Source: a virus (taxonomy: Duplodnaviria; Caudoviricetes). Taken from it: a stretch of 64,000 nucleotides of DNA. The stretch lies in the IMG/VR virus record IMGVR_UViG_3300033068_001989, positions 143,752 to 207,751 of that record; one strand, written 5' to 3'. The notes under the pieces were generated by a model that saw nothing but the letters and a program-made list of their open reading frames with translations, was not told the origin of the DNA and searched no databases. Numbering within the stretch: the stretch's first letter is position 1; each line of letters begins with the position of its first letter. A program made the position numbers and the translations under genes. Below are positions 1 through 64,000 of the stretch, one piece after another.

Positions 1-1541
1 GAATTCTTCTGAAGAACTCTTAGTATGGATGTAACACCATCAGGGTCAACAGAACTAAATAATTCATCCAGAAAGAGAAGATTTATAGAGCTAAATTTTA
101 ATTTCATCAATTTCATTATAGCAATCAGTACGACAAAATCAACTTTTTTCATTTCACCAGTGCTTAGTGTTTGTACTGGTATTTCTATACCCATCTGATA
201 TATTGATGCTTTAAACTCATCGTCAAATATAACCTGATATTCCAAATGTAGGGATTCAAGTAAATCCATTATTTCGGAATTTAAGGATGGAAGTATCGTT
301 TTTATTGCCATCTGCTTAACACCCTTTTCGCTAAGTATATCATCAAGAGTTTTTACCCATGCATTCTTTTCAGCAGATTTGAAAACGTCATTCTTTATTT
401 TATCCCTATCAATCTCAAGATTCTTTATTATATTTTCCAATGATTTTAATTGCCCATCATTTTTTTTATTATTGAGCAATTCTATATCACGAATAATATC
501 CCTTATTCTCTGAGATATCTTGGTATTTTTTTCCTGCAGATCAGATTTTATAACTTTCATCTCAGATTCTTTATTTTTAAGATTAGTTATAACAACCTCT
601 GACTCATCTAATTTAGAAACAGATTCACTTAATTCATTCTCCATGGATTCTTTCTTATGTAAATGAAATCCACCACTTAAAGAGCCTTCACATGTTGGAC
701 ATAAATCGGATTCGTATAGTTTTAATCTACGATTAAGTGAATCAATATTACCTCTTATCTCCAAAAGTTCTTTAGTTGATTTATACAAAAGGTCCGCTAA
801 TTTTGTTTCCTCTTCCTTAAAATTATTTATCTTGGTCGTGTGTAATTCCTGTAGTTTTTTAAATGATTCAAGCGATTTATTTAGTTCGCTCATCTCATTT
901 TTTATATCCTCTTCCATCTGATTTAATAATGTCTCCATCTCCTCGGACGATCTTGAAATAGCAGATTCTGTTGTTGATAAGCTTCCAGAAAGTGTATCTA
1001 GAGATTCCTTTATCTTTTTGATCTCTCCCTTTAATAATTCCCTCATCTGATTCAATATATTAAACCCAAATATTTTATCGATGATTGCTCTTTTATCCTG
1101 AGGTGACATTTTTATAAAAGATTTGAAATCATTTATTGATAATGATATAGTGTTATTAAATACGTAATATGGTATTCCTATAAGATCATCAACAAGATAA
1201 GATTGTACGTTACTATTTCCTGCCTGATCGTAAGGAATCCCATTTATAGATAATGAGAAAACAGATGGCTCGAGACCTCTCTCGACCGTAATTATCTTTC
1301 CGTTATTCTCGAATTCTATTTTAACCCATGCATGACCATTTATTCTATTAGGAATATCACCTAATTTCTTACCTTCAACCTTCCCATATAAAGCAAATGC
1401 AATAACTTGGGATATTGTAGTCTTTCCTGCACCATTCTCCCCAACTATCTGAAAAAGACAAGCTTCGTTTGGGAATTCCAAAGTCTGTAATCTATTCCCA
1501 TATGATGAGAAATTTCTCCATTCAATTTTTAATATTTTCAT
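1..1541 (-). CDS. Rad50/SbcC-like recombination ATPase (T4 gp46-like), 3' end outside the window
   Basis: Translated by hand from ATG at 1541: MKILKIEWRNFSSYGN..GENGAGKT (Walker A), coiled coil with CPTC zinc hook, LSTGE signature, LLFLDE Walker B; start overlaps the stop of the Mre11-like gene. Confidence 0.92.
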   Translation of the reverse strand, partial: MKILKIEWRNFSSYGNRLQTLEFPNEACLFQIVGENGAGKTTISQVIAFALYGKVEGKKLGDIPNRINGHAWVKIEFENNGKIITVERGLEPSVFSLSINGIPYDQAGNSNVQSYLVDDLIGIPYYVFNNTISLSINDFKSFIKMSPQDKRAIIDKIFGFNILNQMRELLKGEIKKIKESLDTLSGSLSTTESAISRSSEEMETLLNQMEEDIKNEMSELNKSLESFKKLQELHTTKINNFKEEETKLADLLYKSTKELLEIRGNIDSLNRRLKLYESDLCPTCEGSLSGGFHLHKKESMENELSESVSKLDESEVVITNLKNKESEMKVIKSDLQEKNTKISQRIRDIIRDIELLNNKKNDGQLKSLENIIKNLEIDRDKIKNDVFKSAEKNAWVKTLDDILSEKGVKQMAIKTILPSLNSEIMDLLESLHLEYQVIFDDEFKASIYQMGIEIPVQTLSTGEMKKVDFVVLIAIMKLMKLKFSSINLLFLDELFSSVDPDGVTSILRVLQKN

Positions 1542-2659
1542 TATAACTTTTTCTCTTGTTCCTGATTTATTACTATATTATGGAGCTTAAATAAGCTTGA
1601 AATTATTTTTTCTTTAGTTTCGTCAACAACATCCATAGATTCTACGTACGATCTTATAAAATCCAGAACATTGAATTGTCCATTACCCTCAGATTCGATC
1701 ATCTGGTCGGTTAGTGTCGTACTTTTTCCAGGATCGTATGGATGGAATTTAAGAAATCTCTGAGTAGTTATCATATCAGTAAGCATACTAAGAGGAGCCT
1801 TTAAAGCCATTGTTGGGTCGATCATAATATCAACAAAATTATTCCTGAATTTAGGCTCAAGTTCATCTGGCGTTGATTCTAGTATATCAGCAAAATAGAA
1901 TTTCTTAAATCTAGGGGAAAATGTATTGGGATAAATCGTTTCTTCCATATCAGAAAGATCCAAAAGAGTTATCGATTTCTGATTATCCATATCCGATCTA
2001 GTCAACTCGTAAGGAGATCCTAGCATAGTTATGTTATCATGTTTCTGAGCATAATGTATATGGCCAGAATAAACTTTAGTAAACTTCTTAAATTTACTAA
2101 TATCCGCACCAGATTCGACATTAACAAACCTATTGAATTTCAATCCTCTTATATCGGCATGACAACATAAGACATCGTGAGGTTCTATGAGATCAAGCGT
2201 TTCCGCCTCTGTGTTATGATCCTTCCTCCATGGCATTAGGAAAAAATCTTTATCCATCAATTTAAGAGTAACAGGATCCTCAAATATATTTATTCCAGGT
2301 ATCCATTTTATTGACTTGAGTGAATTGACATCGTTTGTGTTCTTACCAAATATGTCATGATTTCCTATTATTACATATACACCATCAACAAAGATTGAAG
2401 ATAGTTCTTCAGCAATAGATATACCAAGATTAAGTACCTTTAGGTTTATACTTTGTCGAGAATCAAAAAAATCGCCAAGATGAATAAGTACATCACCTGG
2501 CTTATAATTTTTTCTTACTAAAGGAAAAAACCAATCAAAGAAATACTCCCTTGTTTGGTCTATCCATTCATTTGAATTGTTTCTTACACCTAAATGAGTA
2601 TCCGTTATAAACCAAACTCTCCGTGCTTTATCGTTTACTAATTTTAAGGGCTCATTCAT
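1541..2659 (-). CDS. Mre11/SbcD-like nuclease (T4 gp47-like)
   Basis: Metallophosphoesterase motifs DTHLG, GDFFD, GNHD, SGHIH; adjacent to the Rad50-like gene. Confidence 0.92.
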   Translation of the reverse strand: MNEPLKLVNDKARRVWFITDTHLGVRNNSNEWIDQTREYFFDWFFPLVRKNYKPGDVLIHLGDFFDSRQSINLKVLNLGISIAEELSSIFVDGVYVIIGNHDIFGKNTNDVNSLKSIKWIPGINIFEDPVTLKLMDKDFFLMPWRKDHNTEAETLDLIEPHDVLCCHADIRGLKFNRFVNVESGADISKFKKFTKVYSGHIHYAQKHDNITMLGSPYELTRSDMDNQKSITLLDLSDMEETIYPNTFSPRFKKFYFADILESTPDELEPKFRNNFVDIMIDPTMALKAPLSMLTDMITTQRFLKFHPYDPGKSTTLTDQMIESEGNGQFNVLDFIRSYVESMDVVDETKEKIISSLFKLHNIVINQEQEKKL

Positions 2660-2660
2660 A

Positions 2661-3149
2661 CTAAAACAATTTTCTAATTTTTCTTTTTGACAAAATGCTA
2701 TATTTTATTTCTAGCTCATTTATGATCATCTCCTTGTATTTTATGGGAGTTATCTCATATGCTTTGGCGTATGGTATTTGTACATAATCACATATAGAAA
2801 CAAATTTTTCAGAAAATGAATATTCAGTATCCTCTAATTTTTCAAGTATCTCCTGAAATAGATGCGGAACCAAATCCTTCGGTATCTTTTTTTTGTAACT
2901 CAAAGGAAACCATCTAGAAGTTTGGAATGCCTCATATACGAGCTCTTCCAGTTTCTTACGATGAAGATATTCCTCTTCGTCGTACGTTTCACTTAATATG
3001 TTATGGCTTTGATCTATATCAAAACTATCATTATAATCGTTATCCTTAGTGGGATTATTATGTGCTCCAAATATCTTATCACCAAGCTGTTTTTTTGCAA
3101 CTTCCGGAGTTCCATTTTCGTTTTCCGGAGTTTCTTGGGTTTCTTCCAT
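2661..3149 (-). CDS. hypothetical protein
   Basis: 162-aa ORF tightly packed in the replication operon. Confidence 0.75.
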   Translation of the reverse strand: MEETQETPENENGTPEVAKKQLGDKIFGAHNNPTKDNDYNDSFDIDQSHNILSETYDEEEYLHRKKLEELVYEAFQTSRWFPLSYKKKIPKDLVPHLFQEILEKLEDTEYSFSEKFVSICDYVQIPYAKAYEITPIKYKEMIINELEIKYSILSKRKIRKLF

Positions 3150-3165
3150 TTTTTAATGGTTATTT

Positions 3166-4464
3166 TTACTCTACGTGCATAGGTACATTAACGTCCTCAG
3201 TAATTCTCATATACTTGTAATCAACGCTAAATACCTTGTAGGCATTTTTATAGCCATCATCTCTATTTGCTAATATTTTTAATTTATATTCCTTATTAGC
3301 ATACATTATTGGATCTTGAATTATACCGAACATTCCGTCAACGGTAGCAACAAGACCTGATGATTCAGCTGCTGAGTTTATACTTAAATCAGAAGCATCA
3401 AAGTCACCTTGTTTGGTTTGTGTAGCAGTAATAATAGACCAATTGTTTTGCATGGCCATACCCCTTAAATCCTCAGCAATTTGTTTTATCTTCATGTAGG
3501 TATTCTCAGAATTTGCATTCCTCCAATTCTTCATAATATTAATATAATCAACCACAATAACCTTAAATTTAATACCTTTAATTTCCTCCATCTTTTTGAG
3601 ATATCTCTCAATGTCATTAACAGATGCTTGTGAAGTTGGAAACTCCTTAATTGCTAAATGACCAGGGACCTTCAGATTGTCATACATCATAGATCCCAAT
3701 TTTTTCTTCATTGCTTGTTCATCATCAGCAATTTTATTATATTCAGAGACAGGGACACCTAATATATTTGCACCCATTCTCTTAACGTATTTTCTGTCAC
3801 TCATTTCAAGAGATAATACTGCAACATTATGTCCAGTTTTAACTGCCTGTGCTGCTATATTACCAAGCCATAACGATTTACCAACTTTTGGCATTCCCAT
3901 AAAAACATATAATGCCTTGGCAGAAAATCCTCCACCCAGGACAGTATCAATAAAAGGAAATCCACTAGAGAATGTATTCTGTGTTAATTGCTTATGGTTC
4001 TCAGGATTAAAGAAATCTAACCCTTCATCGAAGCTGAAATTTATACTGTTTCTTTCAACTATAATATTCTTAAAAGTGTCAATAACAGTCTTAATATTCT
4101 CTGATGAAACTGGGGTTGATTGTATATACTTAAGACCATCAACCGCAGATTTAGTTAGATTCTTATATTCAACAAAGAATTCAGTTGTTTCTTTTAACCA
4201 TGCATCCTCGTATTTTGAAAGGTCTATACCATATATGGATCTTATCTCAGAGTGATCCACTAGATTACCACCCTTCATTTTAAAGGATTCTATCATTTGC
4301 TCAGCTGATGGCATTTCGTGATATTTCTCCCAAAATTCCTTAACACCAGAAAATATTAAACCTAACGATTCATTCTTAAAGAAATCAGATTTGCAGGTAT
4401 CAAGATAAGGTGAATTTTGGAGTATATACCTAAGTATTACGTTCTCTGAGTGTGTTAAATCCAT
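3166..4464 (-). CDS. DnaB-like replicative helicase (T4 gp41-like)
   Basis: Walker A GMPKVGKS, SLEM, VIVVDYI, TATQ, AAESSG motifs of SF4 helicases. Confidence 0.92.
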   Translation of the reverse strand: MDLTHSENVILRYILQNSPYLDTCKSDFFKNESLGLIFSGVKEFWEKYHEMPSAEQMIESFKMKGGNLVDHSEIRSIYGIDLSKYEDAWLKETTEFFVEYKNLTKSAVDGLKYIQSTPVSSENIKTVIDTFKNIIVERNSINFSFDEGLDFFNPENHKQLTQNTFSSGFPFIDTVLGGGFSAKALYVFMGMPKVGKSLWLGNIAAQAVKTGHNVAVLSLEMSDRKYVKRMGANILGVPVSEYNKIADDEQAMKKKLGSMMYDNLKVPGHLAIKEFPTSQASVNDIERYLKKMEEIKGIKFKVIVVDYINIMKNWRNANSENTYMKIKQIAEDLRGMAMQNNWSIITATQTKQGDFDASDLSINSAAESSGLVATVDGMFGIIQDPIMYANKEYKLKILANRDDGYKNAYKVFSVDYKYMRITEDVNVPMHVE

Positions 4465-4469
4465 TTTTT

Positions 4470-4802
4470 TTAATTTTTATAATAAGGGTTATTATTAATC
4501 CTATACCATATCTTACTTGCGGTGCTTTTTTTTGTTTCTATAAAATCTCCATCATCGATCATTTTTTTAATAATCGCTCCATGAGATTCGCTTTCCCACC
4601 TTGGGCCAAATATTGAATTGAATGTTTGCGGTGAGAATTCACCATTGGGTCTTTTATCCTTAAGAAGATATAGACTAATTTCATAGACTATATCTTCCTT
4701 AGTTGGGTAATTAGGAAGAGTCTTCCAAACGCCCATGATATATTTGAATTTTATGTTATTCTTCTCCATTCTCTTCACCAGCTTCTTCGTCAAGTTCATC
4801 AC
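4470..4802 (-). CDS. hypothetical protein
   Basis: ORF between uvsX and the helicase; true start may be internal (MEKNN). Confidence 0.65.
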   Translation of the reverse strand: MMNLTKKLVKRMEKNNIKFKYIMGVWKTLPNYPTKEDIVYEISLYLLKDKRPNGEFSPQTFNSIFGPRWESESHGAIIKKMIDDGDFIETKKSTASKIWYRINNNPYYKN

Positions 4803-5955
4803 TTAGTGAACCTAGTAATTCTGAGTGATCCGCAAGATCTGGAAATTTAAACTTGTTCTGTATGACATTATTATCAAGCATTTCCAAAACCTCCTGAGTG
4901 AAAACTTTATCAGTAAACAATTCAGTAGAAGCTACCGTTTTACCTAGATGTTTAACTCCCCATCTTGTTGACGAAGCACTAGGTTTAAAAACTTGTTCTT
5001 TTTTTCCATCTGCATTTTTTACTTCCTCGAATTTACCTCTTTCTATTCCACAAGCTTCCCAAGAAACATAATCCTGTAAACCAACATAAGGATTCATACC
5101 ATTAGAAAAGGAGATGTGAAATTTTATAGGTTCTGGGATAGTAAATCTACTTTTCTTAAGTGTTGATGTACAAACGATACCGGTTTTTGTACCAGCACCA
5201 TCCTTTAATTGAGCCTTAGATAAGAAAGCAACAACCGACATAGCAAATATTGGTCCATCACCACCAGAACTTTCCTTCGTCGGAATATAAGCTCCACCTC
5301 CAGCATAAACGTGATTGGTACAGATCAATGGTACTTTAGCAGCAGTAAGATCAAGTGTTATGACACGAAATAATTTTCTAAGCTCTTTGGCTTTAGCACC
5401 CATATCGGAAGCATTGTGTCCTTTCATCGCATCAGAAAGTTCCTTATCTGTACTTAACATACCTAAAGAGTCAAGAACTATAAGAATTTTTGGTGCTTCT
5501 CCATTCGCTTTTGCCTTCTTGACCATATCAAGAACATTAGAAACAAATGTTTGGAATTGAGAAACCGTCTGTATAGGCTGATATCTAATTTTATTCATAT
5601 CAATACCAAATTTAACAGCCCCAGATTTATCTATCGCTCCTTCGGTATCACAATAGATAACGTCATAACCAATTTTTTGGGCCTCTCTAACAACATTTAG
5701 ACAGAAGAATGATTTCCCTGTACCAGGATCACCCATAACTCCGAAGGACCTTGAATTAGGTACACCTCCAAATAACGAGCCGGAAATTTGTGCATTTAGT
5801 AGATAGTTACCTGTAGGTATCCATTCATCAACCTCACTAAAAGTATTTGTTGCTAGAATAGAACCAGTTTCAAATCCTGATATTTTGGATAATGCTTTGT
5901 CCATGTTCATAAAAGAGAAACCGGACGATGTTTTTGTTGTTTGCGTTTTAGCCAT
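4756..5955 (-). CDS. uvsX: RecA-like recombinase (UvsX-like)
   Basis: GDPGTGKS Walker A, DTEGA, LDSLGML, NHVY, SGG motifs; T4-like gene context. Confidence 0.9.
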   Translation of the reverse strand: MAKTQTTKTSSGFSFMNMDKALSKISGFETGSILATNTFSEVDEWIPTGNYLLNAQISGSLFGGVPNSRSFGVMGDPGTGKSFFCLNVVREAQKIGYDVIYCDTEGAIDKSGAVKFGIDMNKIRYQPIQTVSQFQTFVSNVLDMVKKAKANGEAPKILIVLDSLGMLSTDKELSDAMKGHNASDMGAKAKELRKLFRVITLDLTAAKVPLICTNHVYAGGGAYIPTKESSGGDGPIFAMSVVAFLSKAQLKDGAGTKTGIVCTSTLKKSRFTIPEPIKFHISFSNGMNPYVGLQDYVSWEACGIERGKFEEVKNADGKKEQVFKPSASSTRWGVKHLGKTVASTELFTDKVFTQEVLEMLDNNVIQNKFKFPDLADHSELLGSLSDELDEEAGEENGEE

Positions 5956-6217
5956 ATTAAATTAATATTTTTGTCTATTATAATATGGTAAATCCCATGG
6001 TTTGTTTCTTTTTTAAATGAATTATTAAGATTTGGGTATCTTATTCTATTTAAAAATTGGGGGGTAGTAATAAGTTTATATATAATTAAAGTTTGGGCTC
6101 TTAGTTGTACTAGATAGATAATAGATTCTTCGCCGGGGTAATTAAGATAATTATCTTATCCGACATTTTGGATTTTGTTTCCGATTTTTTAGCCTTTAAC
6201 GAAACTTTAACGATTTA

Positions 6218-7231
6218 TTATATTTTTGGTGCTTTTATTAGCTCCTTTATCTTTTTTTGATTTTTTATTATTGAATCCGCATCTTTCTGTAGCTCCTTAA
6301 AACTTTTTTTATCCTTGATGTTATATTTTTTCTTCGTTGAAGAGCTTACTACAGTTGCAGCTTCTTCCGCGCACGGGTCGTCTTTCTCTGACCATATATC
6401 CTCATCAGATGTTTCTATCTGCAATTTTCTTAGATTCTCTCTAAATTTTCTAACTGCTTCTGGTACTTGTTTTGACGGTTCAGCTTCTCTATCTATTAAT
6501 ATCATAGATTCAGCTTCACTTCCTGGTTTATATTTTACAGCTTCTGATCCCTTTTTTCCATTAATAACACCTTCTATAGCATCGAGTCCTCTTTTCACTA
6601 CCTTATCCATATCCTTCTGTGCTATCTCAAAATCTCTCATCTCTGCATTTTTAATTTCGACGAGTACTTCTATTGCTTTAGCTACTAGATCATTACCAGT
6701 TGATAAATATTCATTAGATTCGAATCCCTCGTTGTTCTTTCCTAAAAATTCTCTAACCCAAGTATCGAGTGCTCCTCCGCCGCCTCTTTGTATTATCTTA
6801 TCTAGTTTATCTGATATTTCATCTAGCTGTTTTTTTCTTCCCTCCTCTAATCCTCCATTTTTTTCATATTTGAATTTATTTGTCATCTCCTGCTCACCTG
6901 CTTCAGAAATTATAGACTGTACTGTTTTTATAGATTGCTGTAGAAATGTTATCATTTCTGCACCAGATTCCTTAGCTCTTTTATATAGATCAGTACCTTG
7001 CAAACTTCTGAGAACGCTATCTATTGTATTTGCAGCATCAAAAATTGCAGTTTGTAATATCTCGGCTCTGTATAATTGATCTTGTACCTGTGTATTATAT
7101 GCTGGCTTTTCTCCTTTATCTAATACCGTACCCGACATTGCTCCTTGTCCAACTCCGCTAGCCCACTGTCTTGCTTGATTTAACCAAGATCCGAAGCTCT
7201 CATTTATTATTTTATTTCTAGTATCCGACAT
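6218..7231 (-). CDS. hypothetical protein, putative virion-internal
   Basis: 337-aa helical ORF with IINE near the N-terminus; in an operon under a late-type promoter. Confidence 0.7.
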   Translation of the reverse strand: MSDTRNKIINESFGSWLNQARQWASGVGQGAMSGTVLDKGEKPAYNTQVQDQLYRAEILQTAIFDAANTIDSVLRSLQGTDLYKRAKESGAEMITFLQQSIKTVQSIISEAGEQEMTNKFKYEKNGGLEEGRKKQLDEISDKLDKIIQRGGGGALDTWVREFLGKNNEGFESNEYLSTGNDLVAKAIEVLVEIKNAEMRDFEIAQKDMDKVVKRGLDAIEGVINGKKGSEAVKYKPGSEAESMILIDREAEPSKQVPEAVRKFRENLRKLQIETSDEDIWSEKDDPCAEEAATVVSSSTKKKYNIKDKKSFKELQKDADSIIKNQKKIKELIKAPKI

Positions 7232-7960
7232 TTAATTTTTACCTAGTATATTTTTAGCTTCCTTAGTTATTATTTCAAGATATCTTTTACCTGATTTGCT
7301 ATTTTCTTTCTCTTCAGATTCAGATTCCATATTTTGTAGACAAACAATAGCACCTTTTTTATAAACCTTTACTGCTTGCATATAATAATCCAAAGCTTTT
7401 CCTATCTTCATGAAATATAGTGAATTTGATTTAGTTAGTTTGGAATTTGCTTCGAGTCTTATTTCTTTAGCCTGCTCCTCGTACTGAGTATCACTTATTT
7501 TTTTGGTGTTTCTCTGTTGATCCAAATCCGTTATACTTTTTCTGAACGCATCTAGAACCAATCCCTCCTGATCAAATGCATTTATTGACGATAGTTCACC
7601 TTTGCTTGCATTTTGCCAATCCCCACCTAGATAATCACTTATTTTTTCAATTTCGTCCCATAGTTTTCTATGTGATTCGTATGTAGGTTTAACGTTTCCT
7701 GATATTGCAGTTATTCTATTAATACTAGTGTTTCCCTTATCTGGATTTATAGGTGCTAAGTTAGTAGACATACTCTTGAGAACTGATGCTGCTTGAGTTA
7801 GAAATATAGTATACAATCCGGCCGAGTCATCACCTGTGTCCTGTTTAGGTATATTCATATTATCCCTATAAGTATCACCAGTTTTTGATGGCGTGTTTTG
7901 CTCTACTGGATCTCCTTTTTTCTCGTAGATTCTAAAATCGTGAAATTTCTTTATTTCCAT
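7232..7960 (-). CDS. hypothetical protein, putative virion-internal
   Basis: N-terminus MEIKKFHDFRIYE matches the shared N-terminal motif. Confidence 0.7.
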   Translation of the reverse strand: MEIKKFHDFRIYEKKGDPVEQNTPSKTGDTYRDNMNIPKQDTGDDSAGLYTIFLTQAASVLKSMSTNLAPINPDKGNTSINRITAISGNVKPTYESHRKLWDEIEKISDYLGGDWQNASKGELSSINAFDQEGLVLDAFRKSITDLDQQRNTKKISDTQYEEQAKEIRLEANSKLTKSNSLYFMKIGKALDYYMQAVKVYKKGAIVCLQNMESESEEKENSKSGKRYLEIITKEAKNILGKN

Positions 7961-9339
7961 TATTTACTCTTTCCGCTAACTATATCCTGTATTTTAGCTT
8001 GTATTTTTGGATCTGTCCAGTTTTTAACCATTGTTTGGAATTCTGGTGTTAATTTTTTACCATCATCGGTTGATTTTACTAGATCATCGCCGGTATTACC
8101 ACCTATCAATTTAGCGACTCTTCTTATAGCTTCCTCTGTATTTTTTCCATATCCTCCATCAGCTTTTATCTGTTGGCTATCCGGTAATATTGCATTAAGC
8201 TTTTCCTGGAAATCTTTTATCGCTTGATAATTAGAACCGCTTTTTTTAAGATTTTCCTTTTCTATATTACCTGATTTTATCTCTTTAAGATCTGAGGATG
8301 TATCTTCTTTCTTATCGCCCTCTTTCTTCTTAGCTTCGGCAGCAGCCTGCTTATTAACAAGCTCTGATGCTTTAGTTTTTATTTCCTTAGATTTATCTTC
8401 AACTGAGGTAAGACTGTCTGTTACTTCTTTATCTATTTTTATCTGAGATGTGAATTTAGTTGTAGCGTCGTTCATTGAGCTTTGTATTTTTTCAACCTCT
8501 GCCGGTATTTCAGCTAATCTCTCTTTTCTCTCTCTCCTCTTCATTTTGTCCCATGTATCATCCTTGCTTAATTCATCAGATAATTTACTCATTGCATCAA
8601 ATGCTGTTTTAGCAGCTTGTTTATATGTGCTATCTAGAGTTGTCTCCTCAACAGTTTTAAATTGGGCCATTTTCGGTGTTACTATCGTTGTTAGCAATTC
8701 GGATCTTCTTTCAGGGAATAGATTTTTATCAAATAATCCTTCATTTAATTGTAATTCTTCTCTCCAAGCCTGGAATGATTCCTCCACTGGGGTTTTAGCT
8801 TTTTTAAGCTCAGCTGCAAGCTCTGTAACATATTTATTGATAGAATCATCTATTCTTTTATTGATACCATCCAAAGATTTTTTCCCTTCCTCTGAAGTAA
8901 CAAGAGTTGTGTACGATTTCTTTAATAAATCAGAAAATGCTGTAACGTCTCCACCGATTTGTGATTTATAATCGCCATTAAGTTTTTGAGATACTTTTTT
9001 AATTATATCCGCCATGGTATCACCTTTTTTAAGTGGATCTGTTTGTTGTGATATACTTTGAAGATCCGCAACTACATCGCTATATCCACCATCTATACCT
9101 GAAATTATAACGAAATAGATATCAATAAATGCGTTATATAACTGATCACCAACTGATGTAGCTGCTGTTGGTGCATTATTGCTTTTGGCTGCATCTTTTT
9201 TATCAGCTGGTTCTACTGGTGCTGGTGTTGCTCCCGCAGCTGGTGCTGGTGTTGCTGGTGTTGCTGGTGTTGCTCCCGCAGCTGGTGTATCAGCTTCGAA
9301 TATTTTTCCGTATGAATTAAAATCTAATACTCTTTTCAT
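7960..9339 (-). CDS. putative virion protein with a C-terminal peptidoglycan-binding-like domain
   Basis: MKRVLDFNSY..FE N-terminus, Pro/Ala/Thr linker, C-terminal AIKDFQEKLN..ADGGYGKNTEEAI resembles PG_binding_1. Confidence 0.7.
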   Translation of the reverse strand: MKRVLDFNSYGKIFEADTPAAGATPATPATPAPAAGATPAPVEPADKKDAAKSNNAPTAATSVGDQLYNAFIDIYFVIISGIDGGYSDVVADLQSISQQTDPLKKGDTMADIIKKVSQKLNGDYKSQIGGDVTAFSDLLKKSYTTLVTSEEGKKSLDGINKRIDDSINKYVTELAAELKKAKTPVEESFQAWREELQLNEGLFDKNLFPERRSELLTTIVTPKMAQFKTVEETTLDSTYKQAAKTAFDAMSKLSDELSKDDTWDKMKRRERKERLAEIPAEVEKIQSSMNDATTKFTSQIKIDKEVTDSLTSVEDKSKEIKTKASELVNKQAAAEAKKKEGDKKEDTSSDLKEIKSGNIEKENLKKSGSNYQAIKDFQEKLNAILPDSQQIKADGGYGKNTEEAIRRVAKLIGGNTGDDLVKSTDDGKKLTPEFQTMVKNWTDPKIQAKIQDIVSGKSK

Positions 9340-9371
9340 AATATAGTTTGTATTTTTTAATAGTATATATC

Positions 9372-9406
9372 AAAAAAAAAACACATAACTAAAGTTATGT
9401 GTTTTT
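9372..9406. terminator. intrinsic terminator after gmd
   Basis: aaaaacacataact/agttatgtgttttt inverted repeat flanked by A/T tracts. Confidence 0.75.
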
Positions 9407-9475
9407 GCTTATTATAGATTCCAATATCCCATTATTAGTAAATATTTCTATTCGCTAAATTTCACATGCCTATTT

Positions 9476-10462
9476 TTAATTATTTTTATAATACTCGATC
9501 CAATGTGATATCATCTCGTCTAGCATCGTTTCGAATGTATAACTAGGGAGCCATCCTATTTCTTTTCTTAATTTAGTTGAATCACCTTTTAGATCCTCTA
9601 ATTCTTCGGGTCTAAGGTATTTTTCGCTAGTCTCTACATAATCTTCCCATCTAAGCTCCAATTTATCAAAAACATATTCAACCAATTCTTTAACAGTGTG
9701 TGATTCACCAGTGGAGCAAACAAAGTCTCCTGGTACATCCTGCTGTAACATCATCCACATAGCTTTAACGTAATCTTTTGCGTGACCCCAATCTCTAGAC
9801 GCATTTAGATTGCCTAGAACGAGCTTTTTTTCAAGACCCAACTTAATCTCTACCGCTGTCTTTACAACCTTGTTAGTGACAAAATTAACACCTCTACGGG
9901 GTGATTCATGATTGAATAAGATACCATTGCTTATGAACATATCATAGGAATTCCTATAATTTCTACAGATATTATAGGAAAATACTTTAGCACAGCCATA
10001 TGGTGAAACTGGATTCATCTGTGTTGATTCCCTTTGATATCCATCCTGGTCTATCGTATTCCCAAACATTTCTGATGATGATGCCTGATATATTCTTATA
10101 TTTTTATTATGTAATCTTATTGCTTCGAGTAGATTAAGCGTACCTATTCCTGTTGCTTGTGCAGTATATACCGGCTGATCGAATGATATTCTTACATGCG
10201 ATTGTGCAGCTAGATTATAAACCTCAGATGGATCTGATATTTTTAATGCATGAAGAAGTGAGGGTACATCTAGTAAATCTGCATAGATGAGATTATCCTT
10301 TATTTTATCATATATGGTATCAAGTCTGGATGTTTGATTTTCTGATACCGAGTTTCTTTTTATTGTACCAAATACTTCGTAACCCTTATCAATTAAAAAT
10401 TCTGCAAGATAGCTACCATCCTGCCCATTTATACCTGTTATTAATGCTCTTGTTTTTTCCAT
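9476..10462 (-). CDS. gmd: GDP-mannose 4,6-dehydratase
   Basis: ALITGINGQDGSYLAEFL, LAAQSHV, QASSSE, SPYGCAK, NHESPRRG, RDWGHAKDYV. Confidence 0.97.
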   Translation of the reverse strand: MEKTRALITGINGQDGSYLAEFLIDKGYEVFGTIKRNSVSENQTSRLDTIYDKIKDNLIYADLLDVPSLLHALKISDPSEVYNLAAQSHVRISFDQPVYTAQATGIGTLNLLEAIRLHNKNIRIYQASSSEMFGNTIDQDGYQRESTQMNPVSPYGCAKVFSYNICRNYRNSYDMFISNGILFNHESPRRGVNFVTNKVVKTAVEIKLGLEKKLVLGNLNASRDWGHAKDYVKAMWMMLQQDVPGDFVCSTGESHTVKELVEYVFDKLELRWEDYVETSEKYLRPEELEDLKGDSTKLRKEIGWLPSYTFETMLDEMISHWIEYYKNN

Positions 10463-10467
10463 GTATA

Positions 10468-11394
10468 TTATAGTCTAACTTTTGGATAGTTTTCATTGAA
10501 CCACGATATGGATTTCTCAAGACCCTCTCTTATTGGGGTAAATTCGAAATTTGGAAATATTTCTTTGATGACTGAATTATCACTAGGCTTCCTGTATTGT
10601 CCATCAGGTTTTGATTTATCGAATATAATTTCTCCGTCATATTCCATTATATCTGCAATCATTTCAACAACGGATCCTATGGATATTTCCTCGGAGGTTG
10701 ATAGTATAACTGGATCGGATCCATCGTAATTATCATAGAGCAATCTTGTTAATTTTGCAACATCCTCGGAGAATATAAATTCTCTTAGAGGTCTACCTGA
10801 ACCCCAAACTTTAAATTCTGTTTTATTCTTTTTTGCAAGATACATCTTATGTATAAGCATCGGTATAACATGGCCAGACTCGAGATTGTAATTATCGGAA
10901 GGTCCATAGATATTGCATGGGATCACACTAAAATAATTAACACCATATTGCTCTCTATATGATTTTATCTGTATATCAGCCATTCTTTTTGCATATGCAT
11001 AAGCATAGTTTGACGGATGTGGTGGACCCAGATGTATTTTATCTGGTGATAGTGGATATTCAACATTATCTGGAAAAACACACGTTGAAAGGAATGCAAT
11101 AAATTTTTTTATTCCAAAATTTCGGGCAGAATCTATTATTGCTGTGTTCATTGATATATTCTCATAGAAGAACTGTCCTTGGCCGTTCATATTACCTTGT
11201 ATACCTCCTACCTTTGCTGCGCAATGAATTATACCCTCCGGTAAATCACCAATTTTTTCAGACCAGTAGAAATGCTCATCTATGTATTTTTGATTGAGTA
11301 GGTTTAGATCGCTTGAACCGATTCTTTCATATTCTGTTCCTTTAAATTGTGAACCAACCAGGCCATATGCTCCTGTTACTAATATTTTTCCCAT
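10468..11394 (-). CDS. fcl: GDP-L-fucose synthase
   Basis: GAYGLVG, AAKVGGI, YAYAKR, PCNIYGP, HVIP, VWGSGRPLREF, KPDGQ. Confidence 0.95.
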   Translation of the reverse strand: MGKILVTGAYGLVGSQFKGTEYERIGSSDLNLLNQKYIDEHFYWSEKIGDLPEGIIHCAAKVGGIQGNMNGQGQFFYENISMNTAIIDSARNFGIKKFIAFLSTCVFPDNVEYPLSPDKIHLGPPHPSNYAYAYAKRMADIQIKSYREQYGVNYFSVIPCNIYGPSDNYNLESGHVIPMLIHKMYLAKKNKTEFKVWGSGRPLREFIFSEDVAKLTRLLYDNYDGSDPVILSTSEEISIGSVVEMIADIMEYDGEIIFDKSKPDGQYRKPSDNSVIKEIFPNFEFTPIREGLEKSISWFNENYPKVRL

Positions 11395-12207
11395 TTACAT
11401 TTTTTTATATTTTCTTATATAATCCTGATTTGTATAATATTCAAGAGTTTCGTGCATATTTAATGTTTCCAGATAATTATAGATGTCCCAATTTTCTCTA
11501 AAGAAATTATTAGCAGGACTGCTATCATTTCCCCTATGATGTTCTAGATGATATACCATAAAATGATCAACCCACCTTACATTTAATCCAAGTTTAATGA
11601 ATCTTTTCCCTCTCTCTTTGTCTTCCGGTCCATATGATATGAAGTTTTCATTTTCACCTCCATATGCTCTATATGAATTTGTATTAAAGAATATGCAATG
11701 TCCGTATTCCGTATAAAAATCTGAAAATAATGAGGGGTCTGAATCTATATAGTCCAGATTTAGATCGTTGTTGAATAGATTTTCGTGTATGTTTGGTGTT
11801 TGTAAAACTGTTCTTTGTGTCATTCCACCGAAAGAATAAGGATACAGTACATCTACGTTTTCTTCTAGTATCATTCTGACCGATTCTGTATACACTTCTG
11901 GTTTCATCAGAACGTCTATATCATAATTAGCAACTACCGGGGTTTCCACTGAATCTAACATTATATTTAGATATTTTGTTCTATGAAATGCTTCCTCTGG
12001 TTTCTCTACCCAGTGCTTTATTTCTATATTCTTAAGGGTATCTAGAAAATCTAATCTGGATTCATTATCTGATACCTCATAGATAAAAACATTCGTATTG
12101 AAATTCTTGTTTATATAATTTAGAACAGTTTTTGCATTATTATATCTGTCCTTATGTTCTATTAATATTGGTATAATAATAGTACAGTTTTTTAAATCTC
12201 TAACCAT
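11395..12207 (-). CDS. glycosyltransferase (GT-A fold, GT2/GT7-C-like)
   Basis: YDID DxD motif, GGENENFISYGPED, YHLEH. Confidence 0.8.
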   Translation of the reverse strand: MVRDLKNCTIIIPILIEHKDRYNNAKTVLNYINKNFNTNVFIYEVSDNESRLDFLDTLKNIEIKHWVEKPEEAFHRTKYLNIMLDSVETPVVANYDIDVLMKPEVYTESVRMILEENVDVLYPYSFGGMTQRTVLQTPNIHENLFNNDLNLDYIDSDPSLFSDFYTEYGHCIFFNTNSYRAYGGENENFISYGPEDKERGKRFIKLGLNVRWVDHFMVYHLEHHRGNDSSPANNFFRENWDIYNYLETLNMHETLEYYTNQDYIRKYKKM

Positions 12208-12916
12208 TTCTCAATTCTCTTTTTTTGTCCTCGCCTCCCTTATCAAGAAAGACTATAGTTGGGGTATTACCATATTCATATTCGCTTGGACAGGAAAATC
12301 CTATACCTAATATTCTATCCGGTTTATTATCCATGAAATATTTATTTAGATGTGATTCATCATGCCATATAGCTATTATACCATCCTCCAGATCTAGATC
12401 TATATTTTTACTAATTTTTTCGGACATTTCTATAAATGATTTCGAATCAGCACCAAAAAATCCACCGCAATAGTAATGCTCATTTTTACCAGTTTCTATA
12501 AATGCTCTGGATTTAGGATTTCTTTCAGGTGTTCCCTGTGGGTTCCAGGATATTAGTGTAAATCCAGGATGTAGGGTACCTATGGTTCCATTATCTCCAC
12601 TTATCATATCGGATAATGGTAGTTGTTTTCTGAATATGCTATCAACATCTATATAAAACGAAAAGTCGGATTTTTCTATCGTTTCCCTACCTAAAAGAAA
12701 ATAGTGGAATCTTTTCAATGTCGGCATTGGCCAAGGCTCTCTAGATATTTCAACTTTTTCTATATCTTGTGAATCCGTGATATCTTGTGAATCCGTGTAT
12801 ATTATAAAACTTAATTCGCAATCATTAACAAACATATCTCTTGCTGATTTGATAATATCATCTAGAAATAGCGTATATTTATTTGTTGCTATAAGATTTA
12901 GAGTAACTTTTTTCAT
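12200..12916 (-). CDS. GT6-family alpha-1,3-Gal/GalNAc transferase (ABO-like)
   Basis: IATNKY, WPMPTLKRF, YIDVD, LHPGF, YYCGGFFG, WHDESHLNKY motifs typical of GT6. Confidence 0.9.
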   Translation of the reverse strand: MKKVTLNLIATNKYTLFLDDIIKSARDMFVNDCELSFIIYTDSQDITDSQDIEKVEISREPWPMPTLKRFHYFLLGRETIEKSDFSFYIDVDSIFRKQLPLSDMISGDNGTIGTLHPGFTLISWNPQGTPERNPKSRAFIETGKNEHYYCGGFFGADSKSFIEMSEKISKNIDLDLEDGIIAIWHDESHLNKYFMDNKPDRILGIGFSCPSEYEYGNTPTIVFLDKGGEDKKRELRNG

Positions 12917-12959
12917 TTACTTTTTATCTTTATAGTAATAATCGGGTAAATTATTTCCA

Positions 12960-13400
12960 CTATATTTTGTATTTCTCTATAAAATCACTACAAACACCGG
13001 AACATCCATCTATTGGATCCTGATTAATTTCTGGCATTACAGCTATGCTATTCCTTATCGGTTGTTTCCCAGGATATGCCCAAATATGGTTATGACTTGT
13101 TAATGTTAACGTATCTTCTTCGTGCCAAAAATAATTTACATCATAACCACATTCTTTAAAAAACACTACGGCTTCAACGTTCTTACAGTGGACCCAAAGT
13201 TTAGATAACCTATCACGAATAAATCTAAAATCGATATCATAATCTGGTTTATCATGACCCAGCCACAACATATTGTCTTTAAACCAAACATCAATTTCAA
13301 CATCATATCCTTTTTTTATAGCTAAATCGATGTACGTTGGCTCATTCTCCCATGACTCAAATTTACCATTAATATTACCCCTATGTGCGATTAATATCAT
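12960..13400 (-). CDS. glycerophosphodiester phosphodiesterase-like protein
   Basis: LIAHRGN, DVEIDV, LGHD, HCKN, GVCSD. Confidence 0.75.
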   Translation of the reverse strand: MILIAHRGNINGKFESWENEPTYIDLAIKKGYDVEIDVWFKDNMLWLGHDKPDYDIDFRFIRDRLSKLWVHCKNVEAVVFFKECGYDVNYFWHEEDTLTLTSHNHIWAYPGKQPIRNSIAVMPEINQDPIDGCSGVCSDFIEKYKI

Positions 13401-14368
13401 ATCTTGTTTATTAAATTTAATTTATAATATTCCTCTATTTCTTTTTGATAGATTCTATGTGGAGTGTTTATTGTGTTATATGCCATATGTAGGCAGAATC
13501 CATTCCTTATGAAAACCATATTCAGATTATTTTTTTCCATGTATAGATTAAGAGGAACCTCGTCGTAGGGATCTCTAAAAAGGGATTTATCGTTGATTAT
13601 TTTTTTCCACGTATCTGTTTTTATAAAATAAAAACTGTTACAGAAATATGGGAATTTTAATTTTTCTAGTCTATAATTATTTGGCCCCATTAATTTTAAT
13701 GGTTCCCCGCAGATATATTCAGCTAATTTATTATGTGCTTCTATTGATACCCTAACTGGATGTATTCCCTTATAATAATGATCTATTTTATAGATATCTT
13801 CATAGAATTCATAATTCCATTTTTTTCTAATTTTATTCAGGGATTCGTAATTTGCACCCCACATATTATCTATTTTTGTTTTTATAAATATCTGGTGCAT
13901 TTCATTTTTTTGTTCATCTGTACAAAAGTCCTCTATGAATAGATCAACAGAAGGAATACCGTTTGATATAAGTGGAGATACGAACAGATTGGAGTTATCG
14001 TCTAGAATTTCGAGATTATCTATTATATAATCCCATACATGTGACGATATTAGTATATCATCATCCATGGAACAAGAATATTTATATTCGGAATTTGCAA
14101 GATGTTCTATCTTGCTCATATAATTGGTTCCTATCTCATCTCTCTTGTCTATGCATATCGAATTTGAACTTATACCTAATCTTACAAATTCGGAAGATTC
14201 TGTTTCCCATATGCTACTTTCTTGAATATTAGAAAAACATATAACAACATATATTTTTTTATTATTTCTTATTTTTCTAATCTCATTCAGTGATTTTCTT
14301 GTAAATTCTATTCTATCTGTATTATGAGCTAGTATATTTATTTGTAACATTTTTTCCATATTATTCAT
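13397..14368 (-). CDS. putative glycosyltransferase (paralogue of next gene)
   Basis: MDDD; shares SPxISxGIPSV, YKGxHPVR, DEVP and HMxYN with 14361-15401. Confidence 0.6.
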   Translation of the reverse strand: MNNMEKMLQINILAHNTDRIEFTRKSLNEIRKIRNNKKIYVVICFSNIQESSIWETESSEFVRLGISSNSICIDKRDEIGTNYMSKIEHLANSEYKYSCSMDDDILISSHVWDYIIDNLEILDDNSNLFVSPLISNGIPSVDLFIEDFCTDEQKNEMHQIFIKTKIDNMWGANYESLNKIRKKWNYEFYEDIYKIDHYYKGIHPVRVSIEAHNKLAEYICGEPLKLMGPNNYRLEKLKFPYFCNSFYFIKTDTWKKIINDKSLFRDPYDEVPLNLYMEKNNLNMVFIRNGFCLHMAYNTINTPHRIYQKEIEEYYKLNLINKI

Positions 14369-15401
14369 ATAAGGATTTTATAAAATCCATCTCGTATAAA
14401 TCTAACGAGTTTTCCGGCTTCTCTATGTTACTTCCACCGTCTACCTCATTTAGATACCATCTCCAGTTATATGTCATATGGATTGCATAACCGCCTCTGA
14501 TTATTATATGATTAAGATTGTTGATCCATGAGAATCTATTGATTGGTACCTCGTCACACCCATCAATTATAAGATTCTCGTGATTTATTATTTTATCATA
14601 TTTGTCAGTTCTTATAACAAAACACATATCACAAAGATATGTTGAATATTCTGCTCTAATTGGTTTGCAATCTTTAGAGGCAAAGAATTTTTCCCTGTTA
14701 TTTATAATTCCATCATTTATGAGCTTATTACCAAATCCATGTCTTACTGGGTGCATTCCCTTATAAAATTTACAGTAGTTATTTATTGTTCTCCCATTAC
14801 CTATATCGGTAAGCCCATCCATGTAAGAATTAATGGACCTATAATAATTTATATAATCCCATGGTTCTTGACTATTTACTGTGTGCTGATTTAATGGAGT
14901 ATAATCCATTATTCCATCCTGTACCTGAAATACACATCTACTGAATTCCCTCCTTATTTCGTTAGCATATTCAGGATCAAAAAAATCATCTATAAAATAT
15001 TCAACCGATGGTATTCCTGTTGAGATCGTAGGTGATAATGTTAGTGTTGAGTCGTCATTCAGAAGTTCGCATTCTTGAATTATATAATCCATTGTATATG
15101 CTGGAACTATTACATCATTATCAAATTTCATGATGTATTTATACCCATTAGTTTTTGCATAGTCTATAGCATATCTAACTTTTGGTAGATAATTACTTTG
15201 CGGACATTCAACTCCTGCCAAATCATAATCTAGCCCACTATTTCTGAGCTCGTTGTCATAGAATGAAAGATCGTTACTAGAATTAACTATTAATATTTTT
15301 ACATCCTCTTTATTTTTCATCTTTTTAATTTCATCAATAAACTTTCCAAATACAAAGTATCTGTCATTGCTTGTTAGATAAAATATTAATAATTTATTCA
15401 T
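14361..15401 (-). CDS. putative glycosyltransferase (paralogue of previous gene)
   Basis: FDND DxD motif; shared motifs with 13397-14368. Confidence 0.6.
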   Translation of the reverse strand: MNKLLIFYLTSNDRYFVFGKFIDEIKKMKNKEDVKILIVNSSNDLSFYDNELRNSGLDYDLAGVECPQSNYLPKVRYAIDYAKTNGYKYIMKFDNDVIVPAYTMDYIIQECELLNDDSTLTLSPTISTGIPSVEYFIDDFFDPEYANEIRREFSRCVFQVQDGIMDYTPLNQHTVNSQEPWDYINYYRSINSYMDGLTDIGNGRTINNYCKFYKGMHPVRHGFGNKLINDGIINNREKFFASKDCKPIRAEYSTYLCDMCFVIRTDKYDKIINHENLIIDGCDEVPINRFSWINNLNHIIIRGGYAIHMTYNWRWYLNEVDGGSNIEKPENSLDLYEMDFIKSLYE

Positions 15402-15414
15402 TTTATAATGCTAT

Positions 15415-16782
15415 TTATTGTTTATGATTTTCTAAGTAATAATCTAAATCCTCAGGAGTTCCCAATCCCCACATACCGCTTGTATTGAAGGTTCTTATTA
15501 TTAATCCTCTTTCGATTGCTTGATTGAAAACTGGACAAACGTAAAATTCATTATTTATTCTGATATTCTTGTCTATCATCTCCTCTGCGCAGCTTACAAA
15601 ATCTGAACCTCTCTTCCAATAGTAATAGCCAACCGTTGCTATATCCGATATTGGATTTTTTTCTGCTACCTCTGTAACTATTCCAGCTTCATCTATTTTT
15701 GCAAATGACCATTTAGGATGTGTAGCCGTAAATGTAACTATTCCTCCATCGGAGTTGGTTTCATTCATTTTATACATAAATTCATTGGAATCCCATTCAA
15801 CGAATTGATCTGAATTTGCAAAAAATAATGGTGAATCATTATTTATGTAATTTTTTGCTAATAGACTCGTACATGCTGCACCCTCAGTTATTCCGTCAGT
15901 TTCAACTATTGTACATCCTGGTGTTATTAAATTAAGAAGCGTGTCAAGATTGTATTTTTCTCTATGGCTTTTCTGTACTATATAGATATAATTTGCATCT
16001 ATATTTAAGTTCTCTACCACGAGTTGTATCATTGGCTTTTTATTAACCTCTATTAGTGGCTTGGGAAATGTATATCCCGCTTTTTCGAATCTGCTTCCTG
16101 CCCCTGCCATAGGTATTAATACATTTAGCCTCTCGTCCTTCCATTTTGGGGTACTCTTCATAATTTCTGTATTTAATTTATTTTTAATTCTGTTGTATGT
16201 TACATCAGCTGGAGAATTTACCCTAAGTACATCCGCTCTGCTTCTTGATGCTGCTAATAATCCATATGGTGAATCCTCTATTATTAGGGTTTCCTCTGGT
16301 AGAAATCCTAATTTTGACATAGCACTCCAATATATCTCTGGGTGTGGTTTGCTATTAGAAACATCCTCGTTTGATAAAATAAGATCAAAATATCCTATTA
16401 TACCCAACTTTGATAATACTATTAATATTGTTTTTCTTATGCTGTTTGAACATACTGCAAGTTTATAGCCATCAGAAACCAATTTTTCCATGCAAGATTT
16501 TAAATCCTCGGATTCTCTAAGGTTTGATAATTCTAAAGCTGTATATTTTTGCTTATCCTCCCATATCTTTTTATAACTATCAATAGGAAGACCCTTTTTT
16601 TCGGTTAACATTTCTAGTTTTTGTATTGTCTTAAGTCCATCATATATTGAAAGATGCTCATTCCAATCTATCGAATATTCCTCACCGAGAGCTTTGTTTA
16701 AAGACTCGTAATGAATATTTTTTGCCTCGACTATTACTCCGTCGAGGTCAAATATTATTAGTTTTCTCATATTTGATTTCAT
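15415..16782 (-). CDS. HAD phosphatase - sugar nucleotidyltransferase fusion
   Basis: FDLDG, CSNS, KPHP, IEDS (HAD) followed by PMAGAGSRF..PKPLI, ANSDQ, GLGTPEDL (NTP transferase). Confidence 0.88.
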   Translation of the reverse strand: MKSNMRKLIIFDLDGVIVEAKNIHYESLNKALGEEYSIDWNEHLSIYDGLKTIQKLEMLTEKKGLPIDSYKKIWEDKQKYTALELSNLRESEDLKSCMEKLVSDGYKLAVCSNSIRKTILIVLSKLGIIGYFDLILSNEDVSNSKPHPEIYWSAMSKLGFLPEETLIIEDSPYGLLAASRSRADVLRVNSPADVTYNRIKNKLNTEIMKSTPKWKDERLNVLIPMAGAGSRFEKAGYTFPKPLIEVNKKPMIQLVVENLNIDANYIYIVQKSHREKYNLDTLLNLITPGCTIVETDGITEGAACTSLLAKNYINNDSPLFFANSDQFVEWDSNEFMYKMNETNSDGGIVTFTATHPKWSFAKIDEAGIVTEVAEKNPISDIATVGYYYWKRGSDFVSCAEEMIDKNIRINNEFYVCPVFNQAIERGLIIRTFNTSGMWGLGTPEDLDYYLENHKQ

Positions 16783-17564
16783 CTATATTTTAAATATTCA
16801 TAATTTTCAGATTTTGATTCTAGTGGTCTTGATTCATTCCCGCTATGTAGATCATTCGGCTTAAAAAAATCATGAGGAAAAAATTTATACTTGAGAGAAA
16901 GTATATTGCACTTAGGATTCATGACATATTTTAAACTATGGACGTTTTTTCCGTTTTGTATTAATTCATCCCTATTTTTTAACCACATTGGTGGAAATCC
17001 ACCAATCACTCGCTTGCTCCATTCGATATCCTCACCTTCTCCCCAATAGAAATCCTCATTTAATGGATATTTGCACATTATTGATTTTTTAGCAACCCAA
17101 AAATAACCAGGTATATACATGCCACTCGAACCTTCGTAATCATATGGAAGAAGGACATTCCCGTAAACTCGATCGTCAGGTAATCCCATCCAGTCTAACA
17201 TTCTTGATCCGTCTTGATTTTTTATGGAGTTCATGCATATATCCCAATCAGTTCCAAATTCTAGAAATTCTTGATACCAATTGGCATCGAGAATTAGGTA
17301 ATCATGCATGTATACTATATTATCATACTTTGCTTCCGTAGTTATTATATTTTTTTTCTTCGTTATCCACATATTTCTTAATGATTCGTCAAAAGGAATA
17401 ATTCTTATATTATTGCTTTCCATTAAAGAACAGTTTCCAATTATTATTATTTCATACGAATCGCTGGGTATACATTGGTTCTCTATACTTCTTATTATAT
17501 CATTAAGATACGATTGTGTGTTTTCTGTTGTTATTATCCCAAATGTTATTTTCATTTTATCCAT
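16779..17564 (-). CDS. GT2-like glycosyltransferase
   Basis: TFGIIT, YEIIIIG, KKN, HDY, GEDIEWS; paralogue of next gene. Confidence 0.75.
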   Translation of the reverse strand: MDKMKITFGIITTENTQSYLNDIIRSIENQCIPSDSYEIIIIGNCSLMESNNIRIIPFDESLRNMWITKKKNIITTEAKYDNIVYMHDYLILDANWYQEFLEFGTDWDICMNSIKNQDGSRMLDWMGLPDDRVYGNVLLPYDYEGSSGMYIPGYFWVAKKSIMCKYPLNEDFYWGEGEDIEWSKRVIGGFPPMWLKNRDELIQNGKNVHSLKYVMNPKCNILSLKYKFFPHDFFKPNDLHSGNESRPLESKSENYEYLKYR

Positions 17565-18289
17565 TTTGATATATGGTTTTTAATTAGGTCATCATATGCA
17601 TTAATATTATGATAATCTGACATTTTGATAATATTGGATATCTCATATTCCGTTATCTCGTTAAATATTCGATCTTTTTGTTTTATGAGTCTAACTACGG
17701 ATTTTTCATTTATCGAAAAATCTGTTATCTCTCTAACTCTTATCGACCATTCAACATCCTCACCCTGACCCCATCTTAGATTTTCATTTAGCTGGTTTTC
17801 TAGCATGAAATTTTTCTTTGCTACCCAATAAGCACCTGATATATACATCATTTTGCTTAGTGTTGTTATATTATAGGGTATTAGATAATTCCAATCCTTT
17901 ACCTTTCCGCTAGCATCATCCATCCATAAACACCAATCCCTATACCTTGTCATATCAGGATTTACTATTCTGTTCATACAGACATTAAAATTGTTTCCAA
18001 ATTTCTTAAATTCTGAATGCCATTCAGGTAAAAATTCTATATAATCGTGTAGATATACTATATTTTCATATTTTGATTCTCTTGTGATTATATTCTTCTT
18101 CTCTGATACTCTAGCCGGTCCTTGATCCTCGTAAAAAGGTATTACTCTGGTTTTTTCTCTCTTTATATGATTTCCACCTATTATGATGACTTCATAATCA
18201 TCAGACATAGTTATTTCTATGGAATCTATTATCCTGTTTATTCTATCTTCCGAATTTCCGTCAGTTATTATACCGAAAGTGAAATCCAT
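17552..18289 (-). CDS. GT2-like glycosyltransferase
   Basis: TFGIIT, KKN, HDY, GEDVEWS. Confidence 0.75.
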   Translation of the reverse strand: MDFTFGIITDGNSEDRINRIIDSIEITMSDDYEVIIIGGNHIKREKTRVIPFYEDQGPARVSEKKNIITRESKYENIVYLHDYIEFLPEWHSEFKKFGNNFNVCMNRIVNPDMTRYRDWCLWMDDASGKVKDWNYLIPYNITTLSKMMYISGAYWVAKKNFMLENQLNENLRWGQGEDVEWSIRVREITDFSINEKSVVRLIKQKDRIFNEITEYEISNIIKMSDYHNINAYDDLIKNHISKWIK

Positions 18290-18290
18290 A

Positions 18291-19049
18291 TTAAAAGTAA
18301 ATTATTATATTATCTTCAAATGTTTTTGGATTTTCTTCTAGAATTTTTATATTTTTTTCTGAGAATTTATTAAATATTTCTTCCTTATTATACGAATCTA
18401 TGTTACATAAGCCACTTATAAAATTGTATGTTAAATATCCATTTTTTGATCTTTTGATTATTCTTTCGTAATATAAATCTTGTAGATTTTTATCTAGTTC
18501 CGAATATGCATAGTTGCTTATTACTATATCGAAATCCTCATCCATACTTGGTACGTCTGATATCTTTACTATTCTTGAATCTACTCCATTTATACTTAGA
18601 TATTTATTACTTAAATATGATGCTTCGTCAAGATCAATTATTGAATATTCGAGAGAGTTAAATATCTTACTTAGAATTAAGCACTGTCCTCCATATCCTG
18701 CTCCTATTTCTATTATTTTCTTACCCGATATGTCACCGAATTTATTTTTTATATCTGACAGAACTTTAATATATCTTAGAGTTGATGGTGATATCTCTCC
18801 AATTTCAGGATAGTTAAATTTTAACGTACCTCCGTGTTTATCATTTTCTTTGAATTCGTTGATATTATCAAGTAATTCTGGTGAATTGTTTTTAATATAA
18901 TCTAAATATAGTCTACCTTGTTCTTCCGATACATGCTCAAGAATTCCATTATATACAGGATTTCTTTTGAATGTTTTAAAGAAATCTTCATCGTTTGCTG
19001 CTTGCACACAAACGCTTTTATATTGTTGAGTATCACTTATGCTATTCAT
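18291..19049 (-). CDS. putative sugar O-methyltransferase
   Basis: SAM-binding IIEIGAGYGG, IIDL, FDIVISNYAYSEL; lies in the glycan cluster. Confidence 0.8.
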   Translation of the reverse strand: MNSISDTQQYKSVCVQAANDEDFFKTFKRNPVYNGILEHVSEEQGRLYLDYIKNNSPELLDNINEFKENDKHGGTLKFNYPEIGEISPSTLRYIKVLSDIKNKFGDISGKKIIEIGAGYGGQCLILSKIFNSLEYSIIDLDEASYLSNKYLSINGVDSRIVKISDVPSMDEDFDIVISNYAYSELDKNLQDLYYERIIKRSKNGYLTYNFISGLCNIDSYNKEEIFNKFSEKNIKILEENPKTFEDNIIIYF

Positions 19050-19053
19050 ATTA

Positions 19054-19755
19054 TTATTTTAGATTATTTTTAATTAATATATCGTTTACGGTAAAGGGAA
19101 GTTGTTTTGCGTTAAAGTTACTTTTTGAATGGATCCTATGTAAAACTAGAAACTTTTGTATATTATGGAATGTTTTATTTTGTTTTGATAGTCTTATCCA
19201 GAAATCAAAATCCTCGATACCTTCAACCATTTCGTCCCATCCACCTATTTCAATTGCATCAGATGTTCTGAATAATGATGATGAATTTACTATCTGGTTG
19301 TGTCCTATCGAAAATCCTCTTCTTATATCAATATCATCCTGATCCAAGCTCAATGAATTTGTTTTGTTATTATGTGTATCTATATAGTATGCCAGTGTAC
19401 CAATAACATCAAAATTTTTACATAATTGGATTTGCTCCGTTAATTTGTCGCTTTCCCATATATCATCGCCATCTATGAGTGAGATATATTCGGTGTCCAC
19501 TATCTTTAGTAATTTATTAAGTGTTTTTGCCTTTCCCTTATCGTTGCCATAATCTATTAATGTGAATCTATCATCTGAACCAATTAGCGATTCTGCTATT
19601 TCTTTGCTAGAATCTACGGTCCCATTAAAAGCTATTATACATTTAAAATTTTTGAATTCTTGTTCTAGTATGCTTTTTATTGTATATTCAATGAATTCTT
19701 CATCGTTATATACTGGTAGAAGTATCGTTATCATGTTTATTATAAAATGATCCAA
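19054..19755 (-). CDS. GT2 glycosyltransferase
   Basis: LLPVYN, IDGDD, EDFDFW. Confidence 0.88.
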   Translation of the reverse strand: MDHFIINMITILLPVYNDEEFIEYTIKSILEQEFKNFKCIIAFNGTVDSSKEIAESLIGSDDRFTLIDYGNDKGKAKTLNKLLKIVDTEYISLIDGDDIWESDKLTEQIQLCKNFDVIGTLAYYIDTHNNKTNSLSLDQDDIDIRRGFSIGHNQIVNSSSLFRTSDAIEIGGWDEMVEGIEDFDFWIRLSKQNKTFHNIQKFLVLHRIHSKSNFNAKQLPFTVNDILIKNNLK

Positions 19756-20534
19756 TTATCACAATATACACCAGATGCATCCTTATTCATATATGGTCCG
19801 AACCAATTTGATGGTGCTATTGTTTTTTTACTTTTTGCCAACCATGATCCCCACCAACTAAAAGAGCTATTTGCTATTATGTGGCCATGACACAATGACA
19901 TCAAATACATATCAATATAGGGATTACCAGATTCAACTATTATTGAATTATTTATATGTAGATTTTGTCTGCACCATTCAGGATCATCGGAGAATATATA
20001 AAAATTTGAATTAGGATCGAAGTGTTTCGATGCCTCTATGTAATATTCTATTGTCTGTGTTGGGTGATGACCAGGCGATGTTAGATAATCACCTCTTCTT
20101 ACATGGACAGACACACCATTTTCGATGGCTATATAATTTTTTGAATTTTCTATTATGTCATCTCTGAATTTGAAAATTTCTCTTATCTCGGATTCTATAA
20201 AATTGAAATACTTTTCTGTTTGGAAATATCCTGATAATGATGTATGATCAGGCAAAATCTCTGTTTGTGGATTGAACCCGAAATCATTTTCGTAATATAT
20301 GTGATTTATCTGTATTTCGTTGCTTGGCTTTATTAATTTTTTTGGTATATTAAAGCAATCTAGCAATTTACAACCATCGTATGAATTCGGATCTAAATCC
20401 TGATGGAATCTTTCCTCTGGAAAAACTGGATCAAATCCAAGTTTTCTAGCTATCCCTACAGTTGATGCAAATTGGAACATTTGATTACCAAATCTCCCCA
20501 TGTGCCCAATATTATTAAAAGTTATCATAATCAA
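19740..20534 (-). CDS. GT11 alpha-1,2-fucosyltransferase
   Basis: GRFGNQMFQ, GYFQ, VHVRRGDY, FSDD, NSSFSWW. Confidence 0.93.
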   Translation of the reverse strand: MIMITFNNIGHMGRFGNQMFQFASTVGIARKLGFDPVFPEERFHQDLDPNSYDGCKLLDCFNIPKKLIKPSNEIQINHIYYENDFGFNPQTEILPDHTSLSGYFQTEKYFNFIESEIREIFKFRDDIIENSKNYIAIENGVSVHVRRGDYLTSPGHHPTQTIEYYIEASKHFDPNSNFYIFSDDPEWCRQNLHINNSIIVESGNPYIDMYLMSLCHGHIIANSSFSWWGSWLAKSKKTIAPSNWFGPYMNKDASGVYCDNWIIL

Positions 20535-20624
20535 TCATTTATAATTTTACTCATTTTACTGATTTTAGTTCCATTTTTAAGGAACAAAAGGTAACAAATA
20601 ATCTAAAAATATAAAAGTGAAGTT

Positions 20625-21281
20625 ATGAAAAAATTATCAGTTGTTGTACCATATAGAGATAGAGAAGAACACCTTAAACAGTTTGTTCCATATATGGAGA
20701 AATGGTTGACAGAGGAGGAAATACCATTCGAGATAATAATAGTAAATCAATCTGACGGTAAGGGGTTTAATAGAGCGAAATTATTAAATATTGGGTTTAT
20801 CGAGACAGAGAATTGTGATTACCACGTTTTCCATGATGTCGATATGCTTCCTATAGATTCTGATTATGACTATACAGATGGTCCAACACATCTTGCATCA
20901 CAGGCTGAACAATTTGGATATAAACTTCCGTATGATGGATATTTTGGAGGAGTTACAATCTTTGATAAATCTAGTTTTATTAAGATAAACGGTTATTCCA
21001 ATGATTATTGGGGATGGGGAGCTGAGGACGATGATGTTTTATATAGATGCTCAATAATGGGGATCGCAATATATAGAAAACAATGTAGATATAGATCTTT
21101 GGAACATGAAAGAAAAATAGAGCACGATCCATATATGAAAAATATCGATAGACTAAATACTTTCATCAATAGTGCATCAATTGAATCTATAATGAATGAC
21201 GGGCTATCAAATTTATCATATAATAAGATAGACGATAAAATGTTAACCGAACATACTAGATTTATAACTGTTGATATCTAA
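20625..21281 (+). CDS. GT7 beta-1,4-galactosyltransferase-like
   Basis: VPYRDR, FNRAKLLNIG, FHDVD, YFGGV, INGYSNDYWGWGAEDDD. Confidence 0.92.
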   Translation: MKKLSVVVPYRDREEHLKQFVPYMEKWLTEEEIPFEIIIVNQSDGKGFNRAKLLNIGFIETENCDYHVFHDVDMLPIDSDYDYTDGPTHLASQAEQFGYKLPYDGYFGGVTIFDKSSFIKINGYSNDYWGWGAEDDDVLYRCSIMGIAIYRKQCRYRSLEHERKIEHDPYMKNIDRLNTFINSASIESIMNDGLSNLSYNKIDDKMLTEHTRFITVDI

Positions 21282-21490
21282 AAATTGCTCTTGAGATCAC
21301 TAAGAACTCTATCTACCGTATTTTTTAAATGCTCCATATTTTTGCTTAGCATTTCTGGGTCATCGTTTTTCAATAAATAACTTATCGTTTCTAGTGATCC
21401 TAGAGAATATGCTATTCTGCTTTTAAGTATAGAATTTTCTATAAGTAACTCTTTTGTCCCTTTATTTTCATCCTCCTGAGATATACCCAT
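21278..21490 (-). CDS. hypothetical protein
   Basis: 70-aa ORF with an AT-rich translation initiation region. Confidence 0.6.
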   Translation of the reverse strand: MGISQEDENKGTKELLIENSILKSRIAYSLGSLETISYLLKNDDPEMLSKNMEHLKNTVDRVLSDLKSNF

Positions 21491-21542
21491 ATTATTTTAT
21501 TTTTATAATATATAATCAATCTCAGAAAAAAAGTAAAAAGTA

Positions 21543-21572
21543 AAAAAAAACCTAGATAAATCTAGGTTTTTT
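21543..21572. terminator. intrinsic terminator after the clp gene
   Basis: aaaaaacctaga/tctaggtttttt hairpin. Confidence 0.75.
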
Positions 21573-21574
21573 GA

Positions 21575-23668
21575 CTATTTCTTTTTCGATGATATTTTAA
21601 CTTTTACTGGTGGCTGTATTCCTCCATCTTTTGTTTTATCGAAGGATAGGGTTATCGTATCTCCCTCTGATATTTTTGTTTGTACCATTAGATCAGCTAA
21701 TGTATCTTCGATGTACTTCTGTATTATTCTCTTTAATGGTCTAGCACCAAATTTGGGATTAAATCCATCCTCGCATATCTTTTCTTTAAGATCTACAGAA
21801 ACCTTTATTTTATATCCGAGTGATTCTATTCTCGGTAATGTTTTTGTTAATTCTACATCAAGTATATCAAGCATATTCTCTTTACCAAGCTCCTTGAAGT
21901 AGATGATGTCATCCAATCTGTTTATAAATTCAGGTGAGAATTTTTTTTCTAGTTCCTTCTTAAGAAGAGCCTCATTTTCAAATTCTTTATTTGCTGATTT
22001 TACAGATGTTACAAATCCACTACTTGTACCAAATTCTGATAATTTTCTTTGGCCGACGTTGGAGGTTAGAATAATTAGTGTATTTTTAAAATTTATTTTT
22101 CTACCTTGACCGTCTGTTAAATGTCCCTCATCTAATATCTGTAAAAGAGTATTGAATATTTCTGGGTGTGCCTTTTCAATCTCGTCGAATAATACGATAG
22201 AATATGGTTTTCTTCTAACTTTTTCTGTTAATTGTCCTCCGTCCTCATGACCAACATATCCTGGAGGTGCTCCAAACATTTTAGTCGCATCGAACTTTTC
22301 TCCATATTCACTCATGTCGATTCTTATTAAAGAATCACTACCGCCAAACATATGCTTAGCAAGTTCTTTTGCTAATTGAGTTTTACCAACCCCAGTAGGA
22401 CCAAGAAAAAGGAATGTACCAATTGGTTTATTTGGATCTTTTATACCCATTCTATTTCTTAAAACTGCTCTTGATACTTTTTCTATCGCATCATCTTGAC
22501 CAATAACCTTACCTTTAAGGTCCGCACTCATATTAGCAAGCTTAAAGTTCTCATCTTGGTTTACTTTTTTAAGTGGTACACCTGACATCATGGCTACTAC
22601 CTCGGCAACCTTTTCTCCGTCAACTGGTTTTTTTTTGCCTTTAAGTTTTGCTTCCCAAAGTTTTATCTCAGATTCGAGTGATACCTCAGTGTGTCTTTGG
22701 AGGTCTCTATATTTTGCTGCACCTTCATAATCCTGTTTTTTAACTGCAAGATTCTTATCTATTGCTATTTGAGCTAGATTTTTCTCCAATCTCGTTATTG
22801 TCTCTGGTACTTTAACATCGCTTAGCTGAGTTCTACTGCCCGCTTCGTCCAATGCATCTAAAGCCTTGTCTGGGAAGTTACGATCCGTTATATAGCGTTC
22901 TGTGAGCTTTACACAATTGATTATTGCATCATCCGTGTATTTTACATTATGATGATCCTCATATTTGGATTTTACGCTGTTTAAGATTTCTATTGTAGTT
23001 TCCATATCTGGTGGATTTACAAGTACCTTCTGAAATCTTCTCTCGAGTGCACCATCTTTTTCGATATGCTGACGGTATTCATTAAGTGTTGTTGCACCGA
23101 TACATTGTATCTCACCTCTAGCTAATGCAGGTTTAAACATGTTTGACGCATCAAGGGATCCTGAAGATCCTCCTGCTCCTATGATGGTGTGTAGCTCATC
23201 AATAAAAATAATAATATCTCTATTTTTTTTAAGCTCGTCAATAATTGCTTTGATCCTCTCTTCAAACTGTCCTCTATATTTAGTTCCAGCTACTAGTGAT
23301 CCCATATCAAGAGTTAGAATCCTCTTGTTTAGTAGGGTTTGTGAAACCTTTCTTTGAACTATCTTTAAAGCTAATCCTTCAGCTATTGCAGATTTCCCGA
23401 CACCAGGCTCGCCTATAAGTACAGGATTATTTTTCTTCCTTCTCGAAAGAATTTGTGATATCCTTTCTATTTCTGGATCTCTACCTATAATGGGGTCGAG
23501 TTCTCCTCTCGATGCCATATCGGTTAGATCGGTTGAATGAGAGTCAAGTATCGGTGTTTTACCGGTACCTTTTTTAGACTTATATTCGCTTTGGTAATCT
23601 TCATCATCTCCACCTGTATATTGGTCCATCGATGGCGAGATTTTCTTTTTGTAGTCTCCGTTTTTCAT
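21575..23668 (-). CDS. clpC: ClpC/ClpB-like Hsp100 AAA+ ATPase lacking the N-terminal repeat domain
   Basis: Two AAA modules (GEPGVGKS/IFIDE; GPTGVGKT/LFDEIEKAH), UVR-like middle segment, GARPL; start placed after the promoter at 23695-23727. Confidence 0.9.
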   Translation of the reverse strand: MKNGDYKKKISPSMDQYTGGDDEDYQSEYKSKKGTGKTPILDSHSTDLTDMASRGELDPIIGRDPEIERISQILSRRKKNNPVLIGEPGVGKSAIAEGLALKIVQRKVSQTLLNKRILTLDMGSLVAGTKYRGQFEERIKAIIDELKKNRDIIIFIDELHTIIGAGGSSGSLDASNMFKPALARGEIQCIGATTLNEYRQHIEKDGALERRFQKVLVNPPDMETTIEILNSVKSKYEDHHNVKYTDDAIINCVKLTERYITDRNFPDKALDALDEAGSRTQLSDVKVPETITRLEKNLAQIAIDKNLAVKKQDYEGAAKYRDLQRHTEVSLESEIKLWEAKLKGKKKPVDGEKVAEVVAMMSGVPLKKVNQDENFKLANMSADLKGKVIGQDDAIEKVSRAVLRNRMGIKDPNKPIGTFLFLGPTGVGKTQLAKELAKHMFGGSDSLIRIDMSEYGEKFDATKMFGAPPGYVGHEDGGQLTEKVRRKPYSIVLFDEIEKAHPEIFNTLLQILDEGHLTDGQGRKINFKNTLIILTSNVGQRKLSEFGTSSGFVTSVKSANKEFENEALLKKELEKKFSPEFINRLDDIIYFKELGKENMLDILDVELTKTLPRIESLGYKIKVSVDLKEKICEDGFNPKFGARPLKRIIQKYIEDTLADLMVQTKISEGDTITLSFDKTKDGGIQPPVKVKISSKKK

Positions 23669-23745
23669 AGAAAAAATTTTATCCTTTATTTTATGCAAAT
23701 ATAGGATAAAATTTCGGATTATAAAAATAAATGTTAATTATTTTT

Positions 23746-24942
23746 TTAATCTGTTGTCTTTGTAAATTCTATTATAACTATAATATTGGCTTGGTATGGT
23801 GTTGATAGGTTATCGTTATAAATCTTAACTGTAAAATTTGGTGTTGAACTCGAATTTGAATAAGGGATTACTATTAATTGTTCAGTACCGCTTATAGAAA
23901 TCTCCTTTGTAGTTTGATAATTACCTGCCACGAATCCATTTTCTATTAAAACATTCATCGAGGTAAAACTTTTTAGATTTAGTGAAGTATGTAGATTTGA
24001 TTGCGTATATGTTCCTCCTGTTGCTGTTCCCGCGTAACATTTTCTGTATATTGGCTTACCGTCTATCCATGTACCTACTACAATTTCAGATGCTGTTGCA
24101 GATGGATAAATATTGGAATATCCAGTTGCACCTGTTGCCCCGATCTTACCGTTGGATGACCATGAAATGCTATAATTTCCTGATGTTGCAACCCCGCTTG
24201 AAGCTTTAACTGAACCAACATAGAAAGTATATACATTAGCATTTTTTGCAGCGCCTGATATTAAGTAGTTGCCATATATCTCTGGTGATGATAGATTTCT
24301 ATTTTGCATATATACGGGGTTTCCTGCTATAATGTCATTATAGAGATCATCTAACCATGTTGATACTGCAGATCCATAAACATTTAAAGTGGAAATATAA
24401 ATTGTAGTAACATTTGACATAATTGTTGAATCGAATGATACTCTATATTCAAAATTTAAAAATGGTGGTGTTGCCGATGCTGTTCCGTTAAATGTCCATC
24501 TCATTGAATTTGCACCATCTGTTCCTGGACTTCCTGTTACTCCAGATACTCCGGATGAACCGGTAGGACCAGTAACTCCAATAGGACCAGTTGATCCTTG
24601 TGGACCAGTAGGACCAGTAACTCCGATGGAACCAGTGGATCCTTGTGGACCAATAGGACCAGTAACTCCAATAGAACCAGTTGATCCTTGTGGACCAGTA
24701 GGACCAGTAACTCCAACAGAACCCGTCGCTCCTGTTTCCCCGATTGGACCAGGCACATCAGAAATTCCTGCAGGACCAGTCACGCCAGAATAATATGGAA
24801 GTTGAGACCATGGTGTTTGTCCGTCACCCATCTTGAATTTTCTAGTGTCCATCTCATATCCAGGCTCACCTGACATCAATACGGGATCATTATAATTCCA
24901 ATTTTGTGATAGATCCCTCCTGAGTAGTATTCTATATGGCAT
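23746..24942 (-). CDS. collagen-like tail/whisker fibre protein
   Basis: N-terminal RILLRRD..W..PVL..GEPGYE..GDG.TPW fibre domain, G-x-T repeats, [13 protein letters not shown]-terminal domain. Confidence 0.8.
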
Positions 24943-24984
24943 ATTACTATATTATTTATACCTATATATCAATATATTTACACA

Positions 24985-25265
24985 CAAAAAAGGAGCCCCA
25001 GAGGGGCTCCTAAAGTATCCCGAAGGAAACTTGTTGATGTCGCATATTCTAACTCGCACTAGTGCAGATACAATATGCTCTATCCCTAATATCTTACCCC
25101 TTTCGGGTTGGGATATTAACCCTACTAACCGCTCGTTAATTATGCGAGCTGGCTGGGTATGATCGCGTCATTCTGTGTGAGACCAGTATGGATCTTAAGC
25201 TTACCATCTGGCTGAAATACGGGGTTCCCCCCTGCAGAATATTGACAAATGTCAGTGACACGTAT
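24985..25265 (-). ncRNA. unidentified ~280-nt structured RNA with its own promoter and terminator
   Basis: GC-richer ORF-free interval with at least 7 helices, GATATATA motif upstream (25277-25285) and terminator at 24985-25011. Confidence 0.6.
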
Positions 25266-25296
25266 ATTTTCTTATCTTATATATCCTATTACTAAT

Positions 25297-27504
25297 CTAT
25301 TTTTTTGAAATTTGTGATTTTGAATCACTAATATTTTTGTAGCTGTAATCTATTGAAACCGAACCAAAATCAATTCCCCTGTTCAATTTATATACGTATT
25401 TATTAGCTAATCTTTTATATGTCGAGATTTCGTCGGTATTTCCCTGTACCAACGAGTTTATTTTATGCGGACAGCTCTTTATTGACTCCAGATATTCAAA
25501 TGACAATTTATTGAATATAAGATTTGCTTTTTTTGAATTAGCTACTGGATTTCCATAAATGTCAATAAATCCAGGTGACGATGCTATACCGTTTGATTTT
25601 TTATTCTTTCTTAATCCACTCCCCCATACTTTATTATCTGTTATTGATATATTCTCAGTTGTACCATTAACTTTCATTGTTATAATATATTCTCCTGGAA
25701 TTCCAAATTTGCTATTCATATTTGTATTCTCTTTTAAATATCTATTCTCCGTCTTTATCGTTTTAAATAACCAGTTAATTTGATCTGATGTATATTCTCT
25801 ATTATCCGGACCTATAAATCTAAAATTTTTAATTCTTCTTAGCTTATCCTGGTACGAATCCCAAATTGTATTTTTATATTCACTATTGCTCCTAAGTTCT
25901 GATAAGAAGCCTATAGTGTATACTGGTAATGATACATCATCAATCCTCCATTCCAGAGTCATTATCACATTTTTAATGTATGCATCAATGGTTGATTCTA
26001 TTGGTCTCAATAGTAAAGATATTGCAGATTTTATATTATGTGAATTTCCATCTAAGGTATTTATCTGGTATGAATTTATATAATTCTCTATCTCTAACTC
26101 GATTTCTGATATTCTATTTTCTAAATTAGGAAGATCATCAGTGTTAGGTTTTGAGTACTCTATGAAGTAATTGATTTTATCGATTGACCTTCTTAATTCT
26201 ATTATATTTGAATTTGAATCCCCGAATTTAGTATTATAGCTGTCCCATAATTTTAAAATAATATCTGAATAAAGCTCACCTAACTTAGATTCGCCTATAT
26301 TTACACATAATGATTCTATTATATCTGCGTATTCCTGTATACTCTTGGGTTCGGCGTGTAATCCGTTTCCGTTTATGAGCCCTCCTTCTATTGCATCTAT
26401 TAGCTTTCTTTTTTCTGTTATCTCTTGATTGATACTCGTATATTCTGTTTCTAATAGATCCTTATTTCTTAATAGTCCATTATAGTCTCCAATTCTAGAA
26501 TCTCTACCCTCGTCATATTTAACGGACGGTGAATTTTTAATGATTCTGTATAGATATTCTTCTGTTAACTCTGTGTTTCTTCTTATATCAAGAGTAACTG
26601 TATACCATTTTTCTAATTCAAATTTATAATCAGTATACAGAGACATTTTTTTATTTCCGTCGTATGTTAGGCAAGCCGCTATAGCGAAGGGTGTGTAGAC
26701 ATTATCATACGATCTTCTTCTTTCACTTGATGTATTAGATATTCCTCTTTTTTTATTACCTAACTCTATGTATGGAGCAATTGCACCAAATTCTATTTTA
26801 TTCCCAGCTTTGGATGTTGATCTATAATTGAACTCGATTATGTCGCTTCTTCTGGTCGTGTATTTTTTTGTTACTATACCAGTGGATTTATTATATGCAT
26901 GACCCTGGCCTGAATCTTGGTGGGCTTTACTTGGGAATCTATTCATTCTAAATTCGAAAGTAACCGAGTATTCATCGTCTATATCTAAAAGTTCATGTAT
27001 GTTTCCTGATTGTATTTCAGGTAATCCTGGAACTGTGTTATAGATACTTAAATTTGATTCTCCTGTATATTTATGTGTATCGTCAATTATGCCAAGAAGC
27101 TTTATATTCTCACCTATTGCTTTATTATTATTTACCCTCGCATGTTTACCAAAAATACCAAAATTTGAATTTCTCGTATTTGTTAAGGTATTATTAGGGT
27201 CCTGTTGATTTGTACGAGGTGTATAGGTTAGCGCATTTTTAAAACCTCCAATTTTCTTTATGCTCGCTTCAAGATTGATTATAACTGATGATGGAAGATC
27301 TTCTACTACATTTTTTTGACCAGATATAAACTTAACTCTCTCTTTCGATATCTTTAGTGTTTTTTCCTCTTCTTCGTCTAGCTTCTCTTTTTCCGATAGC
27401 TGCTTTATGAGTATGTTATCGTTTATTATAATATTACAAACCGTTTCAAGATATTCGGTTTTAGTAAGATTCTCATTGATCCCTAGTATATTTTCTTTCG
27501 ACAT
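25297..27504 (-). CDS. hypothetical protein
   Basis: 735-aa ORF coupled to the fibre operon; no motif recognised. Confidence 0.75.
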   Translation of the reverse strand: MSKENILGINENLTKTEYLETVCNIIINDNILIKQLSEKEKLDEEEEKTLKISKERVKFISGQKNVVEDLPSSVIINLEASIKKIGGFKNALTYTPRTNQQDPNNTLTNTRNSNFGIFGKHARVNNNKAIGENIKLLGIIDDTHKYTGESNLSIYNTVPGLPEIQSGNIHELLDIDDEYSVTFEFRMNRFPSKAHQDSGQGHAYNKSTGIVTKKYTTRRSDIIEFNYRSTSKAGNKIEFGAIAPYIELGNKKRGISNTSSERRRSYDNVYTPFAIAACLTYDGNKKMSLYTDYKFELEKWYTVTLDIRRNTELTEEYLYRIIKNSPSVKYDEGRDSRIGDYNGLLRNKDLLETEYTSINQEITEKRKLIDAIEGGLINGNGLHAEPKSIQEYADIIESLCVNIGESKLGELYSDIILKLWDSYNTKFGDSNSNIIELRRSIDKINYFIEYSKPNTDDLPNLENRISEIELEIENYINSYQINTLDGNSHNIKSAISLLLRPIESTIDAYIKNVIMTLEWRIDDVSLPVYTIGFLSELRSNSEYKNTIWDSYQDKLRRIKNFRFIGPDNREYTSDQINWLFKTIKTENRYLKENTNMNSKFGIPGEYIITMKVNGTTENISITDNKVWGSGLRKNKKSNGIASSPGFIDIYGNPVANSKKANLIFNKLSFEYLESIKSCPHKINSLVQGNTDEISTYKRLANKYVYKLNRGIDFGSVSIDYSYKNISDSKSQISKK

Positions 27505-27833
27505 TAGTTTGTTATTTGATTTATTGATTCGTGATATTCTGTTTTTAGTTCTTCCCTCTTATCCACTATATCCTGTGGTATTGGTGTTCCGTCGATTGCG
27601 AATCTTTCTAGAGCTTCTTGCATCCCTGGGATTTCTGATATTCTCCTTGAGTATGCTATTCTTAATAATTCTATTCTTTCAAGTTCATCCTCATTTGGAT
27701 CATTCATTTCCATTACTGTACCCCCTGATTCAAGGAAAGATTTATAATCGATATATGTCTGTTCATTTTCATTCATAATTACTTGGACATTTCCAAGAAA
27801 TATTTGACCATTTCTGTTTATTACGTAACTCAT
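27504..27833 (-). CDS. hypothetical protein, possible fibre assembly chaperone
   Basis: Small acidic ORF directly after a fibre gene. Confidence 0.55.
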   Translation of the reverse strand: MSYVINRNGQIFLGNVQVIMNENEQTYIDYKSFLESGGTVMEMNDPNEDELERIELLRIAYSRRISEIPGMQEALERFAIDGTPIPQDIVDKREELKTEYHESINQITN

Positions 27834-27837
27834 AATA

Positions 27838-29493
27838 TTAATTTGATATTAGATTTCTTCTTAATAACTGACATCCATAATTTTTGAAAGAAACTGAACC
27901 TGATGCTGCTGTATTATTACCCATCCATATAAGTGGATAATATGTGGAAACCCCAGTATTATAATCTGATGTTATATTAAGTGAGGTAACGGTCGTAGCT
28001 CCTGTAGAGTTTACTATTTTAGTTAGTTCTAGATTTATAGATGCAACTCCGGAGATTTTATAGATTCTAAGTTTATATGTTGATGAGGTTTCAGTTCCTA
28101 AAAATCCGGAACCAAGATCTAATGATGATGCTATCCCGCTGGCATCATTCCATATGAAATATAAATTTGCTGTTGCCTGTAACTTAGCAACACCTATTGA
28201 GTTTATCTGAGTTGTTGGTTCCACGTTTGTTGGTGCAACACCAGAATATGCTGCTGATATACCAGCAAAGAACCTCTGTGCTCCATTGTTTGTATTTATT
28301 CTGAATTTATGGATATATTCAAATTCGAAATTTGTACCGATTTGCGTTGAGAATGGACTACCATAGATACCAGCAACCGAAGATGATGCTGAAGATGTTG
28401 TATATAATATGCATACCGGCTGCTCACTTACTGTGCTTACTGTTCCTATATTTGTTAAAGTACCGCCCCATCTCTGTGAAGAGTATGTTGTTGCGCCATC
28501 ATCTGGAAGAATGAACGCATACTGATTTGTCATATTCTTTGAATATAAATAATTATCAAAGGTTAGTTGTAAATCAGTCTGTGCTGACAATGTACCTGTT
28601 ATACTTCCCCATGGACCTGCAATACCCTGAATCCCTGGATTTCCTGCTATTGAAACTGTAAATCCTGTATATATACCGGATCCTGAGAATGTATCGGAGA
28701 GAAATAATAAACTATTACCCGTAAACGATGTAATAACCCCTTCCATCCAAACCAGACTATCAGCTATTGCTGTAGCTCTTATCCTAGTTCCGACCGTATA
28801 TGCAGTTTGTGAAGAAGTTAAACTTAGATTCGAAAGACCTCTCGTTGATACACCTATGGTGAGAGATTGTGTGGTTGTAAAAAGTCCATCATAACCCAAT
28901 CCTGTTGGACCTATTGGTCCAGGTACACCAACTGCACCTGCTAGATTGATTGTCCAAGAATCGTAGGATATATCTGATTCTGAATTAACCTCGGTGCAAA
29001 ATACATCAATTAGTCCACTTGTAGGAGAGTACGATATTATAGTCGCATGAAAATGGTTTATTGGTAGGGCATCTGGCGATATTATTACCGTTTGTGACGG
29101 TGAATATGCTAATCCAGTTCCAACGGTAAAAGAAACACTCGCACCTGTTGCAGGTATCGTTATAGTGTCGTTTGATGTTGTTGAATACCTATCCCCATTA
29201 CTTCCTGTTGGACCAATAGGTCCAGTAGAACCAGTAGGACCAGTAGAACCAGTAGGACCAATAGGACCAGTTGCTCCGCTAGGTCCAGTAGAACCAGTAG
29301 GTCCAGTAGAACCTGTTGCTCCTATAGATTCCGGATCAATCCAGAATGGTAGATAATTCCAAGGAGTAGCCCCGTCGCCGATTTTAATTTTTCCGGTGTC
29401 CGTTTCATATCCAAATTCGCCACTTAACAATATTGGATTATTTACTATCCATTTACCAGATGGATCTCTTCTTATCTGAACTCTAAATGCCAT
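27838..29493 (-). CDS. collagen-like fibre protein
   Basis: Same N-terminal fibre domain ([25 protein letters not shown]), GPTGST repeats, Ser/Thr-rich beta regions. Confidence 0.8.
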
Positions 29494-29507
29494 TTTTCTT
29501 TAATTTT

Positions 29508-30137
29508 TTATGAAAGATCACCAAATAGTGTCCACGTATCAGCTTGATTTTTTATTAATGTTGCAACAGAGTATTGATATTTTAGATTTCTTAATCCTTG
29601 AGCAGAATTAATGGTAACTCCACCACCACCAGTAATACCAACTCCGCCAGTTCCACCTCTTGATACTAATATTCTTGTCCCTATCTCAAAATCGGTTGCG
29701 ACGTCATTTTGTATTGTCAGATATGTCTGAGTACCCGATGTAATATTTATTATCTTGTTTTTATCGCTAAGCTCTAGCGCATATGTTCCAGTTTGACCAT
29801 TTGTCAATATGAGTGAAAAATCTAATCCGGTAGCTCCTGTTGGCCCAATCGGACCTGTTGCTCCTGTTATACCTATCGGACCTGTTGTTCCAGTTGAGCC
29901 AGTAGCCCCAGTTTCACCAAGTCCTCCAGTAGGTCCAGTTATTCCGATTGAGCCAGTAGCTCCAGTTGGACCTGTGGCTCCATAATAATAATCAAGCTGG
30001 TTCCATGGTGTAATTCCGTCTCCAACTTTTAGTTTTCCGTTATCTGTTACATATCCAGGTTCACCGGATAATAGAACTGGATTATTTGCTTGCCAGTTTC
30101 CTAATGTATCCCTTCTTAATAATATTCTATAAGCCAT
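29508..30137 (-). CDS. short collagen-like fibre protein
   Basis: Same N-terminal domain, GATG repeats, C-terminal ..DTWTLFGDL. Confidence 0.8.
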
Positions 30138-30183
30138 TTTGGTTTAATTTTTTTACTTCTTTGTATATATTCAAGTATTACGC

Positions 30184-30990
30184 CTAATTTCTTCTGGCTG
30201 CTAATACTTTATTGTAATCCATTCTTATCTTATTTGCTGATAATATATCTTTTATTTGAGCATCACTTTCGTTATACCATTTTTTATATTCTGGATCAGA
30301 TCCCATTGGATCATAATTCATCTTATATGGCTGCTCGTCAACATCTATTGATTCGTTTTTGTCGTATGTTTTATAATCAACTATTAACTCTATCGTAGTG
30401 TTTCCAGTCTTTTGAAGCCAATCTTTATAAAATTGACCAAAATCCCTTATTCCGGTAACTAAATCTATGCATCCGATAGATCCTGGTAAACTTCCGCCAT
30501 GTAGAAAAAATCCACTTCTCCCGAGAGTATTGGTTCCTTTCTGTGGGATTATTGAAAATCTAAAATTTCCCCAAGCTATTCTGGATGGATCCGTTATTTC
30601 TTTGAAGTTATCACTGCTTAGTGTTACTTCATTATCAGGAAGGAGAAAAACAGTTTGCTTAGCTAATGTCAATTTTACAAAATTTTCATCGTTTCTCCAT
30701 CTTGCGTTAAGATCTCTTTCCTCTGTTGGTCCTAATTTATATTTCCCTTGTGGTATTGGACCTTCAGCTTTTATTTTCGACCATTCGACTGGAGACATAT
30801 TATATCTTCTCTTCCATGAATCTGGCTTAACATACCATTGATAATAGCTCCTTCCGGAACATGCTTTCCATGATTTAATAACTCTACCATTCTCTATGAA
30901 ATCTAATTTATTTCCATTGAATAATAGATGAGCTGAATCCTGAGATTCTGCTTCATTGATAAATACCTTAAAGTTTAATATATTTTGCAT
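30184..30990 (-). CDS. Tlde1/DUF2778-like L,D-transpeptidase-fold protein
   Basis: GPIPQGKY..GRSGFFLHGG..GSIGCID (His..Cys catalytic motif). Confidence 0.72.
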   Translation of the reverse strand: MQNILNFKVFINEAESQDSAHLLFNGNKLDFIENGRVIKSWKACSGRSYYQWYVKPDSWKRRYNMSPVEWSKIKAEGPIPQGKYKLGPTEERDLNARWRNDENFVKLTLAKQTVFLLPDNEVTLSSDNFKEITDPSRIAWGNFRFSIIPQKGTNTLGRSGFFLHGGSLPGSIGCIDLVTGIRDFGQFYKDWLQKTGNTTIELIVDYKTYDKNESIDVDEQPYKMNYDPMGSDPEYKKWYNESDAQIKDILSANKIRMDYNKVLAARRN

Positions 30991-31110
30991 TTATAGGTTT
31001 GTTTATAATCGAATACGACAAACTATATATTCAAAAAGTATCTAGCTATTTTCACTATAAACAAAAAAGCCCAGATATTAATACCTGGGCTTTTTAACTA
31101 TCATCGATTG

Positions 31111-31440
31111 TTATTTCTGTTTTTTAAGAATAGCTGCTTGTAATGCTTTTGGTAGGGTTTTTTGTTTAGCACTTAGTCCTTTTTTTGGTGTTTTTGTTGT
31201 ATCACCATCATTTTCTTTTTTGTCGGCTGCTGCTTTTTTCATGGTCTCTTCCTTGTCTCCATCCTTATCAAGATCTAAAAAATCAGGCTTTGCCTTGCTT
31301 TTTGACTTATCTCCGGATTTAGCTTCCCTTTTAGCTTTCTGTTTATCTAGATAAGCCTTAAATCCTGCATTCATTTTTTCTGATATTTCATTTCCTGATT
31401 CCTCGTTAATGAAGTTCTCAAACGTTTCTATATTTTTCAT
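31111..31440 (-). CDS. small Lys-rich putative virion protein
   Basis: MKNIETFENFINE N-terminus, KPDFLDLDKDGDKEE motif; late-type motif upstream. Confidence 0.7.
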   Translation of the reverse strand: MKNIETFENFINEESGNEISEKMNAGFKAYLDKQKAKREAKSGDKSKSKAKPDFLDLDKDGDKEETMKKAAADKKENDGDTTKTPKKGLSAKQKTLPKALQAAILKKQK

Positions 31441-31482
31441 ATCGAATTTTTTATTTATAGTATATATTCGATTTATTTTCAT

Positions 31483-31515
31483 AAAAAAAGTCAAATCTTA
31501 AGATTTGACTTTTTT
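31483..31515 (-). terminator. terminator ending the tRNA array
   Basis: aaaaaaagtcaaatct/agatttgactttttt palindrome. Confidence 0.8.
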
Positions 31516-31642
31516 AATCTGATATCCCGCTGCCACGCTAGCGAAGGTTTCTAATCCTATGCTCTATTAAGAGCTTTAAATCGAAATTAAATTCCCCGAG
31601 GCTTAATCTCGGCAAGGCCGAACTTAATCTTATCAGATCTTT

Positions 31643-31770
31643 GTGGGGAAGGGTGGATTCGAACCACCTATTATAACATATGAAATTAATTTTATCCTTC
31701 GAAGTAACTCAAAATCTTACTACTTATCAAAGAGAATGTTGATACGAGTGTCTTTTTTGTTGCTTCCCCA
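31643..31770 (-). ncRNA. Y-RNA-like element 1 (tRNA acceptor ends, internal permuted conserved stem)
   Basis: TGGGGAAG/CTTCCCCA ends, T arm GGTGGTTCGAATCCACC, internal CATTCTCT then AGTAGTAA..GAGTTACTTCG. Confidence 0.65.
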
Positions 31771-31867
31771 ATTATTTAAAAATCCAACCGGACGTTTCTG
31801 TACGCCCCATTCTCCGATTACGATCGATTACGGTGGTCCCTGTTATATCAGGCCCAGTTGGATTTAG

Positions 31868-31939
31868 TTGCGGGAGGAGGATTCGAACCTCCGACCTTTG
31901 GGTTATGAGCCCAACGAGCTGCCTCTGCTCTATCCCGCT
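31868..31939 (-). tRNA. tRNA-fMet(CAT)
   Basis: Cloverleaf, unpaired first position, GGG/CCC in the anticodon stem. Confidence 0.9.
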
Positions 31940-32087
31940 ATTTATATTTTCTGTGTGGCGCCCAAGGGAGGCTTATAAAGTTGTATAAGCCACTCCTCAA
32001 ACAAAGACATAGTTCTGGTTACCCTTGATATGCTTAGCACGGACTTCTACCGGCATTTCCTTAATTTTACAATTAAAGCGATATTCT

Positions 32088-32164
32088 TGGCGGTTCCAGG
32101 GGGATTCGAACCCCCGACCTCCGCCGTGACAGGGCGGCGTTGTAACCAACTCTACTATGAAACC
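32088..32164 (-). tRNA. tRNA-Asp(GTC)
   Basis: Cloverleaf with encoded CCA. Confidence 0.95.
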
Positions 32165-32170
32165 GTTTAA

Positions 32171-32292
32171 ATAAGGGAATACTAAAGAAAGTATTTAATT
32201 TTCCGACTGGACTCGAACCAGCTACCCATTGTGAGTGAAACAATTGATCTAACCAAATGATCTACGAAGTAACTCTCTTAATTACCACTTAT
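32171..32292 (-). ncRNA. Y-RNA-like element 2 (conserved stem enclosing D, anticodon-like and T arms)
   Basis: AGTGGTAA..GAGTTACTTCG, GATC/GATC D arm, GCTGGTTCGAGTCCAGT T arm, TATTCCCT. Confidence 0.7.
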
Positions 32293-32379
32293 TTATACTT
32301 TAGCCGATATGCTTCATTGCAATTTAATTTCATGCTAATTTGAAACTTGCAGGGATTTCTCCACTCTCTCGGTTCTTTG

Positions 32380-32449
32380 TAGCGTAACGTGGACTCGAAC
32401 CACCCCCCAAGCTTATGAGACTTAGATGCAACCTTTACACCTTAACGCA
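32380..32449 (-). tRNA. tRNA with CAT anticodon (Met, atypical)
   Basis: Cloverleaf with CTCATAA loop; mismatches in acceptor and T stems. Confidence 0.7.
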
Positions 32450-32453
32450 ATAT

Positions 32454-33101
32454 TTATTGTTTTTTGATCCTTCCAAATTCCCATCCTTTTGACAAATGTT
32501 CATTTAGATCTATTTCTTTTATCTTCTTATCTGTCTGTCCATCATTGATCCATCTTGTGCCAAATTGAGAGTTTTTTTCTCCTTTTTGGTTCAATGAATT
32601 CTTAAGACCCACTGATAATTTTGCCTCTTCCGTATGAGATCTTCCTGAGAAGGTGTCATACTTATATTTGCCATCTCTGTGATTTTTTTTAGCCAATTCA
32701 GAGAGATGCTTTCTTAAATTTTCTTTAAAATCAGAATCGTTGTTTACTTTTATCGAAAATGCTCTAGCACCAGATTCTGTAAATTTCTTAAGATGCTCTA
32801 TACCACTAATACCTCCGCCTCCACCTGGCTGTAAATTCATACACATTGGATCGTTTAAAAGATCCTCGTTAACTAATTCGATTTCTCTCTTTCTTAAAGA
32901 TTCTCGATCTTCAAAATATTCAAGAATTTCCTTAGTGTGTGCTTCCTTACCGTGCTTTCTTATCGATTCTCTTATTCTTCTACCACTTCCCATGTAACCA
33001 TCATCTAAGTTATGCGTAGAGTGAATCCCTATGTAATATTTACCATTTTTTGTATTTGTTATTTTATACGAATAATGATATTTATATTTTTTTCTAGCCA
33101 T
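32454..33101 (-). CDS. GIY-YIG homing endonuclease (Seg-like, NUMOD3-like tail)
   Basis: YSYKITN..KYYIGIH..YMGSG; HTEEAK; free-standing in the tRNA array. Confidence 0.88.
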   Translation of the reverse strand: MARKKYKYHYSYKITNTKNGKYYIGIHSTHNLDDGYMGSGRRIRESIRKHGKEAHTKEILEYFEDRESLRKREIELVNEDLLNDPMCMNLQPGGGGGISGIEHLKKFTESGARAFSIKVNNDSDFKENLRKHLSELAKKNHRDGKYKYDTFSGRSHTEEAKLSVGLKNSLNQKGEKNSQFGTRWINDGQTDKKIKEIDLNEHLSKGWEFGRIKKQ

Positions 33102-33155
33102 CTCTATACCCTATTTTTATCTATATATCAAAAATAGGGTACGAAATCGCGGGCG

Positions 33156-33227
33156 TAGCCCGTAGGGGAATCGAACCCCTCTTACCAGGATGAAAACCTG
33201 GCGTCCTAACCGATAGACGAACGGGCC
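33156..33227 (-). tRNA. tRNA-Glu(TTC)
   Basis: Cloverleaf. Confidence 0.95.
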
Positions 33228-33375
33228 AAATTTAGGAAATAATGATGGAGTACCCGATATCGCTCCAATCTTTACTGCTTAATAATAGTTTTACAGTGCA
33301 CCGGCAGAGGGTGTGTGAATCCTATAGAGCTGAAGGTGGCGTCGACACCTTGTCTTCAGCGGAAACCATTATTTC

Positions 33376-34026
33376 CTATTTTTTATTTCTTCCTAGTAAC
33401 CATCCATCATTCAGATATTCGTTAAGGTCGCATCCCTTAATCTTTTTATCCTCCTGATTTTTATTTACCCATCTTGTACCAAATTGTGAATTTTTATTAC
33501 CAATTCTATTTATAGAATTTTTTTCACCTATTATTTTTTTGGTATCTTCTGTATGTTTTTTATCTTTGAAAGTTGGAGATCTCTCTGAATATGCTCCGTC
33601 CTTCCATGCTTTTTTAATCGTCTCGGAGGTCAACTTTTTAAAATGGAGTCTAAAATCCGCATCATTTTTTAACTTCTCTGAAAATCCCCTTCCCCCCGAG
33701 GAGCTGCATTTTTTCATATGCTTCTCGTTTATAAACCCTCCACCACCACCGGGCTGTAGATTCATGCACATTGGATCATTTAATAAATCCTCATTAACTA
33801 ATTCAATTTCTCTTTTTCGTAGGGATTCTCTGTCTTCGAAATATTCCAAAATTTCCTTGGTGTGTGAATCCTTTCCATGTCTTCTTATTGAATTTGTAAT
33901 CCTTTTACCACTTCCAAAATAATCATCATCAAGATTATCTGTAGAATGCATACCTATATAATATTTACCATCCTTTTTGTTGGTTATCTTATAGATATAG
34001 TGAAACCTCTTTTCTTTTCTTGCCAT
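33376..34026 (-). CDS. GIY-YIG homing endonuclease (Seg-like, NUMOD3-like tail)
   Basis: YIYKITN..KYYIGMH..YFGSG; KKHTEDTKK; close paralogue of 32454-33101. Confidence 0.88.
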   Translation of the reverse strand: MARKEKRFHYIYKITNKKDGKYYIGMHSTDNLDDDYFGSGKRITNSIRRHGKDSHTKEILEYFEDRESLRKREIELVNEDLLNDPMCMNLQPGGGGGFINEKHMKKCSSSGGRGFSEKLKNDADFRLHFKKLTSETIKKAWKDGAYSERSPTFKDKKHTEDTKKIIGEKNSINRIGNKNSQFGTRWVNKNQEDKKIKGCDLNEYLNDGWLLGRNKK

Positions 34027-34080
34027 TTCTATACTTTAATTTAGATTATGTATCTAAACTAAAGTACGAAATCGCGGCTG

Positions 34081-34154
34081 TGGTCCCTGTAGGGCTTGAA
34101 CCTACGACCCCCTGATTATGAGTCAGGTGCTCTAACCAACTGAGCTAAGAGACC
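34081..34154 (-). tRNA. tRNA-Ile2(CAT)
   Basis: Cloverleaf, CTCATAA loop, Ile2-like body. Confidence 0.85.
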
Positions 34155-34430
34155 GTTAATAAAAAAAGAAATATCCAAACCAATTTCACATCCCTTTACT
34201 CTTTGGTTTACCAGTCTTGCGGACTGTGCTGGTCATCTTCCGTTCTTTTCTCAAAATCTTTAGGTGTTCTTACTATCTCTATCAGATCACTGGGATTTTT
34301 GTTGAATTGAGTTTATTATGATCGGTCTATTGCGTCAGGGTATGGCAACCAATAGACTTGTACCTCTCCAAAAATATTTCTTTTAATTCTTTATGTTAAT
34401 GAACGTTGTTTCTTTGTTTATTATTGTATT

Positions 34431-34463
34431 GCAAAAGTATGATATTCTTTCGGGATAAAAAAA
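34431..34463 (-). promoter_or_regulatory. host-sigma (Bacteroidota-type) early promoter
   Basis: TTTTTTATCCCG-N11-TACTTTTG; the same motif recurs about 13 times in the window. Confidence 0.75.
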
Positions 34464-34516
34464 TTATTTTTGATATTTTTTTGAATTTTTTCAAAAATAA
34501 TTTTTTATCACCTTTG

Positions 34517-34590
34517 CCGAGATAACGGGAATCGAACCCGTTTCGCACGCCGTGACAGGGCGGCATCCTTCGCCAGTGGACCTTACCTCG
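34517..34590 (-). tRNA. tRNA-Asp(GTC), second divergent copy
   Basis: Cloverleaf with CTGTCAC loop. Confidence 0.8.
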
Positions 34591-34599
34591 AATATTTTG

Positions 34600-34689
34600 C
34601 GGAGGGTGAGGGGCTCGAACCCTCGCGACCTATCACTAGATCCTACCTGTTTAGCAAACAGGCCTCTTCACCAACTTGAGTAACCCTCC
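34600..34689 (-). tRNA. tRNA-Ser(GCT)
   Basis: Cloverleaf with long variable arm. Confidence 0.95.
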
Positions 34690-34743
34690 GAATACAAGCC
34701 CAGAAAATTGCGCATGCTAGCAGAGGCGTTCTGGGAATTGTTG

Positions 34744-34830
34744 TACCCCGAGCCGGAGTCGAACCGGCACGCTCCTTTCGGAACACCAGATTTTAAGTCT
34801 GGGGCGTCTGACCATTTTCGCCATCGGGGC
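34744..34830 (-). tRNA. tRNA-Leu(TAA)
   Basis: Cloverleaf with long variable arm. Confidence 0.95.
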
Positions 34831-34837
34831 ATTAATT

Positions 34838-34929
34838 TGGTACAGATGGCGGGAATCGAACCCGCGTTTGATGCTATCTCAACAACCGCTACGAGTATAG
34901 AAGATATAAGCTTCCATCGGTACATCTGC
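34838..34929 (-). ncRNA. tRNA-like RNA with a rearranged core
   Basis: Acceptor GCAGATG/CATCTGT+ACCA and canonical T arm, but no canonical D arm. Confidence 0.65.
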
Positions 34930-34935
34930 TAATTT

Positions 34936-35012
34936 TGGGTGACTGGTGGGGTTTGAACCCACGACCTCCTGAACCACAATCAGGCGTTCTAACCAGCTGA
35001 ACTACAGCCACC
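34936..35012 (-). tRNA. tRNA-His(GTG)
   Basis: Cloverleaf, G-1, encoded CCA. Confidence 0.95.
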
Positions 35013-35067
35013 ATGTTACGATCTATAAGGCCAGATCGTCAGCCAGTGCCTTCTCCCTAGGGAGATG

Positions 35068-35346
35068 CTATTTATTATCTCTATTTTTACCTAGATGATA
35101 TCCGTCACAGAATATACATTTATAAACACTGAAATATTTACCATGTTTCCTTTGCATTGAATCTGCTGCCTTTCTTGCTGATTCCTTTGTTGGAAATCCC
35201 TGTTTTTCCTTTCCGTCCATTCTATAATGGCTTCTTTTATCAAATAATCCTAATGCATTACCTGTTATAAAGAAATTACGAAATGCTCTTTTTAAGGGAA
35301 GCTGATCCTTCAAACCAAGAATCAAATTCTTTAATTTAATTGGCAT
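35068..35346 (-). CDS. hypothetical basic protein with a CxxC..H motif
   Basis: YKCIFCDGYHLG. Confidence 0.7.
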   Translation of the reverse strand: MPIKLKNLILGLKDQLPLKRAFRNFFITGNALGLFDKRSHYRMDGKEKQGFPTKESARKAADSMQRKHGKYFSVYKCIFCDGYHLGKNRDNK

Positions 35347-35782
35347 TTTCTTTTGTTTTATTAAATTCGTCCGCGGTTACTTTTTTTATCGGTGTAAATA
35401 AAGCGAACCCATCGTCGTCTTCGAAGTGATTGCATTTATCGATGAAATAGTTTCCCATCTTAAATCTCCAATATTCAAAAACGTTCATAGTTTCATTCCA
35501 TCTTCCGATTTTACCTCTTCTATGATCACCTAGATAGAAAGCACCATCTTCGAGTTCATTCTTAGGTATTGCACCAGCTTTAATGAGTCTTGGTATATAG
35601 TATTCTTTATACTCCTTCTCGTTAACTTTTGGTATTTCTGGTACGTCTTGCGGAATTTTAAAAGTCTTAAGATTATCCCATCTTTTTCTTCTAAGCTCCT
35701 CAAAATTCTTTTTATCAATTTCCCTTTTTTCCTCAAGGAACTTTTTGATCTGTTCGATTTTTTGTTTTTTGTCTGGTTCCAT
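35336..35782 (-). CDS. hypothetical protein
   Basis: 148-aa ORF directly after tRNA-Cys. Confidence 0.7.
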   Translation of the reverse strand: MEPDKKQKIEQIKKFLEEKREIDKKNFEELRRKRWDNLKTFKIPQDVPEIPKVNEKEYKEYYIPRLIKAGAIPKNELEDGAFYLGDHRRGKIGRWNETMNVFEYWRFKMGNYFIDKCNHFEDDDGFALFTPIKKVTADEFNKTKENAN

Positions 35783-35800
35783 GACTATGTTTTTAATTAG

Positions 35801-35883
35801 AGGTACCTGTCAGATTCGAACTGACGTGAGATTTCTCTAGCGGTTTTGCAGACCGCTCCTTTCAACCACTCAGGCAAGGTACC
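35801..35883 (-). tRNA. tRNA-Cys(GCA) with long variable arm
   Basis: CTGCAAA loop, U73, GAGA/TCTC variable stem. Confidence 0.85.
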
Positions 35884-35891
35884 GTGTTTAG

Positions 35892-35964
35892 AGCCTAAGA
35901 CAGGGGTCGAACCTGCGACCTGCTGATTACAAATCAGCTGCTCTACCAACTGAGCTACTTAGGC
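35892..35964 (-). tRNA. tRNA-Thr(TGT)
   Basis: Cloverleaf. Confidence 0.95.
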
Positions 35965-35972
35965 ATTTTTTG

Positions 35973-36058
35973 AGGAGACCAAGGGGATCGAACCCTATGC
36001 AGTTGCCCGCACCCGATGCTTTCCAGGCATGGACTATCACCGTTTAGTATTGATCTCC
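35973..36058 (-). tRNA. tRNA-Ser(GGA), 8/4-type fold
   Basis: 8-bp acceptor GGAGATCA/TGGTCTCC, 4-bp T stem, long variable arm. Confidence 0.7.
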
Positions 36059-36172
36059 ATTGAGGGTTGACATATAGAATCTTTCCTATTTTCTGCGGTA
36101 TAGGTACCATCATGGATTCCGTTGACCGATTCGTCTTTATAACCCCATACGGAACAAGCAGGGTAACCTAAG

Positions 36173-36260
36173 CGGAGGGAGTGGGATTCGAACCCACGGG
36201 AGTAATTAGCTCACACAAGATTTCAAGTCTAGGCGCTTTTGACCACTTGCGCACCCCTCC
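36173..36260 (-). tRNA. tRNA-Ser(TGA)
   Basis: Cloverleaf with long variable arm. Confidence 0.92.
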
Positions 36261-36291
36261 AATTTACTTTTACAATATTTCAATGAACAAT

Positions 36292-36439
36292 AAAAAAGGT
36301 CTCCTTTTTAGAGGAGACCTTTTTGATATTATTATATGTCTTAATATCAATACTCTCTCCTCATTACAATAGACGATTCACAAGTTGAACTCGTGTGATC
36401 TAAATGTAATGTATCTAATATGTACTGTATTTGTGACAT
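36292..36439 (-). promoter_or_regulatory. leader-peptide attenuator 1 (30-aa uORF 36347-36439, terminator 36292-36324)
   Basis: uORF MSQIQYILDTLHLDHTSSTCESSIVMRREY*; its GAGGAGA can pair with TCTCCTC in the terminator 5' arm. Confidence 0.65.
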
Positions 36440-36546
36440 GATTTTTATTTTTATAGATTTATATATCTAATTGATTTTAATATTTTATGCAAATTTAATG
36501 AAATGTTTCGAATAAAAAAAATTATTTTTTATTTTTTTTTCAATAT

Positions 36547-36822
36547 TTATTGAATTTCGTTTAATTGCTTAGGTATAAATTCACCAGTTTCTGTGATGTC
36601 TGCATATCTAGAAACAATATCACTCAATCCTCTTAGTAATTCCTCGAGGTTTTTTTCTTTTTCTGTTGGTCCATTTGTTGAACTGAAATTAGGTACAGCA
36701 ATTTTTTGTTTAACTAATCTATCAAGATCAGATTTCAATTCATCAGCTACGGATTTTTCATCACCGTAGAATTTTTCGTTAATTTCCGATTTATCAGAAT
36801 CGTAATGTTTAAGATATCTCAT
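36547..36822 (-). CDS. hypothetical protein
   Basis: MRYLKHY..INE N-terminus. Confidence 0.7.
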   Translation of the reverse strand: MRYLKHYDSDKSEINEKFYGDEKSVADELKSDLDRLVKQKIAVPNFSSTNGPTEKEKNLEELLRGLSDIVSRYADITETGEFIPKQLNEIQ

Positions 36823-36827
36823 CCTTT

Positions 36828-38318
36828 TTATATAAATTTGAAGTCCTCGAGTGATCTAAGATACTCTAGATTGTAATTTTCCTTTAATTCCTTAATTTTC
36901 TTAGAATCTTTATCATCCACAATCGCAGGAACTGAATTTATTGTTTTTAATCCAACCGATACTGCTTTCGGTAATGGTCCCATTAGTCCAGATGATGATA
37001 ATTTATCTATAGTTTTTGAAGTTTTAGGATATTCCGTTGCTAAATCTCCTAAAAAATCTATCATTGGTTGAGCTATTGGTTTTATATAAGTTCCTACTAA
37101 TTTCTTAATAACATCCAAAGCAGGTCCCAAGAAAGACTTAAATGCATTAGCTATTATTTTAGCAGCTGGTGTAACCGCAGATTTTATGAAATTTGATATT
37201 GCTTTTGAGAATTTTTCAGGAAGTGATATAAGGAATTGAAACAATTCTGATATTTTTCCGCCAGCATAAATTATACCATCAAATACTTTACCTAAAAGGC
37301 CTTCACCGACCATCAGGAATATTGTCGATATTGTTGTCGCTGCAAGAGCAGATCCACCTGATCCCATTATCGCTCCGATGTTCTTTGCTGAATTTGCTCC
37401 AATTTTACCAACTAGTTTTGATGCTCCGTGTGCAAGAAAATGCTCTGTACTATGAGCAAATTGTCCAGCAAATGTACCTGCCCATTTTTCGGAAGCTTTA
37501 AGAGATGCCGTGCTTGCTGCCGCTATACCAGGTATTGCTGCTTTTGGTGCCATTATAACATCATTTAGACCAAGTAAGATGGAACAAGAACCAGCTATTA
37601 CTAGCGGTGCGCCGACAGCTAAACTTTTTTTGGTCTTTTCTAACTTGTTCATTTCAATTTCGGATAGATGTGACCACGCTTTTTTCATTTTATATACACC
37701 TATTCCTATTTCAATTGCACCTGCAATTCCAAGTAGAACCGGACCTAATATCTGACCAGCTGCTGGTATTAAGGGTGTAACTGCTGCAGTCATCTGTAGT
37801 ACTATTGCTACTGTTGTCCAAAAATTTGAGCTAGTTGTTATTTCTTTTATAGCAGATACTATTCTTTTTGTAAATTTCCAAACTCTTTTTGCACCATCGG
37901 ATATACTATTCCATATATTTGCACTCTTAGATTTAACTAAATCCACTGCTGATTTAGCATTAGATTTAACTTTATCCCAAGCTGCTGACATATCGTCAAG
38001 AATTCCTTCATTTATAGCATGCATCGTATAATTATCGATTATAAATGCTGATCCATTTTTAAATAAAACCGTTCCACTATCACTCTCAAGCATCAATATC
38101 TTCTCATCATCGTTGAACCAGTCTTTCTTATTCTCGTAAAGCATTCCTAATTCGTACATAGCATACGATTTTTCCAATAGCATCTCCTCGGACTCAGATT
38201 CAAATACCTTAGATTCAAACATATTAGAAAATTCTGGCAATGTTAATTTCACCATTATGTCTTCACTTAACTTTCCGAAATTGCTCGAGGAAAGAAATCC
38301 ATCATATTTATTAATCAT
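36828..38318 (-). CDS. hypothetical protein with hydrophobic Ala/Gly-rich helices (possible ejected or membrane-interacting virion protein)
   Basis: Several LLE/INE sites, hydrophobic segments, late-type motif at ~38340. Confidence 0.7.
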   Translation of the reverse strand: MINKYDGFLSSSNFGKLSEDIMVKLTLPEFSNMFESKVFESESEEMLLEKSYAMYELGMLYENKKDWFNDDEKILMLESDSGTVLFKNGSAFIIDNYTMHAINEGILDDMSAAWDKVKSNAKSAVDLVKSKSANIWNSISDGAKRVWKFTKRIVSAIKEITTSSNFWTTVAIVLQMTAAVTPLIPAAGQILGPVLLGIAGAIEIGIGVYKMKKAWSHLSEIEMNKLEKTKKSLAVGAPLVIAGSCSILLGLNDVIMAPKAAIPGIAAASTASLKASEKWAGTFAGQFAHSTEHFLAHGASKLVGKIGANSAKNIGAIMGSGGSALAATTISTIFLMVGEGLLGKVFDGIIYAGGKISELFQFLISLPEKFSKAISNFIKSAVTPAAKIIANAFKSFLGPALDVIKKLVGTYIKPIAQPMIDFLGDLATEYPKTSKTIDKLSSSGLMGPLPKAVSVGLKTINSVPAIVDDKDSKKIKELKENYNLEYLRSLEDFKFI

Positions 38319-38360
38319 TTTATAGATTTTTTTCTTTTATATATCCAAATTACAAACAAC

Positions 38361-38389
38361 AAAAAAGCCATTCTATATGAATGGCTTTT
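38361..38389 (-). terminator. terminator after the TROVE gene
   Basis: aaaagccattc/gaatggctttt hairpin. Confidence 0.75.
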
Positions 38390-38409
38390 ATAATTTATGC
38401 AAAATATTA

Positions 38410-39990
38410 TTAGATAACAATAGCTTCGATTTCTCTTAAAATCGCTTTTGGATCGATCTCAGCTTTTTTGATCATCTCGTAGATATCAGCAGAGTAACCA
38501 AAAAGTTGAACTAATTTGTTACCTGGTTTGAACATGGTTGTACCATATCCTTGAATATCAACAGTGTAGATGAAAGGTTCGCCATGTGCAGATTTGTAGG
38601 ATTGGAAAGAACTGTTTGTAACGATTCTATCACCACCTTGTAAATCTGATATGATGAAGATACGATCATATTTACCGCTTTTTTGTAAAGTTGAGAAGAT
38701 TGAGCCGAAGTCAGTACCATGACCAACTCTACCTTGCAAACTTAAACATGTATTTTTGATCGTATTGATGCTATCGCCAGGATTGTATCTGATACCTTCT
38801 GTTGTTGTCGCAAATTGGTATAAATCTGCACCGATACCTTTTGCTAACGTTGCTCCAATAAGAGCAGCTTTATCAATACAATGTTTGTTTATAGCTTTAC
38901 CATTCATGGTAACTCCATGTCCCATTCCGTGCATAGATCCAGATGTATCAATAACAACCGCTGTTCTGCCATGTGAGAATAATTCGAGCAAGTTTGGTAT
39001 TGCTAATTCGTAAGCTCTATTCAAAGCAGTAACGAATGGTCTAGACGCAGAAGCACTAGTTTCTTGTAAAAGAATCTCCAAAGCAATATCTATTTGGTGA
39101 GGAAAGACCAAAGATTTTCTGATCAATTTCTCATCGATTAAAAGCTCACACGCACCACTAACTAATTCAGAATTTGAACTTGTGTTGATGATGTTTCTTA
39201 AATTACGAAGCAATGCCAAGTAACCAATTTTTCTAGTTTTAATCAATTCAGCATAGTTGCTTTCTTTAGCTTGTGTCAATTCAACCTCTGCTTGGGCTTT
39301 AGTGATTTCACCGGATTTAACTTTTGCAGCAACTTCCTGTCCTGATTTTGTGTTTTTGTCCTCGACAGTGTTGAATTGTTTTAACTTACCAGTCATAAGT
39401 TCTTTGAAAACCCCCTCCATTTGTGGTGTTGTTGGTTTTGGACGAACCAAGTTAACAACATCAACAAGTGAAACTGCTTTCCCTTTACCTTGATATTTAG
39501 CTAATTCGTATGCATCTGCTGATTCTAAAGCTGCTTTAAAGCCTTTCTTCATTGAGTTAGGTAATGGTTTACCAGGATTGAAGTGTTGGTAAGCTGCGAT
39601 AATCTCCAATACGTCATCTAAACGGTATATAATACCACCAGTTTTAGCATTCTTATCTCTTTTTGAGAAGAATCTTCTACCTATAGCTGATCCGGATAAA
39701 TGTTTAACTAATGATACAGATCCGAAATGTGTTACTGATCTTTGACCAACAACAGTTCTCGCGTATACAAGAGCTTTAGCAACGAATTCGATATCTTTCT
39801 TGGACAATTCGTCGATAAGTTGAACAAATCTGTTCTCTCTATCTGATAATTTTTCATAGTATGAATTATCCAATCCTGTGGTAAGAATAGCAATTAATTC
39901 TAATTTTGGATCATACTTCACACCGGTACCACCTTGATGGTTTGTAACTGTCTCAACAGTTCTTTTTACTTTTTGATTGTAACGTGACAT
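38410..39990 (-). CDS. TROVE-domain Ro60/Rsr-like RNA-binding protein
   Basis: N-terminal TNHQGG, YELAKY, ALLRNLRN, C-terminal vWA domain with DTSGSM, GTDF, IISDLQ. Confidence 0.9.
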   Translation of the reverse strand: MSRYNQKVKRTVETVTNHQGGTGVKYDPKLELIAILTTGLDNSYYEKLSDRENRFVQLIDELSKKDIEFVAKALVYARTVVGQRSVTHFGSVSLVKHLSGSAIGRRFFSKRDKNAKTGGIIYRLDDVLEIIAAYQHFNPGKPLPNSMKKGFKAALESADAYELAKYQGKGKAVSLVDVVNLVRPKPTTPQMEGVFKELMTGKLKQFNTVEDKNTKSGQEVAAKVKSGEITKAQAEVELTQAKESNYAELIKTRKIGYLALLRNLRNIINTSSNSELVSGACELLIDEKLIRKSLVFPHQIDIALEILLQETSASASRPFVTALNRAYELAIPNLLELFSHGRTAVVIDTSGSMHGMGHGVTMNGKAINKHCIDKAALIGATLAKGIGADLYQFATTTEGIRYNPGDSINTIKNTCLSLQGRVGHGTDFGSIFSTLQKSGKYDRIFIISDLQGGDRIVTNSSFQSYKSAHGEPFIYTVDIQGYGTTMFKPGNKLVQLFGYSADIYEMIKKAEIDPKAILREIEAIVI

Positions 39991-40020
39991 GATTATAATT
40001 GTTTATTCGTTTATATTATA

Positions 40021-40402
40021 AAATTGAGTTATCGGAAAGATAAAGCATATAGACTAGGTCAAATGCAAGATCAACGTCAAAGACCTTCTTCTATTGCAAA
40101 GACAATGACAAAAACTAAGTCTCTTTCGCTAGCCAATTATCTGCCTAGTGGTAAAGATTTCTCTTTCTCTATGGCTTTCAGTAACTTGTCTAGCTATTGA
40201 GTTCTATCTCAGTTTTATTTATTTTTATAGAAGAAGCGGAGTGATGAGAGTTCCCGAAGGATCCTCTCTGATTGCTGTATATGATTAATAGTCATTTATC
40301 TTATAAGATAATGGCCAGGAGCCATTAATTAAAGGACTTTATCTCTCCGAATCAAAGCATCAGGGGAATCGGCTTTTGCTTACCCCTTCAGCACCTCAAT
40401 TT
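40021..40402 (-). ncRNA. ~380-nt structured RNA with hexamer repeats, upstream of TROVE
   Basis: Closing helices AAATTGAG/CTCAATTT and TCGGAGAGATAAAG/CTTTATCTTTCCGA, UUCG hairpin, GNNNTW array at 40049-40121. Confidence 0.65.
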
Positions 40403-40406
40403 ATTT

Positions 40407-41330
40407 TTATTTTTCTAGTTGTTTCAAAAATTCATCAACAACTGGTTGGAATCTAGGATCAATCTGAATCTTAAGATTTACAGCTTCACCGATTCTATTT
40501 TGACGCTCTGTTTCAAAATCAAGACTTGCTTTCTTGTAGTTTGCTAACCAAGCTTCTCTCTTTTTTGTGTATTCGTTCATCGCTAGTGAATTCTTTTCAT
40601 TAGCTTCTGCTTGAGCATCAGCATTGATTTTAGAAATCCTTGCATTTTCCTTAGTTACAGCATTCTTAACCTTCGATTTGAAATAATTAACTCTTTGCTC
40701 GTAACTTCTATGAAGAGCTGCCAACTCTTCGTGTGTTTTTAACAACTCCTCAGGTTTGTGATGCACATTAACTTTAATAGGAGTTTTCTTTCCTGTTTCG
40801 ATTTCCATAAACTCAAGAAGCTGAATTTTAGGTAATTCTGATCTCAGACGATCTAATGTTCCACCCTTATGAATAAATTGTCCTATATGTGAAGCATAAG
40901 CCTCCGCCTCGATGAATTCGTTATATTCATCAATTGTTAGTTGATTCCAGCCCCAATCCTCTGCAACTTGTACCAGAACTTCAGGTTGAATATTAGGTTC
41001 TCTTTCAGGTGAAGGATTTTGATCCTCATAATCAAAATATTCTCTCTTGATTCCGTTTATCAATTCGTCTTTGGCTTTTATATTCTCCATTAGAAAAGCC
41101 TGTGTTGCATGCAACCTTGCTTTACTTTTAAGAAGTTCAACAACATCTTTAGGTAAAGGTTTTGCAGCGGTTAAATTGTGATCCTCTTTGGATATCCTTA
41201 TCGTTTTTGATGCGTTATTAATATCTGCTAAAGCTGCAGTAATATCCTTTGATCTTTGGTTACAAAGATTCGATATAGATTGAGCTTGAGACATTGATAA
41301 TCCTTTTGATGCTAATGAATTTCTTTTCAT
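40407..41330 (-). CDS. hypothetical coiled-coil protein between the Y-like RNAs and TROVE
   Basis: 307-aa helical ORF; no family recognised. Confidence 0.8.
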   Translation of the reverse strand: MKRNSLASKGLSMSQAQSISNLCNQRSKDITAALADINNASKTIRISKEDHNLTAAKPLPKDVVELLKSKARLHATQAFLMENIKAKDELINGIKREYFDYEDQNPSPEREPNIQPEVLVQVAEDWGWNQLTIDEYNEFIEAEAYASHIGQFIHKGGTLDRLRSELPKIQLLEFMEIETGKKTPIKVNVHHKPEELLKTHEELAALHRSYEQRVNYFKSKVKNAVTKENARISKINADAQAEANEKNSLAMNEYTKKREAWLANYKKASLDFETERQNRIGEAVNLKIQIDPRFQPVVDEFLKQLEK

Positions 41331-41373
41331 GATTTCTAATTTTTGTTTTTATATTTTACTTTAAATTTCTACA

Positions 41374-41413
41374 ATAAAAAAGGGATTAAGTCGCTTGGCG
41401 TCCTAATCCCTTT
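41374..41413 (-). terminator. terminator-like hairpin after the Y-like RNA cluster
   Basis: AAAGGGATTAG..TTAATCCCTTT followed by a T tract. Confidence 0.65.
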
Positions 41414-41422
41414 ATAAAACTA

Positions 41423-41563
41423 ACAGAGAATGATGTAAGAAGTGTGAACAATTTAATGTCTGATTTTCATTCAGATGACTTAACCACTTGTCTAAATTTC
41501 CAGTTTAGCGGAAACTATCGGAGTCGAACCGATGTGCGATGTAACTTCTATACTTACTACTGT
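41423..41563 (-). ncRNA. Y-RNA-like element 3 (YrlA-type permuted order T - acceptor loop - D - anticodon)
   Basis: AGTAGTAA..AAGTTACATCG, ATCGGTTCGACTCCGAT, AGTTTCC/GGAAATT, D arm, TCTGA/TCAGA arm, CATTCTCT. Confidence 0.75.
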
Positions 41564-41571
41564 CGTATGTT

Positions 41572-41731
41572 TTATAAGGGAATGATGTAAATAGCGTTTT
41601 TTCTAACGTGCTCTACCAACTGAGCTATTCCCCCCAAATTTTTAATTTGTTTAGTGGGGGAAGATGGATTCGAACCACCGACACCGTGCTTTCAATGCAT
41701 ACGAAGTAACTATTTTACTGACCACTTATAA
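41572..41731 (-). ncRNA. Y-RNA-like element 4 (YrlA-type permuted order T - acceptor loop - D)
   Basis: AGTGGTCA..TAGTTACTTCG, GGTGGTTCGAATCCATC, TTCCCCC/GGGGGAA, TAGCTCAGTTGGTAGAGC, CATTCCCT. Confidence 0.78.
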
Positions 41732-41739
41732 TATGTTTT

Positions 41740-41874
41740 TTGTAAGGGAATGTTCGGGTGAGTTTCAATGGATGTTTTTGCTGGAGTTGAACCAGCTACC
41801 TAAAGTTTAAGAGACTCTCGCTCTACCAAGTGAGCTAAAAAACGAAGTAACTCATATTCCGTTACCACTTACAA
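41740..41874 (-). ncRNA. Y-RNA-like element 5 (normal D - anticodon - T order inside the conserved stem)
   Basis: AGTGGTAA..GAGTTACTTCG, GTTTTT/AAAAAC, D, anticodon-like and T arms, CATTCCCT. Confidence 0.75.
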
Positions 41875-41965
41875 TAATACTTTTTCAATGAACGTTTTGT
41901 GATTTTTATATGGAGGGAAATCCTCTTTGTTTCATAAAAATCAATATTTTTTTAAAATTTAACGA

Positions 41966-42121
41966 TCTTAGAGATATTGGGAAGGGAATGTTTAGAAAGG
42001 GATGCTAATAGTTTTTGCGGGAGTTGAACCCGCGACCTTAAATACCAAAAATTTACGCCCTACCAACTGGGCTAAAAAACGAAGTAACCTTTCAATTTAC
42101 CACTAACCAATATTTCTAAGA
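41966..42121 (-). ncRNA. Y-RNA-like element 6 (normal D - anticodon - T order)
   Basis: AGTGGTAA..AGGTTACTTCG, D, anticodon-like and T arms, CATTCCCT, extra 15-bp outer stem. Confidence 0.75.
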
Positions 42122-42130
42122 ACGTTTTTG

Positions 42131-42204
42131 TAGGCAAGGAGAGACTCGAACTCTCGACCTTCGCGGTATCAGCGCGACGCTCTAACCAACTGAGCTACCT
42201 GCCT
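42131..42204 (-). tRNA. tRNA-Ile(GAT)
   Basis: Cloverleaf. Confidence 0.95.
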
Positions 42205-42215
42205 ATTTTATTTCG

Positions 42216-42286
42216 AGATCCCGGAGGGATTCGAACCCCCGTCTTCAGATCCGTATTCTGAAATTCTTCCGCTGAACTACGGGACC
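42216..42286 (-). tRNA. tRNA-Arg(ACG)
   Basis: Cloverleaf. Confidence 0.9.
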
Positions 42287-42291
42287 TTATT

Positions 42292-42458
42292 TAATTCTCT
42301 GCGCCTCCATCTACAAGTAGCAATAAATGTGTTTATCCTTTCGCTGAATCGCCCTATAGACTCAGTTGCAGCTAATCAGCACTTAGATACCGCCTTCCTT
42401 TCTCACGGATTAAGGTTACACTTTGGAAATTCACCTCTACGGACACACAGAGAACTAA
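42292..42458 (-). ncRNA. ~165-nt rod-like RNA, possibly 6S-like
   Basis: Terminal stem TTCTCTGTGTGTCCGT/ATGGAGGCGCAGAGAA; length and shape fit 6S. Confidence 0.4.
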
Positions 42459-42461
42459 TTC

Positions 42462-42635
42462 TTATAATCTGTTTCGAAGAATCTCTATCTCCTTGTTAAG
42501 TCTTTTGATATCAGAATCGCTCAAATCGACTTTTTTATCTCTTGTACCTTTTTCGGTTTTAACGCCGCTTTTCAATTGTTCCTCCAACATAGACAATGCT
42601 CTTGCTTGTCTAGATCTTCTTTGGGTTGTTGCCAT
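42462..42635 (-). CDS. hypothetical 57-aa basic protein (not in ORF track)
   Basis: MATTQRRSRQARALSMLEEQLKSG..; directly after the early promoter at 42660-42692. Confidence 0.7.
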   Translation of the reverse strand: MATTQRRSRQARALSMLEEQLKSGVKTEKGTRDKKVDLSDSDIKRLNKEIEILRNRL

Positions 42636-42692
42636 TTTTGTATGTTTAATTATTATGATGCAAATATATGATATCCTTTCGAGATAAAAAAA

Positions 42693-43154
42693 TTAATTTG
42701 CAATTTTTTCAATAATAATTTCCTTAACCTTAACTGGACTCGCCATACCTGGAAACTTTTTATTAAAAGCACCGATAACTTTACCTGTTAAAACCTGTGC
42801 ATTTAATCCAAGACCATCCATTTCTGAAAGTAGTTCCATAACAGCGGATGTTATTTCTGAATCCTCCATTTGTTTAGGAAGATAAGATTCAATCGGTTTC
42901 AACTCAGCTGTTTCTTGTTCTACAAGATCCATTCTTCCGGCCTTTGTGAATTCCTCTACTGATTGTTTTCTTTGTTTGATTGTGCTTATAACAATCTTTA
43001 AAACATCAGCATCACTAAGCTCTGTTCCAGCTGGACCAGCTTTCTCAGCTTCTAGTATTTTGGACTTCAGACCACTTAAAGCACTTTTTGCTACTGTGTC
43101 TTTTGATTTGAATGCTGTAATATAATCAGCATTGATTTTCTCCTTTAGTGTCAT
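42693..43154 (-). CDS. GatB/YqeY domain protein
   Basis: MTLKEKINADYITAFKSKD..IKQRKQSVEEF..GRMDL..ESYLPKQ; start corrected to avoid the tRNA-like element. Confidence 0.88.
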   Translation of the reverse strand: MTLKEKINADYITAFKSKDTVAKSALSGLKSKILEAEKAGPAGTELSDADVLKIVISTIKQRKQSVEEFTKAGRMDLVEQETAELKPIESYLPKQMEDSEITSAVMELLSEMDGLGLNAQVLTGKVIGAFNKKFPGMASPVKVKEIIIEKIAN

Positions 43155-43169
43155 GTTTTCAATTTTTAG

Positions 43170-43238
43170 TGGAATATTGGGACTCGAACCCTGCCTCCCA
43201 CTGTTTAGTGGTTGCACATCCGCTTGTGCTTTTATCCC
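43170..43238 (-). ncRNA. degenerate tRNA-like element
   Basis: Acceptor, D and T arms present; anticodon loop TAAACA is non-canonical. Confidence 0.55.
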
Positions 43239-43302
43239 GTGGCCGGGGTTTATGGATATTTCTTAATCACCTCCAATGGGCCGACCCTTGGTGACAAATT
43301 AT

Positions 43303-43692
43303 TTAGATTGCTCCTTCTCCGCCACTTATGAAATATAGGACTGATCTAATATTTCTCTGTTCGTTACCTAGAGCTTCTATCTTAATTCTTTTCTCCTGTA
43401 CGGATCTCTGTGTTTTAGCAAGATCTGTCTTAGCAACAATCAATTCATAATTGTCTGCAGTTTTTTCAACAAAAGCAGCATCTCTTGCCTCTGCATTACT
43501 GTAAGCCTTTTTACCAGCACCGTCTACAGTAGCACCTATCTCAGCTTTAATTACAGATTCAATCTGCGTAATCTTCTCTGATTGAGATTGAGATGTTTCT
43601 GTTAATGTTAATAGCTCCAACTGGGCTTCAACAATCTTTGCCGGAATCTCCAATAATCTATTAGCTAATGATTCCAATCTTTCCTTGTCCAT
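43303..43692 (-). CDS. hypothetical coiled-coil protein
   Basis: 129-aa helical ORF. Confidence 0.75.
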   Translation of the reverse strand: MDKERLESLANRLLEIPAKIVEAQLELLTLTETSQSQSEKITQIESVIKAEIGATVDGAGKKAYSNAEARDAAFVEKTADNYELIVAKTDLAKTQRSVQEKRIKIEALGNEQRNIRSVLYFISGGEGAI

Positions 43693-43713
43693 TTCGAAAT
43701 GTTTAAAAATTAG

Positions 43714-43803
43714 TGATCAGAACAGGAATCGAACCTGTGCTCTGCCGAAGATACCCCGATTTCTCGGATCGACGACCAAATACTCCCACTATATCATCTG
43801 ATC
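43714..43803 (-). ncRNA. tRNA-like RNA with an enlarged anticodon arm
   Basis: GATCAGA/TCTGATC acceptor, T arm ACAGGTTCGATTCCTGT, extra hairpin in place of the anticodon loop. Confidence 0.6.
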
Positions 43804-43811
43804 AATTTCAT

Positions 43812-43890
43812 TTGAAGCTCACAAAAGACCCAACTTTAAGCTCAAAAATGCTCGAAATTGAGCTTCATTTTGAGTTTTTGTGAGCTTCAT
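43812..43890. repeat. long imperfect palindrome
   Basis: tgaagctcacaaaa/ttttgtgagcttca with nested aagctcaa/ttgagctt. Confidence 0.7.
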
Positions 43891-44094
43891 TTCCTATTGA
43901 GATCCAATTCAGACTTTAGACCGCTACTAACACCCTTATTCCATACCCTCGGGATCTGATGTGAAGGAATCGAACCTTCCTAGAGCCGTCGCTCCATACT
44001 CAGAATAACATCTATTCCCTACTCTTTGGTGATGACTTTCGTCTGTTCATCTTATTCCTCCTTTTTTATTCTTTCGAACTAATTGGATCTCTTG

Positions 44095-44169
44095 TGATTC
44101 CTGTAGGATTCGAACCTACGACCCTCTCGGTGTAAACGAGATGCTCTGAACCAACTGAGCTAAGGAACC
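44095..44169 (-). tRNA. tRNA-Val(TAC)
   Basis: Cloverleaf. Confidence 0.95.
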
Positions 44170-44191
44170 AGTTGCTGATATTTATATCAGG

Positions 44192-44752
44192 CTATTTTAT
44201 TTTCTTATTTTTTGGAGCTTCCACTTTGGATGAGAATATCTCTTTTACACTTCCGTCATGATAGAATATTCTAGCATCAGGATAGGTACATCCATATTGA
44301 TCAGCCATTACCTGTGCATAATCTTCTATGGTATTAAGCTTAATTAATCCTTCGATTATTTTTGATCCGTATTTTTCTCCTATCTCTGGGATTTTGATCC
44401 ATTCCATGTCAGAGTATCTTTCAAGTAATACCTTCAATTCATCTTCAGCACTTAAACCATATCCACTAATCCATCTTTCAACCGGATATCTACCATCTTT
44501 TTCTTGAGTCATTGAAGTTATATCTATGGAATGAGATCCATACCAACGATCACCACAACATTCACAATCCATGCCCTCATCAACACCATTCCAATAGCAT
44601 CCGAGATCTTCAGCGATAGAATCTGCTTCAGCTGAGCTCCTTGCTTCTATGAATAATCTGTGACATAATTTATCATCTGTCACAAAAGAACCTCCTGAGT
44701 TGTTTTGTGAGATTTCATAAAATTTTAAGCTACCGTCTTCTTTTCTTTTCAT
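44192..44752 (-). CDS. hypothetical protein with a CECCGDRW motif
   Basis: QNNSGG and CECCGDRW motifs. Confidence 0.75.
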   Translation of the reverse strand: MKRKEDGSLKFYEISQNNSGGSFVTDDKLCHRLFIEARSSAEADSIAEDLGCYWNGVDEGMDCECCGDRWYGSHSIDITSMTQEKDGRYPVERWISGYGLSAEDELKVLLERYSDMEWIKIPEIGEKYGSKIIEGLIKLNTIEDYAQVMADQYGCTYPDARIFYHDGSVKEIFSSKVEAPKNKKIK

Positions 44753-44762
44753 TTTTATGTTT

Positions 44763-44993
44763 TTAGAAATAGATCCATCCTGCACATCTCTTTGGATATT
44801 TTGATGAGAAATCTATGAAATCTGGATCCTCACCTCTGATGAATTTATGAATTGATACATTTTCTTTTGTCCTGTTTGCTTTATTAAATTGTCTAACAAA
44901 ATCACTGGGAACGTTGCACCAGTAGTTATATCTACCCGGTGTGTGTCTTCTTCTTTGTGCTTCGGTCCAAGACCATCTCTTTTTTGTTTTCAT
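44763..44993 (-). CDS. small basic protein preceded by uORF MKKKFDMY*
   Basis: 76-aa Arg/Lys/Trp-rich ORF; uORF at 45014-45040. Confidence 0.7.
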   Translation of the reverse strand: MKTKKRWSWTEAQRRRHTPGRYNYWCNVPSDFVRQFNKANRTKENVSIHKFIRGEDPDFIDFSSKYPKRCAGWIYF

Positions 44994-45053
44994 TTTGTAT
45001 TAGGTTATTTTACCTAATACATGTCGAATTTCTTTTTCATATTTAATTATTTG

Positions 45054-45126
45054 TGGAGCTGATGGGATTCGAACCCACATCCTCCTCCGTGCAAGGGAGG
45101 CGCTCAGCCAGTTGAGCTACAGCCCC
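45054..45126 (-). tRNA. tRNA-Ala(TGC)
   Basis: Cloverleaf, G3:U70. Confidence 0.95.
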
Positions 45127-45134
45127 AAATTTTG

Positions 45135-45208
45135 TAGCGAGAGTGGGTTTCGAACCCACGACCTCCGGGTTATGATTCCAGCGCTCTGACCATCTGAGCT
45201 ATCTCGCC
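45135..45208 (-). tRNA. tRNA-Met(CAT), elongator
   Basis: Cloverleaf. Confidence 0.9.
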
Positions 45209-45248
45209 AATTCATAGACCTTAATAGAACCTATGAAAACAATCATTT

Positions 45249-45482
45249 TTACTGGTGATGTTTGACATATCTGCCAAACCTATCAACTCTAACCTCCATC
45301 TTAGTGAGGTTAAAATTCCAGTTTTGAAAAACACCCAAGCCAGATCTTTGTCTTGCTTGTTTAATAGCAGATTGCTCTGCCTTTTCGCGACCTTCTTCCG
45401 TAGTCTCTACGAAAAAAGTGGGAGCCTGAACACCAGTCTTACTGGTAGGAACTACTCTCCAAATTCTCAAATTTTGAGTCAT
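45249..45482 (-). CDS. small basic protein preceded by uORF MKTIIDST*
   Basis: 77-aa ORF; uORF at 45505-45531. Confidence 0.7.
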   Translation of the reverse strand: MTQNLRIWRVVPTSKTGVQAPTFFVETTEEGREKAEQSAIKQARQRSGLGVFQNWNFNLTKMEVRVDRFGRYVKHHQ

Positions 45483-45554
45483 AATATTTAGCTAATAGCT
45501 AAAACTATGTTGAGTCGATGATTGTTTTCATGTTCTTAATTTATTTTAATTTTG

Positions 45555-45627
45555 AGCAGAAGACGGGACTCGAACCCGCAACAACCTGCTTGGAAGGCAG
45601 GAGCTCTACCAATTGAGCTACTTCTGC
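45555..45627 (-). tRNA. tRNA-Gly(TCC)
   Basis: Cloverleaf. Confidence 0.95.
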
Positions 45628-45671
45628 ATGGAGCCGGCACGATGATTCAATCGTGGATCTTCCGGAATGTG

Positions 45672-45744
45672 AGCGATAGACCGGGGTCGAACCGGCGACC
45701 TTTGCCTTGGCAAGGCAACGCTCTACCAACTGAGCTACTATCGC
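45672..45744 (-). tRNA. tRNA-Gly(GCC)
   Basis: Cloverleaf. Confidence 0.95.
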
Positions 45745-45835
45745 ATGATCGGGTAGCGTCGAACTAAGTTTAATGTTAGTCCTATACCCGCTGGTTACAT
45801 TTCCACGAAGGAAAGAGGCTTTACCAGGCACCCTG

Positions 45836-45907
45836 AGGGCAGAGTGGGATTCGAACCCACGACCAGTTGATTAACAGTCAACTGCTCTACCGCTGAGCTA
45901 TCCACCC
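45836..45907 (-). tRNA. tRNA-Asn(GTT), atypical acceptor
   Basis: Cloverleaf, CTGTTAA loop, GGG start and U73. Confidence 0.85.
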
Positions 45908-45962
45908 TTTTTAATCTTAGTTATTGCTAATGGATAAGTTTCCTTATACTATTGGATATTTG

Positions 45963-46035
45963 TGGGACCGGGCGGGATCGAACCGCCATCATCGGATTTT
46001 CAGTCCGCTGCATAGACCAACTTTGCTACAGTCCC
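45963..46035 (-). tRNA. tRNA-Phe(GAA)
   Basis: Cloverleaf. Confidence 0.92.
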
Positions 46036-46048
46036 TTTTTTATTTTTG

Positions 46049-46122
46049 CTCTTCTGACTGGATTCGAACCAGCAACCCCAGGTTTAACAAACCTTCGCTC
46101 TGACCGTTGGAGCTACAGAAGA
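46049..46122 (-). tRNA. tRNA-Asn(GTT)
   Basis: Cloverleaf, G73. Confidence 0.9.
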
Positions 46123-46128
46123 ATGTTG

Positions 46129-46239
46129 TGGAGTAGCTGGAATTGAACCACGCTATCTGGGATAAGTACTAATAGTCTTACTCTTGCTATCTAGAATCTG
46201 AAGCAGACCCTATCAGACATTTCCCAGCCCTTTTACTCC
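46129..46239 (-). ncRNA. tRNA-like RNA: acceptor and T arm around a branched insert
   Basis: GGAGTA/TACTCC ends, TGGTTCAATTCCA T arm, CTGGGA/TCCCAG inner helix. Confidence 0.6.
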
Positions 46240-46244
46240 GTTTG

Positions 46245-46326
46245 TGCCAGCAGAGGGACTCGAACCCCCGAACCCTTAAGGGAACAGATTTACAGTCTGC
46301 AGTAATTGCCGCTATACGATACTGGC
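46245..46326 (-). tRNA. tRNA-Tyr(GTA)
   Basis: Cloverleaf with variable arm. Confidence 0.92.
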
Positions 46327-46331
46327 TTTTG

Positions 46332-46405
46332 TGACCCCGATGGGACTCGAACCCATGACTCCCTCATTAAAAGTGAGGTGCTCTAGCCAGCTGAGCTACG
46401 AGGTC
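46332..46405 (-). tRNA. tRNA-Lys(TTT)
   Basis: Cloverleaf. Confidence 0.95.
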
Positions 46406-46579
46406 ATTATAATAAAGTTGTTTTTGTTTAATAAACCTGCCTGGTTTATTATGATTTTTCAACTTTAGTGTATTGATTTAGTTTCCGTTATGCCAAAGAT
46501 CATATTTTTTTAACATTGCAAATATATGAAATGCTTTCGAATTAAAAAAATATTTTTTTAATTATTTTTTTAATTTTTG

Positions 46580-46650
46580 TTGGGATACCAGGATTCGAAC
46601 CTGGAATAACTGGACCAAAACCAGTTGTGTTACCGTTACACCATATCCCA
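46580..46650 (-). tRNA. tRNA-Gln(TTG)
   Basis: Cloverleaf. Confidence 0.95.
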
Positions 46651-46659
46651 TTAAATTTG

Positions 46660-46730
46660 CACGGACTGGAGGATTCGAACCTTCATCGTCGGTTTTGGAG
46701 ACCGGTATGCTACCATTGCACCAAGCCCGT
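46660..46730 (-). tRNA. tRNA-Trp(CCA)
   Basis: Cloverleaf. Confidence 0.93.
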
Positions 46731-46734
46731 GTGT

Positions 46735-46962
46735 TTATCTGGTTGCTTTATGAAACTCGTTATTATCTAAAGCCTTCCTGATGTACCTCATAAAGAAGAT
46801 GGCATTATCTTCTGCTAACAATGTTGCTTCTCCTATATCATTCAATCTAACAGGAAATGTGTGATCCGAACCATCAACGAAAACGTTGTAATAAGCGATG
46901 TCATTCTTTAGATGTGAAAATCTAACTTTGTTGTCTTTTACGATTTCTTTTATTGTTGCCAT
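46735..46962 (-). CDS. hypothetical protein
   Basis: 75-aa ORF between tRNA-Pro and tRNA-Trp. Confidence 0.75.
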   Translation of the reverse strand: MATIKEIVKDNKVRFSHLKNDIAYYNVFVDGSDHTFPVRLNDIGEATLLAEDNAIFFMRYIRKALDNNEFHKATR

Positions 46963-46978
46963 TTTGTTTATTTATTTG

Positions 46979-47054
46979 TCGGGATACAGAGACTCGAACT
47001 CTGATGATGTCCTGCTCCCAAAGCAGGCGACTTAGCCAATTAGTCCACATCCCG
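46979..47054 (-). tRNA. tRNA-Pro(TGG)
   Basis: Cloverleaf. Confidence 0.92.
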
Positions 47055-47073
47055 TTAATTTTAATTTCAGTCC

Positions 47074-47271
47074 AAAAAAAAACTCCAGATCTTTTAAGAT
47101 CTGGAGTAAAAATATTTAATGCTTATTTGACTAGTTCTTACATTAAATTATATCGTGACCTCCAGATCCCTTGCTGTACCCATTATACCATTTGGCAATG
47201 CCCACCTGATTAAAGGGTGCAACGCTCTGCGGCATAAACGGTTTTACATTATTTCGGAAAGTTGTTTTCAT
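47074..47271 (-). promoter_or_regulatory. leader-peptide attenuator 2 (42-aa uORF 47143-47271, terminator 47074-47107)
   Basis: uORF MKTTFRNNVKPFMPQSVAPFNQVGIAKWYNGYSKGSGGHDII*; its GATCTGGAG is complementary to CTCCAGATC in the terminator 5' arm. Confidence 0.68.
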
Positions 47272-47369
47272 TGTTTTTTAAATTATAGATTTATATATCT
47301 AATTGATTTTAATATTTTATGCAAATTTATGGAAAAGTTTCGAATAAAAAAAATTATTTTTGATTTTTT

Positions 47370-47615
47370 TTAAATATTTTTAATTATTTCATCTAAACCA
47401 ATCTCTTTTACTGAGTCGAAATCGGAAGCATCATATGGTGTATCCTCCAGAATATAATATTTTTCCATGAAATATGGTCCTGATCCGTATCCTATTGCAA
47501 GTGCCTTCATTTCCTTTCCCCCGTATGCTACCAAAACAGTTCTTAGCGACGTGTTAGTATTTTTATTCATTACTTCCTCTAGCAAAGTAGAATTAAATTC
47601 CTGTATATGTTTCAT
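47370..47615 (-). CDS. hypothetical protein
   Basis: MKHIQEFN..LLEE N-terminus. Confidence 0.7.
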   Translation of the reverse strand: MKHIQEFNSTLLEEVMNKNTNTSLRTVLVAYGGKEMKALAIGYGSGPYFMEKYYILEDTPYDASDFDSVKEIGLDEIIKNI

Positions 47616-47624
47616 ATTTTTATT

Positions 47625-48317
47625 TTATTTTTTGCTCCATTCCTTCTTAGCATCCTTAGCTCCTGCTTTAGATACCCCACATTTGGTTGATTTAAAACTT
47701 GGTCCTTGTAAACCGTCTAATGGTTGATCTTCTCCTTTTGCTCTTTCCTCCTGCCATGCATAATACTCCTCAACAGATTTAAAACCAAGTCTTTTTGCTC
47801 TCTCCTCAACATCCTTTCTCATTTTTGCAACCTTGATCTCCTTTTTCATATTTGCATAATCCCTGGCTGATATTCTTTTATGTGATTCCAATTCCCCTTT
47901 GGTTACATTGGTCCCATTTTCTACTATTTTAATAGTAACCGTTGTTTGGTATCTACCATCTTCGAGCTTTAATGTTATTTCGTCGACAACTTCATATGAA
48001 ATATTGGATTCTGGTGGTACACATTGGCTGATATTTACTATTGCGTGTGATAGAGCTATCCTTTTTGATTGTGATTCGTCAGATGATATGCATACGCCTG
48101 TTCCTATGCTTTCCTCCTCGTCATCTCCAGCATTTTTATATTTTCCTGCTATCTCATTTTTAATGTTAGCACTTATGTCTGGTGATGCTAATAATGAAGC
48201 TATTATTGCAGTTGTGGCAAATCCTGATTTTGCTCTTGATATTAAGGAATTAAGATCCTCGTTTATTGGTTCGTCTTTTAAAGAATTAAATTCCTCGAAT
48301 AGTTGTAAATGTTTCAT
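47625..48317 (-). CDS. hypothetical protein, putative virion-internal
   Basis: MKHLQLFEEF N-terminus; GATATATA immediately upstream. Confidence 0.75.
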   Translation of the reverse strand: MKHLQLFEEFNSLKDEPINEDLNSLISRAKSGFATTAIIASLLASPDISANIKNEIAGKYKNAGDDEEESIGTGVCISSDESQSKRIALSHAIVNISQCVPPESNISYEVVDEITLKLEDGRYQTTVTIKIVENGTNVTKGELESHKRISARDYANMKKEIKVAKMRKDVEERAKRLGFKSVEEYYAWQEERAKGEDQPLDGLQGPSFKSTKCGVSKAGAKDAKKEWSKK

Positions 48318-48346
48318 CCCTTATATATCCGGGATGTATTAGATTT

Positions 48347-48769
48347 TTATCTATTGGAATGGTTCCACTTGGCTCTTATGCAAGTCTGTGGTTTTCTTCT
48401 TTCCTTCAAATACATATTAATATATCCCATCATGTTACCAGATCCTATTGGATTAGCGCTATGTACGTAACATTGTGGGATCTCAAGATTATTTTCTCTT
48501 GCTAAATTAACTAACCATTTAACAACATCCATCCCAGTTTTTTCTGTTATAGAATCGTAGCATATGGTGTAATTGAACCTTGTATTTTTAAAGAAGTGAT
48601 CTATTGCGGAAGGACCAAGATCATGATCCAATGATATCAATTCGACGTTATTTAGACCTGTATTAAGGACTAATTTAACAAATTCATCATAATCTCTTAC
48701 CGTAACCCATTCTTTCCCTAGCGGGTGCTCTAATGGTGTTCTAGTGTCGTCTAGATAGATTGATATCAT
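48347..48769 (-). CDS. cyclic-phosphate-processing receiver-domain protein
   Basis: IYLDDTRTP, ISLDHDLG, TGMDVVKWL, VHSANPIG. Confidence 0.8.
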   Translation of the reverse strand: MISIYLDDTRTPLEHPLGKEWVTVRDYDEFVKLVLNTGLNNVELISLDHDLGPSAIDHFFKNTRFNYTICYDSITEKTGMDVVKWLVNLARENNLEIPQCYVHSANPIGSGNMMGYINMYLKERRKPQTCIRAKWNHSNR

Positions 48770-48782
48770 TTAATTTTTTTTG

Positions 48783-48864
48783 TGATCTGAAAGAGATTCG
48801 AACTCTCACGCTTATTAGCACCGCCCCCTCAAGACGGCGTGTCTACCAATTCCACCACCAGACC
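48783..48864 (-). tRNA. tRNA-Leu(GAG)
   Basis: Cloverleaf with variable arm. Confidence 0.93.
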
Positions 48865-48874
48865 TTATTATTTG

Positions 48875-48948
48875 TACCCGAGGAGGGACTCGAACCCTCA
48901 AAATCTAGATCCTAAGTCTAGCGCGTCTGCCAATTTCGCCACCCGGGC
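48875..48948 (-). tRNA. tRNA-Leu(TAG) lacking the long variable arm
   Basis: Leu-type D arm, CTTAGGA loop, only about 4 nt of variable region. Confidence 0.85.
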
Positions 48949-48955
48949 AGGGTTA

Positions 48956-49204
48956 CTATTTATACTGTGTAATCCTATTATGTTTCCAGGTTCTGTAAGA
49001 TCTAGCATCAAATGTAGAAATTAATTTACCATTACCGTGTCTACCCCTTCCTCTCATAGACATAGGTGAACAATCATAATAGAAGCTTCCACTCCTTTTG
49101 CAACATATAAAGCAGTAATCATATTCATGCTTTAGATATGTTAATTTATACTCCCTTGGAGTTGAACATCCGTTGAGCTTTGCTCTGTTTCTGTTTCTTG
49201 ACAT
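48956..49204 (-). CDS. small basic Cys-containing protein preceded by uORF MKKKFDMH*
   Basis: CFICC, C-terminal RSYRTWKHNRITQYK; uORF at 49227-49253. Confidence 0.75.
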   Translation of the reverse strand: MSRNRNRAKLNGCSTPREYKLTYLKHEYDYCFICCKRSGSFYYDCSPMSMRGRGRHGNGKLISTFDARSYRTWKHNRITQYK

Positions 49205-49269
49205 TTTGAATTAGGTTATATTAAACCTAATGCATATCGAATTTTTTTTTCATTTTTTTTAGTTATTTG

Positions 49270-49343
49270 TGACCCCGACAGGATTCGAACCTGTGACCTA
49301 CTCATTAGAAGTGAGTTGCTCTATCCAGCTGAGCTACGGGGCC
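49270..49343 (-). tRNA. tRNA-Arg(TCT)
   Basis: Cloverleaf. Confidence 0.95.
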
Positions 49344-49476
49344 AGTTTTATTTTATTTTTTAATTACATTGCAAATATATGAATCATTTTCGGAATAAAA
49401 AAATTATTTTGGATCTTTTTTAAATTAAAAAGGGTCTAGTAAAACTAGACCCTTTAGATATAAACCTTATTCTGAT

Positions 49477-49656
49477 TTATGCCTTTGTTGTGTCTACTTT
49501 AACTGCTGCTGTATCTACTGCTGTAGAATCAACTTTAGTTGTATCAACCTCTGTGGTGTCAACCGCTGCATCAGTAGAATTTTTAGTATCTACATTTTTG
49601 CATGAATTTAGTCCCAGAGAGAAGATTACTGCAAGTAAGAATAACGTCCTTTTCAT
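49477..49656 (-). CDS. 59-aa lipoprotein with VD(T/S)(T/A) repeats (not in ORF track)
   Basis: MKRTLFLLAVIFSLGLNSC signal/lipobox, then DTT, DTT, DST, DTA, DTT; terminator at 49427-49455. Confidence 0.75.
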   Translation of the reverse strand: MKRTLFLLAVIFSLGLNSCKNVDTKNSTDAAVDTTEVDTTKVDSTAVDTAAVKVDTTKA

Positions 49657-49741
49657 TTTTATTGATTTTTAGTGTTTAATGATTTTATATATCAATAATT
49701 ATACCAAAATTTTGAATTTTGTTTCAATTATCAAAATTTTT

Positions 49742-50194
49742 CTATTTACATATTGAATCTGCAATAGAGATAGACCAGTTAGATGCGCTTTTGTATCTAG
49801 CCTTTAATCCCATTCCCTCTATTAAACCGACTGCGGATCTTAGAAGCGTGTTAGATTGATGCCTTGGATCTGGATTAAGATCAATATCAATAAAGTCAGG
49901 AGTCTTTCCACAATTCTCCATTATCCAGTGTGCTGTTTCAACACTCAATTCAATCTCTTTCCACAATCTTTCATATCTAGCTTGAATTCTAGGTACAATC
50001 ATCTTGTTATAAAGCACGTGTCCGCCCTTATTCGGTTGGTGTAATACAATAACCGTAGCGAATGTTGTGGTGCCGTTGTGATTTTGCGAATCACACCCTA
50101 TGTAGATCTTGTCTTCTGGGTTTTTTGCCATCCACTCATCTAGATAGCTAGATAGATCGATGGTCTTTTTCGTCGTTAGGCTTTTCCATTCCAT
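49742..50194 (-). CDS. RNase H-like YkuK/DUF458 family protein
   Basis: IYIGCDSQ, GGHVLY, RLWKEIELS, IDIDLN, SIAD. Confidence 0.8.
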   Translation of the reverse strand: MEWKSLTTKKTIDLSSYLDEWMAKNPEDKIYIGCDSQNHNGTTTFATVIVLHQPNKGGHVLYNKMIVPRIQARYERLWKEIELSVETAHWIMENCGKTPDFIDIDLNPDPRHQSNTLLRSAVGLIEGMGLKARYKSASNWSISIADSICK

Positions 50195-50300
50195 GGTTAA
50201 AAATATTTATTGTTTTATTTAAGCTATATATTGATCTTTTGTTTCCTTATACAATAAAGATTTTCTATTTATTGATATATAATTAAAATAATTCAATTAT

Positions 50301-50873
50301 ATGGACCCAAGAGTATTAAATCTAAGCGCATTCGGAGAAGTTATCAAAAACCCAAAAGATGCAAAACAAGTTGATGTTGAAGAGCCACAGAGAGCATTGC
50401 CGCCTCCTAGTAGATTCCCATCACCTGCAGATTTTGATGACCTTCCTTTTGTTAAAAATTCAAAAAAAGAAGATTCTGACGATTCGACCAAATATGGAAG
50501 AATAACACAAATGGTTCTTCAAAATATGGCACAAACAAAATTGCTACATTGGCAGTCTATGTTATACGGACAACACAAAGCTCTTGATGGCCTTTTTGAT
50601 AGTATCATAGAAATAGGTGATACCCTCATCGAAACATTAATGGGCAAATACGGAAGACCTGTATTAACCAGCGAAGAGCTTACTATAAAGCTTTATAATT
50701 TCGAGAATGCTAAGGATGGTGATCTTTCCAGATTCATTGACGATCTATATAAATGCTATAGAGACGAATGCAGAGCATGTTTTGATTCTGATTCAGATAG
50801 TGAATTAATCAATATAATCGATGAAATGCTAGCTGCAGTAGACCAAACTAAGTATCTAATATCATTAAGATAA
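50301..50873 (+). CDS. ferritin/Dps-like four-helix protein
   Basis: LLHWQ..HKALD..DTLIE..GKYGR..NIIDEM..KYL. Confidence 0.7.
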   Translation: MDPRVLNLSAFGEVIKNPKDAKQVDVEEPQRALPPPSRFPSPADFDDLPFVKNSKKEDSDDSTKYGRITQMVLQNMAQTKLLHWQSMLYGQHKALDGLFDSIIEIGDTLIETLMGKYGRPVLTSEELTIKLYNFENAKDGDLSRFIDDLYKCYRDECRACFDSDSDSELINIIDEMLAAVDQTKYLISLR

Positions 50874-50874
50874 T

Positions 50875-51612
50875 CTAGTAGACATTCGATTTTGTTTGAT
50901 TTTTTACTATTATTATAGTGTGACATGCAAATACATCATATTTCCACATTCTTGATTTTGAATCGTATTGCTTAGATATTATAATCATGGTACTACAGCC
51001 AAACTTCCAGTTCCCATACTTATGTATTGAACTTTTGTGTGATGGTGAATTTAGATATCCATTTAAAAAGTTATCCTCCTTTGATTGATCTTCGTTTTTC
51101 CTCATGAAATTCGAATATTTCTCTATGATATCTGCATCTGGTATGCTGCTATTTTCGGATTTGTAAGAATAAGCATCTTGAATAAACAATTCAGAATTCC
51201 AAACAAGGTTGTTTCTCTTTAATATAGGGAGATTGTCTTTATCTGGAAATATGCATCCCTTTGGCTCCTTAAATAGTGACGGATTTCCATAGAATCTTTT
51301 ATGTGCGATCTCTCCATCGGGTACATTATCCAATAAAGATTTAAAAGAACATTGTTTAGAGGATTCCTTAAATACTAATACTGAATATTCGCTTCTCCCT
51401 GCAGCAACAGTATCTAAAACAGGATCCCTCTCTATGATCCTTCTTTCCCCTGTTGTTTTGTAAAAATAGTTAGCAACATATTTTTTATAATGCTTACTAA
51501 AATGATTGTCCATCTTCTCTGATAAGTATATTCTAGAATATGTCTTTTTATTGTTTTGTGCTGTACAAGATAGCGTAACAAATATACCTATTAATAATAA
51601 TAATTTTTTCAT
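50875..51612 (-). CDS. exported protein or lipoprotein, possibly CAP-like
   Basis: Signal peptide MKKLLLLIGIFVTLSC; YLNSPSHK. Confidence 0.6.
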   Translation of the reverse strand: MKKLLLLIGIFVTLSCTAQNNKKTYSRIYLSEKMDNHFSKHYKKYVANYFYKTTGERRIIERDPVLDTVAAGRSEYSVLVFKESSKQCSFKSLLDNVPDGEIAHKRFYGNPSLFKEPKGCIFPDKDNLPILKRNNLVWNSELFIQDAYSYKSENSSIPDADIIEKYSNFMRKNEDQSKEDNFLNGYLNSPSHKSSIHKYGNWKFGCSTMIIISKQYDSKSRMWKYDVFACHTIIIVKNQTKSNVY

Positions 51613-51666
51613 TATGTTTATTTTTGATGATGCAAGATTAATAAATTATCGCGAAATAAAAAAATT

Positions 51667-52221
51667 CTAGCTTATTATTTCATAAATTTTTTGGTGTATC
51701 CATCCAATTTTTCCAGGATATAGTGAAATCATTCCAAATATAAGACCTATTATATGCATACTGTGCGATATTGTGTCATCTTGGAATATACCTATAAATT
51801 CAATGAATAATATAATTGATACCTGGACATATCCTATCCACTTAAATCTACGGATTGAGCATATTGCTCTAGTCAATAGAAAGTAGCAGGTTCCTGATAT
51901 TCCTATTGCTGTGAATTCATTGTTTATTATTATCACCGGGAGATGAAATATTGATATGAGAGAGGTTACCCAAAATATTTTCTCGAACGTATAGAATCTG
52001 TTTATTTTTACATTCAGACATAAAAAAATAATAAGAAGATTACTTAGTAGATGTTCTAGATTGGAATGTAGTAATCCGCTAATTAGTGGATTTATTGAAA
52101 AGTAGTAAGAATAAATACCACCCATAAATAAGTCTATAATTATATACAGTAATATTGAAGCTATACACATTAATGCTACCTGTAGTGTTGTTATGGATGA
52201 GAATTTCATTCTTTCGATCAT
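51667..52221 (-). CDS. rhomboid-family intramembrane serine protease
   Basis: Multiple hydrophobic helices, HSNLEHLLSN, GISG, SHSMHIIG; start placed after the promoter at 52235-52268. Confidence 0.78.
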   Translation of the reverse strand: MIERMKFSSITTLQVALMCIASILLYIIIDLFMGGIYSYYFSINPLISGLLHSNLEHLLSNLLIIFLCLNVKINRFYTFEKIFWVTSLISIFHLPVIIINNEFTAIGISGTCYFLLTRAICSIRRFKWIGYVQVSIILFIEFIGIFQDDTISHSMHIIGLIFGMISLYPGKIGWIHQKIYEIIS

Positions 52222-52307
52222 ATCTTTATTTTTTGCAAAGATAAATAAAAAATACGAAATAAAAAAAATAATGGAGATCAATTTTTAATATTGATCCCCA
52301 TTATTTT

Positions 52308-52550
52308 CTAACAGATCTTATCATCCAGTCTTTTTATGAATAAATCAGGATCGACCTCGGAATGTTCAGATATACTTATTCTTATAGTTGCAACGTCCTT
52401 CTCGTATTCAATCTCACATTCGCATTTATGTCTATATTCACTGTGGAATTCTCTAAATAGTTCAACAACCTCCTGGCTGTATCCCTTCACACTAAATTCT
52501 CTGATATGCCGAGCATCCTTGTTATACCTAGCCGTTAATACTGTTGCCAT
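52308..52550 (-). CDS. hypothetical protein
   Basis: 80-aa ORF with a late-type motif upstream and a terminator downstream. Confidence 0.7.
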   Translation of the reverse strand: MATVLTARYNKDARHIREFSVKGYSQEVVELFREFHSEYRHKCECEIEYEKDVATIRISISEHSEVDPDLFIKRLDDKIC

Positions 52551-52605
52551 TTTTCTATTTTTTTAATTTATATATTCTAAAAGCAGAAATGCTTGTCAAT
52601 TTATT

Positions 52606-52872
52606 CTATCTTATCTTTCTGATCTTTATTATCACTTCAGAATCGCCCTTTATCAATCTGTGCCATACACCCTTTTTAATCTCAATTGGTCGATCTAATT
52701 TTATTGGTAATTGGTTATCAAACTGGAAAGTCCAGTTCGTTTCTTTCATTGATTCTATTATTCTGTCCTCTTCATCAAAATGCCATTTAAGCTCATCGCT
52801 TTCGACATTCTCACTAAATGTTCTTATTATCTCGTCATTAGATACAACTATCTCGTCGTACGGTACTACCAT
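52606..52872 (-). CDS. small cupin-like protein
   Basis: ELKWHFDEEDR..WTFQFDNQLP..WHRLIKG. Confidence 0.65.
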   Translation of the reverse strand: MVVPYDEIVVSNDEIIRTFSENVESDELKWHFDEEDRIIESMKETNWTFQFDNQLPIKLDRPIEIKKGVWHRLIKGDSEVIIKIRKIR

Positions 52873-53444
52873 GGTCTATTTGATTTAATGCCTAGTAATT
52901 TTCTATATCTCGAAACGTTGCATGCCCACCATCTTGGTTTCCATCTTGGTCCTGGATTATCACATCTCATTCTTGCCCTGAATGATGCGGCTTTACCTGG
53001 ATCGTTATTATTTACTCTCATTCCCGGCTGACCAAATCTAACCTGAACAACCTTACCACTTTCATTTTTAGTATAGACCGCAAATTTCCTAGGTCCTCCT
53101 GGAGTTCTTCTTGGCTTGTTCAGCTGTACTTTTTTACCTTGGTATTCTGCCTCGTCGATTTCATCCCATATCATATACGGAACGTCAAGCATTACACTCT
53201 CACCCTCATAGATGTCATATAATCCTGCATCAGTGCTTATTAGAAAAATATCATCATCCTCAAGATCTATCATATTACTCTCCCACATTTCCCTTGCCTC
53301 GTTAACTAGATTAAGCCAGGCGTCAGATTCTATCCTATATACGCTTTCCATCAATGGTATACCCTCATTGAGATGGTATCTAAGTCCCTCACTTATTTCT
53401 GAAAAATCGTTTGTTTGAGATTCGAATGTTTTTATGTATTTCAT
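52866..53444 (-). CDS. putative virion protein with a basic C-terminal domain
   Basis: MKYIKTFES N-terminus; EAEYQGKKVQLNKP..VRFG..SFRAR..C..WWAC. Confidence 0.75.
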   Translation of the reverse strand: MKYIKTFESQTNDFSEISEGLRYHLNEGIPLMESVYRIESDAWLNLVNEAREMWESNMIDLEDDDIFLISTDAGLYDIYEGESVMLDVPYMIWDEIDEAEYQGKKVQLNKPRRTPGGPRKFAVYTKNESGKVVQVRFGQPGMRVNNNDPGKAASFRARMRCDNPGPRWKPRWWACNVSRYRKLLGIKSNRPW

Positions 53445-53445
53445 A

Positions 53446-54075
53446 TTAATTTAGATATTGTTCAGCGTACTGATATATGTATTTATTATATTTTTTCAAT
53501 ACATCCTCACTGACAACTTTCTTTATATCGTTGTAAAGAGGATTTGTTTTTAATAGATCTCTTAATTGTGACATCTGCCTTATTCTTTGATGTGAAAGCA
53601 TAATTTCAACTATCGATTGTGAGAAAGCCATAATCTCGTCCTTGTTGGAGAAGTACTTAGCTCGATCATTAGCATCAGGTAATGTATATTCAACATTTGC
53701 TCTTCTTTCCCATTGACCTTTATGTATGCTCTCGTGTTGTATCATATGGGATATAAATCCAAGCTCTCTGAAACCTATTCCTGGTATATTTAATACTATT
53801 GTCACGTTATTATCATCGTCAATATAACCGAAGAGCGGTGTATTTTGAGGTGGTGCAGTATGTTTCAGATTATCTGGTAATGCTCTATAGAACTCATCAT
53901 ATCTTTTGAATTTAACATCATGATTCCATGCTATCATATTTGCCTGGTCTATTGATATGGGTCTTTGGGAACATGCTTCAGCAAGTTCTCTCATGAGCTC
54001 ACTATAATCTATTGGCATTATAACTGCTTCACTAATCGATCCAGTATAATCTTTGAATTTTTTTATATTATACAT
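53446..54075 (-). CDS. putative zincin-like metalloprotease
   Basis: QHESIH (HExxH) with downstream Y..N.DEIMAF. Confidence 0.6.
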   Translation of the reverse strand: MYNIKKFKDYTGSISEAVIMPIDYSELMRELAEACSQRPISIDQANMIAWNHDVKFKRYDEFYRALPDNLKHTAPPQNTPLFGYIDDDNNVTIVLNIPGIGFRELGFISHMIQHESIHKGQWERRANVEYTLPDANDRAKYFSNKDEIMAFSQSIVEIMLSHQRIRQMSQLRDLLKTNPLYNDIKKVVSEDVLKKYNKYIYQYAEQYLN

Positions 54076-54191
54076 TGACTAATTTAATTTTATCTATATA
54101 TCAAAAAAATCAATTTTTTATTTTTTTATCCCGCACGTATTCTATATCTTTGCATAAAATTAATAAAGGAACTGAACTATAAATTAAAAAA

Positions 54192-55094
54192 ATGAGACAA
54201 ATCAAAGTTAACAAAGAGGCTTTTACTCCCAGGACAACTAGAGCTTCCGCGTTATATTTAAACGAGGTTGACCGAACCAAGGTCATGGATCCACAAAAAG
54301 AAGCAGAAATTGCATTTTTAGCATTTAATGGAGACGAGGATGCAAAATTAAAATTAATTAATTCGAATTTAAGATTCGTATTAACAGTAGCTAAGAACTA
54401 TGCTAAAAATCCCGACGATTTTGCCGAGATAGTTGCTGTTGGAAACATCGGATTGGTTGAAGCTGCATCACTGTTCGATCCAAGTAGAGGATTTAGATTT
54501 ATATCGTTCGCAGTTTGGCACATAAGAAAACAGATATTAGCACACCTTAGTGATAACGGTAGAACTGTCAGAATACCATTAAATCAGGTTAATACACTTA
54601 AAGCTATGAGAGATGCATCAAACGTGATCTCCATGAAAGAAGGTAGAAATGCAACATTTGATGAGACCATAGAGGAGATAAAAAAACTTGATAAATTCTC
54701 TAGAATAAAAACAAATATAATTCATAATGCTATTGGTGCTGATTCCAAACCATCCTCATTTGATACACCACTAGGGGACGAAACAGGAAGCTCTACGTTG
54801 ATAGACATCATGGACTCTGGTGAATATTATACCGATGATGAAATAGATACCGATCAGAAGAATTCAATATTGCTAAAATTAACTGAGGTTCTCGACTCTC
54901 ACGAAACCGAGATAATATTGAGAAGACATGGGATATCTCCATATGATGAAGGAGAAGAAAACTATTCACAAATATCTATTAATATGGGTATGGGTCTAAC
55001 TGGTGAATGTGTTAGAATAAAATATATGAAAGGAATAAGGAAGATGAGTAAATATGCAGAAAGACTTAACTATAAACTAACTGACATTTTCTAA
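54192..55094 (+). CDS. sigma-70 family (RpoD/RpoS-like) sigma factor
   Basis: YLNEV, NLRFVLTVAKNY, GNIGLVEAA..FDPSRGFRFISFAVWHIR, RTVRIP; early promoter at 54121-54153. Confidence 0.93.
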   Translation: MRQIKVNKEAFTPRTTRASALYLNEVDRTKVMDPQKEAEIAFLAFNGDEDAKLKLINSNLRFVLTVAKNYAKNPDDFAEIVAVGNIGLVEAASLFDPSRGFRFISFAVWHIRKQILAHLSDNGRTVRIPLNQVNTLKAMRDASNVISMKEGRNATFDETIEEIKKLDKFSRIKTNIIHNAIGADSKPSSFDTPLGDETGSSTLIDIMDSGEYYTDDEIDTDQKNSILLKLTEVLDSHETEIILRRHGISPYDEGEENYSQISINMGMGLTGECVRIKYMKGIRKMSKYAERLNYKLTDIF

Positions 55095-55097
55095 TAA

Positions 55098-55460
55098 ATG
55101 AGCGAGATATTATACATATTAATGACATCGTCTGGTTCATATGATGACTATATGACACATATACTTGGTGTATATTCAAGTAAAGAACTAGCGGAGGAAG
55201 GGAAGATTAAATATATCGAAGCGCTTGATCAGTTTTTCGCTATGAATCCATGTCCTGTAGATGAAAAGACACGTGAAAAAATAGAATCCTATGAAATAAC
55301 TATAGATGATAACGGTGAAAACACATTGATAGATTTATATCAAGATTGGTACTTTAAAACCTGTTCTGTTTTTGAGCTGTCTAGAGACCCGTGGATAATC
55401 GAGAAAATAATAGATCAAATAGATCTTAAAGTAATAGAGGATAGATCAATAACGGTTTAA
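55098..55460 (+). CDS. hypothetical protein
   Basis: GSYDDY..ILGVYSSKELAE. Confidence 0.7.
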   Translation: MSEILYILMTSSGSYDDYMTHILGVYSSKELAEEGKIKYIEALDQFFAMNPCPVDEKTREKIESYEITIDDNGENTLIDLYQDWYFKTCSVFELSRDPWIIEKIIDQIDLKVIEDRSITV

Positions 55461-55493
55461 AAAAAAAGCAGATCATAAGATCTGCTTTTTTTT
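55459..55493. terminator. bidirectional terminator between convergent genes
   Basis: aaaaaaagcagatc/gatctgcttttttt. Confidence 0.8.
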
Positions 55494-56598
55494 ATTTTTT
55501 TCTTGGTATATTAACCTTACCTGTTACCTTGTCCATTGTTGGTATAATACAATCTGTTTCTATCTTGAATACAGTATCATCAAGAGGTGCAAACACCATA
55601 AGTTTTATAGCTTGGTTATAATATGGTTTTTTAACTATTGATATTTTATAGTCTGGATCTCCACTAACGTCACCCTTCTGAACTATTCTAAACTTTCCTT
55701 TTTCGTCTAGTATTTTTGTTTTTATTACCTCTTCTATTTTATCGGAAGGGATACCAATTTCTGCTAATTTTGTTCTCATTCCCTTAAGGATTTTTCCCTT
55801 AATTGTATTAAGCGAGCTTACAAAATCATCAGGTGATTGAGCTTCTCTTTTTCTCTTTCTTAATCCAAGAAATGGTGTTATATAGAAATTATCAGATCCT
55901 TGGTACACAACGAAACAATCGGGTATTTCTAATGGATCTAGACTTAAATTTATTACTGTATTAGGTGAAGCGTATAATCCTATCTCGTTCTCAGAATAGT
56001 AACCAACGTATCCGTTTCCTTCGTTACCTTGTTTACCTTTTTTGCTTATGCCTTTTGTACAAGTTATTAGCTCTCTATATTTCTCACCTGAGAATTGCAA
56101 TTCCGCTTCTATGTATTGGAACGATTCCTCCTTTCCTTGATCAGGGAGAAGTGTATTTTTGAATATGAAATTTTTACCAAATCCTATTTTCTGCTCTTCG
56201 GTTTCAACCCCAAGCATTTCCATAACCAATTTCTTAATGGTATCAAGTCTAGCTCTACATAATTGAGCATTATCAGATTTATCGCCAGCTAATCTTTTGT
56301 ATCCATCCTTAGAAAGCTGAGCCTTTAATGCTGGTGTTACTGGGATTGTAGATGTTGATGCAGTTAACATTATTGTAGTTACACCTTTGTATATACTACC
56401 GTTTATAAGCTTCGATATTATATTTGTAGCAACATCATTTTTAAGCTTCAATAGATCCTCAGGTTTTAGGTTTTCTAATTTATATTGACCAAGCGGAAAT
56501 TGAAATCTAGCTTTATCAACCACTCCTGTAACCTTCTCATATTCAGCTGGCTCGTCACCTTCATTTAGAAAGGTTAAGAAATCTTTTATTCTACTCAT
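55492..56598 (-). CDS. hypothetical protein, putative virion-internal
   Basis: MSRIKDFLTFLNE N-terminus; GATATATA upstream. Confidence 0.75.
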   Translation of the reverse strand: MSRIKDFLTFLNEGDEPAEYEKVTGVVDKARFQFPLGQYKLENLKPEDLLKLKNDVATNIISKLINGSIYKGVTTIMLTASTSTIPVTPALKAQLSKDGYKRLAGDKSDNAQLCRARLDTIKKLVMEMLGVETEEQKIGFGKNFIFKNTLLPDQGKEESFQYIEAELQFSGEKYRELITCTKGISKKGKQGNEGNGYVGYYSENEIGLYASPNTVINLSLDPLEIPDCFVVYQGSDNFYITPFLGLRKRKREAQSPDDFVSSLNTIKGKILKGMRTKLAEIGIPSDKIEEVIKTKILDEKGKFRIVQKGDVSGDPDYKISIVKKPYYNQAIKLMVFAPLDDTVFKIETDCIIPTMDKVTGKVNIPRKK

Positions 56599-56665
56599 TA
56601 TTTAGATTTTATTTGTTTATATATCTAAATAATAACCAATAAAAAAAAAGAGCCAATTGGCTCTT

Positions 56666-57367
56666 TTATAGTGTTAGTAGCAGAGAATAGTCATCGGGAT
56701 CTTCAGGGTTTATTATAAGATCTACTGTTTCTAATTTCTCTTTCTTTTTTATCGGTTCAGTGAACCATTCTGAATAAATATCGTCCCATTGAGGGTCTTT
56801 ATTTTTAGAATATGTGATGATATCTTTCTGAATTATAGAATCACATTCATCCCACTTATGCCACCTTGTTGTTGGTTTATCCGTATCACTAGGATCGAAA
56901 ATATCATCGATAGTAGCTACTGATTCCTTCATATTGAAATGCTCGATCATACTGGAATTCCTTCTTTGAAGATGTATATCCCCGTAATTAACGTAGTTAG
57001 TTTCGTTTGTTATGTTCCAATAATCAGGAGTAGAGAATTCAACATATGCTATATCTTTATTATCACATAAACCATATGCGGTAATTAGAAGTATATTGTT
57101 TATTTTCCCCTTCCTATTATAGAAATATTGGGTTTGCTGGAATATACCTCTTCCTACACTTGCAACTTCAGAGACCCCTGGTTTTTTTTTCGGTAAAGAA
57201 GGTGGAAGAACGATAAGGAATTCACAGTCATCCATAGCAGAATTGCTATACGTCCCTCCTGAAAATTCCTTTAAATCTACATCAAATCTTAAAATATATC
57301 TCCGAATCTTATCAACCGTCTCCTTAGGTACAGCATTACTCTTCGAAAAATATATCTTATTTTTCAT
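56666..57367 (-). CDS. hypothetical protein
   Basis: ORF coupled to the upstream gene, in an early unit. Confidence 0.7.
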   Translation of the reverse strand: MKNKIYFSKSNAVPKETVDKIRRYILRFDVDLKEFSGGTYSNSAMDDCEFLIVLPPSLPKKKPGVSEVASVGRGIFQQTQYFYNRKGKINNILLITAYGLCDNKDIAYVEFSTPDYWNITNETNYVNYGDIHLQRRNSSMIEHFNMKESVATIDDIFDPSDTDKPTTRWHKWDECDSIIQKDIITYSKNKDPQWDDIYSEWFTEPIKKKEKLETVDLIINPEDPDDYSLLLTL

Positions 57368-57719
57368 TAGTTCCGAACCACTCGTCAACAATTGCCTGTG
57401 CTGCTTTCAATTCAATCTCTTTCAGATTCAATTTAAGCTTGGTTTTATGTAGTGTATTAACCCAAGAAGCAGCATCGAAGTCATCACCACCAGGCTTTAA
57501 AGAGTAGCTGTTATTAGGAGCAAGGTCAGTAAGCTTAGAAATCTCCATTTCCAAAGCAAGCTTCTCTGTTTCTACTCTTTGTACTAAAGCGTTTGCTGCG
57601 ATAGATGCACCCTTTGATAATAAGGTTGCTCTTGTTTCCTTGATTGATGCATCAGATGCACTTAAATTCGTAATGAATTTGTTTTTAGTTGGTTTTTGAT
57701 TACCTGATAAATTTTCCAT
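57357..57719 (-). CDS. hypothetical coiled-coil protein
   Basis: 120-aa ORF after the early promoter at 57754-57786. Confidence 0.75.
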   Translation of the reverse strand: MENLSGNQKPTKNKFITNLSASDASIKETRATLLSKGASIAANALVQRVETEKLALEMEISKLTDLAPNNSYSLKPGGDDFDAASWVNTLHKTKLKLNLKEIELKAAQAIVDEWFGTNEK

Positions 57720-57822
57720 TTTTTTATTTTTTATTGTTCCTTATAATTAGATTGCAAATATATCATAAAATTGCGGGATAAAAAAATAAAAGCACAAAAA
57801 ATCCATCAGGAGATGGATTTTT

Positions 57823-58137
57823 TTATTTTCTGAATTTGGATGGGAATAACATTCTGAGCTCGTGCCCCTGAGGAATATCCTTTGTTCTTATACCGAAAAC
57901 TTTCTTTTCTGGGCATGGGTCCTTTCCGTCTATCTTAAATCCATTATTACATGCCCATGTCTCAATAGAGCGCGTATAATGCTCTCCTTTTCTATATGGG
58001 AAGTTTACCCCTGATTGATTATCGATTGTGTCTATACGACCTCCTAATAAGGTAATATTAATATCTCTATTCTGTCTTGACGTTAGAACAATTTTCTTCT
58101 CGCTTGAGAATGCTTCAAATAATAATAGATTTTTCAT
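57823..58137 (-). CDS. hypothetical protein
   Basis: MKNLLLFEAF N-terminus; GATATATA upstream. Confidence 0.75.
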   Translation of the reverse strand: MKNLLLFEAFSSEKKIVLTSRQNRDINITLLGGRIDTIDNQSGVNFPYRKGEHYTRSIETWACNNGFKIDGKDPCPEKKVFGIRTKDIPQGHELRMLFPSKFRK

Positions 58138-58208
58138 TTTTTATATATCAATAATATCAGATTATATTCTAGTATTATTTGGGCTTATTTATAATATTAT
58201 GGTATAGT

Positions 58209-58496
58209 TTAGACTGATTTTACTGTATCCCATTCAATCTTTGTTTTTTCGATTATCGAGTTGAATTCTTCTTCTCTTAATTGTATTTTCATTTCTACTA
58301 ATTCACTATTGTATCTTCTAAAAAACTTTCCATGTAGATATGGAAATATCCTGACCCTACCTCTATATCCATAATATTCATCTTTCTCCAATTTTACCAG
58401 ATATTCCTCGTCGTCTATCATAAGATAGTCACGACTAGCTATATCTGCAAAACCTATATGCTCGAAATACGTAAATTTGTATGTCTCTCCCATCAT
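58209..58496 (-). CDS. paralogue family member (KFxY..DxEEY..W)
   Basis: YKFTY..MIDDEEY..IEW. Confidence 0.7.
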   Translation of the reverse strand: MMGETYKFTYFEHIGFADIASRDYLMIDDEEYLVKLEKDEYYGYRGRVRIFPYLHGKFFRRYNSELVEMKIQLREEEFNSIIEKTKIEWDTVKSV

Positions 58497-58780
58497 CTTA
58501 TTTTAATCGTATCGAACAAAACGATAGAATCAGTTTCACTGGTTATTTTATTAATTTCATTCATATCTATTGCCCAGGTATTCTGTAATTTTGAAAAATC
58601 ACATCCCCCAAATTTTTCAATAAATAAACCGGATATAATATATTTCGGCTCTGCATTATCGGCATCAATATATTTTAATATTGTATAGACCTCACCATCG
58701 TCCATATAATTTTTTATATAATCCAATATGTTTCCAAATTTATAATGGTCATAATAAACAAATTTATATTCCTCCATCAT
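58493..58780 (-). CDS. paralogue family member
   Basis: YKFVY..MDDGEVY. Confidence 0.7.
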   Translation of the reverse strand: MMEEYKFVYYDHYKFGNILDYIKNYMDDGEVYTILKYIDADNAEPKYIISGLFIEKFGGCDFSKLQNTWAIDMNEINKITSETDSIVLFDTIKIR

Positions 58781-58781
58781 C

Positions 58782-59132
58782 TTATCTGATATTAATCCAG
58801 GTTATAAAAGCCTCCTTTATTATAGTATTAACTAGATCTATATAAAAATCCCTACCCCTCACGGTGCTTACACATATTTTACTATCCCCCTCAACCCCTG
58901 GTATTGGGGTAAAGGTCCCATCGTTTCCTATAATGTTCCATCCTGGATCTATTATAAAGCAGCCACTTATAGAAAACTCATATATGTCAGGATTTGAATC
59001 TGTGTGTTCATTCAATTCTGTAAATTCTATGACATACTCCTCACCATCTATCATTTTATGCATATTCTGATCTAGCCTATCCTGGTATGTATGATGTTCG
59101 TAATAAATGAATTTCTTTGTCTCTTTCTTCAT
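58782..59132 (-). CDS. paralogue family member
   Basis: KKFIY..MIDGEEY..ITW. Confidence 0.7.
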   Translation of the reverse strand: MKKETKKFIYYEHHTYQDRLDQNMHKMIDGEEYVIEFTELNEHTDSNPDIYEFSISGCFIIDPGWNIIGNDGTFTPIPGVEGDSKICVSTVRGRDFYIDLVNTIIKEAFITWINIR

Positions 59133-59204
59133 AATACAAATTTATGAAATGCTATCGGAATAAAAAAATAAAGAACAAAAAAATAGACTCATTAGAGTCT
59201 ATTT

Positions 59205-59603
59205 TTATTTTGAATATATTATCTTACATGGAGATCCTCTATGTGTGGATTCCTCTACGTCATATTCTTTTGATAACTTGTCCCATACTATATTTGCTCC
59301 AGGACTTCTGGAGGTATTGCTTGACACAACGTCATTTCCCTCACTAAGAAGCTCATCTATGCACATTTTTATGAACTTGTACCCAATTCCTGGTTCAGAT
59401 TGTATGTATTTATATCTAGCGTAACTAACTATTGATGCCCTGTTATTTTCTATTGCAACCATCATTTCGCCAATCTCTCTACCGTTTAACATCCATCCAA
59501 AACTAACACCATATTTGGTTCCTTCTATTCTTTCTCTTTTTAGTGTCATTGAATCGGATTCATTCTCACTTAGAAATTCATATGCAGTTTTTATATTTTT
59601 CAT
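59205..59603 (-). CDS. hypothetical protein, GNAT-like
   Basis: PGIGYKF..SPGANIVWDKL; MKNIKTAYEFLSE N-terminus. Confidence 0.55.
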   Translation of the reverse strand: MKNIKTAYEFLSENESDSMTLKRERIEGTKYGVSFGWMLNGREIGEMMVAIENNRASIVSYARYKYIQSEPGIGYKFIKMCIDELLSEGNDVVSSNTSRSPGANIVWDKLSKEYDVEESTHRGSPCKIIYSK

Positions 59604-60358
59604 TATATCAATCCATTTTTTAATCCTCTACCCAATTTACTAAAATCCTTTATACCGGTCTTAAGAATTATTTTTTCCTTTATATCCTTATCGTGTATAA
59701 CGTGCAATTCTAATGGATTCTCCTTGAAGTATTCATATATCCAGTCCGAATCTTTGGAGTCGAATATTGAAATAAGGATATCCTTGTATTTTTCACCTAT
59801 TGTCAGCATGTGATTATTTTTTCCAACCGAGTTACCAACTTTCGAATTAAATAATTCTAACACGTTTACTAGATTGCTATCTCGATCACCTCGGAGGTAA
59901 TTCATTATTAGCCATGCTATGTTATTAGTATCCCCATAAATTTCAGTGTATTCATCCGCAGCTGCCTCGTCTTCAAATGCATCTAGAAATTCTGGGAAAT
60001 CCATACCATTTTCTATTACTCTTCCTTGCACGAACATTTTATCTAAACCTGCACCATTTGAAATCTCGTCGATATTATCGTGTATCCATTCTCCAAATTT
60101 TAAGAATCCTTCTATATTTGGCGTTTCTATATCTGGTGAAAGTGTATATAGTGAATCAAATCCTAGATATTGCGGGAGAAGATCCTCTAAAAATTTTGTT
60201 GTTATAGTTTTTGAAGAATCACCCGAAACCAAGAATCTAGCAAGTCTGGTCCCGTCTATTCTTGAATCATTAAAGAAAACAACGAAAGACCAATAATTGG
60301 ATGGTGTCAATTGAACAGAACTTTCAAATAACTGGTAAAAAGTTTTGATATTTTTCAT
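59603..60358 (-). CDS. hypothetical protein
   Basis: MKNIKTFYQLFE N-terminus; GATATATA upstream. Confidence 0.72.
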   Translation of the reverse strand: MKNIKTFYQLFESSVQLTPSNYWSFVVFFNDSRIDGTRLARFLVSGDSSKTITTKFLEDLLPQYLGFDSLYTLSPDIETPNIEGFLKFGEWIHDNIDEISNGAGLDKMFVQGRVIENGMDFPEFLDAFEDEAAADEYTEIYGDTNNIAWLIMNYLRGDRDSNLVNVLELFNSKVGNSVGKNNHMLTIGEKYKDILISIFDSKDSDWIYEYFKENPLELHVIHDKDIKEKIILKTGIKDFSKLGRGLKNGLI

Positions 60359-60406
60359 ATAACTATATATCGGAAACATAACATTATAATTTTATATAAT
60401 AGCAAT

Positions 60407-61162
60407 ATGGAAAAGATATACACACAGAAGGAGATAGATCAATTGGAAGCATCCAATGACCCAAAAATGGTGGGCCTTCTCCATAGGAATCGTCCTGGTA
60501 TAAGAAGATCCGGTATCAATATGAGGATTACTGATCTGGAAATGGTTAAGTTATATGAATATGATAGAAATCCTGTTAGCTTTATAAATGATTATGGATT
60601 GGTTTTTCCATCTGGTAACAAATCGAAGCCAATATTAAATTCCGAACAGGAGAGAATTCTACTAGATCATGAAGTAAAAAGATTTTACCCTGTATCGTTA
60701 CCGAGACAATTAGGTCTAAGTTCATCCATACAATTTATGGCTCTTCATGATGTTATATTTAAAGGAAGAGATGTTGTAATATCTTGCGAATCCATGGAAA
60801 GATCGGCTCACCTAATAAAGATGATAATGGGAATGTATGCAGAAATACCTTTCTATATTAAACCTGGAGTGGATAGCATGGAAGATGTTAGTGTGAGGTT
60901 TGAAAATGGTGGGAAATTAACAGCTTGGCCTCAGTGTAGACCATTCGGTAGAAATATAGATGTGCTTCTTGTTGATAATTTTCAGTATCTGAGAAGAGAA
61001 AGTCGAGAATACGTTTTGCATAATTGGCTTCCTGTAATGATGAGTAGTACTTCAACTAGGGTTTTTATAGGAACCAGCGGGGAGATTCCTAACGAGTTAA
61101 AAGGAATGAAGGATTTTGCTATATTTATGTCCGATGCTATTGATTGGCTCAAGGTAAAATAG
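60407..61162 (+). CDS. degenerate terminase large-subunit ATPase-like protein (no nuclease domain)
   Basis: NPVSFINDY, LPRQLGLSS, MYAEIPFYIKPGV, VRFENG, GRNIDVLLVDNF parallel the T4 gp17 ATPase domain. Confidence 0.62.
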   Translation: MEKIYTQKEIDQLEASNDPKMVGLLHRNRPGIRRSGINMRITDLEMVKLYEYDRNPVSFINDYGLVFPSGNKSKPILNSEQERILLDHEVKRFYPVSLPRQLGLSSSIQFMALHDVIFKGRDVVISCESMERSAHLIKMIMGMYAEIPFYIKPGVDSMEDVSVRFENGGKLTAWPQCRPFGRNIDVLLVDNFQYLRRESREYVLHNWLPVMMSSTSTRVFIGTSGEIPNELKGMKDFAIFMSDAIDWLKVK

Positions 61163-61481
61163 ATATCCATTTTTTTGCTCCGCCTATTAATTCTATCATT
61201 TCCTTGTGCTTTATATCACAAGCCCAGCCCTGGAACTCCATATCTATTGATGTCCATCTATCCTTTCCCATAAATACCCCATATATCAGAAAATATGTAT
61301 CACTTCCGAAGGAAACCGAGTATGAATTCTCATGAATAAATCTAATCGGTCCGCTTCCTAGTATTTCCCAGGTATCAAATTGGTCAAATCTTTCATCATA
61401 TATGAATGTCATCATCTTATTCTGTTCCACCTTAGATCTAGTAGCTTGATGATATCCCAATTCTTTCCTGATATTGCCCAT
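61149..61481 (-). CDS. paralogue family member (true start probably ~61428)
   Basis: MTFIY..FIHENSY..YGVF..KKW. Confidence 0.6.
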   Translation of the reverse strand: MGNIRKELGYHQATRSKVEQNKMMTFIYDERFDQFDTWEILGSGPIRFIHENSYSVSFGSDTYFLIYGVFMGKDRWTSIDMEFQGWACDIKHKEMIELIGGAKKWISILP

Positions 61482-61735
61482 CCGTGATCAAATGTTGATT
61501 CATGGACAGTCAATGCACTTCCGTTACTCATAAGAAACGTTCCATACATTTCCACTATCATCAGAGGTTCTCCTGTGTCTTTATGTTTGGTCCAACGTGT
61601 TTTTGCTGCATATTTAAAGTCCGGTATAAAATAATCAGATACTTCTCCTATAACATCGCCACCCAACCCATATTCTTTCATGATTGGATCGTATATGAAT
61701 TCAACTCTTTCCTCTTTTATAATATCTTCTCCCAT
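61412..61735 (-). CDS. paralogue family member
   Basis: VEFIY..FIPDFKY..YGTF..LRW. Confidence 0.65.
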   Translation of the reverse strand: MGEDIIKEERVEFIYDPIMKEYGLGGDVIGEVSDYFIPDFKYAAKTRWTKHKDTGEPLMIVEMYGTFLMSNGSALTVHESTFDHGWAISGKNWDIIKLLDLRWNRIR

Positions 61736-61965
61736 CTCACTAAAAATTTTCTAAGCTCTTCTATATCCGGTTTAATCAGTGATAATCTTTGGTCCACCGG
61801 AAAATGTGCATGAATATCATCAAATAGTGCAAATTTACCAATAACGTGGCCAGTATCATCAATCTCATACTCTTCCCCGTCTATATAACGGAAGAGATAC
61901 ATTTCGTTCCTCTGTGGCATTCCTTTCGTCCAGGTGAATTTAAAACCTACTTTATCTTCTCCCAT
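61717..61965 (-). CDS. paralogue family member
   Basis: FKFTW..YIDGEEY..IGKF..VRWEKI. Confidence 0.68.
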   Translation of the reverse strand: MGEDKVGFKFTWTKGMPQRNEMYLFRYIDGEEYEIDDTGHVIGKFALFDDIHAHFPVDQRLSLIKPDIEELRKFLVRWEKIL

Positions 61966-62300
61966 TCAACAATGCTCTTTTTAATTATATCAACCAGATC
62001 TCTACCACTATCATCATGTCTATCCATCGATGTACCATATCTTGAATCCACTCTGGTGGTTTCCCCGGTTGTCCTGTTCGCACTAATATATGAATTCCCT
62101 GTGATCGCTATTCTCGATTTTTTAATCAATCGACCATCAGCATCTATTCTATATTCACCGGTGGGAACCGGCATTTCCAGCTTCTTCATCTCCTCATACT
62201 TCACCACATATTCCTCCCCCTCCACAAGGAAGTTTCCAAGTGGCTGATTGATGTCCATTAGGTTGCTATATACAAATTTGATTGTTCGATAATCTGGCAT
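61947..62300 (-). CDS. paralogue family member
   Basis: IKFVY..LVEGEEY..VEWEKI. Confidence 0.7.
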   Translation of the reverse strand: MPDYRTIKFVYSNLMDINQPLGNFLVEGEEYVVKYEEMKKLEMPVPTGEYRIDADGRLIKKSRIAITGNSYISANRTTGETTRVDSRYGTSMDRHDDSGRDLVDIIKKSIVEWEKIK

Positions 62301-62400
62301 GTGTTTCGTGCATCTTCATTAGAATGCAAATATATTAAAAACCCTCGGGAAGATTCAGATAAACAAAAAAAAAGTTCATCTTGTTGATGAACTTTTTTAT

Positions 62401-62511
62401 TTAGGATTTTAACTTGGAGAGTAGCACCTCATTGGCTTTGATTACTCTTGCTCTCTTTACCTGGTTACCTCTGTTGGCTTTTTGTTTGCCAACTGTTTTT
62501 GCTTTTGACAT
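62401..62511 (-). CDS. 36-aa very basic protein (not in ORF track)
   Basis: MSKAKTVGKQKANRGNQVKRARVIKANEVLLSKLKS*; late-type motif upstream, terminator at 62365-62398. Confidence 0.65.
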   Translation of the reverse strand: MSKAKTVGKQKANRGNQVKRARVIKANEVLLSKLKS

Positions 62512-62697
62512 CGTTTGTTTGTTTTTTTATATATCGCCCACGTCTCATTGAAAACGTAAGAGTTTTCGTATGTTGCTCGTGTGCTTCCATTGCATCCAAG
62601 GAGAAGGCGCATCGAGCCACTTTTTCATCGCTTTTCTTGGGCCCGGGGCCATGGGCTGGGATTTATAGAACTCCTTCAGAAATCCGGGTCCCTGTGA

Positions 62698-63015
62698 TTA
62701 CACCTTGAGATCCGCTGCTGTTATAGAAGAGGCAGGGATGATATCGGGATGAAGATCCATGACAGCATATCTGATAGGTCTCTCACAATCATCACCGTTA
62801 ACAAAGAGTATCTTCTTGGCATCTGATGCCACAGCATCCTTGATGTCATTGAGGTTGCAAGATGACATATCCACTATGGCCAACTCTCCGGTCTCCTCCA
62901 TGCCATCTATAATGGATTGGATCTCAGGAAGAAAGGGCTCTGTGCCTTCCACGATGATCAATCTTGTAGCTTCTTCAAAGTAAAAGAACTCGTTGATGTC
63001 TTTTAAATGTTTCAT
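62698..63015 (-). CDS. hypothetical protein
   Basis: MKHLKDINEF N-terminus; GATATATA upstream. Confidence 0.7.
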   Translation of the reverse strand: MKHLKDINEFFYFEEATRLIIVEGTEPFLPEIQSIIDGMEETGELAIVDMSSCNLNDIKDAVASDAKKILFVNGDDCERPIRYAVMDLHPDIIPASSITAADLKV

Positions 63016-63121
63016 AATTTCATTTTTGTTTTCCTTATATATCCAAGACATCTCAGCCCCTATTCAGACGGAACAATCATAGGTACACATTATATAAAGA
63101 TGTGAATGAATCCAAATCAAA

Positions 63122-63373
63122 ATGGGAAAGACAAAGAGAAGAGTACATATAGAAGAGCAGGAGTGGAACTGGTGGGTGTCTTATGGGAGATACAGAGAAC
63201 CACATAGAGTGACTATAGGCTCACCCGACAAAAAATACTACATGCACTCTCCCGAAGAGATATTAGGCAAGCCATGCTTCTATTATGGCGAGCATGGATA
63301 CAGTTCTCCTATAAGAATAACACCATCCGCAATCAAAGCATTCATAGAAAGAACCATATTGAAATTGTCATAG
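63122..63373 (+). CDS. hypothetical protein
   Basis: 83-aa ORF after a GGAAC-type promoter motif. Confidence 0.7.
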   Translation: MGKTKRRVHIEEQEWNWWVSYGRYREPHRVTIGSPDKKYYMHSPEEILGKPCFYYGEHGYSSPIRITPSAIKAFIERTILKLS

Positions 63374-63378
63374 ACAAC

Positions 63379-63493
63379 CATGTCATACTAGTTAACAGAA
63401 TCCCAATTAGACATCCAGACATACTAGTTAGCCGAATCCCGCCATGTCATACTAGCTAGCATGATACAACTAGTTAGCCGAATCCCAATTAGA
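63379..63493. repeat. direct-repeat cluster
   Basis: actagtta(a/g)c(a/c)gaatccc three times; catgtcatactag twice. Confidence 0.75.
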
Positions 63494-64000
63494 AACGCTT
63501 AAGCGGTCCCACGGTCTTCTACACAAGCCACACGCGAGGCCCCCTTAAATTGGCCCTTCAAATAAGGGTCCCCTAACTGTGATAACCCCTCCTTTTAGAA
63601 AATTAGGGGTCCCTTCTAAGCGGTTTCCACCCCCTCATATACACCATATACGAGGGGGCTTCATAGCCCTATTAGGGGACCCTGATTTTACCCCCCTCCA
63701 ATATTATGGAGGGGGACTAGATTCTCCCGGTGTTCCAAAGGAAAGCAAAACAAAAATTTTTGGAATAGGAAAGGGAATTCACCTCGGGCAGGATCCCATG
63801 CAAAGCAAAGGCATTGGAATTCCTTTGCCTTTATCACCTCGGGTGGGATCCCTCATTAAATCAAGGATGTGATAATCCCAGCCACCGTGGCCAGCGGTGG
63901 GTTCATAGGCAATAATAGATATTTGGGGTCACCCCACAAAAAGGGCCCAGGTTTCCCTGAGCCTCTTTTCGAGCTGTTCTTAGTGTAATTAAAACATGCT

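Follow-up and report, generated by a model that had tools for sequence, protein, structure and literature searches.

What decides whether a phage transcribes a run of tRNA genes placed behind an intrinsic terminator? Such genes are mostly regarded as constitutive codon-usage helpers and, lately, as substitutes for host tRNAs destroyed by defence nucleases, and to our knowledge their regulation has hardly been described. The window analysed here, a 64-kb stretch with 34% G+C that forms the final part of a 207,751-bp virus contig, has 34 minus-strand tRNA genes and none on the other strand, spread from 31.8 to 49.4 kb. Two of its arrays are preceded by a leader containing a short upstream ORF (uORF) and a terminator, designated as leader B (copy 1, at 36.3 kb) and leader A (copy 2, its paralogue, at 47.1 kb). 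Contigs of close relatives, found in IMG/VR and in metagenomes, are 400–435 kb in length and carry terminal repeats in two cases, thus indicating a giant phage. By blastn against GenBank phages, the tRNA genes alone of this region were matched and no annotated relative was retrieved. The genes of the phage start downstream of an A-rich stretch without a Shine-Dalgarno signal, and the recurrent promoter motif of the phage includes TAnnTTTG, which is the sigma-A -7 box in Flavobacteria and Bacteroides (PMC9723704); these sequence features together point to a host belonging to the Bacteroidota.

Several other elements are found in the tRNA region. A 526-aa protein (38410–39990, minus strand) shows a TROVE (Ro60) domain (Pfam E = 3.6e-10) and a sub-threshold Rfam match to YrlA (Y RNA-like) at 41604–41687 (minus strand) adjoins tRNA-like elements; the two resemble a phage module of Ro60 and Y RNA. 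Paralogous genes for two SegE-type GIY-YIG homing endonucleases (32454–33101 and 33376–34026, both minus strand; Pfam PF19835/PF01541), having a 300-nt stretch in common at 78% identity, are located between tRNA genes. A G+C-richer, ORF-free spacer of about 170 nt (42290–42461, minus strand), which may be a structured RNA, separates tRNA-Arg(ACG) from a 57-aa ORF standing behind the promoter motif 42683–42659. The 91-nt tRNA called by ARAGORN at 43713–43803 (minus strand), with a two-base anticodon without assignment and an Rfam tRNA score of 39.4 bits, is an odd tRNA or tRNA-like gene.

Leader B lies downstream of a 91-aa ORF ending at 36547 (minus strand), for whose protein no relative was found in IMG/VR. 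Its features, and those of the block that follows, are:

36488–36512, minus strand: promoter motif TTCGAAA-N8-TAAATTTGCA, found 6 times in the window (0.01 expected)
36497–36490, minus strand: sigma-A -7 box TAAATTTG of the Bacteroidota type, within the promoter motif
36454–36469, minus strand: 5'UTR hairpin TAGAT-ATATAA-ATCTA, present in the MFE folds
36347–36439, minus strand: uORF of 30 codons plus TGA stop (MSQIQYILDTLHLDHTSSTCESSIVMRREY), from the ORF list, its frame kept in the variants
36371–36418, minus strand: codon-matched putative 'sensor' run, codons 8–23, from wobble matching to the downstream tRNAs
36311–36362, minus strand: two-helix antiterminator, folded in the MFE when the terminator 3' arm is left off the transcript
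36293–36324, minus strand: intrinsic terminator, a 13-bp stem (5 GC pairs) followed by a U-tract, -17.8 kcal/mol
36277–36289, minus strand: conserved boxA-like element TGTTCATTGAAAT, between the terminator and the first tRNA
34516–36260, minus strand: putatively regulated block of 8 tRNAs and two ORFs, bounded by the next promoter motif at 34454–34430
36260–36172, minus strand: tRNA Ser(TGA), the first tRNA, 32 nt past the terminator

The uORF, the terminator hairpin with its U-tract and the tRNA run beginning at Ser(TGA) had all been recognised in a previous sequence-only reading of this locus, and are present as described. The same reading proposed tandem early and late promoters. The early one is upheld by the enrichment of its motif, which also heads other tRNA blocks directly; the late one was rejected, as its motif GATATATAA is unenriched in the window (6 found, 5.85 expected) and corresponds to the loop of the conserved 5'UTR hairpin. 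Since TAnnTTTG is located at -12 to -5 in Flavobacterium (PMC9723704), placing the -7 box of leader B accordingly predicts a transcription start near 36485. The resulting 5'UTR, 46 nt long and A-rich, carries the small hairpin, which could be a protein-binding or stability element. The same hairpin occurs in leader A at 47286–47301 (minus strand), within a block near-identical between the two leaders, and in the divergent leader-B variant L035 it reads GGAT/ATCC, a compensated change in which G-C takes the place of an A-U pair. The start context of the uORF is A-rich and has no Shine-Dalgarno sequence, as in the long ORFs of the phage, and the matched run sits in a self-contained hairpin (36410–36363), as seen in the prefix MFE.

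The block comprises, in order, tRNAs Ser(TGA), Ser(GGA), Thr(TGT) and Cys(GCA), two ORFs of 148 and 92 aa, and tRNAs His(GTG), Leu(TAA), Ser(GCT) and Asp(GTC). Ser(TGA) and Ser(GGA) are separated by a 113-nt spacer (36059–36171, minus strand); in several relatives ARAGORN calls no Ser(GGA) at the equivalent position and the spacer is about 210 nt long (212 nt in L035). Between tRNA-His and tRNA-Leu there is also a short tRNA-like or tmRNA-like fragment (34838–34889, minus strand), which scores a sub-threshold 27.1 bits with the Rfam tmRNA model. No TAnnTTTG was found in the interval between the terminator and tRNA-Ser(TGA). The nearest word, TAAATTGG, was discarded as a promoter, as it enters the tRNA and fits neither TAnnTTTG nor TAnnTTGY. 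Having no promoter of their own, the tRNAs of the block are expected to be expressed only via terminator readthrough. The core of the boxA-like element, TGTTCATTGA, is invariant in 9/9 leader-B variants, divergent L035 included, and boxA-like words also occur after two internal promoters (34393–34405 and 46490–46502, both minus strand); the tRNA region holds three TGTTCATTGA-like words, according to a pattern derived post hoc. The element might serve in antitermination of the Nus type or in processing.

Is the terminator of leader B opposed by an alternative structure? The complementarity between GAGGAGA (36362–36356) and TCTCCTC (36317–36311), overlapping the terminator 5' arm, had been noted before and is exact; it forms the outer helix of the antiterminator. 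An inner helix is formed by TTGATATTA (36350–36342), which holds the TGA stop, and TAATATCAA (36331–36323). The MFE of a nascent transcript stopping short of the terminator 3' arm is exactly this two-helix antiterminator, and in that transcript the upstream pairing of the terminator 5' arm has a probability of about 1.

The architecture occurs a second time in the window, at leader A:

47056–47344, minus strand: paralogous leader A, with the same promoter and 5'UTR and the same layout
47271–47143, minus strand: uORF of 42 codons, unrelated to that of leader B
47170–47096, minus strand: antiterminator, from the fold of the nascent transcript
47107–47082, minus strand: terminator, followed by tRNA-Pro and its array

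A 128-nt block at 36564–36437 recurs at 47396–47269 with 83% identity, and the two leaders do not differ in the core promoter or in most of the 5'UTR. Past the ATG the leaders are unrelated, and the sequences of uORF, antiterminator and terminator all differ. Nevertheless, the last codons of the leader A uORF (GGGATCTGGAG) pair with the terminator 5' arm in an outer helix, and its TAA stop lies within the 5' strand of the inner helix, as does the TGA in leader B; a self-contained mid-ORF hairpin adjoins the antiterminator. That unrelated sequences share this architecture is, in our view, the strongest of the structural arguments. The 42-aa peptide of leader A is found at 71–88% identity in nine database clusters and is called as a gene by several pipelines, and the 30-aa ORF of leader B is represented by one gene call among database records; no family was found in Pfam or PHROGs for either peptide.

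The strength of the alternative pairing was compared among the 26 hairpin and U-tract terminators found by a scan of the 207-kb contig. The pairing probability of the terminator 5' arm failed to separate terminators and was dropped as a metric; stabilisation, defined as the free energy gained by the nascent RNA when the terminator 5' arm pairs upstream, was used instead. Leader A (-14.3 kcal/mol) ranks 1/26 and leader B (-11.6 kcal/mol) 2/26; the next best terminators show -9.5, -6.5 and -6.1 kcal/mol and the median is about -1.5 kcal/mol. In dinucleotide shuffles of the upstream 100 nt, 0/500 attained the observed stabilisation for each leader. The alternative between antiterminator and terminator, deduced earlier from the complementarity, is thus beyond chance. 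In leader B the local energies are near-equal (antiterminator -17.9, terminator -17.8 kcal/mol). In full-length folds the terminator state is preferred, by 9 kcal/mol in leader B and 3 kcal/mol in leader A, hence the switch would have to be kinetic, the antiterminator acting, like that of classical attenuators, as a kinetic trap that forms 5' first.

If a ribosome sets this switch, which codons would make it wait? Codons 8–18 of leader B (L D T L H L D H T S S) are all decoded, under strict wobble, by the 8 tRNAs of the block, and the run reaches codon 23 admitting U34 four-way reading of ACT and the Glu tRNA farther down the array. Overall, 15/29 codons are decoded by the 8 tRNAs, against a background of 0.235. 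With sliding windows over the phage's own ORFs of at least 150 aa as the null, 15/29 matched codons occur with a frequency of 0.003 and a run of at least 11 with one of 4.5e-4. Leader A behaves likewise, 30/41 codons being decoded by its own array (null 8e-4), and each leader is depleted in codons of the other's array (7/29 in leader B, 8/41 in leader A). A 2x2 Fisher test of this reciprocal matching gives p = 3e-5. Because codons for the same amino acid are non-independent, a permutation was also used, in which the 24 array-specific anticodons were swapped between arrays; over 200,000 runs, the observed 46 matched codons have p = 6e-5, or 0.0014 for leader A and 0.0023 for leader B taken separately, with codon sets chosen after inspection of the data and natural array boundaries used. 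Behind leader A, an internal promoter motif (46541–46517) is preceded by the tRNAs for Pro, Trp and Gln only, and their codons alone (5/41, p about 0.1) are not significantly enriched, so the match of leader A rests on tRNAs that are also behind internal promoters. From the match of codons 8–18 in leader B and the reciprocal match of leader A it follows that the leaders are, as far as codon content tells, multivalent and codon-specific sensors, not unspecific ones.

The positions of these elements along the uORF agree with such a role. Counted along the ORF of leader B, nt 69 is the last of the matched run, nt 78–84 and 90–98 form the 5' strands of the antiterminator, and nt 91–93 are the stop; in leader A the run extends to nt 96, the strands lie at nt 102–112 and 118–132, and the stop at nt 127–129. 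The footprint of a ribosome extends about 13 nt downstream. With that footprint, a ribosome having its A site at any of codons 8 to about 22 of leader B is predicted to leave nt 78 onward unoccupied, and one at the stop to cover both antiterminator 5' strands. In an untranslated leader B the antiterminator folds, so that readthrough is predicted.

Conservation was analysed on 21 distinct variants, 12 of leader A and 9 of leader B, the divergent leader-B copies being found through their neighbouring genes; a metagenome scan with the neighbouring 148-aa ORF added one locus. ORF length and reading frame are kept in 21/21 variants, with an in-frame 3-nt insertion in the uORF of L035. Nascent-transcript MFE folds contain the antiterminator in all variants but one, L035 at full length. 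In the full nascent leader of L035 the antiterminator is missing from the MFE and appears only once the 5' half of the uORF is masked, that half being predicted to sequester the antiterminator strand.

Synonymous sites are constrained as well. Between the window and the leader-B variant L032, the same codon is used at 26/28 identical residues of the uORF, compared with 89/153 in the two ORFs that flank it (p = 1.8e-4); for the leader-A variant L027, again relative to the window, the figures are 28/31, and 44/70 in the neighbouring gene (p = 0.003). The amino-acid identity of the leader A peptide (0.81–0.95) is below that of its neighbour (0.91–0.96). Judged from these comparisons, the synonymous constraint is a signature of selection on RNA or codon identity, not of purifying selection on the protein. 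Among the changes in the matched run of L035, T to S, H to S, an added T and S to T stay within the amino-acid set of the block and L to I falls outside it (4/5 within).

At the level of RNA structure, two-sided changes are confined to the terminators of L026 (CTCCGGATC/GATCCGGAG) and L035 (a compensated double change, GGTCTTCT/AGAAGACC), both leaving a G-U pair in the antiterminator, and to the 5'UTR hairpin. In L018 and L021 the inner helix is rebuilt (GUUUAAUG/CAUUAAGC) after a 6-nt deletion. The antiterminator itself shows wobble-compatible one-sided changes only, the relatives being 88–98% identical and hence too close for covariation; its stems are paired in 97.7% and 95.5% of cells, values not clearly exceeding those of shuffles, and its loops are variable.

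Taken as a whole, the locus can be explained, with a probability that we regard as fair, as a codon-matched leader-peptide transcription attenuator that gates a phage tRNA block by feedback on tRNA supply. The geometry of ribosome-coupled attenuation proposed by the sequence-only reading is consistent with every structural and comparative test that was run on the modelled folds and variants. Its general translation sensor, deduced from the lack of a single-amino-acid run, is instead contradicted by the reciprocal codon matching.

Could such a general sensor explain the locus all the same? An attenuator reacting to any slowing of translation, for which the codon content is meaningless, would take from the geometry alone its link between readthrough and the arrival of the ribosome at the stop, and would agree with an antiterminator predicted to form without any translation. 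Against it stand the significant match of each leader to its own array, the constrained synonymous sites and the L035 substitutions that stay in the matched set, and we hold it unlikely. A simpler view is that the leaders are two ordinary small-protein genes with their own terminators, the tRNAs being expressed by constitutive leaky readthrough, the codon match being chance and the upstream complementarity serving mRNA stability or being incidental. The database clusters and pipeline gene calls of the 42-aa peptide, the single gene call of the 30-aa ORF, and covariation that stays undemonstrated among close relatives are all in line with it. Nevertheless it appears improbable, given an antiterminator strength ranking first and second among the terminators of the contig and unattained by shuffles, a stop codon embedded in a helix in both unrelated leaders, a synonymous conservation above that of neighbouring genes together with a leader A amino-acid identity below that of its neighbour, two peptides without a Pfam or PHROG family, and the outcome of the anticodon permutation.

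Antitermination might also depend on a factor, either a phage or host protein bound to the 5'UTR hairpin or Nus factors recruited by the boxA-like element, giving temporal control without any role for the ribosome. The promoter and 5'UTR block, near-identical in the paralogues and in all relatives, with its compensated stem change in L035, and the invariant TGTTCATTGA after the terminator would suit this explanation. It leaves unexplained the in-frame conservation of the ORF, the stop inside the antiterminator and the codon matching; moreover, the boxA-like element is downstream of the terminator, and leader A is without one. We regard it as very unlikely. Hardly conceivable is a T-box-like riboswitch, in which uncharged tRNA would bind the leader RNA and stabilise the antiterminator: the function is analogous, since tRNA status controls an antiterminator, but no Rfam T-box match was obtained at E <= 1 in 30000–51000, nor any other riboswitch match, and the leader is a conserved ORF without the specifier-loop/T-box motif architecture. 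In the same Rfam comparison, Phe_leader (30.8 bits against a threshold of 55, E = 0.13, below the gathering threshold) and STnc230 (36–40 bits against a threshold of 50) were both sub-threshold and were treated as chance matches.

According to the codon-matched attenuator, the host RNA polymerase would start at the sigma-A-type promoter near 36485 and transcribe the uORF. The early RNA would fold as the antiterminator, sequestering the terminator 5' arm, so that by default, or when translation lags, transcription would read through into the tRNAs. An unhindered ribosome would reach the UGA inside the antiterminator 5' strand and melt that strand, allowing the terminator to form and transcription to end after about 190 nt. 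A ribosome waiting at codons 8 to about 22, i.e., at Leu-UUA, Asp, Thr, His, three kinds of Ser or Cys, would sit upstream and leave the antiterminator intact. Scarcity of the tRNAs would then increase transcription of the block and sufficiency would switch it off, a negative feedback, and the phage would probably make the tRNAs of the block mainly under slow reading of those codons. In this attenuator we infer the translation of the uORF, the coupling of transcription and translation, and the direction of the response. Such scarcity might arise early in infection, when the host supplies these tRNAs poorly, or through host defences that cleave tRNAs; which physiological signal acts is uncertain, because extra tRNA is unable to relieve amino-acid starvation. 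Leader-peptide attenuation has been reported for amino-acid operons in Flavobacterium (PMC9723704), hence the host phylum is able to support the mechanism. As the sequence-only reading had supposed, a full-text literature search retrieved no account of leader-peptide attenuation of tRNA genes, either in phages or in bacteria.

The nearest parallels are the multivalent attenuators of enterobacteria, namely the thr leader, with Thr and Ile codons, and the ilvGMEDA leader, with Ile, Leu and Val codons. These also have a short leader ORF, in which regulatory codons for more than one amino acid are clustered, and a terminator opposed to a mutually exclusive antiterminator, the choice being decided by the position of the ribosome in a kinetic switch whose terminator is favoured at equilibrium. 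They differ in regulating biosynthetic enzymes and not tRNA genes, and in sensing two or three amino acids, compared with six (seven or eight tRNA species) here; the present leaders belong to a giant phage whose host is of the Bacteroidota type, and have no sequence or Rfam relationship to them. Furthermore, the 1:2 pairing of those leaders is replaced here by a self-contained hairpin holding the codon run, and for this reason the absence of translation is predicted to give readthrough, not termination. In the leaders studied here the regulatory codons fit the regulated product through the anticodons of the tRNAs and not through a biosynthetic pathway.

As in trpL and hisL of E. coli, the stop and the ribosome footprint overlap the antiterminator 5' strand and stalling upstream would free it, whereas the single-amino-acid runs of those leaders are lacking and the leader of the window has no clear 1:2 anti-antiterminator; the sequestration predicted in L035 does resemble the 1:2 pairing of trp. 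The pheM leader of pheST and the T-boxes of synthetase genes likewise couple codon decoding capacity to the expression of a component of the translation machinery, but control synthetases, whereas here the tRNA genes themselves would be controlled; T-boxes, moreover, sense uncharged tRNA directly, without a ribosome, and the leader shows none of their features. Leaders of the ermC/cat type share a short uORF whose translation state remodels the downstream RNA structure; they respond to drug-stalled ribosomes and mostly control translation, in contrast to the codon-matched run and intrinsic terminator found here.

More tentatively, each leader might perform a multiplexed surveillance of the tRNA pool, sampling 6 to 13 tRNA species and opening its array when any of them becomes limiting. 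The trigger could then be a host anticodon nuclease or another tRNA-depleting defence, and phage tRNA arrays would be an inducible, self-limiting counter-defence, not constitutive codon-usage helpers. The arrangement of uORF, antiterminator, terminator and promoterless tRNA array gives a signature that can be searched across phage genomes, and small 'hypothetical proteins' annotated ahead of tRNA arrays may be leaders. A leader sampling the codons of its own tRNAs would provide the phage with a homeostat for decoding capacity, and the classical principle of attenuation would extend from amino-acid supply to tRNA supply.

What the first reader, a model, noticed from the sequence alone, without database searches (positions are those of the whole stretch)
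38410..42121. Ro60/TROVE locus with six Y-RNA-like RNAs built on three different tRNA topologies
Seen: six elements (31643-31770, 32171-32292, 41423-41563, 41572-41731, 41740-41874, 41966-42121; all minus) share a bipartite stem, 5' AGTRGTMA..GTTACWTCG pairing with 3' ..YATTCYCT, whose middle covaries between copies. Four form a tandem cluster upstream of the TROVE gene. The stem is fused to tRNA parts in three ways: (a) T arm - closed acceptor - D arm (elements 3 and 4); (b) a normally ordered D - anticodon - T body (elements 2, 5, 6); (c) open acceptor ends with the two stem strands swapped and joined by a loop (element 1). Established: Rsr/Ro60 binds Y RNAs, and YrlA RNAs carry a permuted tRNA-like domain of type (a); some phages encode both. 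Inference: the stem is a portable Ro-binding module attached to varied tRNA mimics, possibly decoys or adaptors against tRNA-targeting host defences. Topologies (b) and (c) are not the described YrlA layout as far as I know.
Basis: partly seen in the sequence, partly recalled or inferred. Interest (0 to 1): 0.92.

Follow-up and report, generated by a model that had tools for sequence, protein, structure and literature searches.

The report
Phage Ro60 partner RNAs displaying tRNAs
A giant phage encodes the ring-shaped RNA-binding protein Ro60 plus six small RNAs that share one conserved stem "handle" but carry a tRNA look-alike joined at four different points, with anticodon loops that change unusually fast; this offers a natural way to test why bacterial and phage Y RNAs mimic tRNA.

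Summary
Six minus-strand elements, at the stated coordinates to within 3 nt, are the only places in the 207.7-kb phage record with the composite motif AGURGUMA-N8-10-GUUACWUCG plus a pairing AUUCYCU strand. Both helices of this handle covary. The handle tracks TROVE in both directions: 19 of 20 related phage TROVE loci carry it on the TROVE strand (59 hits against 1), and 15 of 17 contigs found from the RNA motif alone encode a full-length TROVE. The protein has the Ro60 fold. I count four junction types, not three: acceptor end (E2, E5, E6), variable loop (E3, a complete permuted tRNA), anticodon position (E4, YrlA-type) and an internally capped handle with open acceptor ends (E1). Anticodon loops change 3-4 of 7 bases between phages that differ by 0.3-2.7% nearby. 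Not new: Y-RNA modularity, the YrlA layout, phage Ro60 with Y RNAs, a published normal-order model (Yrn1) that anticipates topology (b), and the same 5' handle motif in Bacillus phage G and many cellular TROVE loci. I found no description of the variable-loop and capped-handle junctions, their coexistence or the fast-changing anticodons. Ro60 binding and any decoy role are untested. This scan has already reported the family on other DNA, including a near-identical 430-kb phage.

The parts
38410..39990 (-). Ro60/TROVE protein gene (526 aa): HEAT-repeat ring plus vWA domain with a DxSxS MIDAS motif
   Evidence: Pfam TROVE 40.1 bits, cut-off 23. phmmer to Thermus phage phiLo Ro60 (9l5y/9kop), E 9e-20 over residues 17-517. 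AlphaFold2 model pLDDT 79.6. The top 13 Foldseek PDB matches are all Ro60/Rsr structures. D348, S350 and S352 are invariant in 12 homologues.
41966..42121 (-). E6: handle joined to the acceptor end of a whole normal-order tRNA body (anticodon UUG; anticodon loop 42044-42050), with an extra 14-bp terminal stem
   Evidence: Rfam tRNA 62.4 bits with a 1-72 mismatch. ARAGORN tRNA-Gln. Fold -44.7 kcal/mol, z -4.24. 5' motif at 42080-42104, 3' strand at 41983-41990. The L003 orthologue has anticodon UUA.
41740..41874 (-). E5: handle joined to the acceptor end of a whole tRNA body (anticodon CUU)
   Evidence: Rfam tRNA 58.1 bits. ARAGORN tRNA-Lys. Upper stem UGAGUU/AACUCA. In L003 and L012 the allele has ACGAAA/UUUCGU and anticodon UUG.
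41572..41731 (-). E4: YrlA-type element, ordered handle - T arm - closed 7-bp acceptor - D arm - handle
   Evidence: Rfam YrlA RF02553 31.8 bits, E 9e-5, model positions 23-87. This compares with 36.2 bits for the Bacillus phage G element, to which E4 is 72.9% identical over 113 nt. Fold z -2.34.
41423..41563 (-). E3: complete circularly permuted tRNA (T arm - capped acceptor - D arm - anticodon arm) with the handle at the variable loop. Anticodon loop 41464-41470 (AUGAAAA, anticodon GAA).
   Evidence: Rebuilt in normal order, ARAGORN calls a 75-nt tRNA-Phe(GAA); the native order gives none. Anticodon loop: 5 of 7 columns variable against 3 of 134 elsewhere, p 2.6e-6.
41373..41413 (-). Intrinsic-terminator-like hairpin plus U6 that ends the tRNA-Arg / tRNA-Ile / E6-E5-E4-E3 run
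   Evidence: RNAfold -18.5 kcal/mol, z -4.76, followed by UUUUUU. The consensus scan did not call it.
32168..32295 (-). E2: handle fused to a whole tRNA body (anticodon CAC). The conserved UACUUCG also serves as the 5' acceptor strand.
   Evidence: Rfam tRNA 36.5 bits. ARAGORN tRNA-Val. Upper stem AAGAGAG/CUUUCUU. The same type occurs in L007, L008, L009, L017 and L018.
31644..31769 (-). E1: open 7-bp acceptor stem (GGGGAAG/CUUCCCC) plus T arm. The handle is an internal hairpin with swapped strand order, capped by the loop UGAU.
   Evidence: Nine homologues have 7 of 7 acceptor pairs from seven different sequences. RNAalifold recovers the capped handle and T arm, with 8 pairs changed on both sides. 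Caps in relatives are GNRA loops.
42130..42286 (-). tRNA-Arg(ACG) and tRNA-Ile(GAU) directly upstream of E6; probably the same transcript (inferred)
   Evidence: ARAGORN and Rfam. Spacing of 8-10 nt is seen in the sequence.

Best explanation
The six elements are phage-encoded Y-RNA-type partner RNAs of the phage's own Ro60 (TROVE) protein. Each has two modules. (1) A conserved handle: a lower helix with a bulged U (A-G-[U]-R-G pairing with C-Y-C-U), a small internal loop, a 6-10-bp upper helix whose sequence is free but always paired, and a conserved mostly unpaired 5'-strand block UACWUCG. By analogy with the bulged Ro-binding helix of Y RNAs, this is inferred to dock on Ro60. (2) A tRNA-shaped display module joined to the handle at the acceptor end (E2, E5, E6), the variable loop (E3), the anticodon position (E4) or inside the body with free acceptor ends (E1). 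The RNAs are probably made as part of the tRNA-array transcripts. Where a 7-bp acceptor stem is present (E1, E3, E4), they are probably trimmed by host RNase P, RNase Z and the CCA-adding enzyme, as shown for Mycobacterium smegmatis YrlA. The resulting particle would present different faces of a tRNA, including real and fast-changing anticodon loops, to tRNA-binding proteins while tethered to Ro60. The most likely role is in the contest over tRNA integrity during infection, either capturing or diverting host tRNA-targeting enzymes or recruiting an exonuclease. Shown here: the anatomy, the covariation, the linkage to TROVE, the Ro60 fold and the anticodon hypervariability. Inferred: Ro60 binding, processing and biological role.
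For: The motif is confined to six copies on one strand. Both handle helices covary. The handle lies on the TROVE strand in 19 of 20 phage TROVE loci (59:1) and 38 of 74 cellular TROVE loci (63:1). Of 17 contigs found from the RNA motif alone, 15 have a full-length TROVE. Only TROVE among the neighbouring genes tracks the handle. The protein has the Ro60 fold. tRNA modules. E4 resembles the Bacillus phage G YrlA-type element, which has the same 5' motif next to a TROVE gene. Anticodon loops differ at 3-4 of 7 positions where the background differs by 0.3-2.7%, and anticodons swap between orthologues. Literature: Y RNAs are modular and YrlA mimics tRNA (PMC4201824; 10.1101/312249); phiLo Ro60 binds adjacent Y-like RNAs and forms complexes with host PNPase (PMC12135203); Bas63 Ro60-like gp130 counters the Ppl defence (PMC11482910).
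Against: There are no binding, transcript or processing data. The published bacterial Ro-contact motif GNCGAAN0-1G is not matched: the motif here is UACWUCG, with CGAA only in E1. Rfam YrlA is far below its gathering score, and only the tRNA-like core aligns. One complete 325-kb phage keeps three handle copies beside only a 52-residue TROVE remnant. No RtcB or CCA-adding enzyme gene is present in the 207.7-kb record. Only 38 of 74 cellular TROVE loci match my phage-tuned pattern.
Confidence: 0.78

Rival explanations
1. Some elements are precursors of working tRNAs: E2, E5 and E6 directly, and E3 after the acceptor cap is opened. The handle would be a leader-trailer duplex or removable tag that lets Ro60 chaperone, stabilise or gate their maturation, so that decoding is the real output.
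For: E5 and E6 score 58-62 bits on the tRNA model, within the range of the phage's other tRNAs, with U33, 7-nt loops and conserved D- and T-loop bases. Lys(CUU) and Val(CAC) occur in the window only in E5 and E2. E3 rebuilt is a regular tRNA-Phe. Permuted pre-tRNAs are processed to tRNAs in some algae and archaea (10.1101/312249).
Against: The anticodon of the same element differs between phages that are 97-99% identical nearby: UUG/UUA, CUU/UUG, GAA/GUA/CAU. E5 and E6 have all-A/U acceptor and anticodon stems and a 1-72 mismatch, conserved across distant phages. E6, E3 and E1 duplicate anticodons already supplied by ordinary tRNAs. E4 and the short-insert relatives have no anticodon arm. No ligase or splicing endonuclease was found.
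Confidence: 0.14
2. The handle is recognised by something other than Ro60, or is a processing or mobility signal of tRNA arrays, and its linkage with TROVE is only shared residence in tRNA arrays.
For: tRNA gene clusters often carry TROVE genes anyway: 20 of 29 archaeal clusters (PMC6333295), and many cellular loci here. G007 keeps handles without an intact TROVE. GIY-YIG homing-endonuclease-like ORFs lie among the tRNAs.
Against: The handle also lies next to TROVE where there is no tRNA array or only short-insert copies. No other neighbouring gene tracks it. The sequence-free but always-paired upper helix and strict strand bias point to an RNA structure, not a DNA repeat. It has the bulged-helix design of Ro-binding stems.
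Confidence: 0.06
3. The elements are decaying tRNA pseudogenes and chance repeats with no function.
For: Folding z-scores of single elements are weak for E2, E3 and E5.
Against: E3 and E4 are almost invariant across five genomes outside the loops. There are compensatory changes in every helix, and the types are conserved in phages with only 27-60% TROVE identity.
Confidence: 0.02

Closest known systems
YrlA (Y RNA-like A; Rfam RF02553; Chen et al. 2014, PMC4201824; Wang et al. 2018, 10.1101/312249), including the Bacillus phage G element
   Same: It is encoded beside a Ro60 gene on the same strand. A terminal stem module is joined to a tRNA-like module in the order T arm - closed acceptor - D arm (E4). 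The 7-bp acceptor resembles that of M. smegmatis YrlA, which RNase P cleaves. The phage G element has the same 5' motif (AGCGGUAA-N5-GUUACUUCG) and is 72.9% identical to E4 over 113 nt.
   Different: Only E4 has this layout. E4 scores 31.8 bits against a gathering score of 69, and only model positions 23-87 align. The handle lacks the GNCGAAN0-1G motif. E3 keeps a whole anticodon arm, E2, E5 and E6 are whole tRNAs in normal order, and E1 has free acceptor ends.
Deinococcus radiodurans Yrn1 as modelled by Chen et al. 2014
   Same: The Ro-binding stem occupies the acceptor position and the internal part is read in the normal D - anticodon arm - T order, as in topology (b).
   Different: Yrn1 has only partial D features, a 6-nt 'anticodon' loop and no variable arm. 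E5 and E6 are full cloverleaves that pass the tRNA model at 58-62 bits and have canonical 7-nt anticodon loops.
Thermus phage phiLo Ro60 with Yrl1/Yrl2 (PMC12135203; PDB 9KOP, 9L5Y)
   Same: It is the closest solved relative of the protein (E 9e-20; Foldseek rank 1-3). Its Y-like RNAs are encoded just upstream of the gene, and it is a phage-borne Ro60 particle proposed to act on host RNA machinery.
   Different: phiLo has two stem-bulge-stem RNAs defined by a CGAA motif, with no tRNA module described. Here there are six RNAs, each with a tRNA module, embedded in a 34-tRNA array.
Circularly permuted tRNA genes (Cyanidioschyzon merolae and others; discussed in 10.1101/312249)
   Same: In E3 the 3' half of the tRNA precedes the 5' half, joined through a capped acceptor stem, and all four arms are present.
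   Different: Those genes mature through a bulge-helix-bulge splicing endonuclease and a circular intermediate, which is not known in bacteria. In E3 the ends form the Ro-type handle, and its anticodon is not stable between close relatives.
Phage Bas63 gp130 (Ro60-like) next to its tRNA genes (PhageMaP preprint, PMC11482910)
   Same: A phage Ro60-like gene adjoins a tRNA block, and the authors suggest that some of the 'tRNAs' are Y RNAs. It gives an experimental link to counter-defence.
   Different: No RNA partners were defined there. The Ppl system it counters is proposed to degrade DNA, not tRNA.

Membership tests
Ro60 / TROVE protein family | TROVE domain above Pfam's curated cut-off | tested here: met
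   PF05731 scores 40.1 bits against a cut-off of 23.
Ro60 / TROVE protein family | Ro60 fold (HEAT-repeat ring plus vWA domain) over the full length | tested here: met
   The AlphaFold2 model (pLDDT 79.6) has Ro60/Rsr structures as its top 13 Foldseek matches, E 1e-15 to 7e-11, over 500-570 aligned columns.
Ro60 / TROVE protein family | MIDAS motif DxSxS in the vWA domain | tested here: met
   D348, S350, G351 and S352 are invariant in 12 phage homologues.
Y RNA (Ro60-bound non-coding RNA, functional class) | Encoded next to the Ro60 gene and co-inherited with it | tested here: met
   19 of 20 phage loci, strand bias 59:1, and 15 of 17 motif-found contigs with a full-length TROVE.
Y RNA (Ro60-bound non-coding RNA, functional class) | Long stem formed by the RNA's 5' and 3' ends, containing a conserved bulged helix | tested here: met
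   Met for E2-E6. In E1 the same helix is an internal capped hairpin, so E1 does not meet the '5' and 3' ends' part.
Y RNA (Ro60-bound non-coding RNA, functional class) | Conserved 5'-strand Ro-contact motif (GGUCCGA in animals, GNCGAAN0-1G in bacteria) | tested here: not met
   The conserved 5' blocks are AGURGUMA and GUUACWUCG. CGAA follows only in E1 and in some relatives. The published motif is from PMC4201824.
Y RNA (Ro60-bound non-coding RNA, functional class) | Physical binding to Ro60 | not testable with these tools
   This needs EMSA or RIP.
YrlA (Rfam RF02553) | Score at or above the gathering threshold (69 bits) | tested here: not met
   E4 scores 31.8 bits and no other element scores. 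The Bacillus phage G element, named as a phage with a Y RNA-like RNA in PMC12135203 citing Chen 2014, also reaches only 36.2 bits.
YrlA (Rfam RF02553) | T arm - closed acceptor - D arm order with the anticodon stem opening into the Ro stem and no anticodon loop | tested here: inconclusive
   E4 fits in the CM alignment, but a small hairpin after its D arm lets ARAGORN place the junction in the variable region. E3 has a full anticodon arm. E1, E2, E5 and E6 have other orders.
tRNA (Rfam RF00005) | Cloverleaf above the gathering score | tested here: met
   E6 62.4, E5 58.1 and E2 36.5 bits against 29. E3 qualifies only after re-ordering. E1 and E4 do not.
tRNA (Rfam RF00005) | A decoding identity kept stable between close relatives | tested here: not met
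   Anticodons UUG/UUA (E6), CUU/UUG (E5) and GAA/GUA/CAU (E3) occur among phages 97-99% identical in the flanks.
Circularly permuted tRNA gene | The 3' half precedes the 5' half, with all arms present | tested here: met
   Met for E3 only.
Circularly permuted tRNA gene | Maturation through a bulge-helix-bulge motif, splicing endonuclease and ligase | not tested
   No RtcB is present in the 207.7-kb record. The endonuclease was not searched for.

The most novel reading that the evidence does not exclude
The phage uses Ro60-tethered tRNA display RNAs as exchangeable baits. Each RNA exposes a chosen part of a tRNA (anticodon loop, acceptor end or elbow), and the anticodon loops are swapped rapidly to match the tRNA-targeting nucleases or modifiers of the current host. 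The Ro60 particle would then capture, divert or report those enzymes, making this an RNA-level counter-defence with programmable specificity.
Probability: 0.2. Interest if true: 0.85.

Novelty: new variant of a known kind. Interest (0 to 1): 0.66.

Why it matters
What the tRNA-like domain of bacterial Y RNAs does, and which factor binds it, has been open since 2014. This locus supplies a natural series of variants. One constant handle is joined to a tRNA at four different points in a single genome, so different tRNA surfaces are left free in each RNA. The anticodon loops also change far faster than their surroundings. Together these predict which tRNA features matter: the T arm is always kept and the anticodon is displayed. 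They also give ready-made constructs for binding, processing and nuclease-sensitivity tests. The work shows too that Rfam's YrlA model, and the earlier practice of discarding candidates that overlap tandem tRNA genes, miss a large set of Ro60-linked RNAs in phages, Bacteroidota, Verrucomicrobiota and other phyla.

Tried and rejected
- **Rfam at gathering thresholds:** it gives only tRNA in the window and in 15 cellular TROVE loci. YrlA appears only below threshold.
- **MAFFT plus RNAalifold:** this failed to recover the upper helix of short-insert members and the acceptor stem of the E1 class, because the variable strands were out of register. I used direct pairing checks and partner-swap tests instead.
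- **E1 with the handle removed:** ARAGORN calls no tRNA. RNAfold does not support the 4-bp A/U 'anticodon arm' (loop UUCAUAU) that I saw by eye. I therefore dropped the idea that E1 is a near-complete tRNA with the handle inside its D loop. It remains a possibility only.
- **E4 after rotation:** ARAGORN gives an abnormal 'tRNA-???(aa)', so E4's junction is stated as YrlA-type with a caveat.
- **Capped-handle calls in cellular loci:** my first automatic census found 21, but all were neighbouring 3' strands of tandem arrays and were removed.
- **RNA-repair or CCA-adding genes:** none in the 207.7-kb record. PHROGs and Pfam gave nothing useful for the 307-aa ORF between the cluster and TROVE, and it is limited to this phage lineage.
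- **Literature:** searches for tRNA arrays with Ro60 found only the archaeal cluster paper. The 2020 Annual Review (PMC10870794) is not held.
- **Reverse-strand reading:** CGAAGUAAC would contain CGAA, but I rejected this because the T, D and acceptor features, the tRNAs and TROVE all lie on the minus strand.

Full report
**Setting.** The window is the last 64 kb of a 207,751-b IMG/VR virus record, estimated 73% complete. Near-identical relatives reach 430-434 kb. It carries 34 tRNA genes, all on the minus strand. The ORF at 38410-39990 (minus) is a TROVE protein.

- The exact 9-mer GTTACWTCG occurs six times in the window, always on the minus strand and once in each claimed element.
- In the whole record, AGTRGTMA followed by GTTACWTCG occurs only at those six places. 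A scan allowing two mismatches per half added nothing credible.

**The handle.** Using copies from relatives (below), I read it as four parts:
- a lower helix, A1-U7', G2-C6', bulged U3, R4-Y5', G5-C4', extended outward by 3-14 further pairs;
- an internal loop (5' URA; 3' a 3-5-nt spacer plus AUU);
- an upper helix of 6-10 bp made from the variable 'middle' plus the GU(U) of GUUAC;
- a conserved, mostly unpaired 5'-strand block UACWUCG.

The lower helix covaries.
- On 12 short-insert members, 94% of cells pair against 72% in shuffles (0 of 500) and 46-63% when the partner is slid. Six of seven pairs change on both sides.
- A tally that picked the 3' motif without regard to pairing gave R4:Y5' as A:U 10, G:C 8, G:U 2, A:C 0.
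- L007 and L009 carry AGUGUUAA with AUUACCU, a G-C to U-A exchange.

The upper helix has no conserved sequence, but each 5' strand pairs best with its own 3' strand.
- Over 36 non-redundant pairs, own partners average -7.95 kcal/mol and swapped partners -3.40, with 0 of 20,000 permutations as low.
- That test chose among 1-5 candidate partners by energy, so I repeated it on the ten elements with a single candidate: -7.51 against -3.86, eight ranked first, 0 of 50,000 permutations.

**The tRNA parts: four junctions, not three.**
- **E5 and E6 (acceptor end).** They contain whole tRNA bodies in normal order (58.1 and 62.4 bits; Lys CUU, Gln UUG) with all-U:A acceptor stems and a 1-72 mismatch. 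The acceptor stem is separated from the upper helix by an internal loop that holds UACUUC.
- **E2 (acceptor end).** Also a whole tRNA (36.5 bits, Val CAC), but the conserved UACUUCG itself serves as the 5' acceptor strand.
- **E4 (anticodon position).** It aligns to Rfam YrlA over T arm, closed acceptor and D arm (31.8 bits, E 9e-5).
- **E3 (variable loop).** After the D arm it keeps a 5-bp anticodon stem with a 7-nt loop. Re-ordered in silico, it is called a 75-nt tRNA-Phe(GAA); the native order gives nothing. So the handle sits in the variable loop.
- **E1 (internal handle, open ends).** It has a free 7-bp acceptor stem and a T arm. The handle lies inside, 3' strand first, capped by UGAU. 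Nine homologues from phages with 31-98% TROVE identity have 7 of 7 acceptor pairs built from seven different sequences, and GNRA caps. The about 31-nt A/U-rich stretch between handle and T arm has no supported fold.

**Relatives and linkage to TROVE.** TROVE homologues in viral contigs (20 loci, 27-98% identity) carry the 5' motif on the TROVE strand in 19 of 20 loci, 59 hits against 1 on the other strand. For the reverse test, I searched all viral contigs for the RNA motif alone.
- This gave 17 contigs: 6 were already TROVE loci, and 9 of the other 11 have a full-length TROVE.
- One, a 325-kb phage rated complete, has three handles next to a 52-residue TROVE remnant.
- One 27-kb fragment has none.

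Of seven neighbouring proteins, only TROVE is found beyond this phage lineage. A census of distinct phage copies found:

| Type | Distinct copies |
|---|---|
| Short insert, no tRNA part | 24 |
| Whole tRNA (ARAGORN-called) | 13 |
| Whole tRNA, E2-type, not called | at least 4 |
| Permuted complete tRNA | 11 |
| Capped handle | 9 |

**Cellular loci.** Cellular TROVE genes 32-39% identical (Bacteroidota, Verrucomicrobiota, Sericytochromatia and others) have the same 5' motif upstream in 38 of 74 loci, 63 hits against 1. They carry short-insert or permuted modules. I saw no capped handles and only one doubtful whole-tRNA call there. Many of these loci also hold dense tRNA arrays, and none reaches the YrlA gathering score.

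**The protein.** It aligns over residues 17-517 to Thermus phage phiLo Ro60 (E 9e-20). The AlphaFold2 model (pLDDT 79.6) has Ro60 or Rsr structures as its top 13 PDB matches. The MIDAS residues are invariant.

**Dynamics.** I compared five genomes whose E4-E3 region differs by 0.3-2.7%.
- The E3 anticodon loop reads AUGAAAA, CAGUAAA or CUCAUAA: 5 of 7 columns vary against 3 of 134 elsewhere (p 2.6e-6), and 3-4 of 7 differ per pair. L002 and L051 differ by 1 of 329 in the background and 1 of 81 in a spacer, but by 3 of 7 in the loop.
- The E6 anticodon is UUG or UUA.
- E5 exists as two alleles with different, mutually compensated upper helices and D stems, and anticodon CUU or UUG.
- L012 lacks E6.

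**Expression.** tRNA-Arg, tRNA-Ile, E6, E5, E4 and E3 follow each other and end at a strong hairpin plus U6 (-18.5 kcal/mol, z -4.76). Co-transcription with tRNAs is inferred.

**Comparison with the literature.**
- Y RNAs are modular, with a Ro-binding stem and an effector module. YrlA's effector module is a permuted tRNA mimic (PMC4201824; 10.1101/312249).
- M. smegmatis YrlA, with a 7-bp acceptor, is cut by RNase P and receives CCA. E1, E3 and E4 have such stems.
- Yrn1 was modelled in the normal arm order with the Ro stem at the acceptor position, which anticipates topology (b).
- Chen et al. discarded hits overlapping tandem tRNA genes, which would hide array-embedded copies.
- Bacillus phage G has a YrlA-type element with the same 5' motif 2 kb from its TROVE gene. 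It scores only 36.2 bits on Rfam YrlA.
- phiLo Ro60 binds two adjacent Y-like RNAs and forms complexes with host PNPase.
- Bas63 Ro60-like gp130 counters the Ppl defence.
- I found no paper describing the variable-loop or capped-handle junctions, several junctions in one locus, or hypervariable anticodon loops. The held library is incomplete.

**Mechanism.** Most likely these are Ro60 partner RNAs that display tRNA surfaces (0.78). The role in tRNA-centred conflict with the host is inference. The main rival is that some are tagged precursors of working tRNAs (0.14). Unstable anticodons, A/U-only stems and the members without an anticodon arm argue against it.

**Earlier findings.** This scan has already reported the same family on other DNA, including a near-identical 430-kb phage. 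I reached the junction types and the anticodon result from my own analyses.

**Limits.**
- All structural claims are computational.
- My search pattern is tuned to the phage consensus.
- The host is unknown. Bacteroidota is suggested only by the nearest cellular TROVE genes and by MAG labels.

Noticed in passing
L110, L119, L120, L117, L077, L059, L067, L070 (cellular TROVE loci), first ~4 kb: Verrucomicrobial, Saprospiraceae and Sericytochromatia contigs carry dense arrays of 8-20 tRNA genes directly upstream of TROVE, with handle RNAs between array and gene. A tRNA-cluster/TROVE link is published for archaea (PMC6333295), but I found nothing for these phyla.
   Followed up: partly
L005:11645-11880, L006:11605-11790, L010:1487-1700: A handle-bearing RNA starts right after the TROVE stop codon and encloses a conserved ~150-nt insert without tRNA features (shared block GGAGCAUAAAAAAGGUAACCCC). 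It may be a further Y-RNA class, and it is absent from this window.
   Followed up: no
L048 (G007:C1:16840-19995): A 325-kb phage rated complete keeps three handle RNAs directly upstream of a 52-residue C-terminal remnant of TROVE and has no intact TROVE gene. Either the protein was lost recently or the RNAs can work without it.
   Followed up: partly
window 32380-32449 (-): A sub-threshold tRNA-like element (26.4 bits, CAU-type anticodon loop, two acceptor mismatches) lies just upstream of E2. ARAGORN does not call it.
   Followed up: no
window 43713-43803 (-): ARAGORN reports a 'tRNA-???' with a two-base anticodon (39.4 bits on the Rfam tRNA model). It is an irregular tRNA or another mimic without a handle.
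   Followed up: no
window 32454-33101 and 33376-34026 (-); L012:7560-8100: GIY-YIG (SegE-like) homing-endonuclease-type ORFs are interspersed in the tRNA array. In L012 an ORF occupies the place of E6, which suggests that endonuclease-driven turnover remodels the RNA cluster.
   Followed up: no
L011:5002-5073, L013:12835-12908, L016:3750-3823; L003:7918-7992: Several related phages carry CUA-anticodon (amber-reading) tRNAs, and the E6 orthologue of L003 has a UUA anticodon. This may connect to stop-codon reassignment in this phage group.
   Followed up: no
window 42693-43217 (-): A YqeY/GatB-like protein (PF09424, E 6e-31) is encoded inside the tRNA array, 0.4 kb upstream of the tRNA-Arg that starts the E6-E3 run.
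   Followed up: no

What the first reader, a model, noticed from the sequence alone, without database searches (positions are those of the whole stretch)
40021..41330. Unknown coiled-coil gene plus a ~380-nt RNA with a 6-nt periodic array, between the Y-like RNAs and TROVE
Seen: the whole gap between the 307-aa ORF and TROVE is closed by long-range helices (AAATTGAG/CTCAATTT; TCGGAGAGATAAAG/CTTTATCTTTCCGA; CTTCTTCTAT/ATAGAAGAAG) and contains a UUCG hairpin. Its 3' side has two blocks of G-started hexamers: GACTTA GTTTTT GTCATT GTCTTT GCAATA, then GTCTTT GACGTT GATCTT GCATTT GACCTA GTCTAT (40049-40121). Inference: the periodic sites could bind an oligomeric protein such as the adjacent coiled-coil product, making this an undescribed RNP module linked to Ro.
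Basis: partly seen in the sequence, partly recalled or inferred. Interest (0 to 1): 0.75.

Follow-up and report, generated by a model that had tools for sequence, protein, structure and literature searches.

The report
New phage RNA with hexamer arrays
The gap between the 307-aa gene and Ro holds a real, about 375-nt folded RNA with phased six-base repeats; it belongs to a widespread, undescribed family of phage RNAs that always follows this one protein gene, usually in phages that have no Ro at all.

Summary
Window 40024-40399 (minus strand) is a conserved structured RNA.

On 40 homologues, 92% of cells pair, against 36-52% for slid controls. 40 of 54 pairs show changes on both sides, and 0 of 500 shuffles reach the observed values.
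- The six-base periodicity is conserved as a pattern (NNUUUG). G sits at strict 6-nt spacing in two blocks of 4-5 and 6 units. I found no covarying partner and no conserved ORF.
- No Rfam 15 family matches.
- The RNA follows a homologue of the 307-aa protein, on the same strand, in 137 of 137 RNA-bearing loci with enough upstream sequence. The architecture persists behind very distant homologues.
- The protein has no Pfam, PHROG, NCBIfam, PDB or Atlas match. It has 837 clusters at 50% identity and is predicted to homodimerise.
- The module usually closes the phage tRNA island.

The link to Ro is not supported. Ro follows only in the four closest relatives, and four phage genomes that are at least 94% complete carry the module but no TROVE gene.

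Best reading (about 0.4): a scaffold RNA made from the 3' end of the protein's own transcript, showing phased sites for that protein. Rivals are a host cold-shock or S1-type protein sponge, a cis-acting 3' UTR, and an RNA-only assembly. First-stage readers of this scan noted the same RNA on other genomes.

The parts
40407..41330 (-). 307-aa protein gene (p307, P0001). Orphan family with no match to any known fold; predicted homodimer.
   Evidence: ORF. 2488 homologues among 90% clusters and 837 clusters at 50% identity. No Pfam, PHROG, NCBIfam, PADLOC, PDB, BFVD or Atlas match outside its own family. AF2 pLDDT 89, pTM 0.81. Dimer score 0.49 against best control 0.01.
40024..40399 (-). The structured RNA, about 375 nt here and 306-388 nt in relatives. 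It starts a few bases after the p307 stop codon.
   Evidence: nhmmer profile hits in 138 loci. Covariation. No Rfam family. Many G-U pairs place it on the minus strand.
40395..40399 (-). P0 5' arm.
   Evidence: Pair 40396/40027: AU 40, UA 36, GU 3, GC 2; 81 of 81 canonical.
40358..40392 (-). 5' domain: P1 (40390-40392 with 40358-40360), enclosing hairpin P2 (40383-40387 with 40363-40367) and P2a.
   Evidence: All 5 P2 pairs and all 3 P1 pairs show changes on both sides.
40337..40353 (-). P3 5' arm, a long-range helix that pairs with 40030-40045.
   Evidence: 13 of 13 pairs with changes on both sides; 90-94% paired. The same helix is present in distant relatives, for example L224.
40237..40336 (-). 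Variable region. It includes the C(UUCG)G hairpin at 40246-40268.
   Evidence: Length and sequence vary between relatives. A hairpin of differing sequence sits at the same place (read by eye).
40228..40236 (-). P5 5' arm.
   Evidence: 8 of 9 pairs with changes on both sides.
40199..40212 (-). Near-invariant 14-mer CUGAGAUAGAACUC. It probably pairs with GAGACUUAG at 40115-40123 (P6).
   Evidence: Identical in all 40 sequences of A1. 96% paired but almost no variation, so covariation neither shows nor refutes it.
40128..40194 (-). P7 (40186-40194 with 40128-40136), enclosing a variable hairpin P8.
   Evidence: 5 of 8 pairs with changes on both sides; 99% paired.
40097..40121 (-). Hexamer block 1. 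G at 40121, 40115, 40109, 40103 and 40097, each preceded by UU.
   Evidence: G in 84, 81, 82, 84 and 83 of 85 homologues. The two preceding bases are U in 82-85 of 85.
40047..40084 (-). Hexamer block 2. G at 40084, 40078, 40072, 40066, 40060 and 40054; it ends in the conserved GUCUAUAU.
   Evidence: G in 85, 84, 82, 75, 72 and 55 of 85 homologues. 430 of 509 G in this block are in phase. This is the only part that nhmmer still finds behind distant p307 relatives.

Best explanation
SHOWN. Window 40024-40399 (minus strand) encodes a member of a large, undescribed family of 306-388-nt phage RNAs.

- Helices P0 and P3 bring the two ends of the RNA together and close a multi-helix core (P5, P6, P7).
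- Two runs of NNUUUG hexamers lie between helices on the 3' side. One has 4-5 units, between P6 and the 3' arm of P5. The other has 6 units, between P5 and the 3' arm of P3.
- The RNA begins a few bases after the stop codon of a 307-aa protein gene, so it is most simply the 3' part of that gene's transcript.
- The gene and RNA pair usually sits at the downstream end of the phage tRNA array.

INFERRED. The RNA is a scaffold that presents phased single-stranded sites, about one per six bases, to a protein. The most likely protein is the product of the gene it is fused to, which is predicted to form a symmetric dimer and carries a conserved basic stripe. The two together would form a ribonucleoprotein particle made alongside the phage tRNAs. 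Ro is a late neighbour in this lineage and not part of the module.
For: Structure: 92.3% of cells pair, against 36-52% when partners are slid. 40 of 54 pairs changed on both sides, and 0 of 500 shuffles reach any of the five measures. RNAalifold and mutual information agree.

Selection: the RNA core is more conserved than the adjacent coding sequence (0.77 vs 0.65 nt identity at 60-80% aa identity; 0.68 vs 0.55 at 40-50%).

Periodicity:
- The in-phase G and the UU before it are kept in 55-85 of 85 sequences, while the bases between vary.
- GNNUUUG occurs 4.8 times per RNA, against 0.38 in shuffles.

Coupling to p307:
- 137 of 137 RNA-bearing loci with enough upstream sequence have p307 upstream on the same strand. 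This includes loci found only through the RNA's 14-mer.
- About 100 of them start 2-36 nt after the gene.
- All 76 p307 loci with enough downstream sequence have the RNA.
- Every distant p307 relative looked up (profile E about 1e-33 to 1e-51) is followed by a 300-970-nt gene-free gap.
- The five distinct sequences held (L215, L221, L222/L223, L224, L225/L226) carry phased hexamer arrays.
- The GGUG...CUUU start is visible in L215, L221 and L224, and a long-range closing helix in L222, L224 and L225 (by eye).

Protein: confident model of a fold with no match. Homodimer score 0.49 with best control 0.01; the runs agree in at least 93% of contacts, and partner pLDDT is at least 86. That mark was reached by 20 of 30 proteins solved as pairs of one chain and 1 of 23 solved as single chains, and the counts hold only roughly because my own alignment was used. 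Conserved basic residues R208, R213, K218, K220, K222 and R231 lie on one long helix next to Y216/F217.
Against: No direct evidence that p307 binds RNA.

- It is mildly acidic (median pI 6.0) and has no recognisable RNA-binding domain.
- Constant adjacency could reflect co-transcription or a cis role rather than binding.
- Thermodynamic folding gives the arrays only average unpaired probability (0.41-0.46 against 0.40 overall). That they are single-stranded therefore rests on the lack of a covarying partner.
- A dimer does not by itself explain 4-5 plus 6 sites.
- No expression data were available, so the RNA's ends and any processing are unknown.
Confidence: 0.4

Rival explanations
1. Sponge or recruiter for a host single-strand-binding OB-fold protein. 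The arrays would be tandem sites for cold-shock proteins (about 6-7 nt per domain) or for the multi-domain ribosomal protein S1. The phage RNA would titrate or recruit these proteins during infection, and p307 would have a separate or accessory role.
For: The most conserved unit is GUCUUUG, in block 1 and as the first unit of block 2. This equals the published preferred site of B. subtilis CspB, 5'-GTCTTTG/T-3' (PMC1904285). GUCUUU[GU] occurs 1.14 times per RNA against 0.06 in shuffles. The 6-nt pitch fits one OB-fold domain per unit; that is my own knowledge, not tested here. Leaders of p307 genes are A-rich and lack a Shine-Dalgarno sequence, a context in which S1-type recognition matters; this is inference.
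Against: The host is unknown. The CspB preference was measured on DNA from one Gram-positive species. Most units are only U-rich variants of the consensus. This reading does not explain why the RNA is never found apart from p307. No cold-shock-domain gene is in this record or in five related phage records, so any such partner would have to come from the host.
Confidence: 0.2
2. Cis-acting 3' UTR. The folded RNA would protect the 3' end of the tRNA-p307 transcript from exonucleases, end transcription, or control decay or translation of the p307 message. The U-rich G-phased units could serve, for example, as RNase E-type sites. No stable particle would form.
For: The RNA starts directly after the stop codon, leaving no room for its own promoter. 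In many loci the last tRNA lies 25-150 nt before p307, which suggests one transcript. An intrinsic terminator follows within about 100 nt in 22 of 83 loci. Closing helices at the very 3' end would block 3' exonucleases; this is inference.
Against: About 330-380 nt with 11 helices, an invariant 14-mer and strict 6-nt phasing is far more than end protection needs. The RNA core is more conserved than the gene it would serve. Pairing between the arrays and the p307 leader is no better for native than for swapped pairs (-11.9 vs -12.2 kcal/mol).
Confidence: 0.2
3. RNA-only assembly, as shown for ROOL and GOLLD. The RNA would multimerise, the arrays would make contacts between or within RNA copies, and p307 would be only a syntenic neighbour.
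For: ROOL and GOLLD are large ornate RNAs of phages and prophages, often near tRNA islands, and form homo-oligomeric cages (bioRxiv 10.1101/2024.12.08.627333). This RNA also sits at tRNA islands.
Against: No sequence or model match to either family. It is about half their size. Those RNAs have no obligatory protein gene, whereas this one does.
Confidence: 0.1
4. One reading: an RNP module functionally linked to Ro and the Y-like RNAs.
For: In this phage Ro starts 34 nt after the RNA with no terminator between them, and Y-like RNAs lie upstream. Ro may therefore be co-transcribed here.
Against: Ro is adjacent only in L001 and L003-L005. It is absent next to the module in L002 and about 70 other loci. 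It is absent from four genomes at least 94% complete that carry the module.
Confidence: 0.03
5. The hexamers reflect coding: a decayed ORF or a small hydrophobic or acidic peptide of the type V-F-D-F.
For: In-phase GNN-NUU units read as an open frame by construction. One distant relative (L215) has a GTG-started ORF of about 56 codons over its array (by eye).
Against: - The longest sense ORF has a median of 26 codons across 85 RNAs.
- The two blocks are 12 nt apart in 33 RNAs and 13 nt apart in 41, so no frame is kept.
- In the window, the frame of block 2 has a stop three codons upstream and no start codon.
- The would-be third codon position is as conserved as the second, for example U in 85 of 85.
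- The antisense 58-aa ORF at 40024-40200 is not conserved.
Confidence: 0.02

Closest known systems
ROOL and GOLLD RNAs (large ornate RNAs of phages and prophages)
   Same: A large, intricately folded non-coding RNA of phages, typically at tRNA islands, with unknown function (for the published description; for this RNA).
   Different: No match to their Rfam models. About 330-380 nt, against ROOL's roughly 580 nt (from my own knowledge) and the more than 800 nt of many GOLLD RNAs. Always fused behind one particular protein gene. Carries phased hexamer arrays, which as far as I know those RNAs lack.
trp leader RNA wrapped around the 11-subunit TRAP ring (Bacillus); more loosely the CsrB/RsmZ sponges for CsrA
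   Same: Works like: an RNA offering many short, regularly spaced single-stranded sites to a multi-subunit protein. The description of TRAP and CsrB is from my own knowledge.
   Different: TRAP sites are GAG or UAG triplets with 2-3-nt spacers in a 5' leader. CsrB sites are GGA in hairpin loops. Here the unit is NNUUUG at a strict 6 nt, held inside a closed scaffold downstream of the candidate partner's own gene. The partner is unrelated in sequence to either protein.
Preferred binding site of the cold-shock protein CspB (5'-GTCTTTG/T-3')
   Same: The best-conserved hexamer units read GUCUUUG (PMC1904285).
   Different: That preference was defined for single sites on DNA oligonucleotides. No natural tandem array acting on cold-shock proteins is known to me, and binding was not tested here.
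Ro60 with Y RNA / YrlA
   Same: A protein gene next to its structured RNA partner in the same locus. Ro and Y-like RNAs flank this module in this phage.
   Different: This RNA has no match to YrlA or Y RNA and occurs mostly in phages with no Ro.

Membership tests
Any Rfam 15 family (including GOLLD, ROOL, YrlA/Y RNA, RNase P, tmRNA) | Match to the family's covariance model at or near its gathering score | tested here: not met
   No family reaches its gathering score in the gap. At E up to 10 there are only chance-level hits (sno_ncR3 at 17 bits, TeloSII at 15 bits). No relevant hit for the homologues in L009 and L224.
YrlA / Y RNA (Ro partner) | Constant co-occurrence with a Ro (TROVE) gene | tested here: not met
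   Ro is adjacent in 4 of about 76 loci. No TROVE gene in four complete or near-complete genomes that carry the RNA.
TRAP-type leader array | GAG/UAG triplets separated by 2-3 nt, in a 5' leader | tested here: not met
   The conserved unit is UUG with G every 6 nt, 3' of the gene.
CsrB/Rsm-type sponge | Many GGA motifs, mostly in hairpin loops | tested here: not met
   The array columns are G plus U-rich with no GGA. The only conserved GGAAGG is the 3' arm of helix P5.
Protein-coding sequence or decayed ORF | A conserved reading frame with start codon and codon-like substitution pattern | tested here: not met
   Median longest sense ORF 26 codons. A 12 or 13-nt spacer shifts the frame between blocks. 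The would-be third positions are invariant.
Structured non-coding RNA (general) | Helices maintained by compensatory changes beyond controls | tested here: met
   40 of 54 pairs changed on both sides. 92.3% paired against at most 51.7% when slid. 0 of 500 shuffles.
Tandem cold-shock-domain binding sites | Units matching the CspB preference GUCUUU(G/U) | tested here: inconclusive
   1.14 exact matches per RNA against 0.06 expected. The other units are U-rich variants. Binding cannot be tested with these tools.
p307 in a known protein family or fold | Significant profile or fold match | tested here: inconclusive
   No hit in Pfam, PHROGs, NCBIfam, PADLOC or PDB sequences. Foldseek against PDB finds nothing at E <= 0.001. 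Best VIA Z is 7.7 on generic helical bundles. Atlas and BFVD return only its own family.

The most novel reading that the evidence does not exclude
A new class of phage ribonucleoprotein. A protein of unknown fold assembles, as a dimer or larger, on two phased hexanucleotide arrays held out by a 330-380-nt scaffold RNA encoded in the 3' end of its own message. The particle is made together with the phage's tRNAs and acts on tRNA supply or host translation.
Probability: 0.3. Interest if true: 0.85.

Novelty: new variant of a known kind. Interest (0 to 1): 0.75.

Why it matters
Large structured RNAs of unknown function are rare. The phage ones known so far (ROOL, GOLLD) have no known protein partner. 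This is a third large RNA class at phage tRNA islands, and it comes with two handles for experiment: a gene that always precedes it and a simple phased motif that can be mutated. It is common in environmental phages, from genomes of about 160 kb to more than 400 kb. It could show what such RNAs do during infection, and it gives one of the many abundant unnamed phage protein families a testable role. It also corrects the local reading: the Ro/Y-RNA cluster of this phage was inserted beside an older, independent module.

Tried and rejected
- **Rfam.** No family in the window at the gathering threshold, in 39900-42400 at E up to 10, or in the L009 and L224 homologues.
- **Cultured phages.** GenBank phages hold no DNA match for the gap, and only one weak protein match (24% identity, bajarodcaudo virus 1).
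- **Fold and family of p307.** PDB by sequence, Foldseek against PDB and BFVD, VIA-align wide, ESM Atlas by shape and by features, Pfam, PHROGs, NCBIfam and PADLOC. All returned only generic helical bundles or the protein's own family.
The G/A position covaries with the C/U of GCUUU (GC 19, AU 16), while the proposed partner C never varies. I prefer helix P1.
- **Arrays pairing with the p307 leader.** Native pairs are no better than swapped ones.
- **Partner for the arrays inside the RNA.** No high-scoring, mostly canonical column pair in the mutual-information scan.
- **Host identification from genome collections.** The only hits are phage contigs binned into unrelated MAGs.
- **Close relatives of a distant homologue (P0245) in IMG/VR.** None found.
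- **Phage-encoded cold-shock domain.** None in this record or in five related ones.
- **Covariance model.** Not built, because the full RNA exceeds the size that can be calibrated in the allowed time. I used nhmmer profiles instead.

Full report
**Setting.** The window is part of a 207,751-bp phage record estimated 73% complete. About 34 tRNA genes lie on the minus strand between 31.8 and 49.3 kb. On that strand the order is:
- tRNAs and Y-like RNAs (a weak YrlA match at 41604-41687, 31.8 bits);
- a 307-aa ORF at 41330-40407 (p307);
- a 416-nt gap at 40406-39991;
- Ro/TROVE at 39990-38410 (Pfam TROVE 3.6e-10, phrog_850 2.4e-32).

**Observation.** The gap folds at -100 kcal/mol, z = -3.3. The opposite strand folds about as well (z = -3.6), so thermodynamics alone does not settle the strand or whether the structure is real.

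**Relatives.**
- p307 has 2488 homologues among 90%-identity clusters.
- A profile search finds 837 clusters at 50% identity, nearly all about 300 aa.
- IMG/VR gave 80 loci.
- BLAST of the gap against these loci showed that its 3' 230 nt are 70-85% identical even where the protein is only 50-65% identical.
- An nhmmer profile found the full-length RNA in 138 of 214 loci held. These include all 76 of the first 80 loci that extend past the gene, and loci fetched only through the RNA's invariant 14-mer.
- In all 137 RNA-bearing loci with enough upstream sequence, p307 lies upstream on the same strand.
- In about 100 of them the RNA starts 2-36 nt after the gene. In the rest, small ORFs add 80-750 nt.

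**Ro is not part of the module.** Ro follows the RNA only in L001 and L003-L005. L002, whose p307 is 82% identical, and about 70 other loci lack it. Four genomes at least 94% complete, two of them with terminal repeats, carry the module and have no TROVE gene at all.

**Structure.** RNAalifold on 40 sequences predicted 41 pairs, 30 of them with compensatory changes. Mutual information on 85 non-redundant RNAs (under 96% identity) recovered the same helices and added the outermost one. I write RNA position i for window coordinate 40400-(i-1). The model is:

| Element | Positions |
|---|---|
| P0 | 2-6 with 373-377 |
| P1 | 9-11 with 41-43 |
| P2 | 14-18 with 34-38 |
| P2a | 22-23 with 28-29 |
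| P3 | 48-55 with 364-371, and 59-64 with 356-361 |
| Variable region with hairpins | 65-164 |
| P5 | 165-173 with 308-316 |
| P6 | 188-193 with 282-287, and 200-202 with 278-280 |
| P7 | 207-211 with 269-273, and 213-215 with 265-267 |
| P8 | variable hairpin inside P7 |

Counted on alignment A1:
- 92.3% of cells pair, against 36-52% with slid partners.
- 40 of 54 pairs changed on both sides.
- 0 of 500 shuffles reach any measure.
- P6 involves the invariant 14-mer and barely varies, so it rests on conservation only.
- Frequent G-U pairs, for example 12-16 of 40 at three P3 pairs, would be A-C mismatches on the other strand. This puts the RNA on the minus strand, the strand of p307.

**Hexamer arrays.** In the 85-sequence alignment G occupies strict 6-nt positions.
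- Block 1 has five such positions, with G in 84, 81, 82, 84 and 83 of 85 sequences.
- Block 2 has six, with G in 85, 84, 82, 75, 72 and 55 of 85.
- The two bases before each G are mostly U, in 66-85 of 85 apart from the base just before the last unit of block 2 (35 of 85). The two or three bases after it vary.
- In block 2, 430 of 509 G are in phase. GNNUUUG occurs 4.8 times per RNA, against 0.38 in shuffles.
- No column pair involving the arrays combines high mutual information with canonical pairing.
- Predicted unpaired probability is only average (0.41-0.46 against 0.40 overall and 0.07-0.09 in the P3 arms and the P5 3' arm). That the arrays are single-stranded is therefore inferred, not shown.

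**The arrays are not coding.**
- The longest sense ORF has a median of 26 codons.
- The two blocks are 12 nt apart in 33 RNAs and 13 nt apart in 41.
- The would-be third codon positions are as fixed as the second.
- The antisense 58-aa ORF of the window is not conserved.

**Depth of the association.**
- Representatives of p307 that match the profile only at about 1e-33 to 1e-51 are all followed by gene-free gaps of 300-970 nt.
- Where DNA was available, those gaps contain arrays such as GUCUUU GAUUUU ... GUCUAC.
- Several also show, by eye, a GGUG...CUUU 5' domain or a long-range closing helix. L224 has UUCCUAUUCAAAG with CUUUGAAUAGGAA.
- nhmmer still detects the array segment in L222 (E = 2.5e-9), L224 (8e-6) and L225 (3e-4).
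- The arrays are therefore the most persistent element of the family.
- The RNA core is more conserved than the adjacent coding sequence at every divergence level.

**The protein.**
- AlphaFold2 with 48 homologues gives pLDDT 89 and pTM 0.81. The fold has two helix, beta-hairpin, long-helix units followed by further helices.
- No family or fold match was found in any library (see Tried and rejected).
- Invariant residues include E143, H148, H154, H191, H200, H207 and E211; H190 is nearly invariant. This hints at a metal site, which I did not test.
- A conserved basic stripe (R208, R213, K218, K220, K222, R231) lies on the longest helix. Overall the protein is mildly acidic, with median pI 6.0.
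- The two-copy prediction passed: score 0.49, best control 0.01, at least 93% of contacts shared between runs, partner pLDDT at least 86.
- That mark was reached by 20 of 30 proteins solved as pairs of one chain and 1 of 23 solved as single chains. The counts hold only roughly because my own alignment was used.
- This supports self-association but does not prove it.

**Context.**
- tRNA genes lie within 4 kb upstream on the same strand in 59 of 80 loci, and downstream in only 9. The module usually closes the tRNA island, often with the last tRNA 25-150 nt before p307.
- An intrinsic terminator follows the RNA in 22 of 83 loci.
- The simplest reading is one transcript: tRNAs, p307, RNA.
- ROOL and GOLLD are likewise described as phage RNAs often near tRNA islands. 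This RNA matches neither model.

**Mechanism.**
- The strict gene-RNA coupling, the closed scaffold and the phased sites point to a protein-RNA particle, with p307 as the most economical partner. I put this at about 0.4.
- The best-conserved unit, GUCUUUG, equals the published CspB preference (PMC1904285). A host cold-shock or S1-type partner is a serious rival at about 0.2.
- A purely cis-acting 3' UTR (about 0.2) and an RNA-only assembly (about 0.1) remain open.
- Linkage to Ro and coding are essentially excluded.

**Earlier notes of this scan.** First-stage readers flagged what appears to be the same RNA on three other genomes. I reached the main conclusions from my own searches. One note's pseudoknot proposal did not hold up. 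Another note's remark that the gene closes the tRNA island did hold.

Noticed in passing
window 41331-41375 (minus strand) and the matching leaders in L013, L015, L044-L046: The 45 nt before the p307 start codon are A-rich and carry no Shine-Dalgarno-like GGAGG, both in the window and in relatives. This may reflect the host's mode of translation initiation.
   Followed up: no
window 41604-41687 (-): Weak YrlA (Y RNA-like) match, 31.8 bits against a gathering score of 69, just upstream of p307. A near-threshold tRNA-like hit lies at 41445-41501 (26.4 bits).
   Followed up: no
L023:4912-5105 and L012, L015, L017, L018, L020, L036, L042-L044: In some relatives one or more small ORFs (64 aa in L023) or 200-750 nt of extra sequence sit between the p307 stop codon and the RNA. 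Direct abutment is therefore usual but not obligatory.
   Followed up: partly
L009:5345-6178; L215:4454-4837: Homing-endonuclease-like genes follow the RNA in some phages. L215 has an HNH gene by precomputed Pfam. The 277-aa ORF in L009 has a GIY-YIG-like N-terminus by eye. This suggests the site just after the module is a hotspot for insertions, and Ro may have arrived that way in this lineage.
   Followed up: no
RNA hairpin P2 in many relatives (for example L006, L019, L044): The P2 stem often reads GGAGG paired with CCUCC, like a Shine-Dalgarno/anti-Shine-Dalgarno pair. The stem covaries freely (AGGGG, CAUGG, AGGGC and others), so this looks coincidental.
   Followed up: yes
window 43713-43803 (-): ARAGORN reports a tRNA with an undetermined, two-base anticodon. 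Rfam scores it 39.4 bits as tRNA.
   Followed up: no
L216-L220 (genome contigs): Contigs carrying p307 and the RNA are filed in MAGs named Omnitrophota, Paceibacterota and Gammaproteobacteria. They look like phage contigs binned into unrelated genomes and give no host information.
   Followed up: partly
window 36828-38318 (-): The 496-aa protein downstream of Ro has only weak, partial matches to tape-measure PHROGs (7e-5) and is 92% identical in L003. Its function is unclear.
   Followed up: no

Follow-up and report, generated by a model that had tools for sequence, protein, structure and literature searches.

Three small gene modules lying among the tRNA genes of a phage genome, each made up of a short upstream open reading frame (uORF), a hairpin at its stop codon and a gene for a small basic protein, probably work (at a probability of roughly 65%) as translation-operated switches that unmask a start codon and are sensitive to slowed elongation or termination. 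The same layout is conserved in well over a hundred uncultured phages, and the module therefore most likely acts as an on-switch for small basic proteins encoded among phage tRNA genes. The analysed phage record spans 207,751 bp (~208 kb) and is 73% complete; the window, the 64,000-nucleotide stretch of this record whose coordinates are used throughout, carries the three modules at 44763-49343, all on the minus strand. Their parts are as follows.

45053..45126, minus strand: tRNA-Ala(TGC) (ARAGORN; Rfam tRNA 67.7 bits), 3' end 12 nt before the uORF1 AUG
45014..45040, minus strand: uORF1, class-A leader MKKKFDMY, TAG stop at 45016-45014
44996..45021, minus strand: hairpin 1, 10-bp stem UGUAUUAGGU / ACCUAAUACA with a 6-nt loop; -11.9 kcal/mol, z -5.0
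44763..44993, minus strand: protein 1, 76 aa, pI 10.1; a small orphan family of 7 clusters (identity at least 67%)
45554..45627, minus strand: tRNA-Gly(TCC) (ARAGORN), 3' end 22 nt before the uORF2 AUG
45505..45531, minus strand: uORF2, class-B leader MKTIIDST, TAG stop at 45507-45505
45480..45509, minus strand: hairpin 2, in which CAUAG plus stem pairs with stem' plus UUAUG; -8.9 kcal/mol, z -3.7
45249..45482, minus strand: protein 2, 77 aa, pI 10.6; a well conserved family (89 clusters)
49269..49343, minus strand: tRNA-Arg(TCT) (ARAGORN), 3' end 15 nt before the uORF3 AUG
49227..49253, minus strand: uORF3, class-A leader MKKKFDMH, TAG stop at 49229-49227
49207..49234, minus strand: hairpin 3, core AUUAGGUU / AACCUAAU with an extended base; -8.5 kcal/mol, z -4.1
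48956..49204, minus strand: protein 3, 82 aa, pI 10.0; a family of 55-90-aa basic proteins

The uORFs, hairpins and basic proteins of 76, 77 and 82 aa described in the original prediction all lie where it had placed them, and each uORF has 8 codons, Asp at position 6 and a TAG stop in a genome where, as it had also noted, TAA predominates (172 TAA, 38 TAG and 14 TGA among 224 ORFs). The pattern ATGAAA-N9-GAY-N6-TAG has only three matches in the whole 207,751-bp record, and these are uORF1, uORF2 and uORF3. The leaders of uORF1 and uORF3 are identical at 45 of 52 positions although the genes behind them are unrelated, and profile comparison bears out the earlier statement that all three proteins are mutually unrelated; the device thus precedes at least three unrelated gene families. 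Among 67 mini-ORF candidates genome-wide, the two most stable stop-proximal hairpins are those of uORF1 and uORF3. Given this record-wide uniqueness, leader identity and hairpin stability, together with conservation in many phage contigs, the three modules are more than chance. A permissive cmscan of 30000-52000 against Rfam returned tRNA and chance matches only, none of them on the three leaders.

Orthologues of the uORF1 leader are present in five further loci (L001-L003, L229 and L230). A broader sample of class A was assembled from 80 loci chosen solely by the C-terminal motif of the downstream protein, blind to the leader. In 75/80 of these loci a uORF lies upstream, and in 52 of 61 distinct leaders it is exactly 8 codons long (consensus MKKx[F]Dxx). 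Within these 52, M1 and K2 are invariant (100%), K3 is kept in 88% (AAA 31, AAG 15) and D6 in 51 (GAC 31, GAT 20), while positions 4-5 vary freely; TAG is the stop in 34. Such conservation of amino acids with synonymous codon change is a strong coding signature, as far as sequence comparison can tell, of the class-A uORFs. Pairing of the D6 codon with the main ORF is possible only if that ORF begins AUGUC, which applies to 16/52 leaders, and RNA pairing therefore does not account for Asp6. The class-B leader precedes 74/74 testable relatives of protein 2, with uORFs that are all 8-10 codons long; their peptides are poorly conserved and vary freely between subfamilies, so that a specific nascent-peptide effect cannot be general. 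When the 27-nt pattern was searched in IMG/VR, the stop was present in 68/68 matches, whereas in a control search of 596 Gb of bacterial genomes 17/45 matches had TGG in its place, about 5 of the 45 being real modules and the rest mostly chance. Taken together, the comparative data show the uORF modules to be functional, in so far as conservation is a guide to function.

The folds predicted earlier at the three stops are present, but their stems are longer than had been noted, and hairpin 2 includes the main AUG (45482-45480), whose partners in the stem are the second and third bases of the last sense codon plus the U of the stop. Hairpin 1 includes codon 8 and the stop, hairpin 3 includes the stop, and both end 2 nt before the main AUG. 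A compensatory variant of hairpin 1 occurs in L229 (GCAUUAGUU / AACUAAUGC), and stem variants of hairpin 3 in L082-L085. Across class A, the hairpins reach z < -2 in 50/52 leaders (mean -10.3 kcal/mol), and 51/52 have the stop codon base-paired. The 5' arm begins in codon 7; the 3' arm stops 0-3 nt short of the main AUG or extends into it, with 11-31 nt between the uORF stop and the main AUG. The arms comprise 25 different sequences. In class B, the stop and the main AUG are each paired in 25/25 leaders, and anchored pairing holds in 266/297 cells (90%) in register vs 31-41% in slid registers. The class-B alignment is 99.1% paired with 4 pairs changed on both sides, and its covariation score of 0.463, against 0.205 in shuffles, was reached by 0/500. 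Two loci (L007 and L008) keep the fold even though their leaders match that of the window at only 65-67% identity, against 94% for the gene. Loop and stem sequences are thus unconserved and pairing alone is conserved. Predicted folds and covariation both indicate a stem-loop that would sequester the downstream initiation region, although hairpins of such moderate stability (-8 to -13 kcal/mol) might allow some direct initiation through breathing. A transcription attenuator or intrinsic terminator was considered and rejected: each of the three hairpins is followed by AAAUG or similar, with no U tract, and an intrinsic terminator scan found only 49455-49429 and 47107-47082, neither of which is one of the three.

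This arrangement acquires its meaning from the way in which the phage appears to start translation. Shine-Dalgarno-like motifs precede 6/224 genes, compared with 12% at random positions; upstream regions of the genome are A-rich, with A at -3 in 59%, and for the uORF AUG this figure is 84%. Both mRNA structure and A-3 tune initiation in Flavobacterium johnsoniae, and there is selection against extra AUGs near starts (PMC6847099). Judging from start-site and promoter features only, the phage probably has a Bacteroidota-type host. Since the genome is without Shine-Dalgarno sites, an unstructured start region is required, and the hairpin should therefore block initiation unless a ribosome translating the uORF opens it.

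The original reading of the modules as a translational switch finds strong comparative support in a uORF whose frame, length and Asp6 are kept through synonymous change and in a covarying hairpin predicted to sequester the main start. Starting from the observed anatomy, conservation, covariation and coding signature, we infer the kinetic steps, and what is sensed, as follows. With the start region, and in class B the AUG as well, locked in the hairpin, ribosomes would load instead at the uORF AUG. Its landing pad would be a stretch of single-stranded, A/U-rich RNA roughly as wide as one ribosome footprint, limited by the tRNA 3' end 12-16 nt upstream (the gap found in 22/27 cases) and, on the 3' side, by the hairpin from codon 7 on. 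Translation of the 8-10 codons would drive the ribosome into the 5' arm, and once the stop codon reached the A site the whole 5' arm would be inside the ribosome, so that the 3' arm would be released together with the main AUG, which is 11-31 nt further downstream. The main ORF could then be started by the ribosome that has just terminated, through reinitiation, or by a newly arriving 30S subunit while the hairpin is held open. As the ribosome at the uORF end opens the hairpin, output should rise with its dwell time at the 3' end of the uORF. The conserved Asp6 (in class B, Pro) and the avoidance of UAA may be read as features that lengthen this dwell; the switch would in that case respond to a slowing of elongation or termination. 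Against such a role for Asp6, one Asp is a far weaker feature than the runs of acidic residues that are known to destabilise ribosomes.

UAA is the only stop codon read by both release factors. It makes up 13% of uORF stops in class A and 4% in class B, vs 66-82% in neighbouring ORFs. The class-A stops are TAG in 34, TGA in 11 and TAA in 7 leaders, and TAG closes 24/25 of the class-B uORFs, the UAG share in neighbouring genes being 10-23%. In class A a G in the stop contributes one more G-C pair to the stem, and UAA could be avoided there on purely thermodynamic grounds, with the G of UAG or UGA strengthening an AT-rich stem. In class B the G of UAG makes only a G.U pair, for which reason stem stability does not explain the preference.

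This bias was the basis for the proposal that the modules measure RF1-dependent termination at UAG and, when RF1 runs short or ribosomes suffer damage, induce proteins that bind or rescue ribosomes, a version of the switch that we consider improbable. The enrichment of UAG in both classes and the mere G.U pair in class B argue for it, as does the position of the modules in tRNA arrays beside genes of RNA metabolism (TROVE, YqeY and cREC). Sensing of slow UAG termination is in this respect partly supported, by the avoidance of UAA and the enrichment of UAG. However, 18/52 class-A leaders end in UGA or UAA, and RF1 specificity therefore cannot be the general principle; nor was an RF or Pth2 domain found in the 73%-complete record. 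The predicted nature of the products did not hold up either, as searches of proteins 1-3 against Pfam, PHROG and PDB gave no match and no convincing fold, and nothing detectably similar to a ribosomal or rescue factor; fold scores reached Z 5-6.6 at best, which is in the range that the tool calls common for unrelated folds. The AF2 model of protein 2 is a confident one (pLDDT 89) and has the order strand-strand-helix-strand. The large family of protein 3, with 200 cluster representatives at E<=1e-3, ends in R-x-Y-R-T-W-K-H-N-R-K-T-Q-W-K, and the next tRNA-Leu begins 7 nt past the protein 3 stop. Constant residence in tRNA arrays, the sole pointer that these proteins offer, hints at a link to translation.

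Among the readings that dispense with sensing, constitutive translational coupling is possible, if on balance unlikely: the main ORF would depend strictly on ribosomes loaded at the 5' landing pad, giving fixed low expression on tRNA-punctuated mini-mRNAs, with Asp6 and the stop bias as by-products. The stop-to-AUG spacing suits reinitiation by the terminating ribosome (the shortest spacers would leave no room for a second 30S subunit to bind while a ribosome occupies the stop), footprint geometry alone would explain the fixed uORF length, and class-B peptides would be free to vary between subfamilies, as they do. It leaves unexplained, however, the invariance of Asp6 through synonymous codon change, the persistence of UAG in class B although UAA would make the better pair and fit the mutational bias of the genome, and the keeping of so elaborate a device before at least three unrelated gene families. 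Quite improbable, in turn, is an element acting as RNA only, to which the uORF is incidental: the hairpin would signal processing or stability of the tRNA-mRNA precursor or be a protein-binding operator on it, perhaps one through which the basic protein regulates itself, like the MS2 coat-protein operator. A hairpin that contains or adjoins the start codon is familiar from phage translational operators, and is found here too; the downstream proteins, being basic, could bind RNA, and the modules are flanked by tRNAs that need excision. Yet where pairing alone is conserved there is no surface for sequence-specific recognition, such variable hairpins would have to be recognised by each of three unrelated proteins, the absence of a U tract means that the hairpins are not terminators, and an untranslated element would not need a uORF start, frame, length, K2, K3 and D6 kept with wobble variation. 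A leader gated by a phage suppressor tRNA, in which read-through of UAG would lead to a downstream stall site, would suit a UAG stop within a tRNA array, but is highly improbable and was rejected: anticodons CUA, UUA and UCA occur in 0/34 tRNAs of the 73%-complete genome, only 3 suppressor-type tRNAs were found among 2,256 tRNAs in 374 loci, and the next in-frame stop follows 1-2 codons after UAG in 3/3 uORFs, with no in-frame, Pro-rich stall motif.

A switch opened by translation of its own leader belongs to a known kind, the regulatory uORF with a translation-inhibitory stem-loop, here a short co-oriented ORF directly upstream of the gene and 8 codons long in 3/3 window copies; the closest known examples are mgtQ, toiL and the cat-type attenuation leaders. 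In Salmonella, mgtQ is an 8-amino-acid ORF between mgtC and mgtB whose translation frees the sequestered mgtB start region, an effect that requires the acidic residues Asp2 and Glu5 (PMC8092293). The phage class-A uORF likewise has 8 codons, an invariant Asp and the next start region in a predicted stem-loop. However, mgtQ works through alternative stem-loops (1:2, 2:3 and 3:4) and a Shine-Dalgarno site, whereas the phage has a single hairpin that pairs the stop with the AUG region in a genome without such sites; the phage Asp is at position 6 rather than 2, the peptides share no sequence similarity, and the context is that of phage tRNA arrays. The eight-codon sensory uORF toiL of the E. coli topAI-yjhQ operon base-pairs with the ribosome-binding site of the next gene, and ribosomes stalled on it under several translation stresses keep the hairpin open, resulting in induction (PMC12121999). 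The pairing of an eight-codon uORF with the initiation region of the next gene is common to both, but toiL lies 139 nt upstream and also acts via Rho termination, whereas in the phage the uORF stop and the main AUG are 11-31 nt apart and, of the uORF, the stem takes in no more than the stop and the two to three codons before it.

In ermC and cat-86, a drug-stalled ribosome in the leader opens a stem-loop masking the start region, and the cat, cmlA and erm leaders resemble the phage modules in having a leader ORF (~9 codons in cat and cmlA) and, after it, a stem-loop that conceals the start region. The cat leaders start MVKTD, MKKSE or MKKAD, with stalling at or next to Asp, and so resemble the phage MKKxxD. 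In the phage, however, no resistance genes lie downstream, the stem masks the AUG and not a Shine-Dalgarno site, the stop is in the 5' arm, and the Ala/Ser/Thr-before-Asp context of chloramphenicol stalling is unconserved, positions 4-5 being variable. A chloramphenicol-inducible leader of the cat/cmlA type was accordingly rejected, with downstream proteins outside any Pfam or PHROG family and a genome without Shine-Dalgarno sites. Finally, termination-reinitiation coupling is a classical feature of bacterial and RNA-phage cistrons that overlap or lie close together, and there too structure silences the downstream start and a ribosome terminating a few to some tens of nt upstream activates it. 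The phage modules differ in that the upstream cistron is not a protein gene but a dedicated mini-gene of 8-10 codons with a conserved peptide, and in that the stop codon itself lies within the inhibitory helix.

The window forms the final 64 kb of one linear 207,751-bp IMG/VR virus record (33.8% G+C, 73% complete by CheckV) and holds all 34 of the tRNA genes in that record, every one on the minus strand. Small ORFs and RNA-metabolism genes (TROVE/Ro60-like, YqeY-like, cREC receiver domain, DUF7296 and RNase-H-like) lie between the tRNAs. The three uORFs, the downstream ORFs and the hairpins that pair each uORF stop with the region at or around the main AUG were found where they had first been claimed:

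45040-45014 (-), uORF1, eight codons, ahead of the gene for protein 1 (76 aa)
45531-45505 (-), uORF2, eight codons, ahead of the gene for protein 2 (77 aa)
49253-49227 (-), uORF3, eight codons, ahead of the gene for protein 3 (82 aa)

The pattern ATGAAA-N9-GAY-N6-TAG has three matches genome-wide, which are these uORFs only. The predominance of TAA asserted in the original prediction was borne out (77% of genome stops, against 17% for TAG), and the three proteins, all of them small and basic, are indeed mutually unrelated. The leaders of uORF1 and uORF3 are nevertheless identical at 45 of 52 positions although proteins 1 and 3 are not related. Fold prediction gave significant stability for the window hairpins; their identity as terminators was rejected by a terminator scan. 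A Shine-Dalgarno-like motif precedes 6 of the 224 ORFs of the genome record compared with 12% at random positions, and the start regions are rich in A, which occupies -3 in 59%. Several upstream regions contain TAnnTTTG, the -7 promoter element of Bacteroidota. In Flavobacterium johnsoniae, mRNA structure and A-3 tune initiation, and there is selection against extra AUGs near starts (PMC6847099).

Further features of the tRNA region are as follows:

34838-34889 (-), partial match to the tmRNA model (27 bits, below the gathering score), between tRNA-Leu and tRNA-His
38410-39990 (-), TROVE/Ro60-like protein (Pfam E 3.6e-10)
41604-41687 (-), sub-threshold Rfam match to YrlA (Y-RNA-like), 31.8 bits, near the TROVE/Ro60-like gene
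42693-43217 (-), YqeY-like gene, interleaved with tRNAs
43713-43803 (-), tRNA-like gene of 91 nt (Rfam tRNA, 39.4 bits), given a two-base 'anticodon' (tc) by ARAGORN
44192-44752 (-), DUF7296 gene, interleaved with tRNAs
47143-47271 (-), ORF of 42 codons
47107-47082 (-), strong intrinsic terminator following that ORF, just before tRNA-Pro
48347-48769 (-), cREC_REC (cyclic-phosphate-processing receiver), interleaved with tRNAs

The TROVE/Ro60-like gene and the YrlA match suggest an RNA quality-control module within the tRNA region. The tRNA-like gene may be intron-bearing or have an anticodon loop of unusual form, the tmRNA-model match is probably a tRNA-like fragment, and the 42-codon ORF with its terminator is a device distinct from the uORF-hairpin modules. 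The DUF7296 gene also follows protein 1 in two relatives (L229, L230).

Leaders of the uORF1/uORF3 type (MKKxxDxx, class A) are widespread in phage DNA. Four further IMG/VR contigs have the 28-nt motif unchanged, ahead of protein 1 and protein 3 orthologues. With a looser pattern, 68 matches were obtained in 65 IMG/VR stretches, all 68 ending in a stop codon and nearly all followed by a hairpin and a basic protein of 57-82 aa with the tail R-x-Y-R-T-W-K-H-N-R-K-T-Q-W-K, that is, the protein 3 family. As a control the same looser pattern was run on 596 Gb of bacterial genomes, where it gave 45 matches, 17 of them with TGG in place of the stop and only about five being real modules, probably phage contigs within metagenomic bins. 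A still looser pattern returned 55 good modules, of which 47 precede protein-3-like genes, two protein 1 and six other small proteins. In a non-circular sample of 80 loci fetched by the protein C-terminal motif alone, the uORF was present in 75, and exactly eight codons were found in 52 of 61 distinct leaders. Within the peptide M1 and K2 are invariant, K3 is kept in 88%, there is no constraint at position 4, Phe predominates at position 5, and positions 7-8 co-vary with the stem. Asp6 is kept in 51 of 52 leaders through both of its codons (GAC 31, GAT 20); its retention via pairing of GAY with the main ORF was rejected, such pairing holding in only 16/52. The stops are TAG in 34, TGA in 11 and TAA in 7, so that of the predicted MKxxxDxx-TAG signature the uORF and its Asp stood up among these homologues while the TAG, at 34/52, did not do so throughout. 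The leader is retained in homologues at protein identity of only 32-40%, and its peptide is better conserved than the proteins under its control. Protein 1 represents a small separate family which also keeps the class-A leader, with compensatory stem changes, while the protein 3 family comprises 200 cluster representatives among 1.84 billion proteins searched. GGU usually follows the class-A stop (UAGGU, UGAGGU, UAAGGU; loci L088-L228, and 45016-45011 and 49229-49224 in the window), making strings similar to a Shine-Dalgarno 3' portion, a kind of motif otherwise avoided in these genomes, and may only reflect the requirement for a G-C pair in the stem.

The second leader type is that of uORF2 (MKTIIDST, class B). 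Relatives of protein 2 (70-100% identity) were found at 75 IMG/VR loci, and a uORF of 8-10 codons precedes them in all 74 loci not cut by a contig end; the upstream uORF expected for protein 2 was general, but the MKxxxDxx peptide was not shared across subfamilies, which have little in common (MKTIIDST, MKAIEDSS, MKNNQPNST, MRSIPSSPM and others). Inside subfamilies there are synonymous changes of Pro, Thr, Arg and Asp codons. The helix is anchored: in the main AUG, the A pairs with the stop U, and the U and G pair with the two 3'-most bases of the final sense codon. The G of UAG forms a G.U pair with position -2. RNAalifold on a MAFFT alignment of the class-B hairpins predicted no pairs because unequal loop lengths misalign the arms, and an anchored pairing count and an ungapped 9-sequence alignment were used instead. 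By the anchored count, pairing is in register in 266/297 cells against 31-41% with the partner slid. In the ungapped alignment 99.1% of cells are paired (31-40% in slid registers), four pairs are changed on both sides, and covariation scores 0.463, a value reached by 0/500 shuffles (0.205); helix positions +3 to +9 covary. Two loci (L007, L008) have a gene 94% identical to that of the window next to a leader of only 65-67% identity, a different stem having taken the place of the old one.

The fetched DNA contains no fewer than 154 distinct modules. In class A the 5' arm begins in codon 7, the stop codon is base-paired in 51 of 52 predicted folds, the 3' arm overlaps the main AUG or ends 0-3 nt ahead of it, and 11-31 nt separate the uORF stop from the main AUG. 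Genes for tRNAs lie within ~1.5 kb at 74/75 class-B and 76/80 class-A loci; of 27 modules with a tRNA immediately ahead, 22 have a gap of 12-16 nt between the tRNA 3' end and the uORF AUG, and a tRNA begins no more than 20 nt past the main stop in 28/61. This geometry makes the unit a tRNA-punctuated mini-cistron. The ~33-37 nt between tRNA and hairpin are A/U-rich and single-stranded, with the uORF AUG at their centre. Their length is about that of one ribosome footprint, and such a one-footprint landing pad explains on its own why the uORFs have 8-10 codons and no fewer. A possible separate case of start-codon masking occurs outside the window at C1:68381-68416 (-) of the genome, where an 11-bp perfect hairpin (AUAAUCUAUA / UAUAGAUUAU) lies over the start codon of a 320-aa gene and is overlapped by mini-ORFs ending in TAA.

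In the reading that we prefer, the hairpin would block direct initiation at the main AUG, ribosomes would load at the uORF and its translation would melt the 5' arm, the whole of which would be kept inside the mRNA channel by the ribosome at the uORF stop. The freed main AUG could then serve the terminating ribosome or, if the spacer is long enough, a new 30S, and expression of the main ORF would scale with the dwell time of the ribosome at the uORF end. Three features fit selection for longer dwell, namely the invariant Asp6 of class A, a Pro at similar positions in most class-B leaders, and depletion of UAA, the sole stop codon recognised by both release factors, at uORF stops (13% in class A and 4% in class B, against 66-82% in neighbouring ORFs). 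In the 8-aa mgtQ, acidic residues are required and have been proposed to destabilise the ribosome (PMC8092293). The class-A stop bias is ambiguous because the stem, too, gains strength from the G in UAG or UGA. The class-B UAG contributes only a wobble pair where UAA would pair better, and this remains unexplained unless termination kinetics matter.

Purely constitutive coupling of the two ORFs is possible, but would leave both Asp6 and the class-B UAG without an explanation. Specific sensing of RF1, as put forward in the original prediction, fails as a general rule since class A also uses UGA (11) and UAA (7); a domain search of the phage record (73% complete) found neither RF-1 nor PTH2 domains. 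The coding signature of the uORF is not accounted for if the element is an RNA-only operator or a processing signal. Gating by a suppressor tRNA was excluded, there being no suppressor tRNA among the 34 of the record and backup stops lying no more than two codons after the uORF stop. Two module contigs elsewhere do have a suppressor-type tRNA nearby, CUA with a UGA uORF stop (L110, IMGVR_UViG_3300049811_000196) and UUA with a UAG stop (L312/L225, 3300017917_004653); their use of a different uORF stop is anecdotal at n=2.

Extending the preferred reading, the MKKxxDxx leader and its class-B counterpart could be phage-wide sensors of translation stress in tRNA arrays which induce small basic proteins acting on ribosomes or tRNAs, a proposal to which we give a probability of roughly one in five. 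Host defences or infection would slow decoding or termination (through release-factor limitation, ribosome damage, or anticodon-nuclease cleavage of Lys or Asp/His/Tyr/Asn tRNAs), and ribosomes lingering at the mini-gene end would turn on the proteins. If true, both the leader peptide, as a sensor, and the phage-encoded proteins, as translation factors, would be new.

As to the proteins, structures were predicted for proteins 2 and 3. Protein 2 gave a confident model (pLDDT 89, order strand-strand-helix-strand) which has no convincing structural relative: Foldseek found no match at E<=0.001, and the best Z scores in a wide VIA fold search were 6.6 (PaaB), 6.5 (PurS) and ~5 (eukaryotic and archaeal large-subunit ribosomal proteins), in a range (5-6.6) common for unrelated folds from which no functional conclusion is drawn. 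The model of protein 3 (pLDDT 58.7) was too poor for a fold search. Pfam and PHROGs gave nothing for proteins 1-3 or 43 family members, nor did profile searches against PDB sequences for the proteins; an ESM Atlas feature search yielded viral clusters only, all unnamed and below 0.8. With proteins 2 and 3 as queries, tblastn gave no match in 50,697 GenBank phage records, and a DNA search with the module region matched tRNAs only. The constant place of the three proteins in tRNA arrays is the sole clue to function. Further small basic proteins (93-112 aa) with the stop in a hairpin and a masked AUG follow other leaders (MKRKGCVF, MKTRKESVF, MKYSVF and MEMKKKFDLL) in L299, L278, L347 and L091, and the stop-in-hairpin design may serve more gene families than the three of the window.

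Small unannotated genes in phage tRNA arrays are usually ignored, yet at least three unrelated families, one with ~200 sequence clusters, share one conserved control device. These genes are at present invisible to annotation, having no entry in Rfam or Pfam, and they are absent from GenBank cultured phages. The device illustrates a way in which translation can be gated without Shine-Dalgarno sequences, by a footprint-wide landing pad and a helix joining a stop to the next start region, and offers a compact natural model (~50 nt) for reinitiation and uORF sensing on Bacteroidota-type ribosomes. Should the switch respond to slowed termination or tRNA damage, phage tRNA arrays would be connected with a response that is induced against attacks by the host on translation, and the small basic proteins would be candidates for new translation-modulating factors.

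No published description of these modules was found in the literature searched, although absence there is no proof. The working principle, a short uORF the translation of which opens a start-masking stem-loop, is already known. The closest systems are mgtQ and toiL, with eight codons each like the class-A leaders, together with the attenuation leaders of cat, cmlA and erm. Leader strings of the latter group are MVKTD, MKKSE, MKKAD and MSTSKNAD, and they are similar to the class-A leader. Several traits are new compared with these systems: the modules sit in phage tRNA arrays, have no Shine-Dalgarno element at all, pair the stop codon directly with the start region that follows, provide a landing pad of one footprint and encode a strongly conserved octapeptide with an invariant Asp6, and they occur widely.
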